Numbered from the stretch's first letter, positions 1-64,000 are shown. The stretch is DNA of 64,000 bases from an uncultured Gammaproteobacteria bacterium (GCA_964640635.1 CAZXFD010000004.1:9262-73261); one strand, 5' to 3'. A program made the numbers and translations. The notes: generated by a model not told the origin, from the letters alone.

Positions 1-2
1 TT

Positions 3-1472
3 TCTCAGACAGAACCAAAGGCTATTTTTATCTCTAGTCAAAAGCTATTTGATAATTTTTCTACGATAGATGGCGGAATGATCTCTAAATTTGAAAAAAT
101 TATTATTATAAGTCGCGATATCAAAACAGATATAGAAGTGGATTATATAGATAATATTTTATTTAAAGATAGAAAAAACTCTAACACACCAGACCCTGTT
201 GATAGCGATGGTCTTTCAACAATTATTTATACGTCGGGTACAACGGGAATGCCAAAGGGGGCTATGCTTAGTAATGGTAATATAATCAGCGACATTAAAA
301 ATGTTTTAAAATATGATCCAATCTATAGCACGGATAGATTTTTTTCTATTTTGACATTGTCTCATGTATTGGAGCGCACAGCAGGACAAACAGTGCCTCT
401 TCTTGTGGGGGGGTCAATTTATTACAGTAGAAGTCCAAAAACTTTGATTGATGATATAAAACTTGCAAAGCCAACTATATTTATATGTGTCCCAAGAATT
501 TTTGAAAGAATCTTTGATAAGATTCAAGATAATTTGCGTAAAAGTTCTAAATTCAAAAGTCATTTGTTTTATTATGCCTTGAAAATGGAAAGCAGGTTAA
601 ACTCGCTTAGGAGATCTGGAAAAAAAGCGAGTGGTTTATTTTCTTTCATATGTATTGTTTTAAATAAATTTGTTTTTGGCAAGATAAGAAAGATTTTTGG
701 CGGAAATCTTAGAATGGCTATATCTGGTGGATCAAGCTTGGACAAGAGAATAGCGAGATTCTTTGAAGATGTGGGGATTAAAATAATAGAGGGATATGGC
801 CTTACTGAAACATCGCCAATTATTTCTGTAAACAAGTTAGATAATTATAAATTTGGAACAGTTGGAATAGTGCTAGAAAATTTGGAGATGAAAATACAAG
901 ATGATAAAGAAATTTTGGTAAGAGGAGACTCAGTGATGAGTGGATATTTCAAAGATGATGAGTCAACTGCTCTCGCAATAGATGGTGAAAAATGGTTTCA
1001 TACAGGAGATTTGGGATTTGTTGATAGAGATGGATTTCTAAATATCATTGGGAGAAAGAAAGAGTTGATAGTATTGTCTACTGGAAAGAAAGTTTTACCA
1101 GTAAATATTGAGCAGGCGCTTAATTATGATAAATATATTAATCAATCAATAGTGATTGGAAATAATGAGAAATTTTTGACAGCTTTGATAGTGCCTGATT
1201 TTGAAGAAGTAGAAAGATATTGTAGTGAAAATAATATTAGCGTAGATGATAAAAAAAGCTATTTGAATTTGGATAAAATAGAAAACTTTTATAGAAATAG
1301 AATTAATGAGTGTTTGAAGGGTTTTGCAGATTATGAACAAATAGTCTATTTCTATTTAGTAAATCGTCAATTTGACGAAGATCATGACGAGCTTTCTCCA
1401 ACATTGAAATTGAAAAGAGAAAAAATAAAAGAACATTTTAATAATATAATAAAGGAGTTTTATAAAAGATGA
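3..1472 (+). CDS. AMP-dependent long-chain acyl-CoA synthetase/ligase. It is 5'-partial: the reading frame is open from the window start, so the true start lies upstream.
   Basis: The frame reads SQTEPKAIFISSQKLF.. with no stop before the listed M at 78. It carries the AMP-binding motif YTSGTTGMPKGAML, a downstream GYGLTETS motif and the C-terminal architecture typical of FACL enzymes. Confidence 0.8.
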   Translation, partial: SQTEPKAIFISSQKLFDNFSTIDGGMISKFEKIIIISRDIKTDIEVDYIDNILFKDRKNSNTPDPVDSDGLSTIIYTSGTTGMPKGAMLSNGNIISDIKNVLKYDPIYSTDRFFSILTLSHVLERTAGQTVPLLVGGSIYYSRSPKTLIDDIKLAKPTIFICVPRIFERIFDKIQDNLRKSSKFKSHLFYYALKMESRLNSLRRSGKKASGLFSFICIVLNKFVFGKIRKIFGGNLRMAISGGSSLDKRIARFFEDVGIKIIEGYGLTETSPIISVNKLDNYKFGTVGIVLENLEMKIQDDKEILVRGDSVMSGYFKDDESTALAIDGEKWFHTGDLGFVDRDGFLNIIGRKKELIVLSTGKKVLPVNIEQALNYDKYINQSIVIGNNEKFLTALIVPDFEEVERYCSENNISVDDKKSYLNLDKIENFYRNRINECLKGFADYEQIVYFYLVNRQFDEDHDELSPTLKLKREKIKEHFNNIIKEFYKR

Positions 1473-2059
1473 TTTATTGGATTTTAAAATATACTATAGG
1501 CACATTAATTAAATTTATTTGGATTAAAAGAGTTGATGGAGTTGAAAATATACCAAAGAAGGGCGCGTTTATAATTTGTGCAAATCATTCTAGTTATTTT
1601 GATTTTCTTACCCTGATAGCAGTTTGTCCAAGAAGAATCTATTTTTTAGCGGGAGAGGTGTTTTTTGAAAAATGGCAATGGAAATGGTTGGTTCAATCTA
1701 CAAAACAAATAAAGGTAGATAGAAGATCTAAAGATAAATCTGGATCTATTAATGCGGTAATAAAATATTTAGAACAGGGTTTAGTTGTTGGTATTTTTCC
1801 TGAGGGAACTAGATCTAGGGACGGGGAAATAGGAAAATTTTATGATGGAGCGGCAAGAATAGCTAAAATTGTGGATGTGCCGATTTTACCGGTTGGTATT
1901 ATTGGTTCTTTCGAAATAATGTCTAGATACGATAAATATCCTAAATTTAATAAAAAATGTATTTTAAATTTTGGGCAATTAATTATTACTAATTCCGATT
2001 TAAAGCCCTCAATTAATGAGCTTTTGATTACAAATATAAAATTATTAAACAAAGTATAA
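1469..2059 (+). CDS. plsC: 1-acyl-sn-glycerol-3-phosphate acyltransferase (PlsC family).
   Basis: It has the H(X)4D acyltransferase motif (ANHSSYFD) and the FPEGTRS motif. Its start overlaps the stop of the acyl-CoA ligase gene by 4 nt, which suggests translational coupling in a lipid operon. Confidence 0.75.
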   Translation: MIYWILKYTIGTLIKFIWIKRVDGVENIPKKGAFIICANHSSYFDFLTLIAVCPRRIYFLAGEVFFEKWQWKWLVQSTKQIKVDRRSKDKSGSINAVIKYLEQGLVVGIFPEGTRSRDGEIGKFYDGAARIAKIVDVPILPVGIIGSFEIMSRYDKYPKFNKKCILNFGQLIITNSDLKPSINELLITNIKLLNKV

Positions 2060-2071
2060 TATAGAACCCCA

Positions 2072-2728
2072 ATGAATTATTTAGTTTTTTTGGATTTAGA
2101 TGATACTTTAATTAGAGGTCAATCCCAGATATTATTGATGAATTATTTATTTCAAAAAAAGAAAGTTAGTGTTTATTTTTATTTAGTCGTTTTGAGTTGG
2201 TTTTTTCTTTATAAAATGAGAATTGTTAGAGATGTTCAAAAAATTAGCAATATATTTTTTAATATTTGTAATGGTTGGAATGTAGAATATATGAATGGAA
2301 TATTGCAAGATTTTTTTGAAACATGTTTACGAAGCAGGATACGAGAAGATTTTTTAGAAATAATAAAATTTCATAAATCATCTGGAGGTAAAATTATACT
2401 ATTAACAGCATCTATTGATCCATTAGCTAAAATTATAAAAAACTATTTAAAATTAGATTTCTGTATTGCTACTCAATTAGATTGTAAAGATAATATTTAC
2501 TCTGGTAAACTAAGAGACAAAATAATTTATGGAATTCAAAAAAGAATAAGTATATTGAGTTATGTAAATAATAACAAATCTCTTTTAAAGGGTAGTTTTG
2601 CATATACCGACCATATTTCTGATTTTATTTTTCTTAATTTAATAGATAATGTATTTATAGTTAATCCAAAAAAGTATTTTAAAAAAATCATTAAATATAA
2701 CAATTGGAATAAAATTTTTATGAATTAA
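2072..2728 (+). CDS. HAD-superfamily hydrolase (HAD-IB, phosphoserine-phosphatase-like).
   Basis: The N-terminal DxDxT motif is present (LVFLDLDDTLI), and the size fits this family. Confidence 0.6.
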   Translation: MNYLVFLDLDDTLIRGQSQILLMNYLFQKKKVSVYFYLVVLSWFFLYKMRIVRDVQKISNIFFNICNGWNVEYMNGILQDFFETCLRSRIREDFLEIIKFHKSSGGKIILLTASIDPLAKIIKNYLKLDFCIATQLDCKDNIYSGKLRDKIIYGIQKRISILSYVNNNKSLLKGSFAYTDHISDFIFLNLIDNVFIVNPKKYFKKIIKYNNWNKIFMN

Positions 2729-2732
2729 AACT

Positions 2733-5489
2733 ATGTCTTTTTTTGGTCTTTCATCATTGTTAACCTCCATACTGTCTATTCTGATAGGATTTTTTGTGAT
2801 ATTAAGAAATAAAAAATCATTATTAAATGTAGCATGGTTTCTTGTTAGTATTACAACGGCTTTATGGTCTTTTGGGTTATTTGGGGTTGTTACTTTTCAA
2901 AATATTAAGATAGCTTTATTTTTTCAATATATTTTAGATTCTAGTGCGATATTTATTCCAATTTTCTTTTTTTTGTTCGTTTTGATTTTATTGGATATTT
3001 TTAGAGGCAAAAATAAAACAATATTTAATAGTTTTTTATTTTTTGGAATTATTTTATTAATATTAAGTTTTACAGATTTATTTAAAGGTGGCGTTTCTCC
3101 TAAATTTGGTTTTAAGCACTGGATTGATCCTGGTCCAATCTATATAATTTTTCCAATCTTTTTCGGCGTATTGGTTTCAATGTCTGTTTTGAATATTTTA
3201 AAAAGATATAAACAATTAAATGGTGCAAAAAAACAACAAGCTCTATATGTTTTATTAACTGCTATAATAGGTTTTGGGGGGGGTGTTACAAATTTCTTTC
3301 CTCAATTACTCAATACGTATCCATTCGGTTCTTTTTTTACAATGTTTTATATTCTTGGTATTGGTTATGCCATAGCTCGTTATCGTCTTATGGATATTCG
3401 TCTTGTTATTTCAAAAAGTATATTGTATTTTGCTTTGATTGGATTAGTTACCCTAGCTTTTACATCAATAACATTTATCACAGGCCAAGTGTTTACGGGG
3501 GAGGGGGTTTCAAATACTTTAGTCACTTTGTTTATTTCTTTGATTATAGTTTTTGGATTTGATCCCCTTAAACGTCTTCTTGCACGACTTACCGATAAAG
3601 TTTTTTATAAAGACAAGATAGACTATCAAGAAGTCCTTAGGACTCTTGGGCTTATTATTGCTAGAGAAATTGAATTAAAGAAATTGTTTTTGGATATGTC
3701 CGAGTCTCTGGAGAAATTTCTAAAATGCAAAAGCGTCAATTTTTTATACAAAAATAAGACAACAGGAATATTTCGTGCTATTGTAGATGAAAAAATTGCA
3801 ATCGCTTCAAACGATGAAATTATTAATTATATATTTACAAATAGAGAAATAATAATTACGGAAGAGCTGGATAGAAAAAGCAAGGAATTGAGTGATGAAG
3901 AAAAAACAAAAATTGCAAAAATAGTCGAAAGATTAGATAAGATGAAAATAGGCCTTATCGCTCCTATTATCTCTGGCAATGAAATAACGGCAATACTAAC
4001 TATCGATAAAAAATTATCAGGAGATACTTTTTCAGGAGAAGATATAAATCTTATTTCAGTTCTTATTCCTCAGATAGCAACAGCCCTTGAGAAATCACGT
4101 CTTTATAATGAAATTCAAACATTTAATATAAATTTACAAGCAAAAATAGAACAGGCTACAAAAGAATTAAAGCAGGTAAATATTGATTTAGAAATAAGAA
4201 ATAAATATCTTACATCACTGCAAAAAATTAGTAGCACTATAACGCGAAGTTTGAATTTTGAAGAAGTGGTATCTTTTATTGCTACAAGTATAAAAAAAGA
4301 AATGGGTTTTTGTGCTGGAGTTGTAAATTTCGTAGATGATAAGTCGAGGGTAATGTATATAGGCGCAATGACGCAAGATGACGGAATAGATAAAATTATT
4401 TCTTCTTTACCAAAAAAACCACGTGAATATAGAGTCTCATATGACGATAGCGATAATATTGCCATACGTGCAATGCAAACTTCAAATTTAGAAAAAAGTA
4501 ATTTTGTATATGATGTTTTTAAACCAGCCATAACAAAAACTCAGGCAGATCAGTTGCAAAATGCACTCAAAATAAAATCAGTCGTTGTCGTGCCAATGTA
4601 TAGTGAGAATAAAATAATTGGGTCTATTGATTTCTTTTTGTGTGTAGAGAGTGAGAAAATTAAACAAGCAGATATGGAAGTCATGAAGGCTCTCACGGAT
4701 CAAACTGGATTAGTAATAAAAAATCTTCATCTGTATTCAGAAATTTCTTCCAAAAATATAGAACTAGAAAGTGCAAATGAGAATTTAAAACAATTGGATC
4801 AAGCAAAATCAGAATTTTTATCCATTGCCTCACATCAACTTAGAACACCACTTACAGGAATAAAGGGATATTTATCAATGCTTGTAGAGGGAGATTATGG
4901 AAAAATACCAAAGAAAATAGAAGATATTATAAAACAAGTTTTTGAAGCAAGTAATAGAATGGCAAGACTTGTTGATGTATTTTTGAACGTTTCAAGGATA
5001 GAGGCGGGGAAATTAAAACTAGAATTAAATGGGTTTGATCTTGGCGAACTTGTTTTGAGGTCTGTCAAAGATTTGGAAATTACTGCAAATGAACGAGGAC
5101 TTAAGCTTTCTTTTGAAAAAATGGATAACGTTTATATTGTAAAAGCAGATTCCGATAAAATAAAAGATGTTTTACTAAACCTAATAGATAATGCAATAAA
5201 ATATACAAAAAAAGGTAGTATTAATGTAAAGCTATCCAAAAAAGATTCGCAGGCACTTGTTGAAGTAAGTGATACAGGAGTTGGCCTCGCAGAGGAAGAT
5301 ATTGATAAATTATTTAATAAATTTTCAAGAGGAGAGGATAGCTCAAAAATAAATACCGGTGGATCTGGACTTGGCCTTTATGTAGCAAAAAAAGTTATTG
5401 ATGCACACGGTGGAAAAATTTGGGTTGAAAGTCTTGGAAAAGAAAAGGGTAGTAAATTTAGCTTTACCTTACCACTTAGTGATGTTTAA
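2733..5489 (+). CDS. Sensor histidine kinase with a multipass membrane sensor region (about 7 TM helices), GAF-like linker domains, HisKA and HATPase_c.
   Basis: The N-terminal roughly 260 aa are highly hydrophobic. The H-box is SHQLRTPLT, the N-box is DNAIKYT, and the G-boxes are DTGVGL and GGSGLGL. Confidence 0.85.
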   Translation: MSFFGLSSLLTSILSILIGFFVILRNKKSLLNVAWFLVSITTALWSFGLFGVVTFQNIKIALFFQYILDSSAIFIPIFFFLFVLILLDIFRGKNKTIFNSFLFFGIILLILSFTDLFKGGVSPKFGFKHWIDPGPIYIIFPIFFGVLVSMSVLNILKRYKQLNGAKKQQALYVLLTAIIGFGGGVTNFFPQLLNTYPFGSFFTMFYILGIGYAIARYRLMDIRLVISKSILYFALIGLVTLAFTSITFITGQVFTGEGVSNTLVTLFISLIIVFGFDPLKRLLARLTDKVFYKDKIDYQEVLRTLGLIIAREIELKKLFLDMSESLEKFLKCKSVNFLYKNKTTGIFRAIVDEKIAIASNDEIINYIFTNREIIITEELDRKSKELSDEEKTKIAKIVERLDKMKIGLIAPIISGNEITAILTIDKKLSGDTFSGEDINLISVLIPQIATALEKSRLYNEIQTFNINLQAKIEQATKELKQVNIDLEIRNKYLTSLQKISSTITRSLNFEEVVSFIATSIKKEMGFCAGVVNFVDDKSRVMYIGAMTQDDGIDKIISSLPKKPREYRVSYDDSDNIAIRAMQTSNLEKSNFVYDVFKPAITKTQADQLQNALKIKSVVVVPMYSENKIIGSIDFFLCVESEKIKQADMEVMKALTDQTGLVIKNLHLYSEISSKNIELESANENLKQLDQAKSEFLSIASHQLRTPLTGIKGYLSMLVEGDYGKIPKKIEDIIKQVFEASNRMARLVDVFLNVSRIEAGKLKLELNGFDLGELVLRSVKDLEITANERGLKLSFEKMDNVYIVKADSDKIKDVLLNLIDNAIKYTKKGSINVKLSKKDSQALVEVSDTGVGLAEEDIDKLFNKFSRGEDSSKINTGGSGLGLYVAKKVIDAHGGKIWVESLGKEKGSKFSFTLPLSDV

Positions 5490-5494
5490 TTAAA

Positions 5495-5947
5495 ATGTAT
5501 ATAATATATAGACAAAAACAACTTAGCAGTTATAAAATATTAATTTCTTATTTGATACTTGTTTTAGCATCTATTTTGGTTTTATTTTATTATGATATAT
5601 CAAATTTATTAAAAATATTTGTCGTAATCATACTATTGTTGAATTGTTCGATGATATTTTTCTTTTCAAGAATAGAATTTAGAATAACAAGCGATGGTCT
5701 TGAGTTGGGTTTTAGATTTTTTAAGATAAAAATAAAACAAAGCGAAGTTCAATCCGTCTCCATAGAGGATTCACAAGATCTATACAAAGGCCTTGGTATT
5801 AAAAGAAATAAAGATGGAGTTTTGTGTTTTGTGGGAAAAGCAAGTGAGGGAATTTTGATAAATACGAAATTTAAGGAAAGTTTTTTTGTATCATTAAATA
5901 ATTCCAAGGAGGCATTAGAAAATTTAATAAAAAATCATTATGTATAA
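5495..5947 (+). CDS. Hypothetical small membrane protein (2 TM helices plus a possible bacterial PH-like domain).
   Basis: There are two N-terminal hydrophobic helices. No catalytic motif was recognised. Confidence 0.35.
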   Translation: MYIIYRQKQLSSYKILISYLILVLASILVLFYYDISNLLKIFVVIILLLNCSMIFFFSRIEFRITSDGLELGFRFFKIKIKQSEVQSVSIEDSQDLYKGLGIKRNKDGVLCFVGKASEGILINTKFKESFFVSLNNSKEALENLIKNHYV

Positions 5948-7115
5948 AATCATAGAAAATATTGGAGATATAAAAAACAAGAAAATTCTTTTGAAATTGG
6001 ATTTGAATTTATCAATAGACAAGAATGGAAAGATAGATCAAGATTCGACACTGAGAATAGAGTCTGTTATAAAAACTATAAAATTTTTATTAGCCAAAGG
6101 CGGGAAGATTGTCATAATATCTTATTTGGGTAGACCTAGTGGATTTGATAAAAAATATAAAATGGATGAGGTTGCAAAAATTCTCTCAGGATATGTTGGT
6201 AAAAAAATTAAAAAACTAAATAGTGCATTACCCAAGGATATAGAAAAAGATCTAGCACAAATGAAATCAAAAGATATTATAATGCTTGAAAACATAAGAT
6301 TTTATAGCGAAGAAGAAAAAAATGATATTGTATTTGCAAAAAATCTTGCAAAACTATTTGATGTTTATGTAAATGATTCTTTTTCAAATGCGCATCGTGC
6401 TCATATGTCATGTTCTGCTATAATGCAGTTTTTGCCTAGTTATGCAGGTTTTAGACTAGAAGAAGAGGTGTCTAGCTTGACTAGTGCAATGAAAAAGGGA
6501 AATGGTAAATTGCTTATATTGGGCGGTGCAAAAGTTGATACAAAGTTAGAATTGATAAAAAAATTAAGAAATTCTTATGATTATATATTACTAGGAGGAG
6601 TTCTAGCTAATACATTTTTAGCATCAAGAAAAATTAATATAGGAAAATCTATTTATGATGATAAGTTTTTAAAGCTTGCCAAAAAAATTGATTCAAAAAA
6701 GATTATTCTTCCAGTCGATGTTATAACTGCAAAAAAAATTGATTCTAGTAAAACACAGATTAAGGATATTGCAGACGTAGATAGTGATGATATGATTTTG
6801 GATATTGGACCAAAGAGTGTAGAGTTTTTTGGAAAATATATAAAAAAATCAAAAATGATTTTGTGGAATGGCCCTATGGGATATTTTGAAAATAAAAAGT
6901 TTCAAAAGGGAACGATAGATTTATTGTTGTCTATGAAGAGATATAAGAGTATTGTTTATACGGGTGGTGGAGAAACGGTTACTATGATAAAAAAATTAAA
7001 ATTAGAAAAAGTATTTAAGTTTATTTCAACTGGTGGTGGAGCGATGTTGGAGTTTTTATCAGGATTAAAAATGCCGGCTATAGAAGCGTTGAAGAAAAAT
7101 AAAAATAATAATTAA
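5940..7115 (+). CDS. pgk: Phosphoglycerate kinase.
   Basis: The N-terminal KILLKLDLN...GGKIVIISYLGRP matches PGK, as does the C-terminal STGGGAMLEFL motif. Length is 391 aa. Confidence 0.85.
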   Translation: MYKIIENIGDIKNKKILLKLDLNLSIDKNGKIDQDSTLRIESVIKTIKFLLAKGGKIVIISYLGRPSGFDKKYKMDEVAKILSGYVGKKIKKLNSALPKDIEKDLAQMKSKDIIMLENIRFYSEEEKNDIVFAKNLAKLFDVYVNDSFSNAHRAHMSCSAIMQFLPSYAGFRLEEEVSSLTSAMKKGNGKLLILGGAKVDTKLELIKKLRNSYDYILLGGVLANTFLASRKINIGKSIYDDKFLKLAKKIDSKKIILPVDVITAKKIDSSKTQIKDIADVDSDDMILDIGPKSVEFFGKYIKKSKMILWNGPMGYFENKKFQKGTIDLLLSMKRYKSIVYTGGGETVTMIKKLKLEKVFKFISTGGGAMLEFLSGLKMPAIEALKKNKNNN

Positions 7116-7124
7116 AATAATAAT

Positions 7125-8384
7125 ATGAAAATAGATAAAATCATTGCAAGGGAAATATTAGATTCTCGTGGGAATCCCACTATTAGCACGACTATATTTT
7201 TGGATAATGGAAAATATTATTTTGCATCAGTTCCCTCAGGTGCATCAACCGGATCATCGGAAGCATATGAACTTAGAGATAGGGATATGAATAGATATGG
7301 TGGAATGGGTGTTTTAAAAGCTGTAAATAGTGTTAATAAAGATATTAATAATCTTTTAATAGGGAAAGATATAGAAAATATTATTGAGTTAGATAAGCAA
7401 ATGATAGAGCTTGACGGTAGTGAGAATAAAATGAATCTAGGAGCAAATGCAATATTATCAGTATCTCTTGCTTTAAATAGGGCATGTGCAGATTATATGA
7501 ATATGCCACTTTATAAATTTATAAATGAGTATTATAAATTTATAAAAAAACCACAATTACCAACTCCACTTGTTAATGTTATAAATGGTGGTAAACATGC
7601 TGATAGTAATTTAGATTTTCAAGAATTTTGGATAGTTCCAGATAAAGTAAGTCAGAGTTTCAAAGAAAAACTGCGAGCATGCTCAGAAGTATTCCATGCC
7701 CTTGGAGAAATTTTGTCTTCCAATGATCTTGATACAGATGTTGGTAATGAAGGTGGCTATTCTCCAGATTTTGAGAAAACAGAAAATGCTTGGGATTTCA
7801 TACAAGAAGCAATAAAAAAATCAGACTATGAAAATAAATTTTATCTTGGACTTGATGCAGGTTCTTCAACTTTTTTTAATAATAATTCTGGTAAATATTT
7901 TATAAAACTTGAAAATTTAGAACTCACAAAAGTAGAATTGTTGAATTATTATATGGATTGGATAAAAAAATATCCTATAAAATATTTTGAAGATCCATTT
8001 GCAGAAGAAGATTGGAATTCATGGAAAGATTTTTACAATATTTTAAGTAAAATTCAAGGAGACGCTGTTTTGATTGGAGATGATTTGTTTACAACTAATG
8101 TAAATAGATTACAGCGTGGAGTAGAACTTCAATGTGCAAATGCGATACTTATAAAACCAAATCAAATAGGAACGATTAGTGAAACAACAAATTGTATAAA
8201 ATTAGCTCAAGAAAATAATTTTAAAGTGGCCGTTTCTCATAGAAGTGGAGAAACCTGCGATGATTTTATTGCGGATTTATCAGTTGCTGTATCTAGCGAT
8301 TATATAAAAACAGGATCAATATCAAGAGGAGAAAGAATCTCTAAGTACAATAGATTATTGGCGATAGAAGAAGAGTTACTTTAA
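7125..8384 (+). CDS. eno: Enolase (phosphopyruvate hydratase).
   Basis: The N-terminal IIAREILDSRGNPTI is the classic enolase signature. Length is 419 aa. Confidence 0.9.
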   Translation: MKIDKIIAREILDSRGNPTISTTIFLDNGKYYFASVPSGASTGSSEAYELRDRDMNRYGGMGVLKAVNSVNKDINNLLIGKDIENIIELDKQMIELDGSENKMNLGANAILSVSLALNRACADYMNMPLYKFINEYYKFIKKPQLPTPLVNVINGGKHADSNLDFQEFWIVPDKVSQSFKEKLRACSEVFHALGEILSSNDLDTDVGNEGGYSPDFEKTENAWDFIQEAIKKSDYENKFYLGLDAGSSTFFNNNSGKYFIKLENLELTKVELLNYYMDWIKKYPIKYFEDPFAEEDWNSWKDFYNILSKIQGDAVLIGDDLFTTNVNRLQRGVELQCANAILIKPNQIGTISETTNCIKLAQENNFKVAVSHRSGETCDDFIADLSVAVSSDYIKTGSISRGERISKYNRLLAIEEELL

Positions 8385-8486
8385 TTTCAAAGGACAAATT
8401 TCTAATGTCAAAATGAAGAATTATTATAATTTCTCAATCAAGAGCCGATCCGTCTCTGACGGAAAAGGACAAATGTCAAATTTTAA

Positions 8487-10088
8487 ATGATGAATACAAA
8501 TTTCAAAATAATGGATAAAAAATTTATGGTAAAGAATAAAACAAAAAAGTGTATATTACTTATTTTAGATGGCTGGGGTATTGCAAAGCCGTCACGTGGC
8601 AATGCCATTACTCTTGCAAAGACACCTACGTATAATATGATAATCAAAAAATATCAAAACTCTAAATTGATTGCGCACGGGATAAAGGTTGGTCTTCCAA
8701 AAAATCAAACAGGAAATTCTGAAGCAGGACATATGAATATTGGTGCAGGAAGAATTGTTTTACAAGACGATATTTACATAACAGAAGCAATCAATAACAA
8801 AACCTTTTTTAAGAATCCAGCCTTCTTAGAAGCAATAAATAATGTGCATAAGCATAAATCAAATATTCATTTGATAGGACTTTTAAGTGGAGATCAAAGT
8901 GCTCACGTAGATCCAGTTCATTTACAGGCTCTTTTAGAGCTCTTGAGACGACAAAAGATAAAAGATATATATTTGCATTTATTTACAGATGGGCGTGATT
9001 CATCGCCACGTGTAGGAATGAGGTATTTGAAAGAATTGAAAAGTAGTTTTAAAAATGGAGAAAAAATAGCTACAATCACTGGAAGATTTTATGCTATGGA
9101 TAGAAATAAAAATTGGGAAAAAACAGAGTTAGCTTATAATGCAATGGTTCATGGAGAAGGAAAAAAAGTTGATTCAGCAGAGGAGGCAATCATTCAAGCA
9201 TATAATAGAGGAGAGAGTGATGAATTTATTTTGCCAACAGTTATTATGTCAAATGGTAGGCCAATTGTAAAAATAAAAAATAATGATTCTATAATATTTT
9301 TTAATCTTAGATCAGATAGAGCAAGACAGCTTACAAAACTTTTTGTTCAAAACAATGTTTGTGATATGAATAATAGATGCAAAATTAATGCTTTGAAATT
9401 TAAAAATTTGAAATTTGTTTCAATGACAGACTTTGGTCCAGATCTTGATAAAATTTTAACTGCATTTCCATCAAGAGACATAGAAAGCACACTCCCTATG
9501 CAACTTAATGATTTGAGACAACTATATTTATCAGAGAGTGAAAAATATGCTCATGTTACATATTTTTTTAATGGTGGTTATAAGGATCCGGTTGATGGAG
9601 AGGTAAGAGAAATGATTCCGTCTCCACTTGTCGATTCTTACGCAGAAGCACCTCAGATGAGCGCAGAACATGTTTGTGATAGACTACTTGAATGTTTAAA
9701 TAAAGATTTATTTGATTTTTATGTTGTTAATTTTGCAAATCCAGACATGGTGGGTCATACTGGAGATTTGAATGCCGGAATAAAATCTGTGGAGGCGGTA
9801 GATAAATGTCTTTCTAGAATATATGATGTTTTTGAAAAAAAAGAGGATATTTGTATTCTTATAACGGCTGATCATGGTAATGTAGAAGAAATGATAAACT
9901 TAAAGACAGGAGAGGTTGACACAAAGCATTCTTGTAACAAAGTTCCCTTTATTATTATTGATAAAAAATTAAAAAATATAAAATTAAAAGATGGTATTTT
10001 GGCAGATGTTGCACCCACAATTTTGGATATTTTAAATATCAAAAAACCAGCTATTATGACTGGCAAATCTTTAATTTATGGAAAATAA
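8487..10088 (+). CDS. gpmI: 2,3-bisphosphoglycerate-independent phosphoglycerate mutase (iPGM). The true start is probably the internal ATG at about 8526 (MVKNK..).
   Basis: CILLILDGWGI, NSEAGHMNIGAGRIV (the catalytic Ser region) and the alkaline-phosphatase-like C-terminal half are present. The first 13 codons (MMNTNFKIMDKKF) look like a spurious extension. Confidence 0.85.
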   Translation: MMNTNFKIMDKKFMVKNKTKKCILLILDGWGIAKPSRGNAITLAKTPTYNMIIKKYQNSKLIAHGIKVGLPKNQTGNSEAGHMNIGAGRIVLQDDIYITEAINNKTFFKNPAFLEAINNVHKHKSNIHLIGLLSGDQSAHVDPVHLQALLELLRRQKIKDIYLHLFTDGRDSSPRVGMRYLKELKSSFKNGEKIATITGRFYAMDRNKNWEKTELAYNAMVHGEGKKVDSAEEAIIQAYNRGESDEFILPTVIMSNGRPIVKIKNNDSIIFFNLRSDRARQLTKLFVQNNVCDMNNRCKINALKFKNLKFVSMTDFGPDLDKILTAFPSRDIESTLPMQLNDLRQLYLSESEKYAHVTYFFNGGYKDPVDGEVREMIPSPLVDSYAEAPQMSAEHVCDRLLECLNKDLFDFYVVNFANPDMVGHTGDLNAGIKSVEAVDKCLSRIYDVFEKKEDICILITADHGNVEEMINLKTGEVDTKHSCNKVPFIIIDKKLKNIKLKDGILADVAPTILDILNIKKPAIMTGKSLIYGK

Positions 10089-10878
10089 AAATAGACCAAA
10101 ACCAGTATGCTTGTTGATTATAGACGGACTACATCCAGATTTGTTATCGGGCGACGAATTTTTGGGAATAAAAAAACTTATAAACCAATTTCCATTTTCT
10201 ATTTTAAAATCAGGAGATAAAAATATAGATACCCCATGGAATGCATATATGGAGCTTGGTGCAGGAAGCAATAACTTTGATTTTGCATACAAGATAAATT
10301 ATTCTCTTCCACATGTGTTGTCAAATATGGGACTTAATCAATTGTATATATCAGACACAGAAAATTATGCAAACATAAGTTATTATTTTAATGGAAAGAA
10401 TAGAGCAGAAAATGAATTAATAAACAAAATTGAAATCAATTCTTGCGAACAAGATAATTATCAGGAATATTATGAGATTGTTATAAAGAAAATAAATTCT
10501 TGTATTATAAAATCAACAGAAAACAAAGATCATGATTTTATTTTGGCATCTTATCCAGCAATAGATGAAAGTTTTAAAAATGATCCAGATTTTTTAAAAA
10601 CGATAGACTCTAATTTTAAGAAATTAGCAGATATTGTCTTGGCTTATAATGGGTGTATTATTTTGAGTGCTAGTTCAAGTTTTGTAAGGGGAAACAATAT
10701 AGTTCCATTTTTAGCTATTTCTAAAAATTTAGAAAATAAAAGTTTTGTGGAGTATGATAATAGTAGGTCAATAGAAAAGCAAATTCCAAGTTCTTGGATT
10801 TATGATGTAACGCCTTCTATATTAAAAATAATGGGTTTAAATAAGCCCAATCAAATGATAGGAAATTCTTTTTTATAG
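10078..10878 (+). CDS. Degenerate iPGM-like paralog (266 aa, alkaline-phosphatase-superfamily N-terminal domain only, catalytic Ser motif lost).
   Basis: PVCLLIIDGLHPD and AYMELGAGSNNF parallel gpmI's LLILDGWG and GHMNIGAGRIV. However NSEAGH is replaced by DTPWNA and the protein is about half the length. It overlaps the gpmI stop by 11 nt. Confidence 0.5.
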   Translation: MENKNRPKPVCLLIIDGLHPDLLSGDEFLGIKKLINQFPFSILKSGDKNIDTPWNAYMELGAGSNNFDFAYKINYSLPHVLSNMGLNQLYISDTENYANISYYFNGKNRAENELINKIEINSCEQDNYQEYYEIVIKKINSCIIKSTENKDHDFILASYPAIDESFKNDPDFLKTIDSNFKKLADIVLAYNGCIILSASSSFVRGNNIVPFLAISKNLENKSFVEYDNSRSIEKQIPSSWIYDVTPSILKIMGLNKPNQMIGNSFL

Positions 10879-10879
10879 A

Positions 10880-10898
10880 TGAACAATTTATTTGTTCA
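10880..10898. terminator. Bidirectional hairpin between convergent genes.
   Basis: Stem tgaacaa/ttgttca with loop tttat; the stop codon of the minus-strand gene lies inside the stem. Confidence 0.4.
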
Positions 10899-11345
10899 GA
10901 GTATATAGAAAGATATTAAGGCTATTATTATTCCGATAAGTGAACCTACAAATATTTGAGGCGGTGTATGTGCAACTCTTTCATTCAATTCCCGATATTT
11001 ATATTCAAGTTCGTCAGGAAGATCTACTATTAATTTGTTTATTATTTTACTTTGTTCTGTGATATGACCTCTTAGACCCATAGCATCAACCATGACAATT
11101 ACTGCAAAGAAGAAGCTGATTGCAAATTCTACAGAATCAAAACTTTTTATAAGACCAATAATTGTTGCAAGCGACGATACTAGTGCGCTATGAGCAGACG
11201 GCATACCACCATATGCAAATAAATTTTTGAAAGACAACGTGCCATTTAATCTAGATATAAAAAGTTTAGCAACAAATTGCGTAAAAATAGCGGATATAAT
11301 TGGAATTATGATAAATTTATAATTCATATTATAATTATAATGCAA
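10896..11345 (-). CDS. Divergent PAP2 / DUF212 membrane protein (acid phosphatase / vanadium haloperoxidase-related).
   Basis: It carries the YGGMPSAHSALVSSLA motif characteristic of DUF212 and has about 3 TM helices. Confidence 0.65.
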   Translation of the reverse strand: MHYNYNMNYKFIIIPIISAIFTQFVAKLFISRLNGTLSFKNLFAYGGMPSAHSALVSSLATIIGLIKSFDSVEFAISFFFAVIVMVDAMGLRGHITEQSKIINKLIVDLPDELEYKYRELNERVAHTPPQIFVGSLIGIIIALISFYIL

Positions 11346-11362
11346 AAATTAATATAAAACAA

Positions 11363-12169
11363 ATGTTCACTCTACCTTTAAAAATAATAATATTTTCTTT
11401 TATTCAAGCATTGACAGAGTTTCTTCCCGTGTCATCTTCTGGGCACCTTATCATTTTGCATCAGCTAATAGATGACAATATTTTAAACAACATAACTTTT
11501 GATGTTGCTCTACATGGGGGAAGCTTATTGGCACTTATGGTGATTTTTTTTAGGGACATAAAAAGCATTATTAGTAATTCCGTAAGTTGTTTGCTAAGTA
11601 GGAAAAACCTTATTAAATCAAAAGACTTAGGGCTTATCATTTTTATAGCTATTATTCCAGCTGCTATTTCGGGATATTTTTTTGAAGATTATATAGGATA
11701 TGTTTTTAGAAACCCAGTTACAGTTGCTCTTGCTCTTATTTTTGGGTCAATTATTTTTGTATTTGCACAGGCGTATTCTAAAAACAGAAGAAATATAAAA
11801 GACATAGGAATTTTAGATGCTTTGTTTGTAGGTGTTATGCAGTGTTTGGCTTTGATTCCAGGAATTTCAAGAAGTGGCATAACAATATCATCTGCTATGA
11901 TGTTAAATATTTCAAAAATGGATGCAGCAAAGTTTTCTTTTCTACTGGCTATCCCTATTATATTTGGAGCTTTTATAAAAAAAATATTCGATATTTTACA
12001 ATCGAATTATGATTTTTCAGTATTGATTATAGGATTTATTTTTTCTTTTGTTTTTTCTATTATTGCAATTAGACTTTTGTTGAAATTGCTATCTACTAAG
12101 TATGGTTTATATCCATTTGTAATATATAGAATATTGCTTGCGATAACTATTTTAGTATTCTTTCTTTAA
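11363..12169 (+). CDS. uppP: Undecaprenyl-diphosphatase.
   Basis: ALTEFLPVSSSGHLII is the BacA/UppP signature; the protein is polytopic membrane. Confidence 0.9.
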   Translation: MFTLPLKIIIFSFIQALTEFLPVSSSGHLIILHQLIDDNILNNITFDVALHGGSLLALMVIFFRDIKSIISNSVSCLLSRKNLIKSKDLGLIIFIAIIPAAISGYFFEDYIGYVFRNPVTVALALIFGSIIFVFAQAYSKNRRNIKDIGILDALFVGVMQCLALIPGISRSGITISSAMMLNISKMDAAKFSFLLAIPIIFGAFIKKIFDILQSNYDFSVLIIGFIFSFVFSIIAIRLLLKLLSTKYGLYPFVIYRILLAITILVFFL

Positions 12170-12738
12170 ACCGTATTGAAGGATTTAATTTTTTTTGATA
12201 TATCGAGAATTTCTGAAATATGAGTGCCTATTGTAAGTTCTAGACTAAGAGGTAACTTATTAGATCTTCCGAATATTACAACAACCATAGTTTGGTTGTT
12301 TTTTTCGTTGAATCCAATACCAATTTCTGTAAAATTTTTATCTAGTATATTATCTCTATGGCTATTTGATTTCATCCAAGCTTTAAGTATGTCTTTTGAG
12401 TTGTGAAAATTCGTAGCTAAATTTTCACCTATTAGAGAATATTCATAGTTGCTTTCTTTTATCCAAGAGGAGAATTGTTTTCCATCGGGAGTGTTGTGGG
12501 CGAAATAATTATTTTCTAATAGATATATTGATTTATTTGTTGCGGCAGAGCTTAATCTTGTATTCAATATAAGTGGTTCAAGTCTTGAAGAGATTCTTTG
12601 CTCGTTGATGGAGAATAGAATTTCTTTTTCTGATATTCCACTTGCTACCACAGGAAGGGGGTTAGAGAATATAAAAAATTGTGAAGAGGCAATCACCAAG
12701 ATAAGAGATAATATATTTTTTGTTATAAACTTTTTCAT
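12166..12738 (-). CDS. Secreted CAP/SCP/PR-1 domain protein.
   Basis: It has a signal peptide, and YFAHNTPDG...GENLA...W..S..HRDN matches the CAP domain. Its 3' end overlaps uppP by 4 nt in convergent orientation. Confidence 0.7.
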   Translation of the reverse strand: MKKFITKNILSLILVIASSQFFIFSNPLPVVASGISEKEILFSINEQRISSRLEPLILNTRLSSAATNKSIYLLENNYFAHNTPDGKQFSSWIKESNYEYSLIGENLATNFHNSKDILKAWMKSNSHRDNILDKNFTEIGIGFNEKNNQTMVVVIFGRSNKLPLSLELTIGTHISEILDISKKIKSFNTV

Positions 12739-12920
12739 ATGTAATATAAATAAAAAATACTTTAGTAAAAACCAAAGTACTTAAAATAAATAAAAGATTG
12801 AACTATTTTTATTTTTTACTTAACTCTTTTAGAATTAAATATTTTTGTATTTTGATTTTTATTTTTAATAGCTTATTAAGCTATAAATTAAGTATATCAC
12901 ATATATAGCATAATGTCAAA

Positions 12921-13022
12921 CCCCCACCATTGAATTGGCTTATGATAAGTATTTATTATGCAAAATTATTAATTATGAATGATTGTTTGTTTATATATTA
13001 TACATAAATTCAATGGTGGGGG
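12921..13022. repeat. Long inverted repeat: 16-bp perfect arms (cccccaccattgaatt / aattcaatggtggggg) separated by a 70-nt AT-rich spacer.
   Basis: Read directly from the sequence. It lies in the 352-bp intergenic region upstream of the manC-like gene, and a GGTGGGGGTAGGG tract follows. Confidence 0.8.
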
Positions 13023-13090
13023 TAGGGTTTTTGGCTTAGATTAGTTATGATATAATTAAAATATCAACTGAATAATTAAAATATACTTAT

Positions 13091-14173
13091 ATGTACTTAG
13101 TAATTTTAGCAGGGGGGCATGGAACAAGGCTTTGGCCAGTATCTAGAAAAAATAGCCCCAAGCAATCAGAGTGCTTTTTTGATAAAAAAACACTTCTTCA
13201 ACTTACTTACGATAGAGCATTGAAAGGATTTAAAAAAGAAAATATTTTTATATCATGTGGTAGGAGTCAGTTTCCATTGTTATCGAAGCAACTTAAAAAT
13301 GTTAGTAAAGAAAATTTTATAATAGAGCCTGAAGCAAAAGGCACTGCAATGGCAATTGGTTTTGCGTGTATCAAATTATTAAAAAAAGATGAGAATGCTA
13401 CAATCGCAATAGCAAATTCAGATCATTTTATAAAACAAGAAAATGAATATTTGAGAATCTTGAGTTTAGCAAGTAAAGTCGTAGAAAAGAATCCAAAAAA
13501 ATTAATGCTTGTTGGAATAAAGCCACAGTATCCAGAAACAGGATATGGATATATTGAGTTAGGAAAATTATTCAGCAAAATAAAAAATGATTCTATTTAT
13601 AATATTATAAGATTTAAGGAGAAACCAGATTTAAAAACTGCAAAAAAATACCTAAGTAGCGGAAAGTTTTATTGGAATCCAGCATGGTTTGTTTTCAAAG
13701 CAAAGACAATGATTGATCTATTTGAAAAATATTTACCAAAACATTTTAATTCATTAGATGAGATTTATAAATCTTTAGATAAAAAAGATTTATCACTGAT
13801 TGAAAATAAATCGTTTTCAAAAGTAGAAAATATTTCAATAGATTATGGAATAATGGAAAAAACACACGACATGCTTCTTGTCCCAGCTAATATATCTTGG
13901 TATGACGTGGGTCATTGGAGAGCGGTTGGGGATTGTTTTATAGATAAAAATACTATTAATTTAGAAGAGGGCAAGACACTTGTTATAGAATCAAAAAATA
14001 ATTTAATTATAAATAAAAATAAAGATAAATTATTGACTGTTTTAGGGGTTGATAATTTGGTAGTGATTGATACAAAGGATGCTCTTTTTATATGTCCAAA
14101 AGACAAATCTCAAGAAGTAAAGAAAGTTATAGATCATTTAAAAAAAGATAAAAAATTATCAAAGTATTTATGA
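13091..14173 (+). CDS. Mannose-1-phosphate guanylyltransferase / sugar-nucleotidyltransferase.
   Basis: The N-terminal LILAGGHGTRLWPVSR is the NTP-transferase G-loop, and the ManC-like length fits. Confidence 0.75.
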   Translation: MYLVILAGGHGTRLWPVSRKNSPKQSECFFDKKTLLQLTYDRALKGFKKENIFISCGRSQFPLLSKQLKNVSKENFIIEPEAKGTAMAIGFACIKLLKKDENATIAIANSDHFIKQENEYLRILSLASKVVEKNPKKLMLVGIKPQYPETGYGYIELGKLFSKIKNDSIYNIIRFKEKPDLKTAKKYLSSGKFYWNPAWFVFKAKTMIDLFEKYLPKHFNSLDEIYKSLDKKDLSLIENKSFSKVENISIDYGIMEKTHDMLLVPANISWYDVGHWRAVGDCFIDKNTINLEEGKTLVIESKNNLIINKNKDKLLTVLGVDNLVVIDTKDALFICPKDKSQEVKKVIDHLKKDKKLSKYL

Positions 14174-15174
14174 TTTTTAAATATTTAAAATATGGATTAA
14201 TAGGATTGATATTTATTTTTATAGTATCAATATTGTTTTATTTTTATCAAATAAACATTCCAATATCAAAAGATTCTACGATGATTAACTTTGAAATCGC
14301 AAGTGGTGAATCTGCAAAACAAATAGCAACAAAATTGAAAAGGGCTAACATAATAAGAAATGTTTTTTGTATGAGAGTTTATTTTAAACTCAATAATTTA
14401 TCATCTAAGCTGATAGCGGACACTTTTAGCATTTCTTCTTCTATGAATATAAAAGAAATTAGCACTCTTTTGACAACGGGGATCAGAAGTGATATGAAAA
14501 TCACTTTAATAGAGGGGTGGAATTCGAAACAAATCGGGCAATATCTTGAAAAACAAAATATTTGTTCAAGTAGTGATTGGTTGTCTTTAATAGAAAAATA
14601 TGAAGGTGATTATATGTTTTTGAAAGACAAACCAAGAAATATGGATTTAGAAGGTTATCTTTTTCCAGACACATATGTAATTTATAAAAATGCAACTTGT
14701 GAGAATGTATTGAAAAAAATGTTGGATAATTTTGAGAATAAAATTGATGCAACAATGATGCAAAGTATCAAATCCCAGAATAAATCTTTGTTTGAAATTA
14801 TTACTATGGCATCAATCATAGAAAAAGAAGTAAGTAATGTTGAAGATATGAGGGTAGTGTCTGGGATTTTTTGGGATAGAATAAAAAATGGTCAAGCGCT
14901 TCAATCTTGTGCTACGCTAGCTTATATTTTAGGAGAAAATAAAGAACAATATTCTTATGCAGATACTCAAATTAACTCTTTTTATAATACTTATAGAAAC
15001 AAAGGTTTGACTCCAGGACCAATCGCTAATCCAGGATTAAATGCAATAAAGGCATCTATTTATCCAGAATATACAGATTACAATTATTTCTTAACAGATT
15101 TAGATACTGGAAAAACTATATTTAGTAAAACATTTGAGGAGCACATAAGCAATAAGGCTAAATACTTAGATTAA
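14170..15174 (+). CDS. mltG: Endolytic murein transglycosylase MltG (YceG family).
   Basis: It has an N-terminal TM helix and the YceG motif ...NTYRNKGLTPGPIANPG. Confidence 0.75.
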   Translation: MIFKYLKYGLIGLIFIFIVSILFYFYQINIPISKDSTMINFEIASGESAKQIATKLKRANIIRNVFCMRVYFKLNNLSSKLIADTFSISSSMNIKEISTLLTTGIRSDMKITLIEGWNSKQIGQYLEKQNICSSSDWLSLIEKYEGDYMFLKDKPRNMDLEGYLFPDTYVIYKNATCENVLKKMLDNFENKIDATMMQSIKSQNKSLFEIITMASIIEKEVSNVEDMRVVSGIFWDRIKNGQALQSCATLAYILGENKEQYSYADTQINSFYNTYRNKGLTPGPIANPGLNAIKASIYPEYTDYNYFLTDLDTGKTIFSKTFEEHISNKAKYLD

Positions 15175-15215
15175 CTTGATTTTGACCTATAAAGAGAGTA
15201 GTATGGATAAATATT

Positions 15216-16739
15216 ATGATAGACAAAATTTTAAAATTTTTCAAAGTAAAAGATCAGGACATGGTCAAAAAAGAAACCAGGTTTTATGAGATAATTCCTG
15301 GTCTTTTGATATGGGTGACACTTTTTGTTTGTATTTTTGTTTTATCTATCTTCAGACCTATTTGGGGTATATTTTTTATTATTATTTTAGATATATATTG
15401 GGTTATAAGAATATGGTATATGTTTGCATATTTACTTTCTTCTTGGATTAAATATATAAAGGCTAGTAAAGTAAATTGGGGTCAAAAACTCAACGAGATC
15501 AGTGGATGGGAAAATTATATTCAGCTTATTGCAATGCCTACATACAAAGAACCTTATGAAGTCATAAAACAAACATTTGATAAATTATTAGAAGTAAATT
15601 ATCCCAAAGATAAAATAATAATTACATTAGGAGGTGAAGAAAGAGATGAGAGTAATTTTTTGAAAATTGTAGAAAATATAAAGCGTGATTATGGTGGCAA
15701 GTTTCAAGATATTATTTTTACATTACACCCAAAAGATTTGAAAGGAGAAATCCCAGGAAAAGGATCTAATATGCATCACATGGGGAAAGAGATGACAAAA
15801 TATTTTGAAGAGAAAAATATTGATATATCTCGTGTGATTATTTCTATGTTTGATATAGAAACTTGGGCACATAGGGAATATTTTAATTGCTTGACTTATT
15901 ATTATCTTACAATAGAAAATCCAGAGCGTCATAGTTATCAACCCTTAGTATTGTTTAATAATAATGTTTGGCAATCAAATCCAATTGTCAGGGTCGTAGC
16001 TCACTCTACTACATTTTGGTTGCTTACAGATTTATCAAGGGCAGAAAGACTCTTTACTTTTTCATCTCACAGTATGAGTTTTAAAACATTGGTTGAGGTT
16101 GGATATCATCCAAAAGATATTGTAACAGAGGATACTCGTATATTTTTGCATTGCTTAAATCATTTTAACGGAGATTATGGGGTCTGTCCTATTTTTGTTC
16201 CAGTTTCAATGCAAACGGTGGATGTCGGTAACTTTTTTGAATCTTTAAAAAATCAGTATATTCAAATAAGACGTTGGGGTTGGGGCGTGGAGCATTTTCC
16301 TTGGATGATGATGAATCTTGTAAAGAATAAAAAGATATCTTGGAATAAAAAAATTAAGTATATATGGAATCAAAGTGAGGGGGTTTATACTTGGGCAACA
16401 CTTCCAATTCTGGTTACTATAATGGGGTATTTGCCTATAAAGATGGCTGATTTATCAATTCATTATAATGTACTTATTCATAACACTCCTTATTTACTTG
16501 AGAGAATAATGGGATTTGGTATGATAGGACTTTTTACAGCTTCTGCAATGAATTTGTTTTTCTTGCCAAAGAAACCAAAAAATATAAAGTCTATTAATTA
16601 TTTAATAGTTGTTGTGCAATGGGCACTATTTCCAATTACTATGATTTTGTTTGGTTCTATTCCATCACTAGAGGCTCAGACAAGATTAATGCTTGGTGGA
16701 AAATATAGATTAGGATTTCAGGTAACAAAAAAGACATAA
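15216..16739 (+). CDS. Membrane-embedded processive glycosyltransferase family 2 (cellulose/chitin-synthase-like).
   Basis: TM helices at both ends flank a GT-A domain (PTYKEP.., D-containing motifs) with a QxxRW motif (QIRRWGWG). Confidence 0.65.
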   Translation: MIDKILKFFKVKDQDMVKKETRFYEIIPGLLIWVTLFVCIFVLSIFRPIWGIFFIIILDIYWVIRIWYMFAYLLSSWIKYIKASKVNWGQKLNEISGWENYIQLIAMPTYKEPYEVIKQTFDKLLEVNYPKDKIIITLGGEERDESNFLKIVENIKRDYGGKFQDIIFTLHPKDLKGEIPGKGSNMHHMGKEMTKYFEEKNIDISRVIISMFDIETWAHREYFNCLTYYYLTIENPERHSYQPLVLFNNNVWQSNPIVRVVAHSTTFWLLTDLSRAERLFTFSSHSMSFKTLVEVGYHPKDIVTEDTRIFLHCLNHFNGDYGVCPIFVPVSMQTVDVGNFFESLKNQYIQIRRWGWGVEHFPWMMMNLVKNKKISWNKKIKYIWNQSEGVYTWATLPILVTIMGYLPIKMADLSIHYNVLIHNTPYLLERIMGFGMIGLFTASAMNLFFLPKKPKNIKSINYLIVVVQWALFPITMILFGSIPSLEAQTRLMLGGKYRLGFQVTKKT

Positions 16740-16777
16740 CGTGATGTCGATATATTATTGATATGAATAAAGATGTT

Positions 16778-17713
16778 TTATTTTAATATACTCCCAACAA
16801 AATCTTTATATCCATTTATAAAAGAATTTATATCAGTTTCTTTTTTTCCTTCAAGCTGAACTATTTGAGGGTAAAGTATTCCATTGCCACATTGAATGGC
16901 AATTTTTTTATCTATTAAAAATATTTCGCCAATTTTTTTATTGAGAGAAATATTTTCTGTATTAGCTGATTTTATTTTAAGTATTTGATTGTTGAATTTT
17001 GTAAAACTATTTGGCCATAGGTAATAAGCTTTTATTTGAGAGTTTATTTTCTCTACAGAATCATTCCAATTTATTAGCCCATCATTTTTTTCTATCATTT
17101 TGCTAAAAGTTGCAAGATTTTCATTTTGTTTTATCGGCGAAATTATATTATCAATATATTTTTGGATATTATTAAGTAATAATTTTTCACCTAATAAAAA
17201 TAATTTATTTGAAAGTGTTTCATAATTGTCGTGTGTGTCAATCATTATTTTTCCTTGAACAATTATATCTCCATTATCCATTCCTTTTTTAAGCAACATA
17301 ACAGTTACGCCGGTGTATTTTTCATTATTTAATAATGTGTATTGAATTGGAGAGGATCCGCGATAAAGTGGTAGTAGAGATGGATGAATATTGACTATGC
17401 CATGTGGAAAAATTTTAATAATACTCTCTGGAATCATTGCACCAAATGCTAATAAAATCCCAATATCAGGATTGAGGTTTTGGATAATTTTTAAATCTTC
17501 TTTTGATAATTTGTCTTTTTCTAATATTTTTATATTATATTTTTGAGCAACTATTTTTACGGGAGTAGAAATTGCCCTGTTGTGATCTCTCCCGGATTTT
17601 TTATCGGATTTTGTAATGACTAAAATAATATCAAAACTATTATCAATTAATGTTTGAAGTAGGTGTGCAGAATTTTTATCAGAACCAAAAAATATTATTT
17701 TGTTATTTTTCAT
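16778..17713 (-). CDS. fmt: Methionyl-tRNA formyltransferase.
   Basis: KIIFFGSD.. N-terminus, formyltransferase core HPSLLPLYRG. It sits immediately downstream of def with an 11-nt overlap. Confidence 0.85.
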   Translation of the reverse strand: MKNNKIIFFGSDKNSAHLLQTLIDNSFDIILVITKSDKKSGRDHNRAISTPVKIVAQKYNIKILEKDKLSKEDLKIIQNLNPDIGILLAFGAMIPESIIKIFPHGIVNIHPSLLPLYRGSSPIQYTLLNNEKYTGVTVMLLKKGMDNGDIIVQGKIMIDTHDNYETLSNKLFLLGEKLLLNNIQKYIDNIISPIKQNENLATFSKMIEKNDGLINWNDSVEKINSQIKAYYLWPNSFTKFNNQILKIKSANTENISLNKKIGEIFLIDKKIAIQCGNGILYPQIVQLEGKKETDINSFINGYKDFVGSILK

Positions 17714-18200
17714 TTTCTTTTGCTATCTTTTTTAGTTCTTCTAGTTTTTCACGACCGCCAGTGAATTTTTTTATTTTATCTATAAATAAGACGCCATTTA
17801 GATGATCTGTTTCGTGTTGTAAAACCACAGAAAGTAATCCAAGTGCCTGTATTTGTTTTGTTTTGCCATCTACATCTTCATACTCAAGAGTTATTTTTTT
17901 GTGACGTCTGACATTTCCATATACTTTAGGGAAAGAAAGACAGCCTTCTTCGGAGCTTGGTTTTAGAAGTGATTTTTTTATTATTCGAGGATTAAAAAAT
18001 GCGATAGGTCCATGTTTTGTATTGGCTAGAAAAACTCTTATTTCTGAATTTACTTGATTTGCCGCGAGTCCAACACCATCTTCCTTTAGCATAAGATCTG
18101 ACATGTTTTTAATAAATTTTTTGAGTTTAGGTTGATTGAAATCAGTAAATTTTGCTAATTTTTTTCGAAGTATTATATTTGGGTAAGTAATTATATGCAT
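17703..18200 (-). CDS. def: Peptide deformylase.
   Basis: All three PDF motifs are present: GVGLAANQV, EGCLSFP and HETDHLNG. Confidence 0.9.
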   Translation of the reverse strand: MHIITYPNIILRKKLAKFTDFNQPKLKKFIKNMSDLMLKEDGVGLAANQVNSEIRVFLANTKHGPIAFFNPRIIKKSLLKPSSEEGCLSFPKVYGNVRRHKKITLEYEDVDGKTKQIQALGLLSVVLQHETDHLNGVLFIDKIKKFTGGREKLEELKKIAKENEK

Positions 18201-18259
18201 AATGGTATTTAGTTTTTTCCGCCAGAGGCGGATCAGCCTTTGGCTGAAGTATTTAGTAT

Positions 18260-20134
18260 TTAGAGTTTGAAGTAGTTTTTTTCTATTATATCAATGTTTT
18301 CTAATATATTTTTTATATTATTTATATCAGAATCATTTTTATATTTTATTGTAATATATCTGAAAAAGAAGGATCTAATTTTATTTACAGAGGGTTTTAT
18401 TATTTGGATATCAATACTTCTAAGTGTATTTTGTCTTAATTTATCATACAATTTAGAGACGTTTTTATCAAGCTCAGTCTCGTTTGTATTTTTTATTGTA
18501 AGTTTGAGTATATTAGAAAACGGAGGATAATGAAATAACTTTCTATTTAATAGTTCTTCTTCTATCATTTTGAAATAATCAAAATTATAAATATGGTAAT
18601 AAATTTTTGATTCCCCAGGAATTTGGAAGATAATTTTTTTTGGAGAAAGCGATAATAATTTTGATGACAATTTAAATAAGTCTTCGTTTGAATCAAAACT
18701 ATTATTTAGAAATTGATAAGAAAATGGTAAGACTATGAGATCAAATTCTTTTTCTTGTATATAGTCAATAATAAGTCTCGTTGCTATTATTATGTTGTTG
18801 TTTTTCGTTTGATTTATGTTTTCTAGATTATCCTTATCTATAATAATTATTTTTTGTTTGTTGTATAGTTTTTTTATGATTTCTCTAAATTGTTCAGTTC
18901 CTATGCCACGGTTGTCTAGACTTGTAGATGAACATTTTGGACATTGTAATAAAATCTCATATTTTTTTTGACAGTTATAACAATATAGGCTTTCATGGTT
19001 GTCATGTTTTCTGAGTGTAAGAACACTTCTACAATCCTTGCATTTTAATACAAATCCACAGTCTTTGCATTTTATATTCCTACTGTATCCTTTTTTGTTT
19101 AGCAAAAATAAAATTTTTCCATTTTTTTCTAATGTATTTTTGATTTCTTCTTCGCAAGTATAATGTATTTGATTTTCAAAATATTTCACACTCATGTCAA
19201 GAAGTAAAATTTCAGATGTTATTTTTTCACTACTTTGAAATAATTTTATTTGTTTTGTTTTCGCAAGATTGTAAAGGTATGAATTGGGGCAATATGATGT
19301 AAATATTATTTGAACTTTGTTTATTTTTGATAGCTCTAGTGTATTTGGTAAAAACTCAAAGCGAGGATTAGTATCTATTTGATTTAGGTTTTCATTTTCA
19401 GATTCATCTATAATAACTGATTCTGTATGCTCTTGTGGGTAGAAAATTGATATTTTTGTCCCCACGATAAATTTTATGTTATTGTCTTTAATTGAATTCC
19501 AAATTTCATTGTGTTTGAATTTTGATAAATTAGTATTGCCCGTGATAATTCTATAATCTTTGTCGTTATAAAAATTAAGAAGCGAGGAGACTATTTTTTC
19601 AATATGGCTTTTGGTAGGACAGATTATAAATGTGATTTTTTTATTTTTAGAATTTTTATCAATAATATTTTTTATAAGAGATATTTTTTCGTTATATAAA
19701 TTATGTTTGAAAATAAATGAATCGGACATTAAAATAGAAGAGTTTATTTTTTTTAGTTTTATTGGAGTTTTCTTAATAAAGAATTTTTCCTCTTTTTCTT
19801 TTCTTTTATTTTTCATTGGAAGAGGGACAATGTTGTCTAAAAAATTAAGTGAAGAAAAATTATAATCACAAAACCAGTTGTAAAACTTTATTTGACTTTC
19901 TGAAATTATAGGGTTGATGTTTGCAATTTTTGTAATATCTTTAATCGTATTTGGCTTTAAATTGCTAGTATTTTTAATATCAAAAATAAGTCCCATTTTT
20001 GATGAGCTTCTAAAAGGAATCTCTATTAATTGACCTATTTTGATGTTTGCGGATAAAGAGTCGGGAATTCTGTAATCTAGCAAATTTAGGCCCTTTTTGA
20101 GCTTTATAAGGGGTTTTATGAGGGCATATGACAT
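18260..20134 (-). CDS. priA: Primosomal protein N' (PriA helicase).
   Basis: It has a PriA-type N-terminus and the double Cys4 zinc-binding insert (CKDCG..CKDCRS...CYNCQ..CPKCS). The conserved priA-def-fmt order is kept. The Walker motifs look divergent. Confidence 0.7.
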   Translation of the reverse strand: MSYALIKPLIKLKKGLNLLDYRIPDSLSANIKIGQLIEIPFRSSSKMGLIFDIKNTSNLKPNTIKDITKIANINPIISESQIKFYNWFCDYNFSSLNFLDNIVPLPMKNKRKEKEEKFFIKKTPIKLKKINSSILMSDSFIFKHNLYNEKISLIKNIIDKNSKNKKITFIICPTKSHIEKIVSSLLNFYNDKDYRIITGNTNLSKFKHNEIWNSIKDNNIKFIVGTKISIFYPQEHTESVIIDESENENLNQIDTNPRFEFLPNTLELSKINKVQIIFTSYCPNSYLYNLAKTKQIKLFQSSEKITSEILLLDMSVKYFENQIHYTCEEEIKNTLEKNGKILFLLNKKGYSRNIKCKDCGFVLKCKDCRSVLTLRKHDNHESLYCYNCQKKYEILLQCPKCSSTSLDNRGIGTEQFREIIKKLYNKQKIIIIDKDNLENINQTKNNNIIIATRLIIDYIQEKEFDLIVLPFSYQFLNNSFDSNEDLFKLSSKLLSLSPKKIIFQIPGESKIYYHIYNFDYFKMIEEELLNRKLFHYPPFSNILKLTIKNTNETELDKNVSKLYDKLRQNTLRSIDIQIIKPSVNKIRSFFFRYITIKYKNDSDINNIKNILENIDIIEKNYFKL

Positions 20135-20200
20135 AAGTTAAGTATAAAGTATAAAGACAAAAGTGTGAAGGCGAAAGTCGCAAGACTTTTAATTAAAAAA

Positions 20201-20221
20201 AGAGAGCGGATTTTGCTCTCT
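20201..20221. terminator. Rho-independent terminator hairpin, bidirectional, flanked by T/A runs.
   Basis: Stem agagagc/gctctct with loop ggatttt, followed by tttatatt. A second hairpin (aaagtc gcaa gacttt) lies just upstream. Confidence 0.55.
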
Positions 20222-20230
20222 TTTATATTG

Positions 20231-20689
20231 TTATTTGTTTTCAAATATGAAACTCATTTCGCCGCTTATGACCGTTCTTTTATTTACAAACGTGAAAAGA
20301 ATAAAATCTTGCAGTCTTTTTATTTCTTTGAAATTTGTTAATTGAAACGTCATCTGAAATATCTCTTCGATTCTAGTCCTTTTGTGGAAGGTCGTAGCAA
20401 CACTTCTGTAATACAGATCATAATTAGTCGCAGCCCCTCTAAATGCAGACAATGAAATATCTATATTAATGAGTTTTTTCTCAATAATATGATCAGCAAG
20501 TAAATAACATGCTTGACTTAAACAGCGCAAATAATTTTCTGCCGTTACATATGGTACGGGTTTTGTCGTATAAGATTTACCCCCAACTTTACAGGTTACA
20601 TGAATTGATAATTTTTCATCATCAAAGGAATGACTCTGTATAAATATACCCTCAGGAGGATATATTTCTGTTAATATGTTCTGTATCAT
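20231..20689 (-). CDS. Hypothetical protein (possibly hotdog-fold).
   Basis: The 152-aa ORF has good coding periodicity and its own terminator, but no motif was recognised. Confidence 0.35.
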   Translation of the reverse strand: MIQNILTEIYPPEGIFIQSHSFDDEKLSIHVTCKVGGKSYTTKPVPYVTAENYLRCLSQACYLLADHIIEKKLINIDISLSAFRGAATNYDLYYRSVATTFHKRTRIEEIFQMTFQLTNFKEIKRLQDFILFTFVNKRTVISGEMSFIFENK

Positions 20690-20822
20690 TATTCCTCCAA
20701 GTAATTTTTTTATATCTTAGTATCAAAATAAGAATTTGTCAACTCTTTAAATTATTATAAAAATTGAGTATAATTATATTAATAATATGCTTTAATTTAG
20801 CTATTTTTACTTATAAAGAAAT

Positions 20823-22322
20823 ATGAACACTATGGAAGAAAAAACAATTAATCCTAGCGATGAATATGCGATTAGACTAAAACGCTTAGAGGAAATAAGA
20901 GCTCTTGGTATAGACCCATATCCAGCAAGATGCAAGAGGACTCATGAGATAGAAAAAGTATTAGAGAGCTTTGAGGACTTAGAAAGTAAGAATAAAGAAA
21001 TTGTTCTTGTGGGACGTATAAGAAGTGTAAGGGGTCATGGAAACCTTACTTTCTCTCAACTACAAGATGAATCATCTTCAATTCAGCTCGCTATTTCAAA
21101 AAAAGAAATAGGAGTAGAGGAATACAAAAATTTTGCAAACCTTATTGATGTAGGTGATTTTTTAGAAATTCATGGAACATGTTTTGTAACACATAAAGGT
21201 GAGAAAAGTATAATGGTAAAAAAATATGTTTTGATCAGCAAAACACTATTACCACTTCCTGAAAAATTTCATGGTCTTAAAGATATTGATACACGATATA
21301 GAAAAAGATATTTGGATCTTCTTGCAAACGAAGAGGTAAAACAAACTTTCATTGTAAGAAGTAGAATTATAAATTTTATAAGAGACTATTTTAATAAAGA
21401 AGGTTTCTTGGAGGTAGATACTCCAACGCTTCAATCAATTGCGGGCGGTGCTATTGCAAAACCATTTATTACTCATCATAATGCTCTTGATATAGATTTG
21501 TTCCTTCGCGTTGCACCAGAGCTGTATTTAAAAAGACTTATTATAGGTGGTTTTGAAAAAGTATATGAGATAGCAAGATGTTTTAGAAATGAAGGAATTG
21601 ATAATACTCACAATCCTGAATTTACTCAAATAGAGTTTTATTGGGCATACAAGGACTACGAATTTTTGATGGAATATATGCAAACCTTTATGGAAAAAAT
21701 GGTAAAGACTATTAAGGGGGATACAAAAATAATGTTTAATGGCAGTGAAATTGATTTTAAGGGGCCATACAAAAAAATAGATTTTAGCGGATCAATATTA
21801 GACGCAATTGGGATTGATATTGATAAGTTCGATACTGCATATGAACTTCGTCAAGAAGTAAAAGATAAAAAAATAAAGATTGATATGGCTGATTCATGGT
21901 CTTTAGGTAAGCTTCAAGATGAGCTTTATAAGCAATTTGTAAGACCAAACTTAATTCAGCCAGTTTACTTAATTAATCATCCGGTAGCCCTTTCACCTCT
22001 TGCAAAACAAATGAAAGATAATCCAAAACACGTTGAAAGATTTCAGCTTGTTTTAGCCGGTGGAATTGAACTTATGAATGCTTTTTCAGAGCTTAATGAT
22101 CCAATAGATCAAGAAGTTAGATTTGGCTCACAAGTAAAAGACAAAAAAGGTGGAGATGAAGAAGCTCATGATTTTGACAATGATTTTATTGAAAGCTTAA
22201 AACACGGTCTTCCTCCAACAGCGGGTCTTGGAATGGGAATTGACCGTCTTACTTCAATTCTTACAGATAATCCAAATATCAAGGATGTGTTGTTGTTTCC
22301 ACTTATGAAACCGAAAGATTAA
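20823..22322 (+). CDS. lysS: Lysyl-tRNA synthetase, class II.
   Basis: It has an N-terminal OB anticodon-binding domain, motif 2 FRNEGIDNTHNPEFTQIEFY and motif 3 GLGMGIDRL. Confidence 0.9.
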   Translation: MNTMEEKTINPSDEYAIRLKRLEEIRALGIDPYPARCKRTHEIEKVLESFEDLESKNKEIVLVGRIRSVRGHGNLTFSQLQDESSSIQLAISKKEIGVEEYKNFANLIDVGDFLEIHGTCFVTHKGEKSIMVKKYVLISKTLLPLPEKFHGLKDIDTRYRKRYLDLLANEEVKQTFIVRSRIINFIRDYFNKEGFLEVDTPTLQSIAGGAIAKPFITHHNALDIDLFLRVAPELYLKRLIIGGFEKVYEIARCFRNEGIDNTHNPEFTQIEFYWAYKDYEFLMEYMQTFMEKMVKTIKGDTKIMFNGSEIDFKGPYKKIDFSGSILDAIGIDIDKFDTAYELRQEVKDKKIKIDMADSWSLGKLQDELYKQFVRPNLIQPVYLINHPVALSPLAKQMKDNPKHVERFQLVLAGGIELMNAFSELNDPIDQEVRFGSQVKDKKGGDEEAHDFDNDFIESLKHGLPPTAGLGMGIDRLTSILTDNPNIKDVLLFPLMKPKD

Positions 22323-22374
22323 TTGTTTAATAGGATAATTGTTTGATAGATTAATAGATAATAGGAAATATAAT

Positions 22375-23049
22375 ATGAAAAAAGCAATAATTTTATCAGT
22401 ATTTTTGTTGATAATTTTAACCGGGTGTAAAAATTCTAGTAATGTCAAATTAGAAACAAAAATAGAAGAAAATAATATTAATAATTTATCAATAGAAAAT
22501 ATGACAACAGAAGAGAAAAACGTTTCTACAAGTACTCCAATAGGTGATATAAAAGAAAATATGAGAGTAGTTATGAAAACAAGTAAAGGAAATATAGAAC
22601 TTGAATTATATAAAGACAAGACACCTATTACGGTAGATAATTTTTTGAAGCTAATGAATGAGGGATTCTATAAAAATATCAAGTTTCATAGGGTTATAGA
22701 AAATTTCATGATTCAAACAGGAGATCCTAGTACTCGCGGAGTAGAGGGAAAAGACTTTGTTTACGATCCATATAATAATCCAAACAAATTACCAATCGCA
22801 GGAACTGGAGGTCCTGGATATACATTTAAAGATGAATTTAGTTCAGATTTGAAATTTGATAGACCAGGCAGACTTGCAATGGCAAACTCAGGACCAAATA
22901 CAAACGGATCTCAAATTTTTATAACCCACGTTCCAACTGACTGGCTAAATGGAGCGCATACTATTTTTGGACAAGTAATAAGTGGTCAAGAAGTTGTAAA
23001 TTCCATTGTTCAGGGCGATTATATTATTGACATTACCGTTGAAAAATAA
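22375..23049 (+). CDS. Peptidyl-prolyl cis-trans isomerase, cyclophilin type, lipoprotein.
   Basis: It has a lipobox signal (MKKAIILSVFLLIILTGC), an AGGAAA SD upstream of the ATG at 22375, and the cyclophilin core FHRVIENFMIQTGDP. The track start at 22339 is probably an upstream extension. Confidence 0.8.
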   Translation: MKKAIILSVFLLIILTGCKNSSNVKLETKIEENNINNLSIENMTTEEKNVSTSTPIGDIKENMRVVMKTSKGNIELELYKDKTPITVDNFLKLMNEGFYKNIKFHRVIENFMIQTGDPSTRGVEGKDFVYDPYNNPNKLPIAGTGGPGYTFKDEFSSDLKFDRPGRLAMANSGPNTNGSQIFITHVPTDWLNGAHTIFGQVISGQEVVNSIVQGDYIIDITVEK

Positions 23050-23138
23050 CTTTAAATAAGAAGTATAAAGAATGAAGTGTTAAGAATTGTGCTATTTATA
23101 AATTCTAACTTCATACTTCTAACTTCAAACTTAACACT

Positions 23139-24374
23139 ATGTTAGATATAAAACGCATACGCGAACAAAAAAGTGAAGTTGAAAGCGCGCTATTAAAGAG
23201 AATGGAAAAAGTTGATTTGGATTCAATAATACTTCTTGATGACAAAAGAAAAGAACTGGTCGCTAAAACAGATGACCTAAAAGCAGAAAAAAATAAATGC
23301 AGCAAGACAAAACCATCGGAGGAAATTATTTCTAAAATGAAAAATCTTGGAGAAGAACTTAAAGAATTAGAGGAAAAATTAAAAAACGTTGAATTGGAAT
23401 TAAATGAAAAATTGTCAGAGCTTCCAAATACGCCACTTGATGAAGTAGTCTCAGGTGGAAAAGAAAACAACAAAGTAATTTATACATATAGCAAGAAACC
23501 AGAATTTAAATTTGAAACAAAAGATCATATTGAGCTTTGTAAAAACTTAGGACTTATTGATTATGAAAGAGCTGTAAAGATGTCTGGATCTGGTTTTTGG
23601 TGTTATACAGATAAGGGAGCAATGCTTGAATGGGCCTTACTAAATTATTTCAAAGACTATCACTATAGAAATGGATATAAGTTTATGATACCCCCATTTT
23701 TACTAAACGAAGCGTCTGCCTATGCTTCAGGTCATTTGCCAAAATTTGGTGAAGATTTGTTTTGGACACAAGACAAACTTTGTCTTAATGCAACAAGTGA
23801 AATGATGATAAACAATTACCATAGAGATGAGATATTGGACGAATCAAAATTACCACTTAAATATTTTGCATACTCAGCTTGTTTTAGAAGAGAAGCTGGA
23901 AGTTATCGTGCAGAGGAGAGGGGTATGATAAGAGGACATCAATTTAATAAAATAGAAATGTTTCAATTTGTAAAAAAAGAAAATTCTGCTAAGGCTTTTG
24001 ATGAGATGTTGGGACACGCAAGAAAATTACTTGAAGGACTTGGTCTTCATTTTCAAATTTCTGCTCTTGCAGCAGGGGACTGTTCTGCGGCTATGGCAAA
24101 GACATATGATGTAGAAATTTGGATTCCAAGTATGAAAATATACAAAGAAGTAAGTAGTGCATCAGTAGCTCTCGATTATCAAGCAAGAAGATCAAATATA
24201 AGATATAAGAACAAAGAGGCTGATAAAAATGAATTTGTTCACACTCTAAATGCATCAGGGCTTGCTACTAGTCGTATTTTTCCAGCATTGTTAGAGCAAT
24301 GTCAAAGATCTGATGGATCAATAAAGATTCCAAAAGTACTTCATAAATATTTGCCGTTTAAAGAAATAAAATAA
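23139..24374 (+). CDS. serS: Seryl-tRNA synthetase.
   Basis: It has the MLDIKRIREQ N-terminal coiled-coil arm and class II motifs (FRREAGS.., GLATSR). Length is 411 aa. Confidence 0.9.
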   Translation: MLDIKRIREQKSEVESALLKRMEKVDLDSIILLDDKRKELVAKTDDLKAEKNKCSKTKPSEEIISKMKNLGEELKELEEKLKNVELELNEKLSELPNTPLDEVVSGGKENNKVIYTYSKKPEFKFETKDHIELCKNLGLIDYERAVKMSGSGFWCYTDKGAMLEWALLNYFKDYHYRNGYKFMIPPFLLNEASAYASGHLPKFGEDLFWTQDKLCLNATSEMMINNYHRDEILDESKLPLKYFAYSACFRREAGSYRAEERGMIRGHQFNKIEMFQFVKKENSAKAFDEMLGHARKLLEGLGLHFQISALAAGDCSAAMAKTYDVEIWIPSMKIYKEVSSASVALDYQARRSNIRYKNKEADKNEFVHTLNASGLATSRIFPALLEQCQRSDGSIKIPKVLHKYLPFKEIK

Positions 24375-24402
24375 ATACTTTTTAATTTTTGATTATTAAG
24401 CA

Positions 24403-25449
24403 ATGTTTAAAAAGGATTTCAATAGACAAAGAAAATTTTATAAAGGATCTTATAGATCTAATTCTTTTCAGCGAGAAAATGTTTTAAATAGAAGACATGT
24501 TAATAGATATTTTGATAAGCAAAGTTCTTATAGTTGGCAAACAAAGGTGCTATATACTTTTTTATCATTTGTGGTTTTGTATTTGATATATTTTTTATTT
24601 TTTTCAAGTTATTTTATAATAGACAGCGTTGTAGTAGAGGGTAGTGATAGAATTGAAGCGCCTTATATAAAACAATTGGCATTTGATACGATCAATAAAA
24701 AAAGATTATTAATATTTAAAAATAATAATTATTTTCTTTTTAGTTCAAAGCAAATTAGAAAAGAATTAGAAAAAAATAATTCATTGGAATCTTTGGATAT
24801 AGAAAGAAAATATTTTTCTACTATATTTGTAAAGATAAAAGAAAAAGAAGCTAAGTTTGCATATCTTGTTAATAATAATTTTTATCTTGTAGATAAGGAG
24901 GGTAATATAATTGCAAGAGTTGAGGAAAACAATAAGGAACTAAAATCTACTGGTATTGTAATAAAAACAATATCTAAACAAGGCATTGTTAACCAAAAGG
25001 AAATAGATGATCAAAATGCTAGAGCGGTAAAAGATGATTTAAAATATAAAAATACCAGTTCAACGATTTATGTTTATACTACTTCAAATGGAACAACAAC
25101 AGAGGTTAAAGAAGAATCAAGAGTGATACCACAAGTACAGGATATTTACTCGGATTTACCACAAATGGGGAATAGTATTTTTGATAAATCAATAGCAGAA
25201 AGAATTGCTTATATAGATGAAAGTTATAAAAGCAAAATAAAAGATAGTAAAATAGAAAATTATGAATATGATAGCTTAAAAGAAGGTTATATAACAATGA
25301 TAGATAGGGGTATTAAGGTGTATTTTAAATTAGATGAAAATTTGGAATTTCAAATATCAAACTTATCGCAATATTTTTCAAAAAATTCTGATATAAAAAA
25401 TTTAAAATATATTGACTTGAGACAGAAAGATCAGGTTATTATAAAATAA
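24403..25449 (+). CDS. FtsQ/DivIB-like cell-division protein (cytoplasmic tail, single TM, POTRA-like domain).
   Basis: A TM helix (VLYTFLSFVVLYLIYFLFF) is followed by FIIDSVVVEGSDRI.., which is typical of FtsQ POTRA domains. Confidence 0.45.
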   Translation: MFKKDFNRQRKFYKGSYRSNSFQRENVLNRRHVNRYFDKQSSYSWQTKVLYTFLSFVVLYLIYFLFFSSYFIIDSVVVEGSDRIEAPYIKQLAFDTINKKRLLIFKNNNYFLFSSKQIRKELEKNNSLESLDIERKYFSTIFVKIKEKEAKFAYLVNNNFYLVDKEGNIIARVEENNKELKSTGIVIKTISKQGIVNQKEIDDQNARAVKDDLKYKNTSSTIYVYTTSNGTTTEVKEESRVIPQVQDIYSDLPQMGNSIFDKSIAERIAYIDESYKSKIKDSKIENYEYDSLKEGYITMIDRGIKVYFKLDENLEFQISNLSQYFSKNSDIKNLKYIDLRQKDQVIIK

Positions 25450-25460
25450 CCCCACTCTAA

Positions 25461-25676
25461 TATTATACTCAGTTATTTTAATACACTCTTCAAAGAGGGG
25501 CGAGGTGTTATAATAAGTATTAACGCTAGCTATAAAAAGAACTTAGGAATAATACTAAATTTTTAATTAAAGAGATTGTTATGAAAGGATCTTTATTATG
25601 GGTATTAACCGGGGTATTGTATGAAGTCTTAAATAGCTCTATAATAACTGAGTGTAAGGGATATTATACTCAATTA
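25461..25676. repeat. Direct repeat (tattatactcagtta / tattatactcaatta) plus an inverted copy (aataactgagt), bracketing about 200 bp immediately upstream of the xer gene. This is a candidate recombinase target or dif-like site.
   Basis: The direct repeats are at 25461-25475 and 25662-25676, and the inverted partner is at 25643-25656, all read from the sequence. Confidence 0.5.
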
Positions 25677-25693
25677 AATATACATCAATATAT

Positions 25694-26647
25694 ATGCTTA
25701 AAAGCGTAAAAGGAAGCACTACTCTACCATTATTTGAAGAATATCTTCTTCATCTTCAAGTTAACAATTTTTCCAACGAAACAATTTATAATTACGAAAG
25801 AGATCTTAAGGTTTTTGATAATTTTTTGATATCTGAAAATATAAAATTTGATAAGTTAAGTAAACTCTATATAGATAGATATAAGGCGTATCTTTTCTCA
25901 ATAGATAGGTCAACTAGTAATAACCATGAAAATCATGGAAAGCTATCATCTTATTCAACAAATAGAATGCTGTCCTCGCTTAGATCTTATTTGAGATATT
26001 TGATAGAAAATGATTATAAAACTTCTATTTTGCCGGAGCATGTAAAACTCGTTAAAAATATCAAAAAACATCCAAAGACACCGGAGTTTAATGAATTAGT
26101 AAGGCTTATTGAAGCACCAACCGAAATAGAAAAAAATAAAACAGTTGCAGTGCGAAATAGGGCTATGCTAGAACTCCTCTTTTCAACGGGAATGAGAATT
26201 TCAGAGCTTGTTAATTTGAACAAAGATCAGATAGATTCACAGGGAAGAATATTTATTTTAGGAAAAGGAAAAAAAGAAAGATTTGTTTATATGACAGAGA
26301 GATCAAAAAAATATTTGAAAGAATATATGGAAATTCGTAAAGATATATCAAAAAGATTATTTGTTCCAATAAGGGGTAGAAATACGTCTAAAAAAGATGT
26401 GCGCGTCTCAACAAATTATATGCAATATAGAATTAAATATTATAGAGATATTCTTAATATCAATGTTCCAATTAGTGCGCATTCGCTTCGTCATGGTTTT
26501 GCAACTTATTTAGCAGAAAATGGTGCAAGCCCCGCAGCTATTCAAATACTGCTTGGTCATGAATCATTAGATACTACAACGCGATATGTGCATGCCTCAG
26601 ATAGATTTGCTGAGAGTGTTCATAAAAAATTTCATCCTTTAAAATAG
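25694..26647 (+). CDS. Tyrosine site-specific recombinase, XerC/XerD family.
   Basis: The C-terminal catalytic residues are present (R...AHSLRHGFAT...LGHESLDTTTRYVH), and the SAM-like N-terminal domain and 317-aa length match Xer proteins. Confidence 0.8.
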   Translation: MLKSVKGSTTLPLFEEYLLHLQVNNFSNETIYNYERDLKVFDNFLISENIKFDKLSKLYIDRYKAYLFSIDRSTSNNHENHGKLSSYSTNRMLSSLRSYLRYLIENDYKTSILPEHVKLVKNIKKHPKTPEFNELVRLIEAPTEIEKNKTVAVRNRAMLELLFSTGMRISELVNLNKDQIDSQGRIFILGKGKKERFVYMTERSKKYLKEYMEIRKDISKRLFVPIRGRNTSKKDVRVSTNYMQYRIKYYRDILNINVPISAHSLRHGFATYLAENGASPAAIQILLGHESLDTTTRYVHASDRFAESVHKKFHPLK

Positions 26648-26690
26648 CTTCCACGTATAAAAAATTTACTGCCTAAAAATTTTTAAAATA

Positions 26691-26727
26691 AAAAAACAAG
26701 ACAATTTTAAATGATCTTGTTTTTTTA
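26691..26727 (+). terminator. Weak AT-rich hairpin downstream of xer.
   Basis: aaaaaacaaga..tcttgttttttt; the stem is mostly A/T. Confidence 0.3.
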
Positions 26728-26751
26728 AATTCTTTTTATAAGTGGGGGGGG

Positions 26752-27954
26752 TTATAGATAGTTTAATGGGTTTACAGGGGTACCATTTGCTCTAACTTCA
26801 AAATGTAAATGTGGACCAGTTGTAAGTCTACCCGCACCAAGTGTTCCTGGCATACCACCGGATAGCCCTATTATATCACCCTGGACTACAAAGTCCCCAG
26901 TTTTGGTGCTTATTTTAGATATGTGTCCATATACAGTAGATAAACCATTGTTATGGACTATCATAATATAATTGTATCCATAGCCATTATCTTTTGCTAT
27001 TGCAATATATCCAGATGCAGCGGCTCTAACGGGCGTTCCTTGCCCACCTCTTATATCAATAGCGGGATGCTCAAAAATACTTCTAAAAGGATATTCTGGA
27101 TCGTGAAAATATGTAGTGACTGTTTTAGATGGAACTGGCCAAATAAGTGTTTCATTACCTTGAGTTTTGTTAGTATTTTTTTTGGCTAATAATTCTCTAG
27201 CCTTTTGTTCATATGAAGCTATTAAATTATTTGCGTCATTTTGTTCTTTGCGAAGTTCCGCGAGAAGTTTATTGAATTTTTTTTCATCACTTTCTGCTCT
27301 AGATAAAAACATAAATTTTGCACCTTGTTCATCTTTTAGTTTATCTTGTTCTGTGCTTAACTGGGTTTTTAGTCTCTCTAACTCTTGTTTTGATTTTGTT
27401 AGGCTATCATTTTTTTGCGTTAGCCAGCTTTGTAGATTTTTTAATTTTTCTATTTTATCAAGTAGATTTGATTGCAGGGATTTTAGTTTGCTAATTTCAT
27501 CAAAAAAGTCACTTAAATTTTGATTTAATAATAGAACTTTAAGTGAGTTATTGGTATCCTCTTCTTTGTATAGTTGACGAAGAGATTCTTTTATGTTTTC
27601 TTTTGAAATAGTTAATTCGTTTTGTTTTTTTTCTAGTTCTAGATTGGTTGCTTTTATTTCTAGTTCAAGATTTTCTATTTGTAAGTTGGTTGTTTCTATG
27701 CCAATAGTGCGAGAAGCAATTTTTGTGTTTAATATAGAAATTTCATTATTTAGACTGACACCTTCTTGTTGTTTTTGTTTAATTTTATTTTGATATATGA
27801 GTTGTTGTTTGTTTAGATTGTCTATAGTACTCTTTTTTTCGTTTATTATACGATTTAAGTCCTCTATTGTCTCAGATTTTGTATTGGAAAATGGTAAAAA
27901 TAGCAAAGATATAATTGCTGAGTAAAAAAGTATTTTTGTTTTTGTGTTGCTCAT
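26752..27954 (-). CDS. M23-family metalloendopeptidase with a long N-terminal coiled-coil (EnvC-like murein hydrolase activator/peptidase).
   Basis: It has a signal peptide, about 250 aa of heptad-rich coiled-coil, and the M23 motifs HPAIDI..G.PV.A...G and GHISK. Confidence 0.8.
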   Translation of the reverse strand: MSNTKTKILFYSAIISLLFLPFSNTKSETIEDLNRIINEKKSTIDNLNKQQLIYQNKIKQKQQEGVSLNNEISILNTKIASRTIGIETTNLQIENLELEIKATNLELEKKQNELTISKENIKESLRQLYKEEDTNNSLKVLLLNQNLSDFFDEISKLKSLQSNLLDKIEKLKNLQSWLTQKNDSLTKSKQELERLKTQLSTEQDKLKDEQGAKFMFLSRAESDEKKFNKLLAELRKEQNDANNLIASYEQKARELLAKKNTNKTQGNETLIWPVPSKTVTTYFHDPEYPFRSIFEHPAIDIRGGQGTPVRAAASGYIAIAKDNGYGYNYIMIVHNNGLSTVYGHISKISTKTGDFVVQGDIIGLSGGMPGTLGAGRLTTGPHLHFEVRANGTPVNPLNYL

Positions 27955-27996
27955 TGATTTTATTATAGCATTGTGAATAATATTTAAAAAGCTATA

Positions 27997-28689
27997 TTAT
28001 TGATTTTTTAAATATTGTTTTATTTTCTCTATTTGTTCTTCTGTTTCCGTTTTTTGTTTTTCATCGTTTATCATTTGTATGTGTCTTTGTGAGTTTTTTA
28101 TACCTGTTGATATTGATTTTTGGACTTGTTCATCGGCCATTAAATCATTTGAAATAGATGCCACAGATATTATATCAAACACTATTTGAAATGACCCTGT
28201 TGTTAGGGCGCTACAGATAAATTTTTTGAGGGCACTCTGTATTTCGTCAGACGAGGCAATCACTGTTGTGTCAAAGGAGAATTTTTTTATAATATTTTTT
28301 ATACATTTATAATTTTGAGGTATATTATAATAAGTTTGAGGTGTATTTAGTAGATTTATTATACATTTTTCTAGAATACTTTGTATTTTTTGTGGGTCAA
28401 GCTTATCTCTTGATATTTCGAAAACATTAAATTCATTGTTTAAAAAAAGAGCAAAAGCAGGGTTGCTAATTAATATATTTTCTATAGTTTTTATCAATAC
28501 ATTTTGAAATTCATCGGTGTGCGTCAATTCATCTGGTAATTTATTATTTTCTATCATGTTTGAAATGGCTTCTATATTTTGAGAATTTAAACATATTTGT
28601 AATTTTTTTAGAGTATCTTTATTTTGTTGCTCTTTTTTATTTTTTGTTCCGGTTATTTGTTCTGTATTTGTAAATGTAAATCCAAACAT
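27997..28689 (-). CDS. Hypothetical protein.
   Basis: The 230-aa ORF lies in an operon position between the M23 peptidase and gltX. No motif was recognised. Confidence 0.35.
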   Translation of the reverse strand: MFGFTFTNTEQITGTKNKKEQQNKDTLKKLQICLNSQNIEAISNMIENNKLPDELTHTDEFQNVLIKTIENILISNPAFALFLNNEFNVFEISRDKLDPQKIQSILEKCIINLLNTPQTYYNIPQNYKCIKNIIKKFSFDTTVIASSDEIQSALKKFICSALTTGSFQIVFDIISVASISNDLMADEQVQKSISTGIKNSQRHIQMINDEKQKTETEEQIEKIKQYLKNQ

Positions 28690-28697
28690 ATATTTAA

Positions 28698-30128
28698 TTA
28701 GCTAGTTAGTTTATCTAGGGCAATGTTTAATCTAGTTAGACTTTCATTTTTACCCAAAACCCAGAGTATCTCGGCAGGAGAGGGGCTTTTTTCTAGTCCT
28801 GATAAGGCTATTCTTACTGGCCAAAATACATCGCCAGGCGTTAAACTATTTTTAGTGACCATGTTTTTTAAAACGCTATTTAAATCATTTTCAGTCCATT
28901 TACTATCCTCTACTTGTTCTAAGATTTTTGTAGATATTTGCAGACCCTTTATAGTTGTTTCTTTGTCACTTTTTTTAAATATTAGCATATCTGTGTGATA
29001 GTCTGGAATATCAAATATGAAATTAGATAATCCTTTTAATTCTAATAGATTGTTTAGTCTCGAGGAAAATATTTTTACTATATCCTCTATTTTGTCAGAT
29101 TTATCCAAAATATTTTTTGCAAAATCAATTATATATTTATAATTTTTTTTGTTTTCTTTTTTATTGGCGACAATATTTCTAATATACTCTGCATTTATCC
29201 AGTTTAATTTACTTATATCAAAAACAGCACCAGCTTTATTTATTTTTTCAATTGAAAAATCTTTTATTAGCTCATCCATTGAATAAATTTCTTTTTCTGT
29301 TTTTGGGTTCCATCCTAAAAATGCAACATAATTTAATAATGCCTGAGGTAGGTATCCTTTTTTTATAAAATCCTCAGCGGCAACATCCCCCTGTCTTTTG
29401 GATAGCTTGCTTCTATCAGGATTTAGTAGTAGTGGAAGGTGAACAAATTTTGGCATTTCCCAACCAAACATTTGGTATAGCAGAATATGTTTTGGTGTTG
29501 AAGGAAGCCATTCATCGCCTCTTATTACGTGAGTAATTTTCATTTCATGATCATCTACTACAACAGCAAGGTGGTATGTTGGAAATCCATCAGATTTTAT
29601 TAAGACCTGGTCATCTATATCGCGAGTATTTATTTTTATTTTCCCATAGACAAGATCTTCAAATACAATATCAAGATTATCTGGTAATTTTAATCTTATT
29701 ACGTAGTCTTCTCTGTTTTTTAGTTTTTGTTCGACCTCTTCTTTCGAAAGAGCTAGGCAATGTCTATCGTATTTTGGGACTTGTTTATTTTTTTCTTGAT
29801 CGGACCTTACTTTATCGAGTCTTTCTTTGGTGCAAAAACAATAATAAGCTTTATTCTCTTTTAATAATTGTTCGGCAAATTTTCTATATATTTTGAGTCT
29901 TTCTGATTGATAAATTGGACCTTCATCAAAATTTAGTTTAAAAGATTGGATTACTTTCACGAGATCTTTATCGGCATTTTCTATATATCTAGATCTATCT
30001 GTGTCTTCTATCCTGAGTGCAAATTTACCATTTTGGTTTTTTGCAAACAAATAATTATAAAGAGCAGTTCTAAGTCCACCTATGTGTAGATATCCAGTTG
30101 GAGATGGGGCAAAACGTGTTTTTATCAT
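28698..30128 (-). CDS. gltX: Glutamyl-tRNA synthetase.
   Basis: The HIGH motif is PSPTGYLHIGGLRTAL and the KMSKS motif is KLSKR. Length is 476 aa. Confidence 0.9.
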   Translation of the reverse strand: MIKTRFAPSPTGYLHIGGLRTALYNYLFAKNQNGKFALRIEDTDRSRYIENADKDLVKVIQSFKLNFDEGPIYQSERLKIYRKFAEQLLKENKAYYCFCTKERLDKVRSDQEKNKQVPKYDRHCLALSKEEVEQKLKNREDYVIRLKLPDNLDIVFEDLVYGKIKINTRDIDDQVLIKSDGFPTYHLAVVVDDHEMKITHVIRGDEWLPSTPKHILLYQMFGWEMPKFVHLPLLLNPDRSKLSKRQGDVAAEDFIKKGYLPQALLNYVAFLGWNPKTEKEIYSMDELIKDFSIEKINKAGAVFDISKLNWINAEYIRNIVANKKENKKNYKYIIDFAKNILDKSDKIEDIVKIFSSRLNNLLELKGLSNFIFDIPDYHTDMLIFKKSDKETTIKGLQISTKILEQVEDSKWTENDLNSVLKNMVTKNSLTPGDVFWPVRIALSGLEKSPSPAEILWVLGKNESLTRLNIALDKLTS

Positions 30129-30132
30129 AAGA

Positions 30133-31338
30133 TTATTTTAAATATTTATTTATTTCATTTAATGTGATTTGTAAAATATTTTTTTTAATTGGCGATATAT
30201 ATTGATACAATTCTTCTTTGTTTACCCACTTGTGATCTATAATTTCTTTTTCTTCAGGATTAAATTTTTCATTCTCTGTTTGTCGAACAAAGTATATGCT
30301 TTGTTTTTGTCCACAAAATTTTTCATTATATTTTTTTTGATAGGATGGTATATTGTGCCAGGTCATTGGCCAGTAATGAGAATTTGTTCTAGTAGCCATA
30401 CCTAGAATTTGTATTTTTGTAAATCCAGTTTCTTCTTGTATTTCTCTTTTTAGTGCTATTTCTATGTCTTCATTTTTTTCTACTCCACCCTGGGGTAATC
30501 TGTAGCCTGTTTTTTCATACAATTCTTTTATTATTAGTATTTTGTTTTCAGTGTTTATTATTACAGCAACTACATTATTTCTAAATGGTTTGTGTAGGTG
30601 TATTTTCCACTTTATAAGATTATAGATATAAACTATTGTAGCATTTATGATTCTTTTTGCTCTATATGGTTCTCTTATGAGCCTCCAAAACCACTCTAAT
30701 CCAATTTTTCTGATAAATTTAGGAGCTCTTTTTGCTTTTCCAGATATAAAGTCTATTGTACCGCCAACACCTATTGCTAAGCGTATATTTGGCATATTTT
30801 TTAGATTTTTATAAATCCATTTTTCTTGAAAAGGTGCGCCATATCCTACAAAAAGTATTTGAGCATCACTATTTTTTATGCTTTCTATTATTTGCTGATT
30901 TTCATTTTCTGATATTTTATAGATATCACTAAATCCAGAAGTGGCACCGACTATTTTTATGTTTTTGTATTTAGTTTCTAGTTTTGTTTTTGCTATTTGA
31001 GCGCAGTCTCCTCTTCCACCTAATAAGAATATTTTATAGCCATTTTCACTAGCAAATTTGGATATTTTGTATGTTAGGTCTACGCCAGTGACTCTTGTAT
31101 ATATATTTTGATTTAAAAATATAGATCCAAGTATTATGCCAAATCCATCGGGGGTTTTTATGTCAGCATTGTTTAATATCATTCTATACTCTGCATCTTT
31201 TTGTGCCTTTAAAATGATTTCGGGGTTTATTGTGGCGATATAGTGTTGTTTGCCGTCATTTAAAAATGTCTTGATCTTTTCAATACTTTTTTTGTAATTT
31301 ATGTTATCTATGTCTATGTTTAATATGCAAGGCATCAT
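30133..31338 (-). CDS. Fusion protein: an N-terminal WecB/TagA/CpsF (GT26) glycosyltransferase domain and a C-terminal NUDIX hydrolase domain.
   Basis: The N-terminus (ILNIDIDN...HYIATINPEII) aligns to TagA/WecG. The C-terminus carries a Nudix box, GGVEKNEDIEIALKREIQEETG. Confidence 0.65.
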   Translation of the reverse strand: MMPCILNIDIDNINYKKSIEKIKTFLNDGKQHYIATINPEIILKAQKDAEYRMILNNADIKTPDGFGIILGSIFLNQNIYTRVTGVDLTYKISKFASENGYKIFLLGGRGDCAQIAKTKLETKYKNIKIVGATSGFSDIYKISENENQQIIESIKNSDAQILFVGYGAPFQEKWIYKNLKNMPNIRLAIGVGGTIDFISGKAKRAPKFIRKIGLEWFWRLIREPYRAKRIINATIVYIYNLIKWKIHLHKPFRNNVVAVIINTENKILIIKELYEKTGYRLPQGGVEKNEDIEIALKREIQEETGFTKIQILGMATRTNSHYWPMTWHNIPSYQKKYNEKFCGQKQSIYFVRQTENEKFNPEEKEIIDHKWVNKEELYQYISPIKKNILQITLNEINKYLK

Positions 31339-31367
31339 AATATTTATTTTTTATATAAAAAAACAAC

Positions 31368-31395
31368 AAACTTACTTTGTTTTTTGGGTAAGTTT
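31368..31395 (-). terminator. Rho-independent terminator for the minus-strand three-gene operon.
   Basis: Stem aaacttac/gtaagttt; on the minus strand a T-run follows. Confidence 0.5.
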
Positions 31396-31463
31396 ATAAT
31401 TAAAAAGTGCTATTCATGTAGTTATTTTAGCAGTTTTTGGGTATTAAGTGAAGTATTTTGGTA

Positions 31464-32075
31464 TTAGAAGCTACTTCTAGTTTTTTTGAGAAATGTTTTG
31501 TATTGTGGGTCCTCTTTCATCATTCTATCTAGCAATTCTCTAAGATATCTTGCTTTACTCTTTTTTACACCAAGAGATTTCCAATTTAAATATCTTTCAG
31601 TCCTAGGCGATATTCTTAGAGTAAATTTGATGTTTACTTTTTCTTGTAATAGATTTCCAGATTCTAATAGTTCCAAAAAGTCCAATATAACATCTTCTAT
31701 AGACTTTTTATCCTTTTTATAGAATCTTAGAAAGAAGTTTTTTCCTAGGTTTTCGTCTTTTCTTATGTATTCTAATTGATCTGGAATCAGATGCCCTTTT
31801 TCCATGAGATATAAAACAGGTTTTTTGTAGGCAAGTGCGGTTGCTATGATATAAATTGTATCACTAAAGGTGTGTGTTCCTTCTATAATGACAGCCTCTA
31901 TTTGATCATAACTAATACTGCGCCTTGCTTCATTTTCTCCTTTTGTTACTATTTTTTCTAGATTACTGACAAGATTTAGGCCATTTTTTACAAGTAATTG
32001 ATTGATGAGAAAATAACGATCCTTCCAATATTCATCGTCGAGTTTTTCTAAATTTGCACAATAATATACTTTCAT
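31464..32075 (-). CDS. Hypothetical protein with a tentative nucleoside-2-deoxyribosyltransferase-like Rossmann N-domain and a C-terminal ribbon-helix-helix DNA-binding motif.
   Basis: EAVIIEGTHTFSDTIYIIATALAYKKPVLYL resembles the NDT/Rcl-type core. KFTLRISPRTERYLNWKSLGVKKSKARYLRELLD fits the RHH beta-alpha-alpha pattern with a G-x-S turn. This comes from pattern recognition only. Confidence 0.35.
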   Translation of the reverse strand: MKVYYCANLEKLDDEYWKDRYFLINQLLVKNGLNLVSNLEKIVTKGENEARRSISYDQIEAVIIEGTHTFSDTIYIIATALAYKKPVLYLMEKGHLIPDQLEYIRKDENLGKNFFLRFYKKDKKSIEDVILDFLELLESGNLLQEKVNIKFTLRISPRTERYLNWKSLGVKKSKARYLRELLDRMMKEDPQYKTFLKKTRSSF

Positions 32076-32079
32076 ATTT

Positions 32080-33045
32080 TTATTCTATAAATTCTCCTTG
32101 TATGTTTTTGCAGAGTAGGTCTTTTATTTTTTCCTCATTTTTTGTTTGTCCCAATATCCAGGATAGTTTTGCACATAGACATTCTGGGCTAATATTGCTT
32201 ATTGTAAGGATTGTATGAAAGAAGCTTTTTCCAAAACTCATTTTGCTATATAAAATGACAAGTTTTTTGTTTTCTTGGCTAAGTTTGAATAATTTTACTA
32301 ATTTTTCTCTATCCATTATTTTGTTTGGCCAAGATTTGAATATCAAAACTTTTATTGGGTTGTTTTTTGATAAGAGTGATTCTAATATATTTATTTCTGG
32401 TATTGTTTCTAAAAATAGATAATCGTCACTCATTTTGTAAAAATATTTTGTTTCAAGGGGTATTATTTTGTTTTCATCTTCTATAGAGAGTCCAAAGTCT
32501 ATTTTTGCAAGGTATTTTGAATCAATTGAATCGAATATATTCAAGTCAGACAAGCTACATCTGTGTATTTTGGAAGCCGCAATTACTCTATTTCCGTATA
32601 CAGTGCTTATTTTATTTATTCGGCTATTGATAACCTGAAGAGAATTAATTAAATTTGCTTTAAATGATAAATCTGGTACTGATCCAGTTTCTTGTTCCAT
32701 GGTATTTGATCCAGTTATTACTATTGGTTTTGTAGGGTTTTGTATTAGCCAGAATAATTGATTGGAAAGTGTGGGAATTGAGTCTGCATCGTGAAGTATT
32801 AATATGCCATCATAATTTTTTATATTTAATTCAATAGTATTTACTATTTTTATCAAATTTTCTCTAGTTTTTGTTTCCCTTTCTTTTTCTATTATTAGAA
32901 AGTCCTGAGTATTTGCGATAAGAGATATTTCTGGAATTTTACCAAGCCATTTTTGTATGTCGTCTTTTTTTTCTACACATACAAAACCATCCTTTTTATC
33001 ATATAAAGTGGTACCACCATAGAATATTGTAAATATTTTGTTCAT
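32080..33045 (-). CDS. L-asparaginase type I (AnsA)-like protein whose second active-site threonine motif has diverged.
   Basis: IFYGGTTLY corresponds to YTGGTIGM. YDGILILHDADSI...KPIVITGSNTM corresponds to YDGFVILHGTDTM...KPVIVTGSQIP. The C-terminal NIQGEF corresponds to NLRGEL. HGTDT has become HDADS. Confidence 0.6.
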   Translation of the reverse strand: MNKIFTIFYGGTTLYDKKDGFVCVEKKDDIQKWLGKIPEISLIANTQDFLIIEKERETKTRENLIKIVNTIELNIKNYDGILILHDADSIPTLSNQLFWLIQNPTKPIVITGSNTMEQETGSVPDLSFKANLINSLQVINSRINKISTVYGNRVIAASKIHRCSLSDLNIFDSIDSKYLAKIDFGLSIEDENKIIPLETKYFYKMSDDYLFLETIPEINILESLLSKNNPIKVLIFKSWPNKIMDREKLVKLFKLSQENKKLVILYSKMSFGKSFFHTILTISNISPECLCAKLSWILGQTKNEEKIKDLLCKNIQGEFIE

Positions 33046-33046
33046 C

Positions 33047-33718
33047 TTAATCTTTTTTGAAAATTAGATATGCTATTGATGCATTCATTAATATTGCTGA
33101 CACGGCTCCTAGCCAATCATAGGAGTGTTTTCCAATATATGGAAGGTACCAAGCAAAGAAAACCCCAAGTATATAGGGAACAGTTGTTGCTATTAGTATA
33201 TTTTTTAATGTTTGTTTATTTATGCCTTGAGCTAGGATGTATTTTTTTATTAATATCGACAAAGCTAATATTAGTAATATTATAAAGTAAATTCCATAAA
33301 TTAAATTTAAATTTATATCTACTACTTGATACAATACCTTATTATAGTAGTAGTGTTTAATAATGAAATTTTTAGAAAATATAATATAAAAAATTAATAA
33401 ACTTATCGATGTTAATATGTAATATATTAATTTTGGAATTTTAAATAGCTTATATGGAAATTCAATAGAAAATAATAAAAAACAAATAATAATCAATGTT
33501 GTACAAAAGTAAACAAGTTGATTTAATGCTATAGATATATTGTTATTTTGTGTAAATAAAATTAGTATGTCTATTATTGTCCATAGTCCTGCTATAAAAC
33601 ACATAAATGCAAAATAAATATTTGCTTTATTCTTTATTCCTCGATGTTTTTTTAATATTTTTATACCAATGAATATATTGGACGCAAGACTTAAAAATAG
33701 AATAATAATTTTTAACAT
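33047..33718 (-). CDS. Hypothetical polytopic membrane protein (about 6 TM helices).
   Basis: It is hydrophobic throughout and is the first gene of an operon with the asparaginase-like protein and the RHH-containing protein. Confidence 0.4.
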   Translation of the reverse strand: MLKIIILFLSLASNIFIGIKILKKHRGIKNKANIYFAFMCFIAGLWTIIDILILFTQNNNISIALNQLVYFCTTLIIICFLLFSIEFPYKLFKIPKLIYYILTSISLLIFYIIFSKNFIIKHYYYNKVLYQVVDINLNLIYGIYFIILLILALSILIKKYILAQGINKQTLKNILIATTVPYILGVFFAWYLPYIGKHSYDWLGAVSAILMNASIAYLIFKKD

Positions 33719-33892
33719 ATAATTTGCATTAATTATATTAATTTTTTAAATATTTTAACTATATATTTATAGACGGCGCATTTTTATTGGACGGCCACCT
33801 ATATTTCTAACCTACTCCTTTGCTTTAAATATGTCAAGAGATTGTACGATTTTTTGGATGGGGCCATGAAATACTTTATTGATAATTAAAAA

Positions 33893-33911
33893 AGTCCTTA
33901 AAATAAGGACT
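33893..33911 (-). terminator. Rho-independent terminator downstream of rlmN.
   Basis: Stem agtcctta/taaggact; a T-run follows on the minus strand. Confidence 0.5.
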
Positions 33912-33933
33912 TTATTATGATATGTGGAAATAA

Positions 33934-34947
33934 TTATTTTGTGACTAGTTGTCCACAAGCTGCATTTATATCAGATCCAAAACTATGTCTAAGGGTAAGT
34001 TTTACAGTATTGTCATGAAGTATTTGCATAAACTCCCGAATTTTTTTGTCAGTAGAAGATTTGAATTGGCCAGTTTCATTGTATTTTATGATATTTAGCA
34101 TGTATAATTTTTTTGTCATAAGCCTTGATAATTCTTCTGCATTTTTTGGGCTATCATTTATATCTTTTATCATAATATATTCAAACATTACACGCCTATT
34201 TGTTTTTTCTATGTAGTTATCAACAGCCTTTAGTATGTCTTCTATTTTGTATTTTTTGTTTATAGGCATTAATTTGTCTCTCAGAATATTGTTTGAAGCA
34301 TGAAGTGATATTGCTAAATTGATTTGCATTTTTTCATTTGCTAGTTTTTTTATTCCATCAATTACGCCACAGGTTGAAATTGAAATTCTTCTTGCGCCAA
34401 TGTTGAAAGCATTATTGTCGTTTAGAATTTTTATTGATTCTATTACATTGTCATAATTTAAAAACGGCTCACCCATTCCCATATATACTACATTTGTAAT
34501 TTTTTTATTTTCTTTTTTGAGTATTCGTGCAAAAAATAATACCTGTTCTATTATTTCATATTTATTTAGATCTCTTACAAAACCCATAGATCCTGTTGCG
34601 CAAAATGAGCATTTCATAGGACATCCTACTTGAGATGAAACACATACTGTATTTCTATTGTCAACATGTGATAATAACACAGTTTCTATTTTTGCTCCAT
34701 CAGATAGTGTGATAAGTGCTTTTTTAGTGCCACTAGAGTCATAAAGCTGCGCATCTATAGAAAGTGGACAAGACTTATTTAATTTTTCTCGAAGAGTTTT
34801 GGGCAATGTTTTTGCGTCATCCCAGTCACTTATCAATTCTTGGAAAATTGCTTTTTTTACTTGAGTTATACGAAATTTAGGTTCTTTTGATAATATTTTT
34901 TCTAAATCTTTTATATTCATAAAATTAAAATAACACTCCTTGAGCAA
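33934..34947 (-). CDS. rlmN: 23S rRNA / tRNA (adenine-C2)-methyltransferase RlmN, radical SAM.
   Basis: CVSSQVGCPMKCSFCATG is the radical-SAM CxxxCxxC signature in RlmN context, and the C-terminal GSDINAACGQL motif is present. Confidence 0.85.
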   Translation of the reverse strand: MLKECYFNFMNIKDLEKILSKEPKFRITQVKKAIFQELISDWDDAKTLPKTLREKLNKSCPLSIDAQLYDSSGTKKALITLSDGAKIETVLLSHVDNRNTVCVSSQVGCPMKCSFCATGSMGFVRDLNKYEIIEQVLFFARILKKENKKITNVVYMGMGEPFLNYDNVIESIKILNDNNAFNIGARRISISTCGVIDGIKKLANEKMQINLAISLHASNNILRDKLMPINKKYKIEDILKAVDNYIEKTNRRVMFEYIMIKDINDSPKNAEELSRLMTKKLYMLNIIKYNETGQFKSSTDKKIREFMQILHDNTVKLTLRHSFGSDINAACGQLVTK

Positions 34948-35560
34948 AAGAAAATGAATCTTGCTTTTTATTCTCTTCGTGATTTGGAATTATATTTAAT
35001 CTTTGAAGTTCAAAAAAACATTTTGCGCACACTCTTACATCTACCATTGCATTATGCGCATCTTTGAAGTCGTGATTAAACAATTTGAAATGTAGTTCTG
35101 ATAATTTAGGATATTTAAATGGTTTTGTTATTCCTCCAGGGATTTTACAGTATTCAACAGATGATTCCATGGTGCAGATTTTTTTTATTTGAGAAATATT
35201 GCTAGATATTTTTTTTCTTAGAAATTCTGCACTTGTTATTTTGTGATCAAAATTTATATTGTGAGCTATTAAGTATTTTGAATCTTTTAATATTTTGGAA
35301 AATTCATTTAAAACAGCTTTGAGTTCTATCCCCCTTTCATTTGCGATGTCGGTTGTTATGCCGTGAACTTTTGCACTATCGTGTGGTATGAAAAATCCCT
35401 CAGGTTTAATTATGTATTCTTTTGAAGAAAGTTCATTTCCATTTTTATCACAATAAAGCCATGCTATTTGAACTATTCTCGGCCAATTTTCTATGTCCGA
35501 AATAGGAGCATTCCAGCTTATTGGTAGTCCAGTTGTTTCAGTGTCGAAAAATAGATACAT
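34925..35560 (-). CDS. Stand-alone DEDDh 3'-5' exonuclease (DnaQ/epsilon-like).
   Basis: Exo I is LFFDTETTGLP, Exo II is IAHNINFD, and Exo III is HNAMVDV. It overlaps rlmN by 23 nt. Confidence 0.75.
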   Translation of the reverse strand: MYLFFDTETTGLPISWNAPISDIENWPRIVQIAWLYCDKNGNELSSKEYIIKPEGFFIPHDSAKVHGITTDIANERGIELKAVLNEFSKILKDSKYLIAHNINFDHKITSAEFLRKKISSNISQIKKICTMESSVEYCKIPGGITKPFKYPKLSELHFKLFNHDFKDAHNAMVDVRVCAKCFFELQRLNIIPNHEENKKQDSFSFAQGVLF

Positions 35561-35608
35561 AGTGTTAGGTTTGAAGTATAAAGTTTGAGGTTTGAAATAT
35601 TTAGAATA

Positions 35609-36304
35609 TTACTTTAGTAATTTTTGAATATATTTTTTTGCACGTAATTGATCTTCAATATCATTTTCTATTTCAAGTGCAAGATATTTTGGTAAGTATT
35701 TTTTGTATTTTTTCAAGTAGTCGAATTCATTTAAGTTATTAAAAAGATGATCAGAATGTGCTAATTGTTTTGAATATGGATTAATATATGCTTTTTTGAT
35801 TGCACTTACGTGTGCAAAACCACAGGGGTATTTTTTTAATAAATTTATTATTTTTTGATAGGCATTATTCCATTTGTGTAAATATGCGTCGTGTAAATGG
35901 GCTACGTCTAGACAAATACCAGCATAGTCACTTATTTCATTTTCAATGTGAGCATTTTTGTCGTCTGCACCACTATTTTCGATATATACTTTGTTTTTGT
36001 ATTTTTTTAGTATATTTTTATCTTTTATTTCAAAAAAACCAGTGGGATGAGTATTAAAAGCCTTGGTTTTAAATGTTTTGATAAGATATTCTATCTCATC
36101 TAGCTTCATATCGTTTCTAAGATGTATTACGGGAACTGATTTGATGTTGTGTTTTATTAATTCTTTATATATTTTTTGACGAACAGTTTTTGTTGCATAT
36201 AGGGTAAAAAATAAAGCAACTTCTTTTATTTTGAATTTTTGAAGATCTTTGACTTTTTGTAGATAGTTTTTATTTGTTGTAGTTATTGATACTAGAATTT
36301 TCAT
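35609..36304 (-). CDS. Hypothetical protein, possibly a xylose-isomerase-like TIM barrel / AP-endonuclease-2 family.
   Basis: ICLDVAHLHD resembles the metal-binding CxDxxH of Nfo/AP_endonuc_2 proteins. Support is weak. Confidence 0.3.
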   Translation of the reverse strand: MKILVSITTTNKNYLQKVKDLQKFKIKEVALFFTLYATKTVRQKIYKELIKHNIKSVPVIHLRNDMKLDEIEYLIKTFKTKAFNTHPTGFFEIKDKNILKKYKNKVYIENSGADDKNAHIENEISDYAGICLDVAHLHDAYLHKWNNAYQKIINLLKKYPCGFAHVSAIKKAYINPYSKQLAHSDHLFNNLNEFDYLKKYKKYLPKYLALEIENDIEDQLRAKKYIQKLLK

Positions 36305-36371
36305 GTATTTGTGTTCAAATTATTTTAACTTATATATATTTTACCATGACAGCGGTTATTCAAGAAATTTA

Positions 36372-36400
36372 AAAACATTCGAAGAGAACGAATGTTTTTT
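36372..36400 (-). terminator. Rho-independent terminator downstream of rarA (bidirectional).
   Basis: A 10-bp stem aaaacattcg/cgaatgtttt with loop aagagaa and T-runs on both sides. Confidence 0.6.
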
Positions 36401-36435
36401 AAAAGTCAATATGCGTTTTTAATATATAGACAATG

Positions 36436-37647
36436 TTAATTTATGTATTTTTTATTTTTTAATTTTTCTGGTAAATATATTTGATCCTCTTTGTAGTCGT
36501 AATCAGGACTATATTTATAATCTTTTCCATAGCCTAAGTTTTTCATTAATTTAGTGGGAGCGTTTCTAATATGAAGTGGTACTGGTAAATTTCCAAATTC
36601 ATGGATATCTTTTTCAATTTTTTTGTATGCTACGTATAGTTCGTTGGATTTACGACATTTTGCCATATATACAACCGCTTGAGCTAGAATTACATTGCAT
36701 TCTGGTAGACCTATGAAATGACATGCATTGTAAGTCGCCACAGCTTGTTCTAAAGCACGAGAATTAGCAAGTCCTATGTCTTCAGAGGCAAACCTTACAA
36801 TTCGTCGTGCAATGTATAATGGATCTTCCCCAGCTTCTATCATGCGAGCCAACCAATAAAGCGAAGCGTTAGCATCTCCTCCACGCATTGATTTGTGAAG
36901 AGCGGATATTATATTATAGTGTTCTTCGCCATTTTTGTCATACATTAGATAAGATTTTTGAAATGCTTCTTTTATTTCTTCGCTTGTAATTTTTTTGTCT
37001 TTTGAAAGTGTTGCAGAATATTCTAAAACGTTTAAAGCTGTTCTTGCATCACCATTAGACATTTGAGCGAGTATATCTATGGTTTTTTTATCAAGTTTTA
37101 ATTTGAGTTTTCCAAGCCCTTTTTCGCTATCTAGTAATGCGGACTTAATGATTTTTGATAACTGCACCTCATCTAATTGTTTTAGTACAAATACGCGACT
37201 TCTTGAAAGTAGTGCGCTTCTTACTTCAAAACTTGGATTCTCGGTTGTTGCGCCGATAAGAGTAATAACACCTTTTTCAACATGAGGAAGAAGTGCATCT
37301 TGTTGGGTTTTGTTCCAGCGATGAATTTCATCAATAAATAAAATTGTATTTTTGTTTTTTTCTATATTTTCTTTTGCAGTTTCTATGATTTGTTTTAAGT
37401 CCTTTACCCCACTATTTACAGCACTTATTTGAACAAAGTCGGATTTTGTTTGGCGGGCTATTATAAATGCAAGAGTTGTTTTACCAGATCCTGGAGGCCC
37501 CCAAAAAATCATTGAAGGGATATTATCGCTTTCTATGGCTTGTTTTAACATTTTGCCATCACCAATAATTTCATCTTGACCCAAAAAATCAGAAAGTTTT
37601 TCTGGACGCATACGATCAGCTAAGGGTTTTTTTATTAAATTATTCAT
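36436..37647 (-). CDS. rarA: Replication-associated recombination protein A (AAA+ ATPase RarA/MgsA).
   Basis: LADRMRP..L.DF.GQ N-terminus, Walker A GPPGSGKTTLA, Walker B ILFIDEIHR. Length is 403 aa. Confidence 0.9.
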   Translation of the reverse strand: MNNLIKKPLADRMRPEKLSDFLGQDEIIGDGKMLKQAIESDNIPSMIFWGPPGSGKTTLAFIIARQTKSDFVQISAVNSGVKDLKQIIETAKENIEKNKNTILFIDEIHRWNKTQQDALLPHVEKGVITLIGATTENPSFEVRSALLSRSRVFVLKQLDEVQLSKIIKSALLDSEKGLGKLKLKLDKKTIDILAQMSNGDARTALNVLEYSATLSKDKKITSEEIKEAFQKSYLMYDKNGEEHYNIISALHKSMRGGDANASLYWLARMIEAGEDPLYIARRIVRFASEDIGLANSRALEQAVATYNACHFIGLPECNVILAQAVVYMAKCRKSNELYVAYKKIEKDIHEFGNLPVPLHIRNAPTKLMKNLGYGKDYKYSPDYDYKEDQIYLPEKLKNKKYIN

Positions 37648-37693
37648 ATAGAAATTATAGCAGATTGAGAGATTAGTGGAAAATTGATAAACA

Positions 37694-37724
37694 AAAAAGC
37701 ATCCCGCTAACAGGATGCTTTTTT
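37694..37724 (-). terminator. Rho-independent terminator downstream of the surface-protein gene (bidirectional).
   Basis: Stem agcatcc/ggatgct with flanking A6/T6 runs. Confidence 0.6.
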
Positions 37725-37734
37725 GTGAAACGCT

Positions 37735-39288
37735 TTAAAGTGTATTTAAAAGTTTTAATGTTTTTGGTCCAATATAACCGACTTGTTCTAGACCATTTGC
37801 TTTTTGGAAAGATTTTATAGCGGCTTCTGTATAGTTACCAAAGTATCCAGTGATTTTTGGGTATTTAAAATATCCAAAATCTTTTAAGGTTTTCTGTAAA
37901 GTACTAACTTCTTTGTTGTTTTTAAGATCCCTATTAGTTTTTCTTAGTTTTCTTGTAAAATTTAAATTTAATTTTTGGATAGCTTTATTTAGCTTAGTTG
38001 TTGGTTCATCAGAAGTTATTTTTTCTCCCAAAACTTGGGGTATGATCTTTTCTGCTAATACTTGAGGTATTATAGGGTTTACTGGTGGTATAGATCCTCC
38101 AATATAACCACCACTACTAGGTCTATTATTTACAACTACTGTTCTTATTTTTGGTATGGCCGATTTTCCAGATAGATCTGTTGCGGTATATTCTAAAGTA
38201 TATGTTCCAGCTACAGATGTATTGACAACACCATTCATATAAATAGTTCTATTTGTGTCTATGTCGTCACTTACTATAGCACCCTCATCAGAATAACCAT
38301 CGCCAACATATAATGATATTGTTGCTTCACCATTTAGTGTTATAACGGGAATTTCTTTGTCTGTATTTATTATAGTTAATTTTATATATGTTTTGGAAGA
38401 TTCGCCATGTTTATCTGATACATATAAAGATATTTCACAGTTTTCATTTTGTCCCACCTCCTCAGTCTTGAAATCTGCTATACTATCTTTTTGTCCAATT
38501 AATTCTATATATTTACAAGTTGATTCCCAATGATACTGTATTTCTTTTTGATTTGGTGTTATGCTCTCATGTCCGTCTAATTGAAATTTTTCATTTTCTG
38601 CTATTTCTTCTTGAGTTTTGTAGATTTTTGCAAGGTATTTTGTAGAAACATCTATAGAATCAGTTGATTTTTTTTGAACAATAACTTTTCTTTCAATACT
38701 TGTTGTGTTATTAGATGCATCTGTGGCGGTATATGTTAGTATGTATTCTCCAGGTATTAGAGTGTTAATATCACCACTTCTTTCAAAGTTAATATTTTCT
38801 TCATTGTCTGTCGCTGTAATGTCATTATCATTATATGTTTGGCCAACAAATAACAATAATGGGTTAGCGCCAGATATTGTTATAACTGGGGGCGTGGTAT
38901 CTATATTTTTTATTATAAAGTTTATGGTCTCAAGTTTAGATGAATTTTTTCCATCTGTTACACTTAAAGATATTTCACATTTTTCATCTTGTTTTACTTC
39001 TCCTATGGAAATTTTAGCTGTAGCATCGGATGTTGTAATGACAATTTCGCATGTAGTATTCCAATCGTATCGTATTTCTTTTTGATTTGGAACTGTACTT
39101 TTTGAGCCATCTAATTTGAACTCGGTGTTTTCGTTTACTTCACTTGAAATATCGCTGGTTATCACCGCGATGGGTTCTGATATTGCTACTAAGTCTGAAT
39201 CAGGTTTTTCTGCTTTTGTAAAGCTAAGAAATAACACCAAAATTGGTATTAAAACTAGTAGCATTACTAGAGTTGTTATTTTTTTCAT
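37735..39288 (-). CDS. Secreted modular surface protein: a signal peptide, two PKD-like/Ig-like module pairs, and a C-terminal peptidoglycan-binding domain (PG_binding_1).
   Basis: The modules are duplicated internally (ENTEFKLDGSKSTVPNQKEIRYDWNTTCE...ISLSVTDG vs ENEKFQLDGHESITPNQKEIQYHWESTCK...ISLYVSDK; PPVITISGANP..YTATD vs IPVITLNGEAT..YTATD). The C-terminus (LQKTLKDFGYF...AIKSFQKANGLEQVGYIGPKTLKLL) matches PG_binding_1. Confidence 0.6.
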   Translation of the reverse strand: MKKITTLVMLLVLIPILVLFLSFTKAEKPDSDLVAISEPIAVITSDISSEVNENTEFKLDGSKSTVPNQKEIRYDWNTTCEIVITTSDATAKISIGEVKQDEKCEISLSVTDGKNSSKLETINFIIKNIDTTPPVITISGANPLLLFVGQTYNDNDITATDNEENINFERSGDINTLIPGEYILTYTATDASNNTTSIERKVIVQKKSTDSIDVSTKYLAKIYKTQEEIAENEKFQLDGHESITPNQKEIQYHWESTCKYIELIGQKDSIADFKTEEVGQNENCEISLYVSDKHGESSKTYIKLTIINTDKEIPVITLNGEATISLYVGDGYSDEGAIVSDDIDTNRTIYMNGVVNTSVAGTYTLEYTATDLSGKSAIPKIRTVVVNNRPSSGGYIGGSIPPVNPIIPQVLAEKIIPQVLGEKITSDEPTTKLNKAIQKLNLNFTRKLRKTNRDLKNNKEVSTLQKTLKDFGYFKYPKITGYFGNYTEAAIKSFQKANGLEQVGYIGPKTLKLLNTL

Positions 39289-39438
39289 ATTTTTTATGGT
39301 TTACACCCTTAAAGGGTTCTTATTATTTATATTATGTAAAATACCTCAATCCCCAATTATTATTAATAATGGGTATTGAATTGAAATTTATTATTATTAT
39401 ATTATTATACTAAATATAAAAAATTTTGTCAAATGTAT

Positions 39439-40800
39439 TTAATATAATATAAATAAAAACATAATTATTATAAGACTCAGAGAAGAAAATATTACATCTA
39501 GTCTTTGTATTTTTATTTTTACGAATATGTTGATAAGTAATAATACGAAAGTTATCGCTAATATAATTTTATAATAAATTGACGAAATGTCAAATATCTT
39601 GTTTAAGTCGTTTGGTTTGTGTAGTTTTGTGAAGGTATATTGGTCTTGTATAGACGTTTTGTTTGGAATTATGTTGTTTATGTCAACATCAGATATGGAC
39701 CTATCCCCAGTCTCATTTATTGTTTCTATTGTTGCTGGAACTATTATATTTTGTTCTTCTGTCTTTTCTTCTGGAATTATAGCGCTTCCAGTCCACTGAT
39801 TGGAGTCAGCGTCATTTTTAGTTAATTCTATATTTGTGTTTTGAAAATTTATACTAGCACTTTTTACAGCATTGTCTAAAGTTGCCGTGGCCCTTATTAC
39901 TTTTTCATTAGTTGGAGTGGTTTGCATTTTAATAGTTGAGGTAGGTGTTGAAGTTGTAGTATTTTGTTCTTTTATAGATAAAACGTCTTTTTGGGTAGAT
40001 GTTGTGCTGATGGGTTCTTTTATTTCTATTATCGTATTTTCAACGGGTCTTGCTATGTTAATTTCTTTTTTGGATCCAAAATGTTGAGCTATTAAAATAG
40101 TGTCATAAGATTGATATTGTCCACTTATAGCACCCACGCCTATGTCTGTATAATCTGGGTCTATAATATTAGAGTAATGTGTTGGACTTTTTTTCCATGC
40201 ATCAATGACACTTTCTGCGGTATCAAAACCTATTGCAAGATTTTCCCCAGCAAATTTATAGTTATAATTAGCTTTATTCATCCAATTGGATAATTTTTGA
40301 CCATTTGGTGAGGTATGAGCAAAGTATTGATTTATTAGCATATCTTGAGCCTTATACATTGCAGATTCATTTAGTTGTTCATTTTCCTGAAGTATATTGA
40401 GTCCCAAGTTACTTCTTACTTGATTTGTAAGCGCTATTATCTTTTTTCCTTCTTCGTATAATGCGCTTGGAGTAAGCCATGCACTTAGAGGAAATGATAT
40501 GACAACTGCAACTACTATTATTTTTGTAATAAAAGCAGAAAGACCATAAAAAAGAAGTCTTTTTGGTCGTAGTGCCTTTGGTTTGTAATTATTCCCTTCA
40601 TGAGGAATAAAAAAGTCTTTTATCATAGGATTTGTGCCTAATTTTATTTCTTGCCCATCACTTAGTCCATCGCCATCTGTGTCTGGGTTGTTTGGATTTG
40701 TGCCGTATTTATTTATTTCATCATAATCGCTTATTCCATCATTATCGGAGTCTATTTTTTTGGGCTTTTTTAATGATTTATTATTCTTTAAGTATACCAT
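39439..40800 (-). CDS. Membrane-anchored CAP/SCP domain protein with N-terminal thrombospondin-type-3-like Ca-binding repeats and a Thr/Ser-rich stalk.
   Basis: It carries DSDNDGISDYDE..DTDGDGLSDGQE repeats, a TM helix, a CAP core (YFAHTSPNG...GENLA..W..SPTHYSN), a T/S-rich linker and a C-terminal TM helix. Confidence 0.6.
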   Translation of the reverse strand: MVYLKNNKSLKKPKKIDSDNDGISDYDEINKYGTNPNNPDTDGDGLSDGQEIKLGTNPMIKDFFIPHEGNNYKPKALRPKRLLFYGLSAFITKIIVVAVVISFPLSAWLTPSALYEEGKKIIALTNQVRSNLGLNILQENEQLNESAMYKAQDMLINQYFAHTSPNGQKLSNWMNKANYNYKFAGENLAIGFDTAESVIDAWKKSPTHYSNIIDPDYTDIGVGAISGQYQSYDTILIAQHFGSKKEINIARPVENTIIEIKEPISTTSTQKDVLSIKEQNTTTSTPTSTIKMQTTPTNEKVIRATATLDNAVKSASINFQNTNIELTKNDADSNQWTGSAIIPEEKTEEQNIIVPATIETINETGDRSISDVDINNIIPNKTSIQDQYTFTKLHKPNDLNKIFDISSIYYKIILAITFVLLLINIFVKIKIQRLDVIFSSLSLIIIMFLFILY

Positions 40801-40898
40801 ATAATATGTGTATTTGTCAAGTAATACATTCTAAAATTATTTATATTGTTATTATCCTATTATTTTGTTTTATAGTCAAATTTATGTTTAAAGATGTG

Positions 40899-41144
40899 CT
40901 ATTTTTTCTCAATTATTATAGTGCATTTTGAAATCAGTGCTGCAAGAGCACCAACAGCTGCTATTGTTGGAACAAGGACTGCGCCAACGGCACCTAGTGT
41001 AAGAGGAATTTCAATTAAAGTTTCTTCTTTTTGATTTTTTATGATGATTCGTCTGGCATTCCCTTGTTTTATGAGTTCTTTGACTTTTTTAACTATTTCG
41101 TCCCCACTGACTTTGAATTCCTCGGTTTTTTTGTTTGTTTTCAT
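40899..41144 (-). CDS. DUF4342-family small protein.
   Basis: KVKELIKQGNARRIIIKNQKEETLIEIPLTLGAVGAVLVPTIAAVGALAAL matches the conserved DUF4342 pattern. Confidence 0.5.
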   Translation of the reverse strand: MKTNKKTEEFKVSGDEIVKKVKELIKQGNARRIIIKNQKEETLIEIPLTLGAVGAVLVPTIAAVGALAALISKCTIIIEKK

Positions 41145-41163
41145 GGTATTGTTTATAAATTTA

Positions 41164-42243
41164 TTATTTGATATTTGAAATTTGTAATTTTTTCATTATT
41201 CTTTCTGCATCTTTTCCGTCTACAATTTTTGGTTGGCTGTAATCATATATTATGACCGGTTTAAATTCTGTGTTTATTACATCAGTTTTATCAAAAGTTA
41301 TTTTTGCTATTATTCCCTCTCTGGTATTTTGAGACCACATTTGATCAAAGATAAAATTTCCTAAACTATATATAATATATTTGCCTTTGTATTTTTCTAC
41401 TGTTTGTATAACGTGGGGGTGGTGACCAACAACTAGGTCGGCTCCAGCATCAATGGCACTGTGGGCAAAAGTTGTTTGATATTGATTGGGTGTGTTTTTG
41501 TATTCTACGCCAGCATGCATAGAAACTATTACAAAGTCATTATTAATTTTGGCTTTTTTTACTGCTTCTTGCATTTTTGCTATATCAATGAAATTTGTTC
41601 CATAGCGAGTTGCGCCCGCCTGATAGGTACTTGGAACTACATCGGGGCTATTGTATGCTAGGAATGCGAATTTGAGGCCATTTAGGGTGCTTGTGGCGGG
41701 CGCCTTGGCTAAAGAATCATTTCCAGCGCCAACATATTTTATTTCAGCTTTTTCAAGGTAGCCAATGGTATCTTTTAGTCCTTTTTCCCCAAAATTGGGA
41801 GTATGATTATTTGCAAGAGATAGGATGTCAAATCCATTTTCTTTCAAAACTTTTGCGTTCTCTGGATCTGCACGAAAAGTCATTTGATTTGTTTGTATTG
41901 CTTTTCCGGGAGTAAGGGCCGTTTCTAAATTTCCAAAAACAAGATCCCCTGTTTTAAGATAGTCTTTTACATTTTTGTAAGGATAATTATAGTCTTTGTA
42001 TTTTTTTATTTTTGCATCTACGTTTCTAGACAACATTATGTCTCCAACAAAAATAATTGAAACAGGTTTTGTTTCTAACTGTTTTTGTATTTCTATTTTC
42101 GAACTTTCTTTAATAGGGATTTGATTATTTAAAAATAAACTTTTTGTAGATGTAGCGCTTGTTCCATAGAATAAAAAAAGAGATATTATAATTGTTGTTA
42201 TAGATAAAATAAGTAGAAGTATTTTTTTTGTGGATGTGGTCAT
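41164..42243 (-). CDS. CapA/PgsA-family metallophosphatase (poly-gamma-glutamate capsule biosynthesis-like).
   Basis: It has an N-terminal TM helix, VSIIFVGDIMLSR, and metallophosphoesterase His/Asp motifs (GHHPHV). Confidence 0.7.
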   Translation of the reverse strand: MTTSTKKILLLILSITTIIISLFLFYGTSATSTKSLFLNNQIPIKESSKIEIQKQLETKPVSIIFVGDIMLSRNVDAKIKKYKDYNYPYKNVKDYLKTGDLVFGNLETALTPGKAIQTNQMTFRADPENAKVLKENGFDILSLANNHTPNFGEKGLKDTIGYLEKAEIKYVGAGNDSLAKAPATSTLNGLKFAFLAYNSPDVVPSTYQAGATRYGTNFIDIAKMQEAVKKAKINNDFVIVSMHAGVEYKNTPNQYQTTFAHSAIDAGADLVVGHHPHVIQTVEKYKGKYIIYSLGNFIFDQMWSQNTREGIIAKITFDKTDVINTEFKPVIIYDYSQPKIVDGKDAERIMKKLQISNIK

Positions 42244-43157
42244 TATTTTTTTGAAGACAAGTATTTGTGTATTGAGTTGCTAGCAATTGCTCCTTCAGAG
42301 GCAGCTGTAATAATTTGTCTAAAATGGTTTGATCCATTTGTTATGTCTCCGCTTGCAAAAATGCCATCTAAACTTGTTGATCCATCTGCTTTAATTTTGA
42401 TGTGACCATCCTCCGTGTCTATATTTAGATCATGGACAAGCTCTAGATCTGGTTCAGATCCAATTTCAACGAAAACACCATCAAGAGTAATTTCTTTTGA
42501 ACCGTTGAATTCATTATTAAGTGCGACTGATTGAAGTTTGTTTTCCCCAATAAAATCTATTACTTTTGTGTTGTATAAGACGGTTATTTTTTTATTATTG
42601 TTTATTTGATCTAACCACATTGCTTCACCTTTTAGTGATTCACCGCGATAGATAATATAAACTTTTTCTGCTAAATCTGCTAAATATAGTGCCGCTGTCA
42701 TCGCGCTATTTCCTCCACCTAAAACAGCCACTGTTTTTTCTTTGAAAAATGGTCCATCACATGTAGCGCAATAGGAAATGCCTCTGCCTAAAAATTGTTT
42801 TTCACTTTCTATATTTAATTTTCTTGGTTTTGTTCCTATGGCAAATAAAATTGTTTTTGATGTATATTCTTTTGAGTTTTGAGTTTTTATTAAAAAACCG
42901 TTTTCTTGTTTTGTGATATTTATAACTTTGTCCATTTCAATTTTAGCACCAAAATGTTCAGCACTAGTTTTCATTTTGTTTGTTAGTTCTATTCCAGATA
43001 TTTCTATTTCCCCTGGCCAGTTGCATATTTTGTGGGCTTCACTAGCAAGTCCACCAGGCACTTCTCCTATTATAAGATGATTTATTTTGTATCGTGATGC
43101 ATAAATTGATGCGGTAAGACCACTTGGTCCAGAGCCAATGATTATAAGATCATACAT
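42243..43157 (-). CDS. trxB: Thioredoxin-disulfide reductase.
   Basis: FAD site YDLIIIGSGPSGLTASIYASR, redox-active CATC (SYCATCDGPFF), NADPH site GGGNSA. Confidence 0.9.
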   Translation of the reverse strand: MYDLIIIGSGPSGLTASIYASRYKINHLIIGEVPGGLASEAHKICNWPGEIEISGIELTNKMKTSAEHFGAKIEMDKVINITKQENGFLIKTQNSKEYTSKTILFAIGTKPRKLNIESEKQFLGRGISYCATCDGPFFKEKTVAVLGGGNSAMTAALYLADLAEKVYIIYRGESLKGEAMWLDQINNNKKITVLYNTKVIDFIGENKLQSVALNNEFNGSKEITLDGVFVEIGSEPDLELVHDLNIDTEDGHIKIKADGSTSLDGIFASGDITNGSNHFRQIITAASEGAIASNSIHKYLSSKK

Positions 43158-43231
43158 AGCATATTTTTTTACTTATTATATTACTTATTTTATTATGTAT
43201 TATGATATTAGTCAAAGCGCATAATATAAAA

Positions 43232-43270
43232 ACTCACCCCCCACCTTTTGTAAAAGGTGGGGGGTGAGTT
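43232..43270 (-). terminator. Strong GC-rich rho-independent terminator for the RRM-protein gene, a member of the C5ACC/GGTG5 palindrome family.
   Basis: actcaccccccacctttt gtaa aaggtggggggtgagtt; a T-run follows on the minus strand. Confidence 0.75.
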
Positions 43271-43291
43271 ATATTTGAGATTAGTCAATAT

Positions 43292-43552
43292 CTATTCTCT
43301 TGTTTCCATTGGTTTTGCTTCATTTACCTTGATTGTTCTTCCAGCAAATTCTTTGCCATCAAACATTTCAATAGCTTTTTGAGCACCTTCTTCTGTTTCC
43401 ATTTCAACAAAACCAAATCCTTTTGATCTGTTTGTCATTTTGTCAATAATAATTTTGACAAATGTTACATTTCCTGCTTCAGAAAATGCTGTTTGTAGAT
43501 CCTCTTCTGTGGAACTATAAGGGATTCCACCGATGTATAGTCTTTTTTCCAT
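43292..43552 (-). CDS. RRM-type RNA-binding protein.
   Basis: RNP-2 is LYIGGIP and RNP-1 is KGFGFVEM. Length is 86 aa. Confidence 0.85.
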   Translation of the reverse strand: MEKRLYIGGIPYSSTEEDLQTAFSEAGNVTFVKIIIDKMTNRSKGFGFVEMETEEGAQKAIEMFDGKEFAGRTIKVNEAKPMETRE

Positions 43553-43683
43553 TTCACGTGTTTGTTAATTTTTTAAATGCATTTCCTGTTCACAATAGTC
43601 CCACAAACGAATGCACAATGCACAATTTGTAAACCCCTTGTTCTTCGGAAATATTTATATCAACAGCTCTTTAGCTGTTAGTA

Positions 43684-44313
43684 TTATTCTAAAATTCCAT
43701 CAAGATTTATATCATAAAGAATTTTTTCATTTAGGTGAGTATATTTTATGATTTCATCTTCTTTAAACCAAACTTTTATTTCTCTCTCTGCTTCGGATAC
43801 TTCATCTGAACAATGTACTAAGTTTCTTACGCATCTATCATTTAGATTTGCTAAATCATAAGAATCTATTGTGTAATCACTTCTTATTGTTCCTACATCT
43901 GATGACATTGGTTCTGTTCCGCCAACTAATTTTTTTACAATTCCTACAGATTTATTCCCTTGAAATACCATTGCTAATACTGGGCTTGCTGTTAGAAATT
44001 TGACATTTGCTTCAAGCATATCTTTTCCATATTCTACAGCATCTTTTTCTATAGGTAAATTTTCTTTTGTTCTATTTTCTATTGTTCTTGTTCCTATTTT
44101 TAGAAACCAAGCTTCATCTTTATTATAATGAGCTAAGCATTGTTCTCTTGTTGCGATTAGAAATTTTGCAGCTATGAGTTTGAGTCCAGTTCTCTCTATT
44201 CTAGAGAAAATTTCTCCCATTAAATTTCTTTGTACTGCGTCTGGTTTTAATATTACTAAAGTTTTTTCATTCGTCATTTTGTTTATTTTTATCCCGCCAT
44301 AGCGGGGTTTCAT
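43684..44313 (-). CDS. ndk: Nucleoside-diphosphate kinase. The first 12 codons are probably not translated and the likely start is M13 at 44277. It carries an unusual internal insertion.
   Basis: TLVILKPDAVQRNLMGEIFSRIE.GLKLIAAKF and NLVHCSD (active-site His) are NDK signatures. There is a roughly 30-aa insert (WFLKIGTRTIENRTKENLPIEKDAVEYG) relative to canonical 140-150-aa NDKs. Confidence 0.7.
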   Translation of the reverse strand: MKPRYGGIKINKMTNEKTLVILKPDAVQRNLMGEIFSRIERTGLKLIAAKFLIATREQCLAHYNKDEAWFLKIGTRTIENRTKENLPIEKDAVEYGKDMLEANVKFLTASPVLAMVFQGNKSVGIVKKLVGGTEPMSSDVGTIRSDYTIDSYDLANLNDRCVRNLVHCSDEVSEAEREIKVWFKEDEIIKYTHLNEKILYDINLDGILE

Positions 44314-44693
44314 TATTTATTTAAAACTTCTTTTACTTTATCTACTACTTGAGATGGTGTAAGATTTGCTTTTACTAAGTAATCTTTTGCTCCAAGTTTT
44401 TGACCCTTTTCAACATCTTCTCCTTGTCCTAGATTGGTAAGCATTATCACGGGTATATTTTTTGTAGAAGCATCGCCTTTTAATTGTTTTAATACCATAA
44501 ATCCATCCATTTCAGGCATTATTACATCTAGTAAAACTATGTCTGGATGGTATGTCTTGACTTTTTCAAGTCCTTCTCTGCCATTGAACGCTGAGTCAAT
44601 TTCATAACCCTCTTTTTCAAACTTAGAAACATACATATTAACAAGCATTTCTTCGTCCTCTATTATAAAAACTTTTATTTTTTTGTCTACCAT
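44313..44693 (-). CDS. Single-domain response regulator (REC only, CheY-like).
   Basis: Acidic pocket DE, phospho-acceptor in IVLLDVIMPEMDG, and the T/K residues are present. Length is 126 aa. Confidence 0.8.
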   Translation of the reverse strand: MVDKKIKVFIIEDEEMLVNMYVSKFEKEGYEIDSAFNGREGLEKVKTYHPDIVLLDVIMPEMDGFMVLKQLKGDASTKNIPVIMLTNLGQGEDVEKGQKLGAKDYLVKANLTPSQVVDKVKEVLNK

Positions 44694-44781
44694 ATTTTTA
44701 TGTTATTAGAAAAAAATGGATTTTGATATTCCAATGCCTTGATTATAGCATAAATCATATAAGTTTCAAGGATTTTGATAA

Positions 44782-45636
44782 TTATTTGATAATTTTTGAC
44801 CAATATTCGTTTCCGTTGCTTAATATTAGAATGTTTCCAAGTTCATCTGTGCGTATTATGTTCTGAGTAAATTTATTAATCCTAGTCACCGTTTCTTTGT
44901 TTGGGTGACCAAATTTGTTATCAAGACCTACTTGAATAATTGCTGTTTCTGGTTTTACTTTTTCTACAAAAGGATTGCAAGACGATCCTTTTGATCCATG
45001 ATGTCCTACTTTTAGAATTTCAGACTCTAAATTTGTTTCATGTTTTAGAATTTCAGTTTCTCCAATACATGTGAGATCTCCTGTAAAAATTGCATCAAAG
45101 CTTTTATAACTTAATTTTAAAACAACGGAAGTGTTGTTTATATCTTTTTCTTCATTTTTTTGTGAAATTGGATAAAGTGTTTTCAGGATTATATTTTCAT
45201 CAAGGCTAATGGTTTTTCCATGTTGAGCAGTTATTAGATTTATATTTTTTTCTTTTATTAAACTCATTAAATAAACATAGTCAGAAAAATCTGCATCATA
45301 TCCAGAATAAATGATATTATCTACTCTATAATTTTCTAGCACATTTATAAGTCCTAGATAGTGGTCTTGATGAGCGTGGGTAATAACAAGTAGGTCTATG
45401 TTTCTTTTCCTGTACGGTAGTTTTGCACTAATTTTTTTGCTAAAATCGTCATACGGTCCCCCATCAATTATTATTGTCTCATCGTTTGGTGTTTTGATTA
45501 ATATTCCATCACCTTGTCCAACATCGATAAAATGTATTTCTAATAAGTTGTTTTTGTATTCAAAAAAATAATAAGGAATAAGAAATGATATAATGATAAT
45601 TATAAATATTATTTTAAATGTCTTTCTTTTTTGCAT
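44782..45636 (-). CDS. ComEC C-terminal-type metallo-beta-lactamase fold protein, encoded as a separate ORF.
   Basis: IDVGQGDGILIKTPNDETIIIDGG and HAHQDH..G match the ComEC MBL domain. It has its own N-terminal TM/signal and overlaps the upstream ORF by 23 nt. Confidence 0.7.
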   Translation of the reverse strand: MQKRKTFKIIFIIIIISFLIPYYFFEYKNNLLEIHFIDVGQGDGILIKTPNDETIIIDGGPYDDFSKKISAKLPYRKRNIDLLVITHAHQDHYLGLINVLENYRVDNIIYSGYDADFSDYVYLMSLIKEKNINLITAQHGKTISLDENIILKTLYPISQKNEEKDINNTSVVLKLSYKSFDAIFTGDLTCIGETEILKHETNLESEILKVGHHGSKGSSCNPFVEKVKPETAIIQVGLDNKFGHPNKETVTRINKFTQNIIRTDELGNILILSNGNEYWSKIIK

Positions 45637-47104
45637 ATAAATAAAATAAACAAATAATTATATAAAAAAATATCATATGAAAGATTGTAAAGTTTTTGAT
45701 ATCTAAGACACTTATTTTGATACTAGAGATAATTTTGATTAACCAAAATAATAATTGTGTAAGTGTATAAGATATAAATCCTACATATTGAGCTAAGCTG
45801 GTGCTGATTATAGAGATTACAATTGAAAATACAAAGAGTGTCATATCAAAGGTTATAAATGGGAGTATTAAAACGTTTGATAAAAGTGCAAATATTGGGA
45901 GGGTGTGAAAATTGTATAGGGATATTGGGAGAGTCATAAAAATTGCGCTAAGACTGGTTGAAATAATACTTCTTAAGCTAAGATATTCTGGAATAAATTT
46001 CAGATAATCCATGAGTATTGGGGATAGATAAATAAGTCCTATTGTTGCAAGAAAGCTCAATTGGAATCCAACATCATAAAACATTGATAAGGGATTGATG
46101 AGGGCCATTATAATAAGAGAATAAATGAGTACAAGATAATTGGGAATATATCGCTCTAAGTTTTTACTAAATACAACGAGTATTCCCATGATAGATGCTC
46201 TTATTATTGAAGCGGAAAGTCCTGATAATATTGCAAAGGTAAAAAGTAGTATTAGAAGAAATAAAAAGCTTTGTTTTCGGTTTATTCTAACTTGATAAAG
46301 CATGCGAGAAAAGACGACAATGATTATTGCTACATGCATGCCAGATACCACCACTATGTGACTTAGTCCTGTGTGTCTAAAGTTTTCATCGATATCGCTA
46401 GGTAATAATTTTTCAAAGCCAAATAAAGAACTATTTGCAAAAGAGCTTATTGGCTCTGGCCAAATAGCGTTTACTTTTTTAAACAAAAGGTTTTTAATTT
46501 TGTATATTTGAGTGAAGAAAAAATTACCTTTGTTTGTTTCAAGTAATTTGATGTTTGCGCCATAACAGAGGGAATAAATATTGTCTTTTGATAGATATTT
46601 TCCGTAGTCAAAGCCCTCTATTTTGTCAGGCTTTGTAAGTATGCAATTTATCTGCACAATATCACCATAATTGTATGGTGGATACAAATTTATTGTTGCA
46701 AGAGTATTTCCAGACACATTTTTATTGATTGGTTCTAATAGTTGCGTGACAGAGACTTTAATTTTTTGTTTGTCTATTCTTTTGTCGGGTTCATCAACAA
46801 TGCGCCCTATAAAAGTAGTTTTTGTATTGTTCTTAAAATCAAGGATTTCATTATTGTAGTGCCATATTTTTGTATTATCAGAGTAATCTATTTTTGTAGA
46901 GTTTAGTAATAATATGCCCAAAGAAATTGATAAAATGATTGCTAAATAAAACCACACCCCCTTCTTTCTAAAAATAAGTATAAAAATAAAAGCAATAATT
47001 AAAATAGTCATTGCTACATTTTCATGAATATTAAAAAAGTTTGCTAAAAATAATCCGCAAATAAAAAAGAGCCCAATAATAAAATTTTTTACCGACCGCT
47101 TCAT
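45614..47104 (-). CDS. comEC: ComEC/Rec2 competence membrane channel (DUF4131 plus Competence domain).
   Basis: The protein is polytopic. GLSHIVVVSGMHVAII is the conserved Competence-domain motif. Confidence 0.7.
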   Translation of the reverse strand: MKRSVKNFIIGLFFICGLFLANFFNIHENVAMTILIIAFIFILIFRKKGVWFYLAIILSISLGILLLNSTKIDYSDNTKIWHYNNEILDFKNNTKTTFIGRIVDEPDKRIDKQKIKVSVTQLLEPINKNVSGNTLATINLYPPYNYGDIVQINCILTKPDKIEGFDYGKYLSKDNIYSLCYGANIKLLETNKGNFFFTQIYKIKNLLFKKVNAIWPEPISSFANSSLFGFEKLLPSDIDENFRHTGLSHIVVVSGMHVAIIIVVFSRMLYQVRINRKQSFLFLLILLFTFAILSGLSASIIRASIMGILVVFSKNLERYIPNYLVLIYSLIIMALINPLSMFYDVGFQLSFLATIGLIYLSPILMDYLKFIPEYLSLRSIISTSLSAIFMTLPISLYNFHTLPIFALLSNVLILPFITFDMTLFVFSIVISIISTSLAQYVGFISYTLTQLLFWLIKIISSIKISVLDIKNFTIFHMIFFYIIICLFYLYAKKKDI

Positions 47105-47131
47105 AAGTTTGCTTTTCTTTAAACTATGAAT

Positions 47132-48214
47132 TTATTTCAACTTGCACTTTAATACGCTTTCTATAAAATCTAATATATCCCCATTTAATACCCTTTCGCT
47201 GTCACTTGTCTCATAATCACTTCGTAAGTCTTTTATCATTTTGTATGGATGAAGGACATAAGATCTTATTTGATTTCCCCATGCGGCTTCTTTGATTTCC
47301 CCTTTTATTTTTTTTCTTTCTTCGTCTGATTGTACTTGTAGGTATTTACTTATTTTTGCATATAAATATTTCATTGCTGTTTCTTTGTTTTGGCCTTGAG
47401 ATCTTTGATTTTGGCACGTTGTAACAATTCCTGTTGGGATATGAGTAATTCGAACTGCTGAGTCTGTTGTGTTTACATGCTGTCCACCTGCACCACTAGC
47501 TCTATAGAAATCAATTCTTAGGTCATCATTTTTTATTTCAATAGGAATTTCATCTATTTCTGGAAAAACTTCTACCATTGCAAAAGAAGTGTGTCTTGCA
47601 TGATCGCTGTCAAATGGAGAGAGTCTTACAAGGCGATGTACGCCGTCTTCGCTATGGAGATATCCATAGGAATAAGAGCCTGTTATTATCATTGTAATGG
47701 TTTTGTATCCTGCTTCTTCTCCACGAGATTCGTCTATTATTTGATATTGCCAGTTCATTTTTTCAAAAAATCTTGTGTACATTCTGAAAAGCATTTCTAC
47801 CCAATCTTGAGATTCCGTACCCCCTGCTCCTGCAAAAATTGTCATAATTGCGTTGTTGGGGTCATATTTATTGGTAAATAATATTATTATTTCAAGATTC
47901 TTGAACTTTTTTTCGAGCTCATAATATTTATCAGTAATTTCTTTTTCTAATTCTGAGGCATTATCGGTTTCAATAAGATCTGATAAATCATCTAATTCTT
48001 TTATTAAATTTTCCCAATTTGTAATCTGGTCTTTGTAAGTTTTTAGTTCTTGAGATTTGTTTTTTGCAATATTTTGATCTTTCCAGAAATCAGAATTATT
48101 CATGTCGGATTCAAGTGTATTCACTTTGGTTTTTAATTCATCTAAATTTAAAAGTGGCAAGATATTATTTATTTTATTTTGTAGTTCTTTGATTTTTTCT
48201 ACAACTTCGTTCAT
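47132..48214 (-). CDS. prfB: Peptide chain release factor 2, encoded as one uninterrupted ORF with no programmed +1 frameshift.
   Basis: The SPF tripeptide (RLSPFDS) and the GGQ motif (SGAGGQHVNTT) are present. Codons 20-30 (ILPLLNLDELK) contain no in-frame TGA. Confidence 0.9.
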   Translation of the reverse strand: MNEVVEKIKELQNKINNILPLLNLDELKTKVNTLESDMNNSDFWKDQNIAKNKSQELKTYKDQITNWENLIKELDDLSDLIETDNASELEKEITDKYYELEKKFKNLEIIILFTNKYDPNNAIMTIFAGAGGTESQDWVEMLFRMYTRFFEKMNWQYQIIDESRGEEAGYKTITMIITGSYSYGYLHSEDGVHRLVRLSPFDSDHARHTSFAMVEVFPEIDEIPIEIKNDDLRIDFYRASGAGGQHVNTTDSAVRITHIPTGIVTTCQNQRSQGQNKETAMKYLYAKISKYLQVQSDEERKKIKGEIKEAAWGNQIRSYVLHPYKMIKDLRSDYETSDSERVLNGDILDFIESVLKCKLK

Positions 48215-48284
48215 TTGATTTTTTTATTTTTAGGACTATGATTAAATTAAGAGTATAAAATTAATTTATCATAAAGGAGGCCAT

Positions 48285-48314
48285 ATGGCAACAAGAGCAG
48301 TTTATTCGCTCTAA
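48285..48314 (+). CDS. Nine-codon upstream ORF (MATRAVYSL) with its own SD; its TAA stop lies inside the SD of the following gene.
   Basis: AAAGGAGGccatATG...CTC TAA AGGAGGaaaag ATG, read directly from the sequence. Confidence 0.4.
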   Translation: MATRAVYSL

Positions 48315-48325
48315 AGGAGGAAAAG

Positions 48326-48511
48326 ATGAGAAACAAAGGTGATTCTCGTCGCGACCAAAAAAAGAACAAAAGGAAAAAAGTGCAACAAGATGTCTTTGGA
48401 CATAGCTCCAATGGGGCAAAGACCAAAGACGACATTTCTAAGAAAAAGAAACAAAAACACAAACACGACAAAAGAAGTGATAAGAAATATCACATAGGAG
48501 GCAGTAAGTGA
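48326..48511 (+). CDS. 61-aa hyper-basic, highly charged small protein (about 40% K/R plus D/H; KKKKQKHKHDKRSDKKYH tail) of unknown function.
   Basis: It has a perfect SD AAAGGAGG 6 nt upstream, is locally GC-richer than its surroundings, and is followed by a canonical terminator at 48537-48574. It is a lone plus-strand unit between two minus-strand operons. Confidence 0.55.
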   Translation: MRNKGDSRRDQKKNKRKKVQQDVFGHSSNGAKTKDDISKKKKQKHKHDKRSDKKYHIGGSK

Positions 48512-48536
48512 GAAAAATTAATTCTCAAAACTAAAA

Positions 48537-48574
48537 AGGGTTTGCTATATATAATAAGGCAAACCCTCTTTTTA
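48537..48574 (+). terminator. Rho-independent terminator of the small basic-protein unit.
   Basis: agggtttgc tatatataataag gcaaaccct followed by cttttta ttt. Confidence 0.7.
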
Positions 48575-48731
48575 TTTATACTAATTTATAATACTAATAT
48601 ACTAATTATGCTAATTATATTAATCTCTCTTTATTTATAATTTACTATTTGATTATTTTCAAATGATTTTTTATTTTGATATTTTAAGTTCTATTAATCA
48701 ATTATTCTATTATCCTATTATACTATTAATA

Positions 48732-50435
48732 TCATCCGTGTTTTATAGAGCATTTTGACTTGTCACTATATGTTGTATGAAGAAGTTTGTGAGAGAGTTT
48801 GTTAGATGGAGAGCCAAGAAATTCTTTATATAATTTTTGTATTTGCGGATTATTATGTGATTGTCTAAATTTTAGAGATTTTTCGTGTTTATATATAGCA
48901 GAGATTCTTTTTTTGATTGTCTCACTTGTAGTTGTTTTTGGTTGTCCTCCTCCACCAATGCATCCAGATGGACATGCCATTATTTCAATAAAATCGTATT
49001 TATTTTTATTTATTTTGAGTTCCTCTAATACTGTTCGAGCATTTTTTAGGGTATGGATTATTCCTAGATGTAGAACTGTATTTCCTATTTTTACTTTTGT
49101 TGATTTTATGCCACTACTACCTCTAGCCTCAACAAATTCTATGTTTTTTAGCTCCTTGTTTGTAAGCAAGAAGTGCGCAGTTCTAATAGCAGACTCCATT
49201 ACTCCTCCACTTGCAGCAAATATAGCACCAGCACCAGTTGATTCTCCTAGTGGATTGTCGAATTTTTCGTCTTTTAGGTTTGCAAAATCAATTTTAAAAT
49301 TTGTAATTAATTTTGCACACTCTCTTATTGTTAAGACATAGTCAACATCTTTATTGTTGTTTACCCCCATTTCTTTTCTACAGGACTCATATTTTTTTGC
49401 AGTGCAGGGCATAATGCTTACGACAACTATATTTTTTGGGTCAATTCCCTTTGTTTTGGTAAAGTAACTTTTTATAATAGCTCCAAGCATTTGATGTGGA
49501 GATTTGCAAGTGGAAACGTTTTTTAGAAATTCTGGATAAAATGTTTCTACAAAATTTACCCAACCAGGACAACACGATGTAATAAGTGGAAGATTCTTTT
49601 TCCTCTTTAATCTCTCAACAAGCTCTGTTGCTTCTTCCATTATTGTAAGATCTGCACCAAAATCAGTATCAAAAACTTTTTTAAAACCAATTTTACGAAG
49701 TGCTCCCACCATTTTTCCTGTCACAATAGTTCCCGCTGGAAGACCAAATTCTTCGCCAAGAGAAACTCTTACGCTAGGCGCTGTTTGAACAACGACGTAT
49801 TTTGACTTATCTTTTAATATTTTTTTTATATCTTCTATGTTTTCTTTTTCTCTTATTGCATTTGTTGGGCAGACGAGTGTACATTGTCCACAACCCACAC
49901 AATCTGTGTATGCTAGTTTTTTATCTAATGCTTTTCCTACCCTTGTTGCATTTGCACGTTTGCTATAACTGATTGCATTTACTGTTTGAAGATTTCGACA
50001 TTTTTGTATACACCTTCCGCATTGTATACATTTTTCAAAATCCATTACTATATCATGACAAGAATTGTCTATTTCTTCACTTTTTCTTGGTTTGAATTTG
50101 AGTTCTTTGACATCTGGTAAGTCCTCTAATTTTAGCCATTTTTTGAATTCCTCTTCTTTTTCAAAATTACATCCAATAAGCTGAATTATAGATTTTCTGT
50201 ATTCCAAAATTTCTTTTGATGTTGTTACTATATTCATGCCATCTTTTATCTTATTGTTGCAACTTGTTGTGAATTTTCCATTGGCTAAAACAGCGCAAAT
50301 CCCACATCTTCCTTCTGGTATAAGATCTGGATGATAACAAAGGGTTGGAATTTTTATTCCGGATAATTTACAAGCCTCAAGAATTGTGAGCTCTTCTTTG
50401 ATATTGTATGTTTTGTTGTCTATAGTTATTTTCAT
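48732..50435 (-). CDS. [FeFe]-hydrogenase catalytic subunit HydA (N-terminal 2Fe-2S ferredoxin, 4Fe-4S clusters, H-cluster domain).
   Basis: H-cluster motif L1 is TSCCPGWV, L2 is MPCTAKKYE and L3 is EIMACPSGCIGGGGQP. The N-terminus has CYHPDL..EGRCGICAV (2Fe-2S) plus CIQCGRCIQKC and CVGCGQCTLVCP. Confidence 0.85.
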   Translation of the reverse strand: MKITIDNKTYNIKEELTILEACKLSGIKIPTLCYHPDLIPEGRCGICAVLANGKFTTSCNNKIKDGMNIVTTSKEILEYRKSIIQLIGCNFEKEEEFKKWLKLEDLPDVKELKFKPRKSEEIDNSCHDIVMDFEKCIQCGRCIQKCRNLQTVNAISYSKRANATRVGKALDKKLAYTDCVGCGQCTLVCPTNAIREKENIEDIKKILKDKSKYVVVQTAPSVRVSLGEEFGLPAGTIVTGKMVGALRKIGFKKVFDTDFGADLTIMEEATELVERLKRKKNLPLITSCCPGWVNFVETFYPEFLKNVSTCKSPHQMLGAIIKSYFTKTKGIDPKNIVVVSIMPCTAKKYESCRKEMGVNNNKDVDYVLTIRECAKLITNFKIDFANLKDEKFDNPLGESTGAGAIFAASGGVMESAIRTAHFLLTNKELKNIEFVEARGSSGIKSTKVKIGNTVLHLGIIHTLKNARTVLEELKINKNKYDFIEIMACPSGCIGGGGQPKTTTSETIKKRISAIYKHEKSLKFRQSHNNPQIQKLYKEFLGSPSNKLSHKLLHTTYSDKSKCSIKHG

Positions 50436-50454
50436 GGGTTGGTGATTAGCGAGA

Positions 50455-51531
50455 TTAGGAAACTAGGTTATTAAATTCATTTTTAAAATATTTAAGCGCT
50501 GTTTGAAGGTGTAGTGTTGATGATTCACCTAGCGCACATTGTGAGCCATATGGAATGTGTAATGACAAATTTTTTATTATTTCAAACTCTTCTTTTTTCC
50601 ACTTTCTTTTTAAAATTACTTGAAATAATTGTAGTAATCTAAAATTTCCCTCTCGACATGGGATACATTTTCCACAATTTTCTTCATTGAAAAATTGTAT
50701 AATAGACCTACATATATCTGGAATGCTTTTTGATTTGTCTACTACTATTATTCCTGTTTCAAAAAATCCACCCATTTTACTTATATTTTCATAAGAAAGA
50801 GAAATATTTTTGTCTGTTTTAATACATCCACCAGATGCGCCAAAAAATATTGCTTTTGAATTATATGATTCCACAAGAGACAAAAGTTCAAATAATTTTA
50901 TTCCTTCTTTTAATTCATAAACCCCAGGTTTTTTTACATCTCCAGATATTGAAAATAGTAATAAATCTTTATCAAAATTATTAGAAAATATTAGAGGAAT
51001 CCTTGCTATTGTTTCTAGATTATTTACAACTGTCTTTTTTCCGAATAGCCCAAATTCAGATGGATATGGGGGTTTTTTTCTTGACTCGGGACGAATTCCT
51101 TCTAAGCTATTTAAAATTGCCGTTTCTTCTCCACAAATATAGCTTCCAGCACCTACTATGACAGAAATATTTAATTTTGTTTTTTTGATAATCTTTTCAA
51201 GAGACTCTTTGTATTCTTTATATTCTTCTCGAAGATAAATATATGTAATTTTTGCGCTAGTTGCACGCATTGCGATAGCGATTCCTTCGATAATAAGTTC
51301 TGGATTTTTTTCTAATATAAATTTGTCTTTGAATCTTCCTGGTTCGCTTTCATCGCTATTTATTATTAGGTATTGTGCGGGATATGAAAGTTCCCATTTT
51401 TTTCCAGTTGAAAAATTTGCACCTCCCCTACCTTTAAGACCAGAGTCAATAACTTTTTTTATTATATCTTTTGGTTTTAAATTTTGTGCTATTTTCCAGG
51501 AATTGAAATTGTTTTTTGTAAGTATTTGCAT
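50455..51531 (-). CDS. NuoF-like flavoprotein subunit of the hydrogenase (HydB/HndC-like; NADH-binding, FMN, 4Fe-4S).
   Basis: GLKGRGGANFSTGKKW, SDESEPG, YICGEETAILNSLEG and CGKCIPCREG are present. The protein is shorter than canonical HydB and lacks extra ferredoxin domains. Confidence 0.75.
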   Translation of the reverse strand: MQILTKNNFNSWKIAQNLKPKDIIKKVIDSGLKGRGGANFSTGKKWELSYPAQYLIINSDESEPGRFKDKFILEKNPELIIEGIAIAMRATSAKITYIYLREEYKEYKESLEKIIKKTKLNISVIVGAGSYICGEETAILNSLEGIRPESRKKPPYPSEFGLFGKKTVVNNLETIARIPLIFSNNFDKDLLLFSISGDVKKPGVYELKEGIKLFELLSLVESYNSKAIFFGASGGCIKTDKNISLSYENISKMGGFFETGIIVVDKSKSIPDICRSIIQFFNEENCGKCIPCREGNFRLLQLFQVILKRKWKKEEFEIIKNLSLHIPYGSQCALGESSTLHLQTALKYFKNEFNNLVS

Positions 51532-51944
51532 TATATTAAGCCTTCTATTTTTAATATATATTTTATTTTTTCCTCTGTAATATTTGTATAAACAGATTGG
51601 TTGATGCTCATAATAGGGCCTTTGTCACACATTCCAATACACTGACACGTTTCAAGTGAGACAAGACTGTTTGATTCCCCTATTTTTATATTCAATAGAT
51701 TGGAAATAAGATTAAGTAATTTTTCATTTTTTTTGGAGTGACATGTAGGGCTTTGACAGAGTTTGATAATTTTTTTTGAAGGTTTTTCTAAATTAAAATT
51801 TGCATAAAAAGAAACAGTGTCATAAATTTCTGCTGGGGATTTTTGAAATTCTTTTGCAAGCATATTTATGTCAGATTCTTTTATGTAAGAGGTTCTGTTT
51901 TGAATTTCTAGTAGTCTCTCTAGTAGTAATTTTTTATTTTCCAT
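51531..51944 (-). CDS. NuoE-like thioredoxin-fold [2Fe-2S] subunit of the hydrogenase (HydC/HndA-like).
   Basis: The Cys pattern is CQSPTCHS...CQCIGMCDKGP. The start overlaps the hydB stop. Confidence 0.7.
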   Translation of the reverse strand: MENKKLLLERLLEIQNRTSYIKESDINMLAKEFQKSPAEIYDTVSFYANFNLEKPSKKIIKLCQSPTCHSKKNEKLLNLISNLLNIKIGESNSLVSLETCQCIGMCDKGPIMSINQSVYTNITEEKIKYILKIEGLI

Positions 51945-52028
51945 TTTTATAATAAGTAATTGAATATATAATAATATATTATAACATTTTTTGTATTATT
52001 TGTTTAGCTTTTATTTAAAAAAAATAAA

Positions 52029-52051
52029 AAGAGCAGATAATTTGTCTGCTC
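52029..52051 (-). terminator. Rho-independent terminator for the 106-aa gene, upstream of the hydrogenase operon.
   Basis: An 8-bp stem agagcaga/tctgctct; a T-run follows on the minus strand. Confidence 0.55.
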
Positions 52052-52066
52052 TCTTGTAAGTCCTTT

Positions 52067-52387
52067 TTAACAGTGTCCTATAAAGCACATTTTGTATGCT
52101 TTTGGAGTACTTATTTTGATTGTTTTTCCCATTACAATAGATGGATCATCGTAATTCTCAATAAATGCAGAGATATTATTTCCAAGATCTTGATCTAGCA
52201 ATGTGTTAGAGTCAATTTTTACAGATATGGCAAGTCCTAGTCTTTGAATAGAAATCTTCTCGGGTAGAATCTGTAAGGTTGTTGTTAGATGTTCTTTGAG
52301 TTTTTGAACTAACATTTTAAAAAATTCATTTTCGTCATCTTGATTGGGTATGCATTTTGTTGGGAAGTTGATTTTTATATCTGCCAT
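52067..52387 (-). CDS. Hypothetical 106-aa protein ending in CFIGHC.
   Basis: It has good coding signal and its own terminator, and sits next to the hydrogenase operon. No motif was recognised. Confidence 0.4.
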   Translation of the reverse strand: MADIKINFPTKCIPNQDDENEFFKMLVQKLKEHLTTTLQILPEKISIQRLGLAISVKIDSNTLLDQDLGNNISAFIENYDDPSIVMGKTIKISTPKAYKMCFIGHC

Positions 52388-52439
52388 GTATTCCTCCTAA
52401 GGAACTCTATGTTCTAAAGATTAATAGTTTTTCATTATT

Positions 52440-52484
52440 TGTCAAGTTTATAGTGTTGACATATATAAAATAATATAGTATCAT
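52440..52484 (+). promoter_or_regulatory. Sigma70-type promoter (-35 TTGACA, 17-bp spacer, -10 TATCAT) overlapped by the palindrome TGTCAA-N10-TTGACA.
   Basis: TTGACA is at 52456-52461 and TATCAT at 52479-52484. The inverted-repeat half tgtcaa is at 52440-52445. Confidence 0.55.
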
Positions 52485-52531
52485 TAATTATTCATTTGTG
52501 TGATTAAATTTAAAAAAAATAGGGAGGAATC

Positions 52532-52780
52532 ATGATTATATTAGAAAGAGTGGCTAGCGGATTTAGGTATGTTTTTGTATTAATTAGTATGTGTATGACA
52601 AAACATATGCGGGCCTTAGTTGTTTTGGGGTTGATTATGTTACAAGGGAGTTTTTTAATAGTTGTTGGCAAAAAATCAGCTAAACGTGAAGCTTGTGAAA
52701 ATAATCATAGCAGGACAAGGATTAGGAGTGATTATAAGAATAGGCATCGTTATAATCCTGGTTGGCACTACTTTTTTTAA
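52532..52780 (+). CDS. 82-aa small membrane protein (two TM helices) with an Arg/His-rich tail.
   Basis: The SD AGGGAGG is 6 nt upstream. The hydrophobic helices are YVFVLISMCM and ALVVLGLIMLQGSFLIVVG. The promoter above drives it. Confidence 0.45.
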   Translation: MIILERVASGFRYVFVLISMCMTKHMRALVVLGLIMLQGSFLIVVGKKSAKREACENNHSRTRIRSDYKNRHRYNPGWHYFF

Positions 52781-52900
52781 TTCATTGTGGATACGGTTTG
52801 TCGCTTTGATAGGGGATATGTTATTTTTCTCGTAGATAACACATTTGTGTTTTCTGAAATTATTTTTAGAAAAAATTTGAACTTAAACAGGGAGGAATAA

Positions 52901-53038
52901 ATGAGTGAGCTCACGGAAGCAATTGAAAAATTGGCAAAGATTATAGTTAATGATCCAACAATTGCAGAAGATGATCTTAACCAGATTTTGATTGATCTTG
53001 TAAAAAAAGTAAGAGAGATCAAGCAATCCCAATCGTAA
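52901..53038 (+). CDS. 45-aa acidic helical peptide (MSELTEAIEKLAKIIVNDPTIAEDDLNQILIDLVKKVREIKQSQS). It is absent from the ORF track because it is shorter than 60 aa.
   Basis: An identical AGGGAGGAAT SD sits upstream. A hairpin gatcacaagagtgatc follows at the stop, then the terminator at 53065-53102. Confidence 0.45.
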   Translation: MSELTEAIEKLAKIIVNDPTIAEDDLNQILIDLVKKVREIKQSQS

Positions 53039-53064
53039 GATCACAAGAGTGATCGAGTTATGTA

Positions 53065-53102
53065 GTGGTGATACGCATTGAGTATTGCCACTTTTTATTT
53101 TT
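53065..53102 (+). terminator. Rho-independent terminator of the small-ORF unit.
   Basis: gtggtgatac gcattga gtattgccac (10 bp including 2 G-U pairs) followed by tttttattttt. Confidence 0.6.
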
Positions 53103-53124
53103 ATAAAAGAACATCCATTTAATT

Positions 53125-53234
53125 CTCGTCGACACTCGGATTAGTTTAGGCACCGCCTCGCGGTCTCGCTTGTTAGCTCGACATCGCTCTGGCGTTCTCA
53201 TCTCGACGCAACGCAAGCAGTTGCGTTGCTCCCT
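53125..53234. ncRNA. GC-rich (roughly 55-60%) structured island, a candidate small RNA of unknown class.
   Basis: Stable hairpins gcaacgcaa-gcag-ttgcgttgc (53208-53229) and accgc-ctc-gcggt (53152-53164), plus three CTCGAC repeats, in an otherwise under-30% GC context. It lies between a terminator and tRNA-Ser. Confidence 0.3.
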
Positions 53235-53300
53235 AATATATATTTTATATAATTTTCATAGCAAATAAAAAATATCCATTTTTAGTAGATATTCTTAGTG

Positions 53301-53390
53301 TGGCGGAGAGGGCGAGATTCGAACTCGCGAACCACTTGCATGGTTAACAGTTTTCAAGACTGTCGCATTCAACCACTCTGCCACCTCTCC
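53301..53390 (-). tRNA. tRNA-Ser (anticodon TGA), 90 nt, long variable arm, CCA encoded.
   Basis: Acceptor GGAGAGG/CCTCTCC, discriminator G, anticodon stem ACAGT/ACTGT with loop CTTGAAA, T-loop GTTCGAATC. Confidence 0.85.
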
Positions 53391-53514
53391 GTATTATGTG
53401 GAATAATAGGAAAATATTATCATATTTTTTTGAATGTGTCTATATTTGTATTATTTTATAATAATAAAATTTTTTGATCTTGTAATTAAGACATAAAGAC
53501 AAATATTTCCATGA

Positions 53515-54141
53515 TTATATTATTTTAAACTTTTTCTTTTTCTTTTTGTGTAAAATCAGAACAATTATTGCAATAAAAATAATTATTGACCCAATGGAAA
53601 ATTCCTTGTAATAGGTTTTAAACATTTCTTGATTTGCACCAAAGAAATATCCTAGTAACGCAAGGATTATATTCCAGATTAGTGATCCAAGAGTTGTATA
53701 TAACATAAAGCTCCAAATATTCATTTTTGCAAGTCCCGCAGGAATTGATATGAGCTGTCTTATTTCAAAAACAAGACGACCAATAAATGTTGCCAATTTG
53801 TCATATTTGAGGAAGTACTCCTCGGATTTTTTTATTTTGTGTTCGTTTATAAGAAGTAATTTTGCGATTTTTGTGTTTGCAAGTTTGTAGATGATTGCAC
53901 GACCTAGAGTAAGGGCGAGAAAATAATTTATTAAAGCCCCTAGTAGACTTCCTATTACACCACATATAACTACGAGATAAATATTTAATACTCCTTGTTG
54001 AGCAAGATAAGCGGCTGGTGGGATTACAAGTTCTGATGGAAACGGAATAAAAGAACTCTCTATCGTCATAAGAGCTATAATGCTAGGATAGTTTAGTTGG
54101 GAGAATATTGATAAGAAAAAATGAGTTATTGAAGTGAGCAT
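53515..54141 (-). CDS. DedA-family membrane protein.
   Basis: FIPFPSELVIPPAAYLAQQG is the DedA/SNARE-associated motif. Confidence 0.75.
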   Translation of the reverse strand: MLTSITHFFLSIFSQLNYPSIIALMTIESSFIPFPSELVIPPAAYLAQQGVLNIYLVVICGVIGSLLGALINYFLALTLGRAIIYKLANTKIAKLLLINEHKIKKSEEYFLKYDKLATFIGRLVFEIRQLISIPAGLAKMNIWSFMLYTTLGSLIWNIILALLGYFFGANQEMFKTYYKEFSIGSIIIFIAIIVLILHKKKKKKFKII

Positions 54142-54185
54142 GGGTTAATTTATTATTTATTATTTTGCAATTTGCAATTGATTTA

Positions 54186-54911
54186 CTATTTAGTAATTTC
54201 AAAATTTTGTCCCTTAATGTCTTTTGCCTCATCAGATGCGAGAAAAAGAATTTTTTGAGCTATTGTTTTGGGCTCTATTAATTTATGATTTGGCATTATT
54301 TTTAATGTTTCTTCTAGTTCCTTTTTTGGGGCTCTTAGCCAATATCCAGATCTTACAGCGCTAGGACAAATTGAGTTTGCTCTGCCAAATGGAGATAAAA
54401 GTTTTGCATAAGCCTGTGTGATATTTACGACCCCTGCTTTTGCAGCAGAATATGAGATTACATCATATTGGCCATTTAATCCAAAACGGGATGAAATATT
54501 TACAATAATTCCACTTTGTTGCTTTTGGAAAAGCTTTATAGCATATTTTGAAACATTCATCATGGAAAATAGATTTAGATCAAATGTTTTTTTCCAAGCT
54601 TTTGAATTTTCGTTCCAATCATCGCTGTCAAAAGATCCTCCAACATTATTAACTAAAATATCTATTTTACCAAATTTTTTAATTGTTAAATCAACAACTT
54701 TTTGACTTTCTTTTTCTTTGGTTAGGTCAGCTTTTATAGCAATAGCATTTTGTCCTAATTTTTGGATTTGTTGTATTGTATCCTCTGCCCCTTTTTTATT
54801 ATCTTTGTAAGTAATTACAACATCAGCATGATTTTGTGCAAACATAATAGCAGTAACTTTTCCAATACCACTTGATCCGCCGGTTATTAGGACTATTTTG
54901 TTTTTAAACAT
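54186..54911 (-). CDS. Short-chain dehydrogenase/reductase (SDR).
   Basis: ITGGSSGIGK (TGxxxGxG), NNVG and the YSAAKAG catalytic Y-x3-K are present. Confidence 0.8.
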   Translation of the reverse strand: MFKNKIVLITGGSSGIGKVTAIMFAQNHADVVITYKDNKKGAEDTIQQIQKLGQNAIAIKADLTKEKESQKVVDLTIKKFGKIDILVNNVGGSFDSDDWNENSKAWKKTFDLNLFSMMNVSKYAIKLFQKQQSGIIVNISSRFGLNGQYDVISYSAAKAGVVNITQAYAKLLSPFGRANSICPSAVRSGYWLRAPKKELEETLKIMPNHKLIEPKTIAQKILFLASDEAKDIKGQNFEITK

Positions 54912-54970
54912 GCTAGTTTATTTATAATTTACTGTTTTGTTATTTTTTAATTATACAATATAAATACATA

Positions 54971-54999
54971 TAGACAAAATGTTAAAAATGATTTATAAT
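54971..54999 (+). promoter_or_regulatory. Sigma70-type promoter for the tRNA-Gln/tRNA-Cys unit (-35 TAGACA, 17-bp spacer, -10 TATAAT).
   Basis: TAGACA is at 54971-54976 and TATAAT at 54994-54999. tRNA-Gln begins about 20 nt downstream. Confidence 0.5.
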
Positions 55000-55019
55000 T
55001 GCTAGGAAATCCCTAGTAT

Positions 55020-55094
55020 TGGGTCGTAGCCAAGTGGTAAGGCAACGGGCTTTGACCCCGTCATGCGTAGGTCCGAATCCTACCGACCCAGCCA
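55020..55094 (+). tRNA. tRNA-Gln (anticodon TTG), U1-A72 pair, discriminator G, CCA encoded.
   Basis: Acceptor TGGGTCG/CGACCCA, anticodon stem ACGGG/CCCGT with loop CTTTGAC, T-arm GTAGG TCCGAAT CCTAC. Confidence 0.85.
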
Positions 55095-55181
55095 TTCGAT
55101 TCTCCCTCGTTAACTCGGGGTCACTCATGGTCTTTGACCGAGCTTATTAAATATTTTAGAATAAACGCTTGGTTAAGTTAT

Positions 55182-55256
55182 GGTCACGTAGCCAAGTGGT
55201 AAGGCAGGAGTCTGCAAAACTCTTATGCGTCGGTTCAATTCCGACCGTGACCTCCA
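55182..55256 (+). tRNA. tRNA-Cys (anticodon GCA), discriminator U, CCA encoded.
   Basis: Acceptor GGTCACG/CGTGACC, anticodon stem GGAGT/ACTCT with loop CTGCAAA, T-arm GTCGG TTCAATT CCGAC. A terminator acacac-agagc-gtgtgt-T6 follows at 55258-55279. Confidence 0.85.
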
Positions 55257-55307
55257 AACACACAGAGCGTGTGTTTTTTGCTTTTTAAATAAAAAAGCAG
55301 ACTATTT

Positions 55308-56252
55308 CTAATCTGCTGAATATATTTTTTGAAAACTGGGAATGAGGAAAAACTCCTCTATAAAACCAATGTGTTCCAACTCCACTTTAAAAGTGAAAAG
55401 AGAAATTGTATGCTCGCTTAAACTTTCACTTAATTCGCAGATTACTACGTTTTCTTCTTTTTCATAATAAGAATTAAACAATAGTAATGCCTGTAAAAAT
55501 TGATAGTGAAAGTGTGTATTTTTCACCTGCATAAAAAAAGAAACTCCGCATTCTGCCGTAAACAACATTTGATTGCTATTTGCAATTTCAATACTCATTT
55601 CTTTGTAAGTCATTTTCTTGAAATTTGTATCATTGAATTTTTCTGAGCCTTTGATTTTGACATGATAAATCCAAAATGGTTTCTTCGGAGTTACTATTTT
55701 ATTGCAAATCATTTCTGGATTTTTACAATATTTAGATATGACCGTTTTGCCATAATGTTTTACATAAAATGCATCACTTTCTTCGGGATCATCCCCCTTG
55801 TAATAATCCTTATTATAGACGTCAAATGACTCACGGAATTGTTTTGCAAAGTATGATGTCTTTTTTATCGTGAATGTGGATTTGTTGCGCTCAGTCAATA
55901 TCTCCATCAACATTTCCATTTGAAGCTCTGCATTTATCATTTCTTTTGGAATGACGGGAAATAAAAGTCTTGCAAGTACTTTTTTTTCTATAGATGTATC
56001 AACAAGATCGTTGATTGCGATTTCCGAACTTTCTTTCAAAGAGTTCATTATTGATGTTTTTAAATCCTCGGATATCTTGTCTTTATTGATTAAAAACATC
56101 AATCCCCTTTCAACTTTTTTGAGCCTACCATCTACATATTCTTCCAGATATTCCCTGTCTAAATAAATGATAGTATTTTCGACTTCTAATGGCTTATTGG
56201 GCTTCTTTTTTAGCCCTAATAATCCGAAAATGTTGTTTATCAGTGCTTTCAT
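55308..56252 (-). CDS. Hypothetical protein (314 aa).
   Basis: It has coding periodicity and its own terminator (agcaga/tctgct hairpin at 55296-55317). No motif was recognised. Confidence 0.4.
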   Translation of the reverse strand: MKALINNIFGLLGLKKKPNKPLEVENTIIYLDREYLEEYVDGRLKKVERGLMFLINKDKISEDLKTSIMNSLKESSEIAINDLVDTSIEKKVLARLLFPVIPKEMINAELQMEMLMEILTERNKSTFTIKKTSYFAKQFRESFDVYNKDYYKGDDPEESDAFYVKHYGKTVISKYCKNPEMICNKIVTPKKPFWIYHVKIKGSEKFNDTNFKKMTYKEMSIEIANSNQMLFTAECGVSFFMQVKNTHFHYQFLQALLLFNSYYEKEENVVICELSESLSEHTISLFTFKVELEHIGFIEEFFLIPSFQKIYSAD

Positions 56253-56424
56253 TATTCCTCCAGTATTTTAATGATATATAGTATCATATTATATATGAGA
56301 TGTCAATTAAGTTGTGTAGATGATATTATGCTAAATACTAAATACAAAGTACGAATCTTCTTTTTTTGCTTTTTTTGTTTTATTTAGCTATTATTTATAT
56401 ATAATAAGTTTATTTTAAAATTTT

Positions 56425-57897
56425 ATGAAAGATGACAATAAGAAAATAACAAAAAGAACAGACGATTATTCAAAATGGTATCTGGATGTTATTGAGGCTA
56501 GTGACTTGATAGACGAGTCCCCTGTTCGTGGTTGTATGGTGATAAAACCATATGGATATGCTATTTGGGAAAATATTCAAAAAGTCTTGGATAAGCAGTT
56601 CAAGGACTTGGGAGTGCAAAATGCATACTTTCCTCTTTTTATACCAAAGTCTTTTTTTGAGCGAGAGGCAGAACATGTTGAGGGATTTGCAAAAGAATGT
56701 GCTGTTGTAACCCATCATAGATTGAAATTGGACCCATCTACAAAGAAATTGGTTCCAGACGGTCTTCTTGATGAACCCCTTATAGTTCGTCCAACTTCTG
56801 AGACGATAATGTACGATACTTTTTCAAGATGGATTTCATCTTATAGAGATTTACCACTTATGATAAATCAATGGGCAAATGTAGTTCGCTGGGAGATGAG
56901 AACAAGACCATTTTTAAGATCAATGGAATTTTTGTGGCAAGAAGGTCACACAGCTCATGAGAGTGAAAAAGAGGCAGATGACATGGCTATGAAAATGGTA
57001 AAAGTATATAAGAAATTTGTAGAAGAATATTTGGGTATCGCAGTATTGTCTGGTGTAAAAAGCGAGTCGGAAAAATTTGCAGGTGCAAAATATACATATT
57101 CTATTGAAACAATGACTCAGGACATCAAAGCGCTTCAGTCAGCAACCTCTCACATGTTAGCACAAAACTTCTCGAAGGCTTTTAATGTAAAATTTTTAGA
57201 TAAAGATCAGAAAGAGCAATTTGTCTGGCAAACAAGCTGGGGAATTAGTACTAGGATTATAGGTGCTATGATAATGGCCCACTCAGACGATAATGGTCTT
57301 ATAGTTTCACCAAAGATAGCGCCAATTCAAGTTGTAATAGTTCCTATATGGAAAGACGATAAAGAAAAGAAAGTAGTTTTAAACAAAATAAATAAAATTT
57401 ATAAAGATTTAGAAAAGATTAATGTGTCTGTAAAAATTGATGACAGAGATTTAAGGCCTGGTGCAAGATTCTTTGAATGGGAGAAAAAAGGAGTGCCACT
57501 TCGTATTGAGATAGGACCAAAAGATGTAGAAAATAAATCAGTGATATTTTCAAGAAGAGACACGGGAGAAAAAATCACTATTGATGATAAAAACATTTCT
57601 AAAGAAGTTATAAATGTATTAGATGCAATTCAAAAGAATTTATATGATAGATCCTCAAAGCTTATGGAGAAAAATACTCATATAGTAAATTCATGGCAAG
57701 AATTTCAAGACGTTATTGAGCGTGGTGGATTTGTAAGCGCACACTTCTGTGGAAATAAAAAATGTGAAGACAAAATTCAAACTGCAACAAAAGCAACCTC
57801 AAGATGTTTTTCATTTGATGAAAAAGAAGAGATTGGAAAATGTGTTTATTGTGGAGCAGACTCTAAGAAAAGAGCTGTATTTGCAAAGTCTTATTAG
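56425..57897 (+). CDS. proS: Prolyl-tRNA synthetase, archaeal/eukaryotic type.
   Basis: It has the YSKWYLDVIEASDLID N-terminus and class II motifs. The C-terminal Zn-binding domain ends CVYCG...AKSY, with the terminal Tyr characteristic of the archaeal type. Confidence 0.9.
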   Translation: MKDDNKKITKRTDDYSKWYLDVIEASDLIDESPVRGCMVIKPYGYAIWENIQKVLDKQFKDLGVQNAYFPLFIPKSFFEREAEHVEGFAKECAVVTHHRLKLDPSTKKLVPDGLLDEPLIVRPTSETIMYDTFSRWISSYRDLPLMINQWANVVRWEMRTRPFLRSMEFLWQEGHTAHESEKEADDMAMKMVKVYKKFVEEYLGIAVLSGVKSESEKFAGAKYTYSIETMTQDIKALQSATSHMLAQNFSKAFNVKFLDKDQKEQFVWQTSWGISTRIIGAMIMAHSDDNGLIVSPKIAPIQVVIVPIWKDDKEKKVVLNKINKIYKDLEKINVSVKIDDRDLRPGARFFEWEKKGVPLRIEIGPKDVENKSVIFSRRDTGEKITIDDKNISKEVINVLDAIQKNLYDRSSKLMEKNTHIVNSWQEFQDVIERGGFVSAHFCGNKKCEDKIQTATKATSRCFSFDEKEEIGKCVYCGADSKKRAVFAKSY

Positions 57898-58005
57898 CCC
57901 CCACCTTTAAAAATATTAAATAAAATAAAACACAGTTTATTATATGAACTGTGTTTTATTGAAATAAAAAAATTATAAATGCACCCTTTTTAAAGGTGGG
58001 GGGTT
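57898..58005. repeat. Nested palindrome: outer 16-17-bp arms (cccccacctttaaaaa / tttttaaaggtggggg) with a 71-nt spacer that contains an inner bidirectional terminator hairpin (aaaacacagtt..aactgtgtttt, 57927-57957).
   Basis: Read from the sequence between convergent proS and pyrG. The architecture matches the 12921-13022 element. Confidence 0.8.
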
Positions 58006-59674
58006 ATTTTATTGAAGCTTTTAGAAACTCAACAAAAAGTGGGTGTGGGCTAAGTGGACGAGACTTATATTCTGGATGACCTTGGGTTGCAATAAAAAAT
58101 GGATGCATTTTTTTTGGGAGTTCTATAATTTCTACAAAAAAGTCGTCAGGAGATGTTCCAGAGAAAATCATTCCCTTGTCAGTCAATATTTTTCTATACT
58201 CATTATTGAATTCATATCTATGTCTATGACGTTCAGAAATAATCATATCGCTTCCTTGTAATTTTTTGTAAGTTTTGTGATCAAAATAAATTTTATATGC
58301 TAGAGTATCTTTTTTTACTAAGCAATCAAATCCGCCAAGTCTCATAGAGGTTCCTTCTCCTTTTATTGTTTGATATCTTGCTTCCATTGGAATATTGTGG
58401 ATTATTGGATGATTTGTTTTTGGATTTAATTCACTTGAATTAGCATCTTTTAATCCACAAATATTTCTTGCAAACTCAACGCAGGCTAGTTGCATGCCAA
58501 AACAAAGTCCAAGATATGGAATTTTGTTCTCTCTCGCGTATTTAATAGTTTGAATTTTTCCCTCAGATCCTCGCTCTCCCCAACCAATTGGAACTATGAT
58601 ACCACTTGCATCTTTTCCTATAAGTTTTATACCATCACGCTCAATAAGTTCGCTATTTACAAATTTAATTTTCACTTTTACTTCACAATTCCATGCAGCA
58701 TGATGAACCGCTTCAATAAGAGAAGCGTAGGAGTCAAGTAATTGAAAGTCTCCCGTTGAAATATATTTTCCTACGATATAAATTGTGATTTCTTTTTTAT
58801 GCTCCGTATTTATTTTTTTATTTAGTTTTTTCCATTCACTAATGTCTAATTTTTTGAGGTTGAGACTTAAATGTTCTAAGATTTTGCAGTCAAATTTTTG
58901 TTTTTCAAAAACAAGTGGAAGCTCATAGATGTTTTTTAAGTCCGGTGCCATAATAACGTTTTCACCTTCAATAGAGCATTTTAGTCCTAGTAAATACCTT
59001 CTTCTTTTGTCTATTTCCATATTTCCACGAAGGACTAGAAAATCTGGTATTATTCCCATAGACATCATTGTGCGAACCGACATTTGAGTAGGCATTGTTT
59101 TTGGCTCACCTAAGTGTCCAGGAATGGGAACATATGTAAGATGAATATTTATGACATCATGGGGGAATTGTGTTTTTATGATACGACATGCTTCATAGTA
59201 AAGCATATTTTGGTATTCTCCAGCTGTTCCGCCCAACTCTATTACGACTATGTCTTTTCCTTCCCCAGCTTTTTTTATGCGTTTTATTATTTCATCTGAT
59301 ACGTGAGGAATTGCTTCAACATCTTCTCCTCCATAGCCAAAAGATCTTTCTTTTTTTATAACATTAAAATAAATTTCTCCCATTGTTGTAAAGTTTGCTC
59401 TTCCCATTTCAAGTCCGAGAAATCTTTCATACGTTCCAAGATCCATATCTGCTTCAAGTCCGTCTTCGCACAAAAATGGATCGCCGTGTTCTATTGGATT
59501 GATGGTTCCTGAATCAACGTTAAGATAGTTCTCACATTTTATTGTTCCAACATTGTATCCCCTGCTTTTTAAAAGAAGAGCCACTGATGCTGCAGTGACT
59601 CCTTTTCCAAGGCCTGATAATACGCCCCCGGATACAAATATATATTTTACGTTGCTCTTTTTATTTTTTTGCAT
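58004..59674 (-). CDS. pyrG: CTP synthase.
   Basis: N-terminal IFVSGGVLSGLGKGVTAAS, GATase Cys in GLCFGMQLA, C-terminal HPE. Confidence 0.95.
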   Translation of the reverse strand: MQKNKKSNVKYIFVSGGVLSGLGKGVTAASVALLLKSRGYNVGTIKCENYLNVDSGTINPIEHGDPFLCEDGLEADMDLGTYERFLGLEMGRANFTTMGEIYFNVIKKERSFGYGGEDVEAIPHVSDEIIKRIKKAGEGKDIVVIELGGTAGEYQNMLYYEACRIIKTQFPHDVINIHLTYVPIPGHLGEPKTMPTQMSVRTMMSMGIIPDFLVLRGNMEIDKRRRYLLGLKCSIEGENVIMAPDLKNIYELPLVFEKQKFDCKILEHLSLNLKKLDISEWKKLNKKINTEHKKEITIYIVGKYISTGDFQLLDSYASLIEAVHHAAWNCEVKVKIKFVNSELIERDGIKLIGKDASGIIVPIGWGERGSEGKIQTIKYARENKIPYLGLCFGMQLACVEFARNICGLKDANSSELNPKTNHPIIHNIPMEARYQTIKGEGTSMRLGGFDCLVKKDTLAYKIYFDHKTYKKLQGSDMIISERHRHRYEFNNEYRKILTDKGMIFSGTSPDDFFVEIIELPKKMHPFFIATQGHPEYKSRPLSPHPLFVEFLKASIK

Positions 59675-59687
59675 AATTAATTTGTAT

Positions 59688-60134
59688 TTATTCTTTTTCT
59701 ATTGTTAGTGTTATTGTGTCTTGTTTTCCATTTGGGAGCTTGATGCTTATTTTATGAATACCAACGGTTTTTATGTGATGTGGTAAATTTATTTTTTCTT
59801 TTTCTAGCTTTACATTTAATTGCTTTTTTAATAGTTTTGATATGTCTTCACTTGAAATACCTCCGAACATAATTCCCTCTTCATTTGCCTTTGCTTTTAT
59901 ATTTATTTTTAGACCCTTGAGTTTGTTAGACATTTTATTGTCTATATAATTTTTTTGTTTAATGTTCTTTTCAACGGATTTTATTTTTTGTGTAGTTTTT
60001 ATAACAACATCTTTTGTGGCAGGAATTGCTAGTTTTTGAGGAAATAAAAAATTCATAGCATATCCACTTGAGACTTCTTTTATTTCATCTTTTTTTGCAA
60101 CGTTTGTTACATTTTGTAAAAATAATACTTTCAT
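59688..60134 (-). CDS. rplI: 50S ribosomal protein L9.
   Basis: [36 protein letters not shown] matches the L9 N-domain. Length is 148 aa. Confidence 0.85.
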
Positions 60135-60176
60135 GGGGTTAGGATGTTAGTGGGTTAGTAGATTAGGGGACTAGAA

Positions 60177-61421
60177 TTATTTTAATAGTTCTAGGGCTTT
60201 ATCTAGTTGTGGATCTATGTCTTTATTATAGTCTTCTGTTGTGAGTTTTACTTCAATGTCTGGAGTTATTCCTTCTCCATTGATAGAGCGTCCTAGCGGA
60301 GTGAGCCATTTTGCTATTGTTAGTTTTAGTGATGAGCCATCTTCTAGCTTGATAAGGTCTTGAACACTTCCTTTGCCAAATGTCTTTTCTCCAACAATAG
60401 TTGCTAACTTGTAATCTTGCAATGCGCCAGAGACTATCTCGGATGCAGAAGCACTACCTCCATTTACTAGTATTACTGTTTTTTTGCCCTTGAGTCTTGG
60501 AGTAGCGGTGCTCGTGGAGTAATTTTGTGTTTTTGATTTATCACGGAATTCTTCTTTTACTATTACATTATTTTCTACCCAATCACTTGCTACTTTTATG
60601 GCTGTTGTAAGATATCCACCTGGATCATTTCGAAGATCTAGTATTATAGAGTCAACTTTTTTAGCTACTAAATCATTTATAGCTTTATCAAATAATGCGT
60701 CTGTGTCAGTATTAAAGTGGCTTATTTTTATATATCCTATATGATTTTCTTTTACAGACCATACAACACTTTCATATTTTATATCATCTCTTGTTATTTC
60801 TATTTCCTGATCTGTTTTTTCATCTTTATGTATAATGCGGAGCTTTACCTTTGTGTCTTTATCTCCTCTAATTTTGGAAACAGCCATATTGAGAGACATA
60901 CTAGTTGTATCTAATCCATCAATTGCGATTATGATGTCACCCGGTTTGATGCCAGATTTTTCGGCAGGAGAATTTGGTAGTGGAGATATCACGGTTAGTT
61001 TATCATTTTTTATACCAATTTCAGCACCTATACCTTGAAATTTTCCTTCTAGTTCATTTTGAAATTCTTTTGCAACTTCTGGTTTTAGAAATATTGTATA
61101 TGGATCTCCAAGGGATGCTACAAGACCCATTTGTGCACCGTAGAACATATCTATGTCTTTCAAATCATCAGATCCCACGTATCTATCCTTGATTGTTTCC
61201 CAAACATTCCAAAATAGTTCAAAATCAACATCTTTAGATAGAGAGTCTGAAACCGCATTTTTATTCTTTATTTCACTGGCACCATCATTTGTGGAAATTT
61301 TATCTACATTTGAAACGCCAACAAATAATCCTATAAAGAAACTCGCAATTATAAGAATTGAAACTAGAATTATTGTGATGCTTTTGTTTTTTTCTCTTTT
61401 TAACATTTTTTCGTCGTACAT
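60177..61421 (-). CDS. Carboxyl-terminal processing protease (S41 family) with a PDZ domain.
   Basis: It has an N-terminal TM helix, a PDZ domain (GIKPGDIIIAIDG), the catalytic Ser in GGSASASEIVSGALQD, and ILDLRNDPGGYL. Confidence 0.85.
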   Translation of the reverse strand: MYDEKMLKREKNKSITIILVSILIIASFFIGLFVGVSNVDKISTNDGASEIKNKNAVSDSLSKDVDFELFWNVWETIKDRYVGSDDLKDIDMFYGAQMGLVASLGDPYTIFLKPEVAKEFQNELEGKFQGIGAEIGIKNDKLTVISPLPNSPAEKSGIKPGDIIIAIDGLDTTSMSLNMAVSKIRGDKDTKVKLRIIHKDEKTDQEIEITRDDIKYESVVWSVKENHIGYIKISHFNTDTDALFDKAINDLVAKKVDSIILDLRNDPGGYLTTAIKVASDWVENNVIVKEEFRDKSKTQNYSTSTATPRLKGKKTVILVNGGSASASEIVSGALQDYKLATIVGEKTFGKGSVQDLIKLEDGSSLKLTIAKWLTPLGRSINGEGITPDIEVKLTTEDYNKDIDPQLDKALELLK

Positions 61422-61453
61422 TATATTAGTATTTAGTGTTTAGTATTTAGTTT

Positions 61454-62710
61454 CTAGCCTACTCTTTTTATTTTTGCTCCGAGCTTATTTAGTCTTTCAT
61501 CAATTCTTTCGTATCCTCTATCTATTTGTTCTATATTGTCTATTTCTGTTGTTTTTTGGGCAATGAGACCTGCTATAAGCATTGCAAGTCCTGCTCTTAT
61601 GTCAGGACTCTCAACTTTTTTTCCATATAGCTTTGAAGGGCCAGTTATAACTACTCTATGTGGATCGCAAAGTACTATATTGGCACCCATTCTTGAGAGT
61701 AGATCTGTAAAATAAAGCCTTCCTTCAAATATTGTTTCGTGTACTATACTTGTTCCTTTGGCTTGGGTTAGTAGAATTGTATAACAACTTTGTAGGTCTG
61801 TTGGAAATCCAGGATATTCGTGTGTTGTTATATTTATGGCGCTGAGATTGTCTGCACTTAATATTTTTATATAATCTTTCCCAATGTCTAGTTTAACCCC
61901 CATTTTTTGAAGTATTTTAATAGGTATTTCTAGATGTTTTGGCTCGCAATTTTTTATTTTTAGATTGCTTTTTGTGGCAACTCCTACGCATAGAAAACTT
62001 CCAGCCTCTATTCTATCTGGTATGATGTTGAATTCTGTGCCGTGAAGTTTTTTTACGCCAATTATTTCAATATGTGGGGTTCCAGCTCCTTTTATTTTTG
62101 CACCCATTTGGTTCAACATATCAGCTAGCGCTGTAACTTCTGGTTCGCATGCTGCATTTACAATTTCTGTTTTTCCATTTGCTAGAACAGCAAGCAACAT
62201 CAAGCTTTCTGTGCCAGTGTGACTTATTGAGTTGAAGATGTATTTTTTTCCATTTATTCCTTTGTTTATAAATGTATAAAATTTGTTATTGAAATTTATT
62301 TTTACACCCAGCTCTGTAAAGAAATCTAGAAATAAGTCTATTGGTCTTTTGCCTATTATACATCCTCCAGGATGAGGCATCTCAACCTTAGGAAATCTAT
62401 GAAGTAGAGGTGCTACAAACATAATAGAGGTTCTTATCTTTTTTGCAAGATCACTATTTAGTTTTTTTGGGTTAATTTTTTTGCAACATATTTCTACAGA
62501 ATTTGGTTTGATTTTTGTAACTTCTGCGCCAAGTTCTTTTAGTATTTCTAAAGAAAAATCAACATCTACAATATTTGGTAGATTGTGTAAAATAACTTTT
62601 TCGTTTGTTAAAAGGGTTGCGGGAATTGCTTTGAGAGCATTATTTTTAGCCCCCATTACAGATATTTCCCCTTTTAATTTTGTATTGCTGCTAATGATGA
62701 ATTTAGACAT
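61454..62710 (-). CDS. murA: UDP-N-acetylglucosamine 1-carboxyvinyltransferase.
   Basis: It has the FIISSNTKLKGEISVMGAKNNALKAIPATLL N-terminus and an active-site Cys loop (HPGGCIIGKRPIDL). Length is 418 aa. Confidence 0.9.
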   Translation of the reverse strand: MSKFIISSNTKLKGEISVMGAKNNALKAIPATLLTNEKVILHNLPNIVDVDFSLEILKELGAEVTKIKPNSVEICCKKINPKKLNSDLAKKIRTSIMFVAPLLHRFPKVEMPHPGGCIIGKRPIDLFLDFFTELGVKINFNNKFYTFINKGINGKKYIFNSISHTGTESLMLLAVLANGKTEIVNAACEPEVTALADMLNQMGAKIKGAGTPHIEIIGVKKLHGTEFNIIPDRIEAGSFLCVGVATKSNLKIKNCEPKHLEIPIKILQKMGVKLDIGKDYIKILSADNLSAINITTHEYPGFPTDLQSCYTILLTQAKGTSIVHETIFEGRLYFTDLLSRMGANIVLCDPHRVVITGPSKLYGKKVESPDIRAGLAMLIAGLIAQKTTEIDNIEQIDRGYERIDERLNKLGAKIKRVG

Positions 62711-62845
62711 ATTTTTGATATATAGTTTATAAAAAAATAAAATTGGCTACAGAGCTTGAAATTTGTGCCATAAATAGATAAGATTAGATCAGTTCTATTT
62801 AATTAAATTTTACATTAAAAACTCAGCTTATTCAAGCTTATATAT

Positions 62846-64000
62846 ATGAACAAAACAATAAGAAAACTTTATGCGATATTTGCTTTTGTGGTTTTTTTTG
62901 CTGCACTTTTTGTAGTTGTTTTTTTGGCAATGGGATATAGCTATAATTTTTCTAAGAAATCAGTAGAAAAAAGGAGCGTTTTGTATGTAAAATCTTATCC
63001 AAGGGGAGCAGAAGTTTATTTGAACGATAGTCTTTATAAACAACGCACACCTGCTCAAGTAAACTTTTTAAAACCAGATTTATATAATATAGAAATTCGT
63101 AAGGAAAAATATCAGCCCTGGAAAAAGAAAATACTTATTAAAGCTAATGATACTGTTTTCATAGAAAATGTATCATTGTTTTTTAGCGAGACAATAAAAA
63201 CAATCATAAAGCAAGGAGACTTTTCTTTACTTAGTTATCCCCCAGATAAATCAAAATTTTTATCTTATGATAATAAGAATAAAGCTCTGTTTGTATTTAA
63301 TATTGATCAAGAAAATTACTCTAGCTTAGACACTCCAATCAAAGATATTGTTTCTTCGCTATGGTCAAATGATTCCTCAATTGTTTTGATTCAAACAAAA
63401 AAACAAAATCTAATAGTTTATTCAGACTATCTAAATTCCCCAATGTTAAATATTGGAGATTATGTTAAGTTTCAGATAAAAGATTTTTTCTGGGATAAAT
63501 TTGATTCAAATTCATTGTATTTTTTAGATGAGAAAAATAATGCATATAAATTTGAATTATCTACAAAAAAAGTTCAACAATTAAATATATCAGGCATTAT
63601 TACTTTAAAACCAGAGGGAGAAAAAATTTATTATATTAGCAGACTCAAGGATAAAGATGGTAATACAAAAATGTCGCTTAATCTTATGAGTTTGAAAGAT
63701 GAAAAAATAGAAACAGTTTATAGCTTTGATACGCTGGGAGATATGGAGTTTATTCTTACAAATAGGGATTATTTCTGTGTTTTGAATAAGAATAATAAAA
63801 GACTCTACGTAATAGATCCAAATATGCCAAATTATTTGATTAAATCCTTTGATAATGTAAATGGTGCTAGCTGGGATATTTATAATAGAATTCTTCTTGT
63901 ATATGGAGATTTTGAAATATCTACTTATGATATTATTACAAATGAATTTGCTTTAATAAATAGATTTAGTGAAAAAATAAAAAATGCTTTTTGGCATAAA
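62846..64000 (+). CDS. PEGA-domain membrane protein, 3'-partial (it runs off the window end).
   Basis: The ORF is not in the supplied track because it has no stop in the window. The frame is open from ATG 62846 to 64000. An N-terminal TM helix is followed by a PEGA-like beta motif (VKSYPRGAEVYLNDSLYKQRTPAQVNFLKPDLYNIEIRKEKYQPW). Confidence 0.55.
   Translation, partial: MNKTIRKLYAIFAFVVFFAALFVVVFLAMGYSYNFSKKSVEKRSVLYVKSYPRGAEVYLNDSLYKQRTPAQVNFLKPDLYNIEIRKEKYQPWKKKILIKANDTVFIENVSLFFSETIKTIIKQGDFSLLSYPPDKSKFLSYDNKNKALFVFNIDQENYSSLDTPIKDIVSSLWSNDSSIVLIQTKKQNLIVYSDYLNSPMLNIGDYVKFQIKDFFWDKFDSNSLYFLDEKNNAYKFELSTKKVQQLNISGIITLKPEGEKIYYISRLKDKDGNTKMSLNLMSLKDEKIETVYSFDTLGDMEFILTNRDYFCVLNKNNKRLYVIDPNMPNYLIKSFDNVNGASWDIYNRILLVYGDFEISTYDIITNEFALINRFSEKIKNAFWHK

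Follow-up and report, generated by a model that had tools for sequence, protein, structure and literature searches.

The GC-rich island at positions 53125–53234 of the window (the whole 64-kb stretch of DNA that was analyzed) is probably the gene, or the remnant of a gene, for a structured non-coding RNA on the minus strand, a tRNA mimic that would be processed with tRNAs and would spread through the tRNA T-loop. The assignment of the window copy to the RNA family described below is close to certain, and the family itself is Patescibacteria-wide and absent from Rfam 15. The mechanism, a processed tRNA-mimic RNA that would spread by recombination at the T-loop, is a tentative reading of the sequences that we place somewhat short of an even chance. 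Both tRNA mimics and tRNA 3′-end repeats are known; what appears to be new is their combination here.

A structured island beside tRNA-Ser(UGA)

The GC content of 53125–53234 is 58%, against 29.7% for the whole 64-kb window, in line with the initial annotation, which had estimated by eye an island of about 55–60% in a background below 30%. The most GC-rich 80-nt stretch of the window (0.61) sits in the island, and only three tRNA genes are comparable. The perfect 9-bp hairpin with a GCAG loop that had been picked out there (GCAACGCAA/GCAG/TTGCGTTGC, 53208–53229) is exact and unique in the window, and none of 100 shuffles contained a match even with three mismatches tolerated. The hairpin is real; on the minus strand, however, it is a 5′ element with the loop CUGC and not a 3′ terminator-like structure. 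Two other features had to be revised. The three spaced CTCGAC repeats resolve into two exact copies in the island (53177 and 53202) and one GTCGAC (53129), and CTCGAC occurs five times in the whole window, which is the chance level and no enrichment; the hexamers derive from CGAG, a tandem G·A motif that recurs in the family. The second hairpin, accgc-ctc-gcggt, is probably not native: in the family structure its bases serve as the 3′ side of the long P2 helix and pair with CGCC and GCG 35–45 nt away.

The island is non-coding on both strands, as had been proposed. Its open reading frames are only 32–52 aa long, start inside the island and have no homologues among real proteins, and the plus-frame pseudo-ORF, searched as a protein, gave no match. 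The island lies 67 nt from tRNA-Ser(UGA) (53301–53390, minus strand; ARAGORN and Rfam tRNA), in agreement with the slot of about 70 nt originally described, and tRNA-Gln and tRNA-Cys genes are located beyond that tRNA (ARAGORN). Adjacency to a tRNA is a defining feature of the family and not a coincidence of such slots, the RNA being tRNA-derived and copying its neighbor tRNA. Folding of the single sequence gave −38.8 kcal/mol (z = −2.2) for the minus strand and −33.8 kcal/mol (z = −1.7) for the plus strand; one-sequence folding alone is not significant, and the structural evidence is the covariation among relatives. The boundaries drawn by eye delimit a real island, but the element itself extends further, over 53095–53233 on the minus strand. 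No further copy was found within the window by sequence searches or by searches with the family model R1.

An independent assembly (L008) covers the region identically. Logan contigs with the flanking genes break off inside the island in three or more samples, the left-hand contigs ending at 53186 and the right-hand contigs beginning at 53160, and the site of the breaks is the 33-mer 53157–53189 within P2. With 31-mers, breaks of this kind suggest that the 33-mer occurs in a second context, which could be another copy within the genome or a near relative.

No Rfam 15 family was found on the island, on either strand, even at E ≤ 10; at gathering thresholds the whole 64 kb yielded tRNAs only, and five complete members of the family searched at E ≤ 1 gave only tRNAs and sub-threshold noise. 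The island had not been matched by eye to SRP, RNase P or tmRNA, and SRP RNA, RNase P RNA, 6S RNA and tmRNA all proved to be without a covariance-model match, with no tmRNA reported by ARAGORN. A canonical tRNA was also rejected: ARAGORN and Rfam report the neighboring tRNAs only, and the element is without a D or anticodon arm and has its T-loop replaced. A divergent or fragmentary housekeeping RNA (SRP, RNase P, tmRNA, 6S or 5S), or GC-rich hairpins arising by chance, would account for the tRNA adjacency and the GC richness only, and is extremely improbable given the searches just described and the presence, in several copies per genome, of tRNA-specific parts; chance is ruled out by the covariation.

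Relatives of the element in Patescibacteria

A 24-mer from the island has two matches in one GTDB genome, Candidatus Komeilibacteria bacterium S5_K13. One copy (L013) lies beside tRNA-Ser(UGA) and is syntenic with the window, and the other (L012) lies beside tRNA-Asp. In both, the island abuts a partial copy of the neighboring tRNA that starts exactly at C56 of the T-loop and runs to CCA and beyond; as a direct repeat, this piece duplicates the 3′ end of the complete upstream tRNA. The spurious minus-frame ORF, compared with a representative library of 1.8 billion proteins, retrieved a single and equally spurious ‘protein’ (P0241), whose contig (L023, from a ‘Patescibacteria group’ MAG) carries a diverged copy after tRNA-Ser(UGA) in the same layout. 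That match led, through locus L023, to the conserved 21-nt motif GATGAGAACGCCNGAGCGATG, which is common to all copies and occurs at 38 loci in JGI metagenomes (about 33 of them true members) and, elsewhere, exactly at two loci of Ca. Komeilibacteria S5_K13 and one of an NCBI Patescibacteria MAG. About 35 relatives, from Patescibacteria, were recovered; because all of them were gathered via one exact 21-mer, the seeming invariance of this stretch is in part a product of the search.

Judged by the source names of neighboring proteins, the hosts are Komeilibacteria, Ryanbacteria, Magasanikbacteria, a Falkowbacteria-like MAG and unclassified Patescibacteria, and a core of about 95 nt is kept across five named Patescibacteria lineages. 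Viral contigs (IMG/VR), INPHARED phages and PLSDB plasmids held no copies. The 24-mer in IMG/VR and an apical 20-mer (GTCTCGCTTGTTAGCTCGAC) in JGI metagenomes gave 0 matches each, because the helix concerned is hypervariable. Copy density is about one match per 150–380 kb contig. In close relatives, reached via homologues of L20 and DedA, both tRNA loci are present without the element, as ‘empty sites’, and this synteny route through the homologues and their contigs yielded no additional copies. No protein family recurs beside the elements, the only recurrent ‘families’ being spurious ORFs across the element, and Pfam searches of the Komeilibacteria loci found neither integrase nor transposase.

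Complete members combine copies of the adjacent tRNA with a conserved core

The RNA is the ‘top half’ of a tRNA, its acceptor and T stems, with the T-loop opened by a conserved three-way junction; D arm and anticodon arm are absent from the element. About half of the loci have a conserved linker, (A)AYGAACGAAGUGARY, after the tRNA; next comes the acceptor mimic, an often present 7-nt imitation of the neighbor's acceptor 5′ strand, and then 2 nt, the hairpin H1 and a further 1–2 nt. After H1 comes a copy of the T-stem 5′ strand, which ends in the universal G53, and then the invariant AUGAGAA. Helix P2 (CGCC/GGCG, a GGA/GA loop, GCG/CGC, an AU bulge and a variable helix) is separated by GU from helix P3 (GGCU/AGCC, a bulged A, GAC/GUC and a variable helix). 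The 3′ end consists of C56-G57-A58-A59-U60, the 3′ strands of the T stem and the acceptor stem, the discriminator and sometimes CCA. The strands of the three-way junction are AUGAGAA, GU and CGAAU.

Nearly every element is immediately preceded by a tRNA on its own strand; of 24 loci, 22 have a gap of −5 to +66 nt between the two, and the remaining two have one of 208–253 nt. The exact repeat usually spans C56 to the tRNA 3′ end (19–23 nt) and ranges overall from 18 to about 100 nt; the longer repeats, of 58–101 nt at some loci, take in the terminator, the start remaining fixed at C56. Agreement with the element's own tRNA was found for T-stem positions 50–53 in 76/88 cases (shuffled mean 53.6, maximum 63), for the T-stem 3′ strand in 105/110 (shuffled mean 63.7) and for the acceptor 3′ strand in 138/154 (shuffled mean 67.6), and between the acceptor 5′ mimic and the acceptor 3′ strand 104 of 175 positions pair (shuffled 78 ± 5.6). 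The partner tRNAs are Ser, Leu, Ala, Lys, Gln, Asp, Val and Gly, with Ser over-represented (about 12 of about 29 distinct loci). Members often stand within tRNA operons, as in L059 (Ala-element-Phe-Pro) and L023 (Ser-element-Ser), and there the next tRNA is a dozen or so nucleotides from the element.

This arrangement could also be read as that of a cis-acting accessory of the upstream tRNA, serving its 3′-end maturation, stability or termination, for instance by alternative pairing with the mimics. The element is always just 3′ of a same-strand tRNA, often by 0–25 nt, the mimic strands are also complementary to the 3′ half of the upstream tRNA, and a conserved linker (GAACGAAGUGA) lies between the tRNA 3′ end and the acceptor mimic, all of which would suit such a role. 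We nevertheless consider it improbable, since only one to few of the approximately 40 tRNA genes per genome carry an element, orthologous tRNAs of close relatives are without one, a terminator hairpin separates tRNA and element in several loci and tandem second copies do not adjoin a tRNA.

Covariation and the strand of the RNA

Alignment A5 comprises 26 distinct members, with the structure written as five helices. Standard pairs fill 89.6% of its cells, compared with 70.9% for shuffled partners and 33–43% for partners slid by 1–3 columns. Compensatory change on both sides is present in 33 of 46 pairs (shuffled mean 23.9), and the covariation score of 0.479 (shuffled mean 0.151) was reached in none of 500 shuffles. 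The signal extends over the structure: all nine pairs of H1 show compensatory change (94% of cells pair), 14 of the 16 pairs of P3 covary and 7 of 11 pairs in upper P2 are compensated, the basal pairs of P2 being invariant, as are the AUGAGAA junction columns in the 26 sequences. These results uphold the proposal of the initial annotation, an unclassified structured small RNA beside the tRNA that is not SRP RNA, RNase P RNA or tmRNA: the RNA is absent from Rfam and has about 35 relatives with a covarying structure.

Cells outside Watson–Crick pairing are strand-asymmetric, with G·U outnumbering A·C by 25 to 10 and G·A/A·G outnumbering C·U/U·C by 81 to 7; the tandem G·A of P2 and P3 alternate with A–U or G–C pairs in other members, and 11 of 25 members have GGAA as the P3 loop. 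The counts of G·U, tandem G·A and GGAA loops place the RNA on the tRNA-sense strand, the minus strand of the window. They speak against a plus-strand RNA bearing a primer-binding-site-like complement of the tRNA 3′ end, which was rejected. The H1 loop is CUGC in 14 of 25 members; a kissing interaction between the H1 and P2 loops was also discarded, being inconsistent across members when A5 was inspected by eye. U37 of AUGAG is invariant even though T-loop position 59 varies (five mismatches), which leaves an extended pairing of P1 uncertain.

A direct repeat of a tRNA 3′ segment that starts in the T-loop is the classic signature of integrase insertion. The elements share with att repeats such a repeat, downstream of an intact tRNA, and tRNA fragments abound at the tRNA loci of these genomes, as would be expected of a DNA-level scar (attL/attR plus flank) left by an integrative element once resident in a tRNA gene and devoid of RNA function. 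The elements differ from att repeats in that only about 125 nt lie between the repeats, with neither integrase nor cargo between or beside them (Pfam), and in that a covarying RNA pairs with the repeat. The intervening sequence covaries strongly and in the manner of an RNA, with G·U, tandem G·A and GNRA signatures on one strand, its core of about 95 nt is kept in the five named lineages, and the T-stem 5′ mimic, on the far side of that core, covaries with the tRNA copy. An att site or scar is accordingly disfavored, and we regard it as very improbable.

The window copy is a 3′-truncated member

Model R1 (cmsearch) aligns the whole element to 53095–53233 on the minus strand, to which all positions in this section refer, with 86.9 bits and an E-value of about 1e-20 to 1e-23; complete members score 105–147 bits. 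Downstream of the partner tRNA-Ser(UGA), an AT-rich hairpin followed by a U-run was seen by eye at about 53266–53298, and a promoter-like TTGCTA-18-TATATT, a consensus match only, stands just upstream of the element at 53235–53264. Promoter-like consensus sites are not above shuffle expectation, and the promoter- and terminator-like sites are weak.

The 5′ two-thirds of the element, comprising H1, the T-stem mimic, the junction and P2, are intact. GGGA (53230–53233) precedes H1 (GCAACGCAA-CUGC-UUGCGUUGC, 53208–53229), whose nine pairs are exact and covary in the family and which stands, with its 4-nt loop, 1–2 nt ahead of the T-stem mimic. Positions 53195–53207 hold the linker GU, the CGAG mimic of the T-stem 5′ strand and the invariant AUGAG-AA junction. 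The CGAG (53202–53205) equals positions 50–53 of the neighboring tRNA-Ser, which lies directly upstream on the same strand. The junction and the base of P2, GAUGAGAACGCC(R)GAGCGAUG ... CCGCGAGGCGGUG, are present, and the 21-nt core motif is exact at 53181–53201. P2 (53154–53194) is made up of CGCC/GGCG, an AGA/GA internal loop, GCG/CGC, an AU bulge and an apex, GUC-GA-GCU-AACA-AGC-GA-GAC.

The 3′ part is defective. J2/3 (GU) and a degenerate P3 occupy 53112–53153; the apical part of P3 is retained, and cmsearch flags non-standard pairs. The closing helices GGCU/AGCC and GAC/GUC that complete P3 elsewhere are broken (GCCUAAAC...AAAUGGAUG versus GGCUAGAC...AGUCGAAGCC in the family), and the C56-to-discriminator tRNA copy that forms P1 and the acceptor stem is absent. 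At the site of the lost tRNA 3′ copy (53095–53120) the 3′ half of a tRNA-Ser-type terminator is left (AUGGAUGUUCUUUUAU), a 15-nt direct-repeat remnant of 53267–53281 (repeat D1). The corresponding place in L013 has GUCGAAGG, C56-CCA of tRNA-Ser and the terminator. Set against L013, the window copy seems to lack about 56 nt through deletion, namely GUCGAAGG, C56-CCA of tRNA-Ser and the first half of the terminator hairpin. As the window copy is without the tRNA 3′ copy, it is filed as a truncated member.

Truncation is accompanied by close conservation. At four-fold sites of three flanking genes, the window and S5_K13 differ at 73 of 305 positions (24%), versus 2 of 95 positions in the core from H1 to the start of P3. 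A recent deletion, conversion by a second, intact copy, or a 5′ two-thirds that functions alone are all possible reasons for such conservation of a truncated copy, which would be either a relic in decay whose similarity is maintained through conversion by a second copy, or a functional form that has been shortened. Being 3′-truncated, the window copy may have lost its function. With P1 and the base of P3 unable to form and conservation nonetheless high, it falls outside the mimic model, barring gene conversion or a very recent deletion.

Proposed spread between tRNA genes

The Ser and Asp copies of S5_K13 have an identical P2 apex, a helix that is otherwise hypervariable. Their H1 hairpins differ by two compensatory pairs, and their T-stem mimics, CGAG (Ser) and AGGG (Asp), each match their own tRNA. 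One variant of P3 is common to elements beside Lys, Ala(GGC), Val and Ala(UGC) tRNAs. Tandem copies occur at L053 and L040, L033 and the window copy are 3′-truncated relics, and just upstream of the element in L012 is a scar in which a piece of tRNA-Asp (34–66) is fused to a terminator of the tRNA-Ser-locus type. From the shared helices, tandems, relics, scars and fixed C56 start, we infer duplication at the DNA level to new tRNA genes.

The patchy distribution, the tandems and the truncated relics (window and L033) are as compatible with a selfish element as with a cellular RNA. The main rival reading, unlikely in our judgment though one to be taken seriously, is a selfish mobile element that homes to the tRNA T-loop (55/56) and whose RNA structure serves its own mobility. 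It might be a small ribozyme or retro-element RNA with the mimics as target guides, or a non-autonomous element mobilized in trans, and the duplicated 3′ part would preserve the invaded tRNA gene. In favor of such an element, the junction lies exactly at C56 for at least nine tRNA identities, presence and absence vary between close relatives, copies have spread within a lineage to new tRNAs, with tandems, truncated relics and chimeric tRNA scars, and the repeats are of variable length (18 to about 100 nt) with one end fixed; the three-way junction with its purine-rich invariant strands also resembles small self-cleaving ribozymes in topology. Against this, copy number is low (the density given above), no reverse transcriptase, transposase, integrase or TnpB recurs nearby, viral contigs, phage records and plasmids are without copies, and no known ribozyme model matches. 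Moreover, the elements of L051/L060 and L059, which come from related genomes and share a tRNA-operon position, have diverged helix by helix, suggesting long vertical descent.

Comparison with known systems

One of the closest known systems is tmRNA (SsrA), in which acceptor and T stem come from the two ends of a longer RNA that is matured by tRNA enzymes. The new family shares with it stems formed from both ends, the lack of an anticodon arm and a large non-tRNA insert. However, tmRNA has an intact T-loop, a D-loop analogue, alanine identity, a tag reading frame, pseudoknots, a length of about 350 nt and a single copy, whereas in the new family the insert lies inside the T-loop, the stems copy the adjacent tRNA and there is no reading frame.

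Partial imitation of tRNA by RNAs that use tRNA-processing or tRNA-binding factors is familiar from the YrlA module, viral 3′ tRNA-like structures and mascRNA. These mimics are fixed in sequence and reproduce either the elbow (T-loop/D-loop) or the entire L-shape, whereas the new family has no T-loop left and borrows its stems from the tRNA beside it. In bacterial Y RNAs (YrlA) the mimicry resides in a tRNA-like module (PMC4201824); no rsr/Ro gene or viral context was found near members of the new family. Like tRNA-derived SINEs and split or intron-bearing archaeal tRNAs, the elements join tRNA-derived sequence to a conserved non-tRNA core, involve tRNA genes interrupted or duplicated at defined positions, and spread among tRNA loci. 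Those systems, in contrast, belong to eukaryotes and archaea, depend on a LINE reverse transcriptase or a splicing endonuclease and are not tied to a matching intact tRNA alongside, and a bulge-helix-bulge motif was not seen in the family.

Other candidates were tried and rejected. The omega RNA of IS200/IS605 TnpB/IscB was dismissed for want of a recurrent adjacent protein gene or an IS605-orfB/HEARO match in Rfam, and a TnpB-type scaffold plus guide because there is no nuclease gene and the target, a complete tRNA gene, persists intact together with the presumed guide. In topology only, the family recalls what we take to be the arrangement of the type I hammerhead, a three-way junction with a 7-nt purine-rich strand between helices 1 and 2. 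The strand reads AUGAGAA in the family as against CUGAUGA in the hammerhead, the junction with downstream sequence falls at the boundary of helix 3 and helix 1, and C3, G8 and G12-A13-A14 are absent from the family. The hammerhead and the other known self-cleaving ribozymes were set aside accordingly: no Rfam ribozyme matched, and the core CUGANGA, GAA and UH were unmatched.

Discussion

We propose that the element is transcribed together with, or right after, the upstream tRNA and that tRNA-maturation enzymes would excise it. Its tRNA-like ends and its occupation of a tRNA slot in operons point to such maturation; processing by RNase P and RNase Z, and the mimicry, we infer from shape and position. 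The copied acceptor and T stems point to mimicry of the neighbor tRNA, which might be aimed at a factor that reads acceptor and T stem, and the internal loops, together with the invariant strands of the junction, suggest either binding of a conserved partner or catalysis of a reaction. Within a lineage, further tRNA genes would acquire copies by duplication, with recombination or template switching at the conserved T-loop box as the route, after which the T-stem mimic would be adjusted by compensatory change under selection for P1 pairing.

Two more specific roles, a small ribozyme or retro-element that would use its two mimics as guides to the T-stem and acceptor 3′ strands of a tRNA gene or transcript and insert at 55/56, or an anticodon-less mimic with the acceptor identity of its neighbor, we count together as a doubtful proposal. 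The synthetases for Ser, Leu and Ala ignore the anticodon, so an excess of Ser, Leu and Ala partners would fit an anticodon-less mimic. If that were true, the RNA could serve aminoacylation for a non-ribosomal purpose or the titration of a tRNA-directed enzyme or toxin.

Literature searches by topic and by sequence string, incomplete in coverage and compatible with an earlier account, returned no description of the family. Much of bacterial diversity belongs to the Patescibacteria (CPR), which have tiny genomes and of which almost none is in culture; to our knowledge very few of their non-coding RNAs are known. The family adds a compact RNA, about 140 nt long, strongly conserved and covarying, that is carried by five or more named CPR lineages and has an unusual design in which the T-loop is replaced by a three-way junction and the stems are copied from the adjacent tRNA. 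The elements account for ‘partial tRNA’ calls, GC-rich islands and assembly breaks beside CPR tRNA genes, and a covariance model of the family would improve annotation. They raise the questions of whether such an RNA is processed or charged like a tRNA, whether its junction is catalytic and how it moves between tRNA genes while acquiring their sequence.

Reading frames in the window and the smpB–infC gaps of relatives

Two further features of the window were recorded alongside the tRNA-linked element. The ribosome-binding site of a 45-aa ORF (52901–53038, plus strand), GGGAGG, is strong, and a clean intrinsic terminator lies 3′ of the ORF (53064–53092); no Pfam match is on record for this ORF, which was found solely in assemblies of the window's own organism. 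On the minus strand, positions 48732–51944 carry a HydABC-type set of three genes, which by their Pfam families encode the large subunit of an [FeFe]-hydrogenase and NuoF-like and NuoE-like proteins, in a small, 30% GC Patescibacteria genome.

In relatives of this organism, smpB and infC are separated by 0.8–1.5 kb without genes (L014 2462–3302, L016 2088–3298 and L018 1717–3257). ARAGORN detected no tmRNA in these three gaps; a divergent ssrA would be expected to adjoin smpB.

tRNA fragments and GC-rich inserts around the element loci

Upstream of full tRNAs, a duplicate of the first 11–24 nt of the tRNA was observed, followed by a short GC hairpin. The arrangement was located in the Komeilibacteria S5_K13 loci at tRNA-Ser(UGA) (L013 148–175) and tRNA-Asp (L012 2303–2360), in L016 (4373–4400), in the Patescibacteria MAG locus L023 (4851–4890), at 60–150 nt 5′ of the tRNA in L030, L051 and L053, and at 358 nt 5′ of the tRNA in L022, where the hairpin lies within an otherwise uninterrupted tRNA-Ser-like sequence and resembles a small D-arm insertion. 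The usual hairpins are UCCGCC-N3/4-GGCGGA, UCCCGC...GCGGGA and CCCGUU...AACGGG. Six of the 24 element-bearing loci carry such a copy, as do two element-free loci; L044 is a doubtful seventh element-bearing case, with one mismatch and a distance of 381 nt upstream. Within the 5′ tRNA-Asp fragment, L018 contains a 37-nt GC-rich insertion (CTCTCGACTTTGCTCGAGGTCTACGCTTCGCTACGAC, 4381–4417) relative to L012 (2321), and the first bases of this insertion resemble the element 3′ end on the opposite strand (CCTTCGACTT). The L20 proteins of the two strains that are polymorphic for it are 99% identical.

Around the elements in L045 and L012, tRNA fragments are densely interspersed with GC hairpins and chimeric pieces (L045 3612–3860 and 4010–4130; L012 2536–2745 and 2890–3000), as in a tRNA-Ser-like copy in which a CCCCGC...GCGGGG hairpin separates the T stem from the acceptor strand.

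Immediately 3′ of the tRNA-Gln CCA, the window itself holds about 55 nt of GC-rich inserted sequence (TTCGATTCTCCCTCGTTAACTCGGGGTCACTCATGGTCTTTGACCGAGC, 55095–55150); the syntenic spacer of Komeilibacteria S5_K13 (L013 3790–3820) lacks this insert. As R1, the covariance model built for the element family, gave no match to it, this sequence may be another small tRNA-linked insert.

Linker and sequence deviations of the element

The tRNA 3′ end is joined to the element by a conserved linker, (A)AYGAACGAAGUGARY, located in L023 (5001–5022) and also present in L038, L040, L043, L045, L053 and L057. The acceptor 3′ strand of the tRNA and the element's acceptor mimic could pair into a hairpin with this linker as its loop; at L045 4000–4030, an unrelated CCCCG/CGGGG hairpin has the same motif in its loop.

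Four lineages (L031, L038, L053 and L055) have A at position 56 of the element's 3′ tRNA copy; their neighboring tRNAs keep the universal C56. In the second tandem copy of L053 (379–519, minus strand), the otherwise invariant AUGAGAA is replaced by the T-loop-like AUUCGAA, a substitution that hints at descent of the element's junction strand from the 5′ part of a T-loop.
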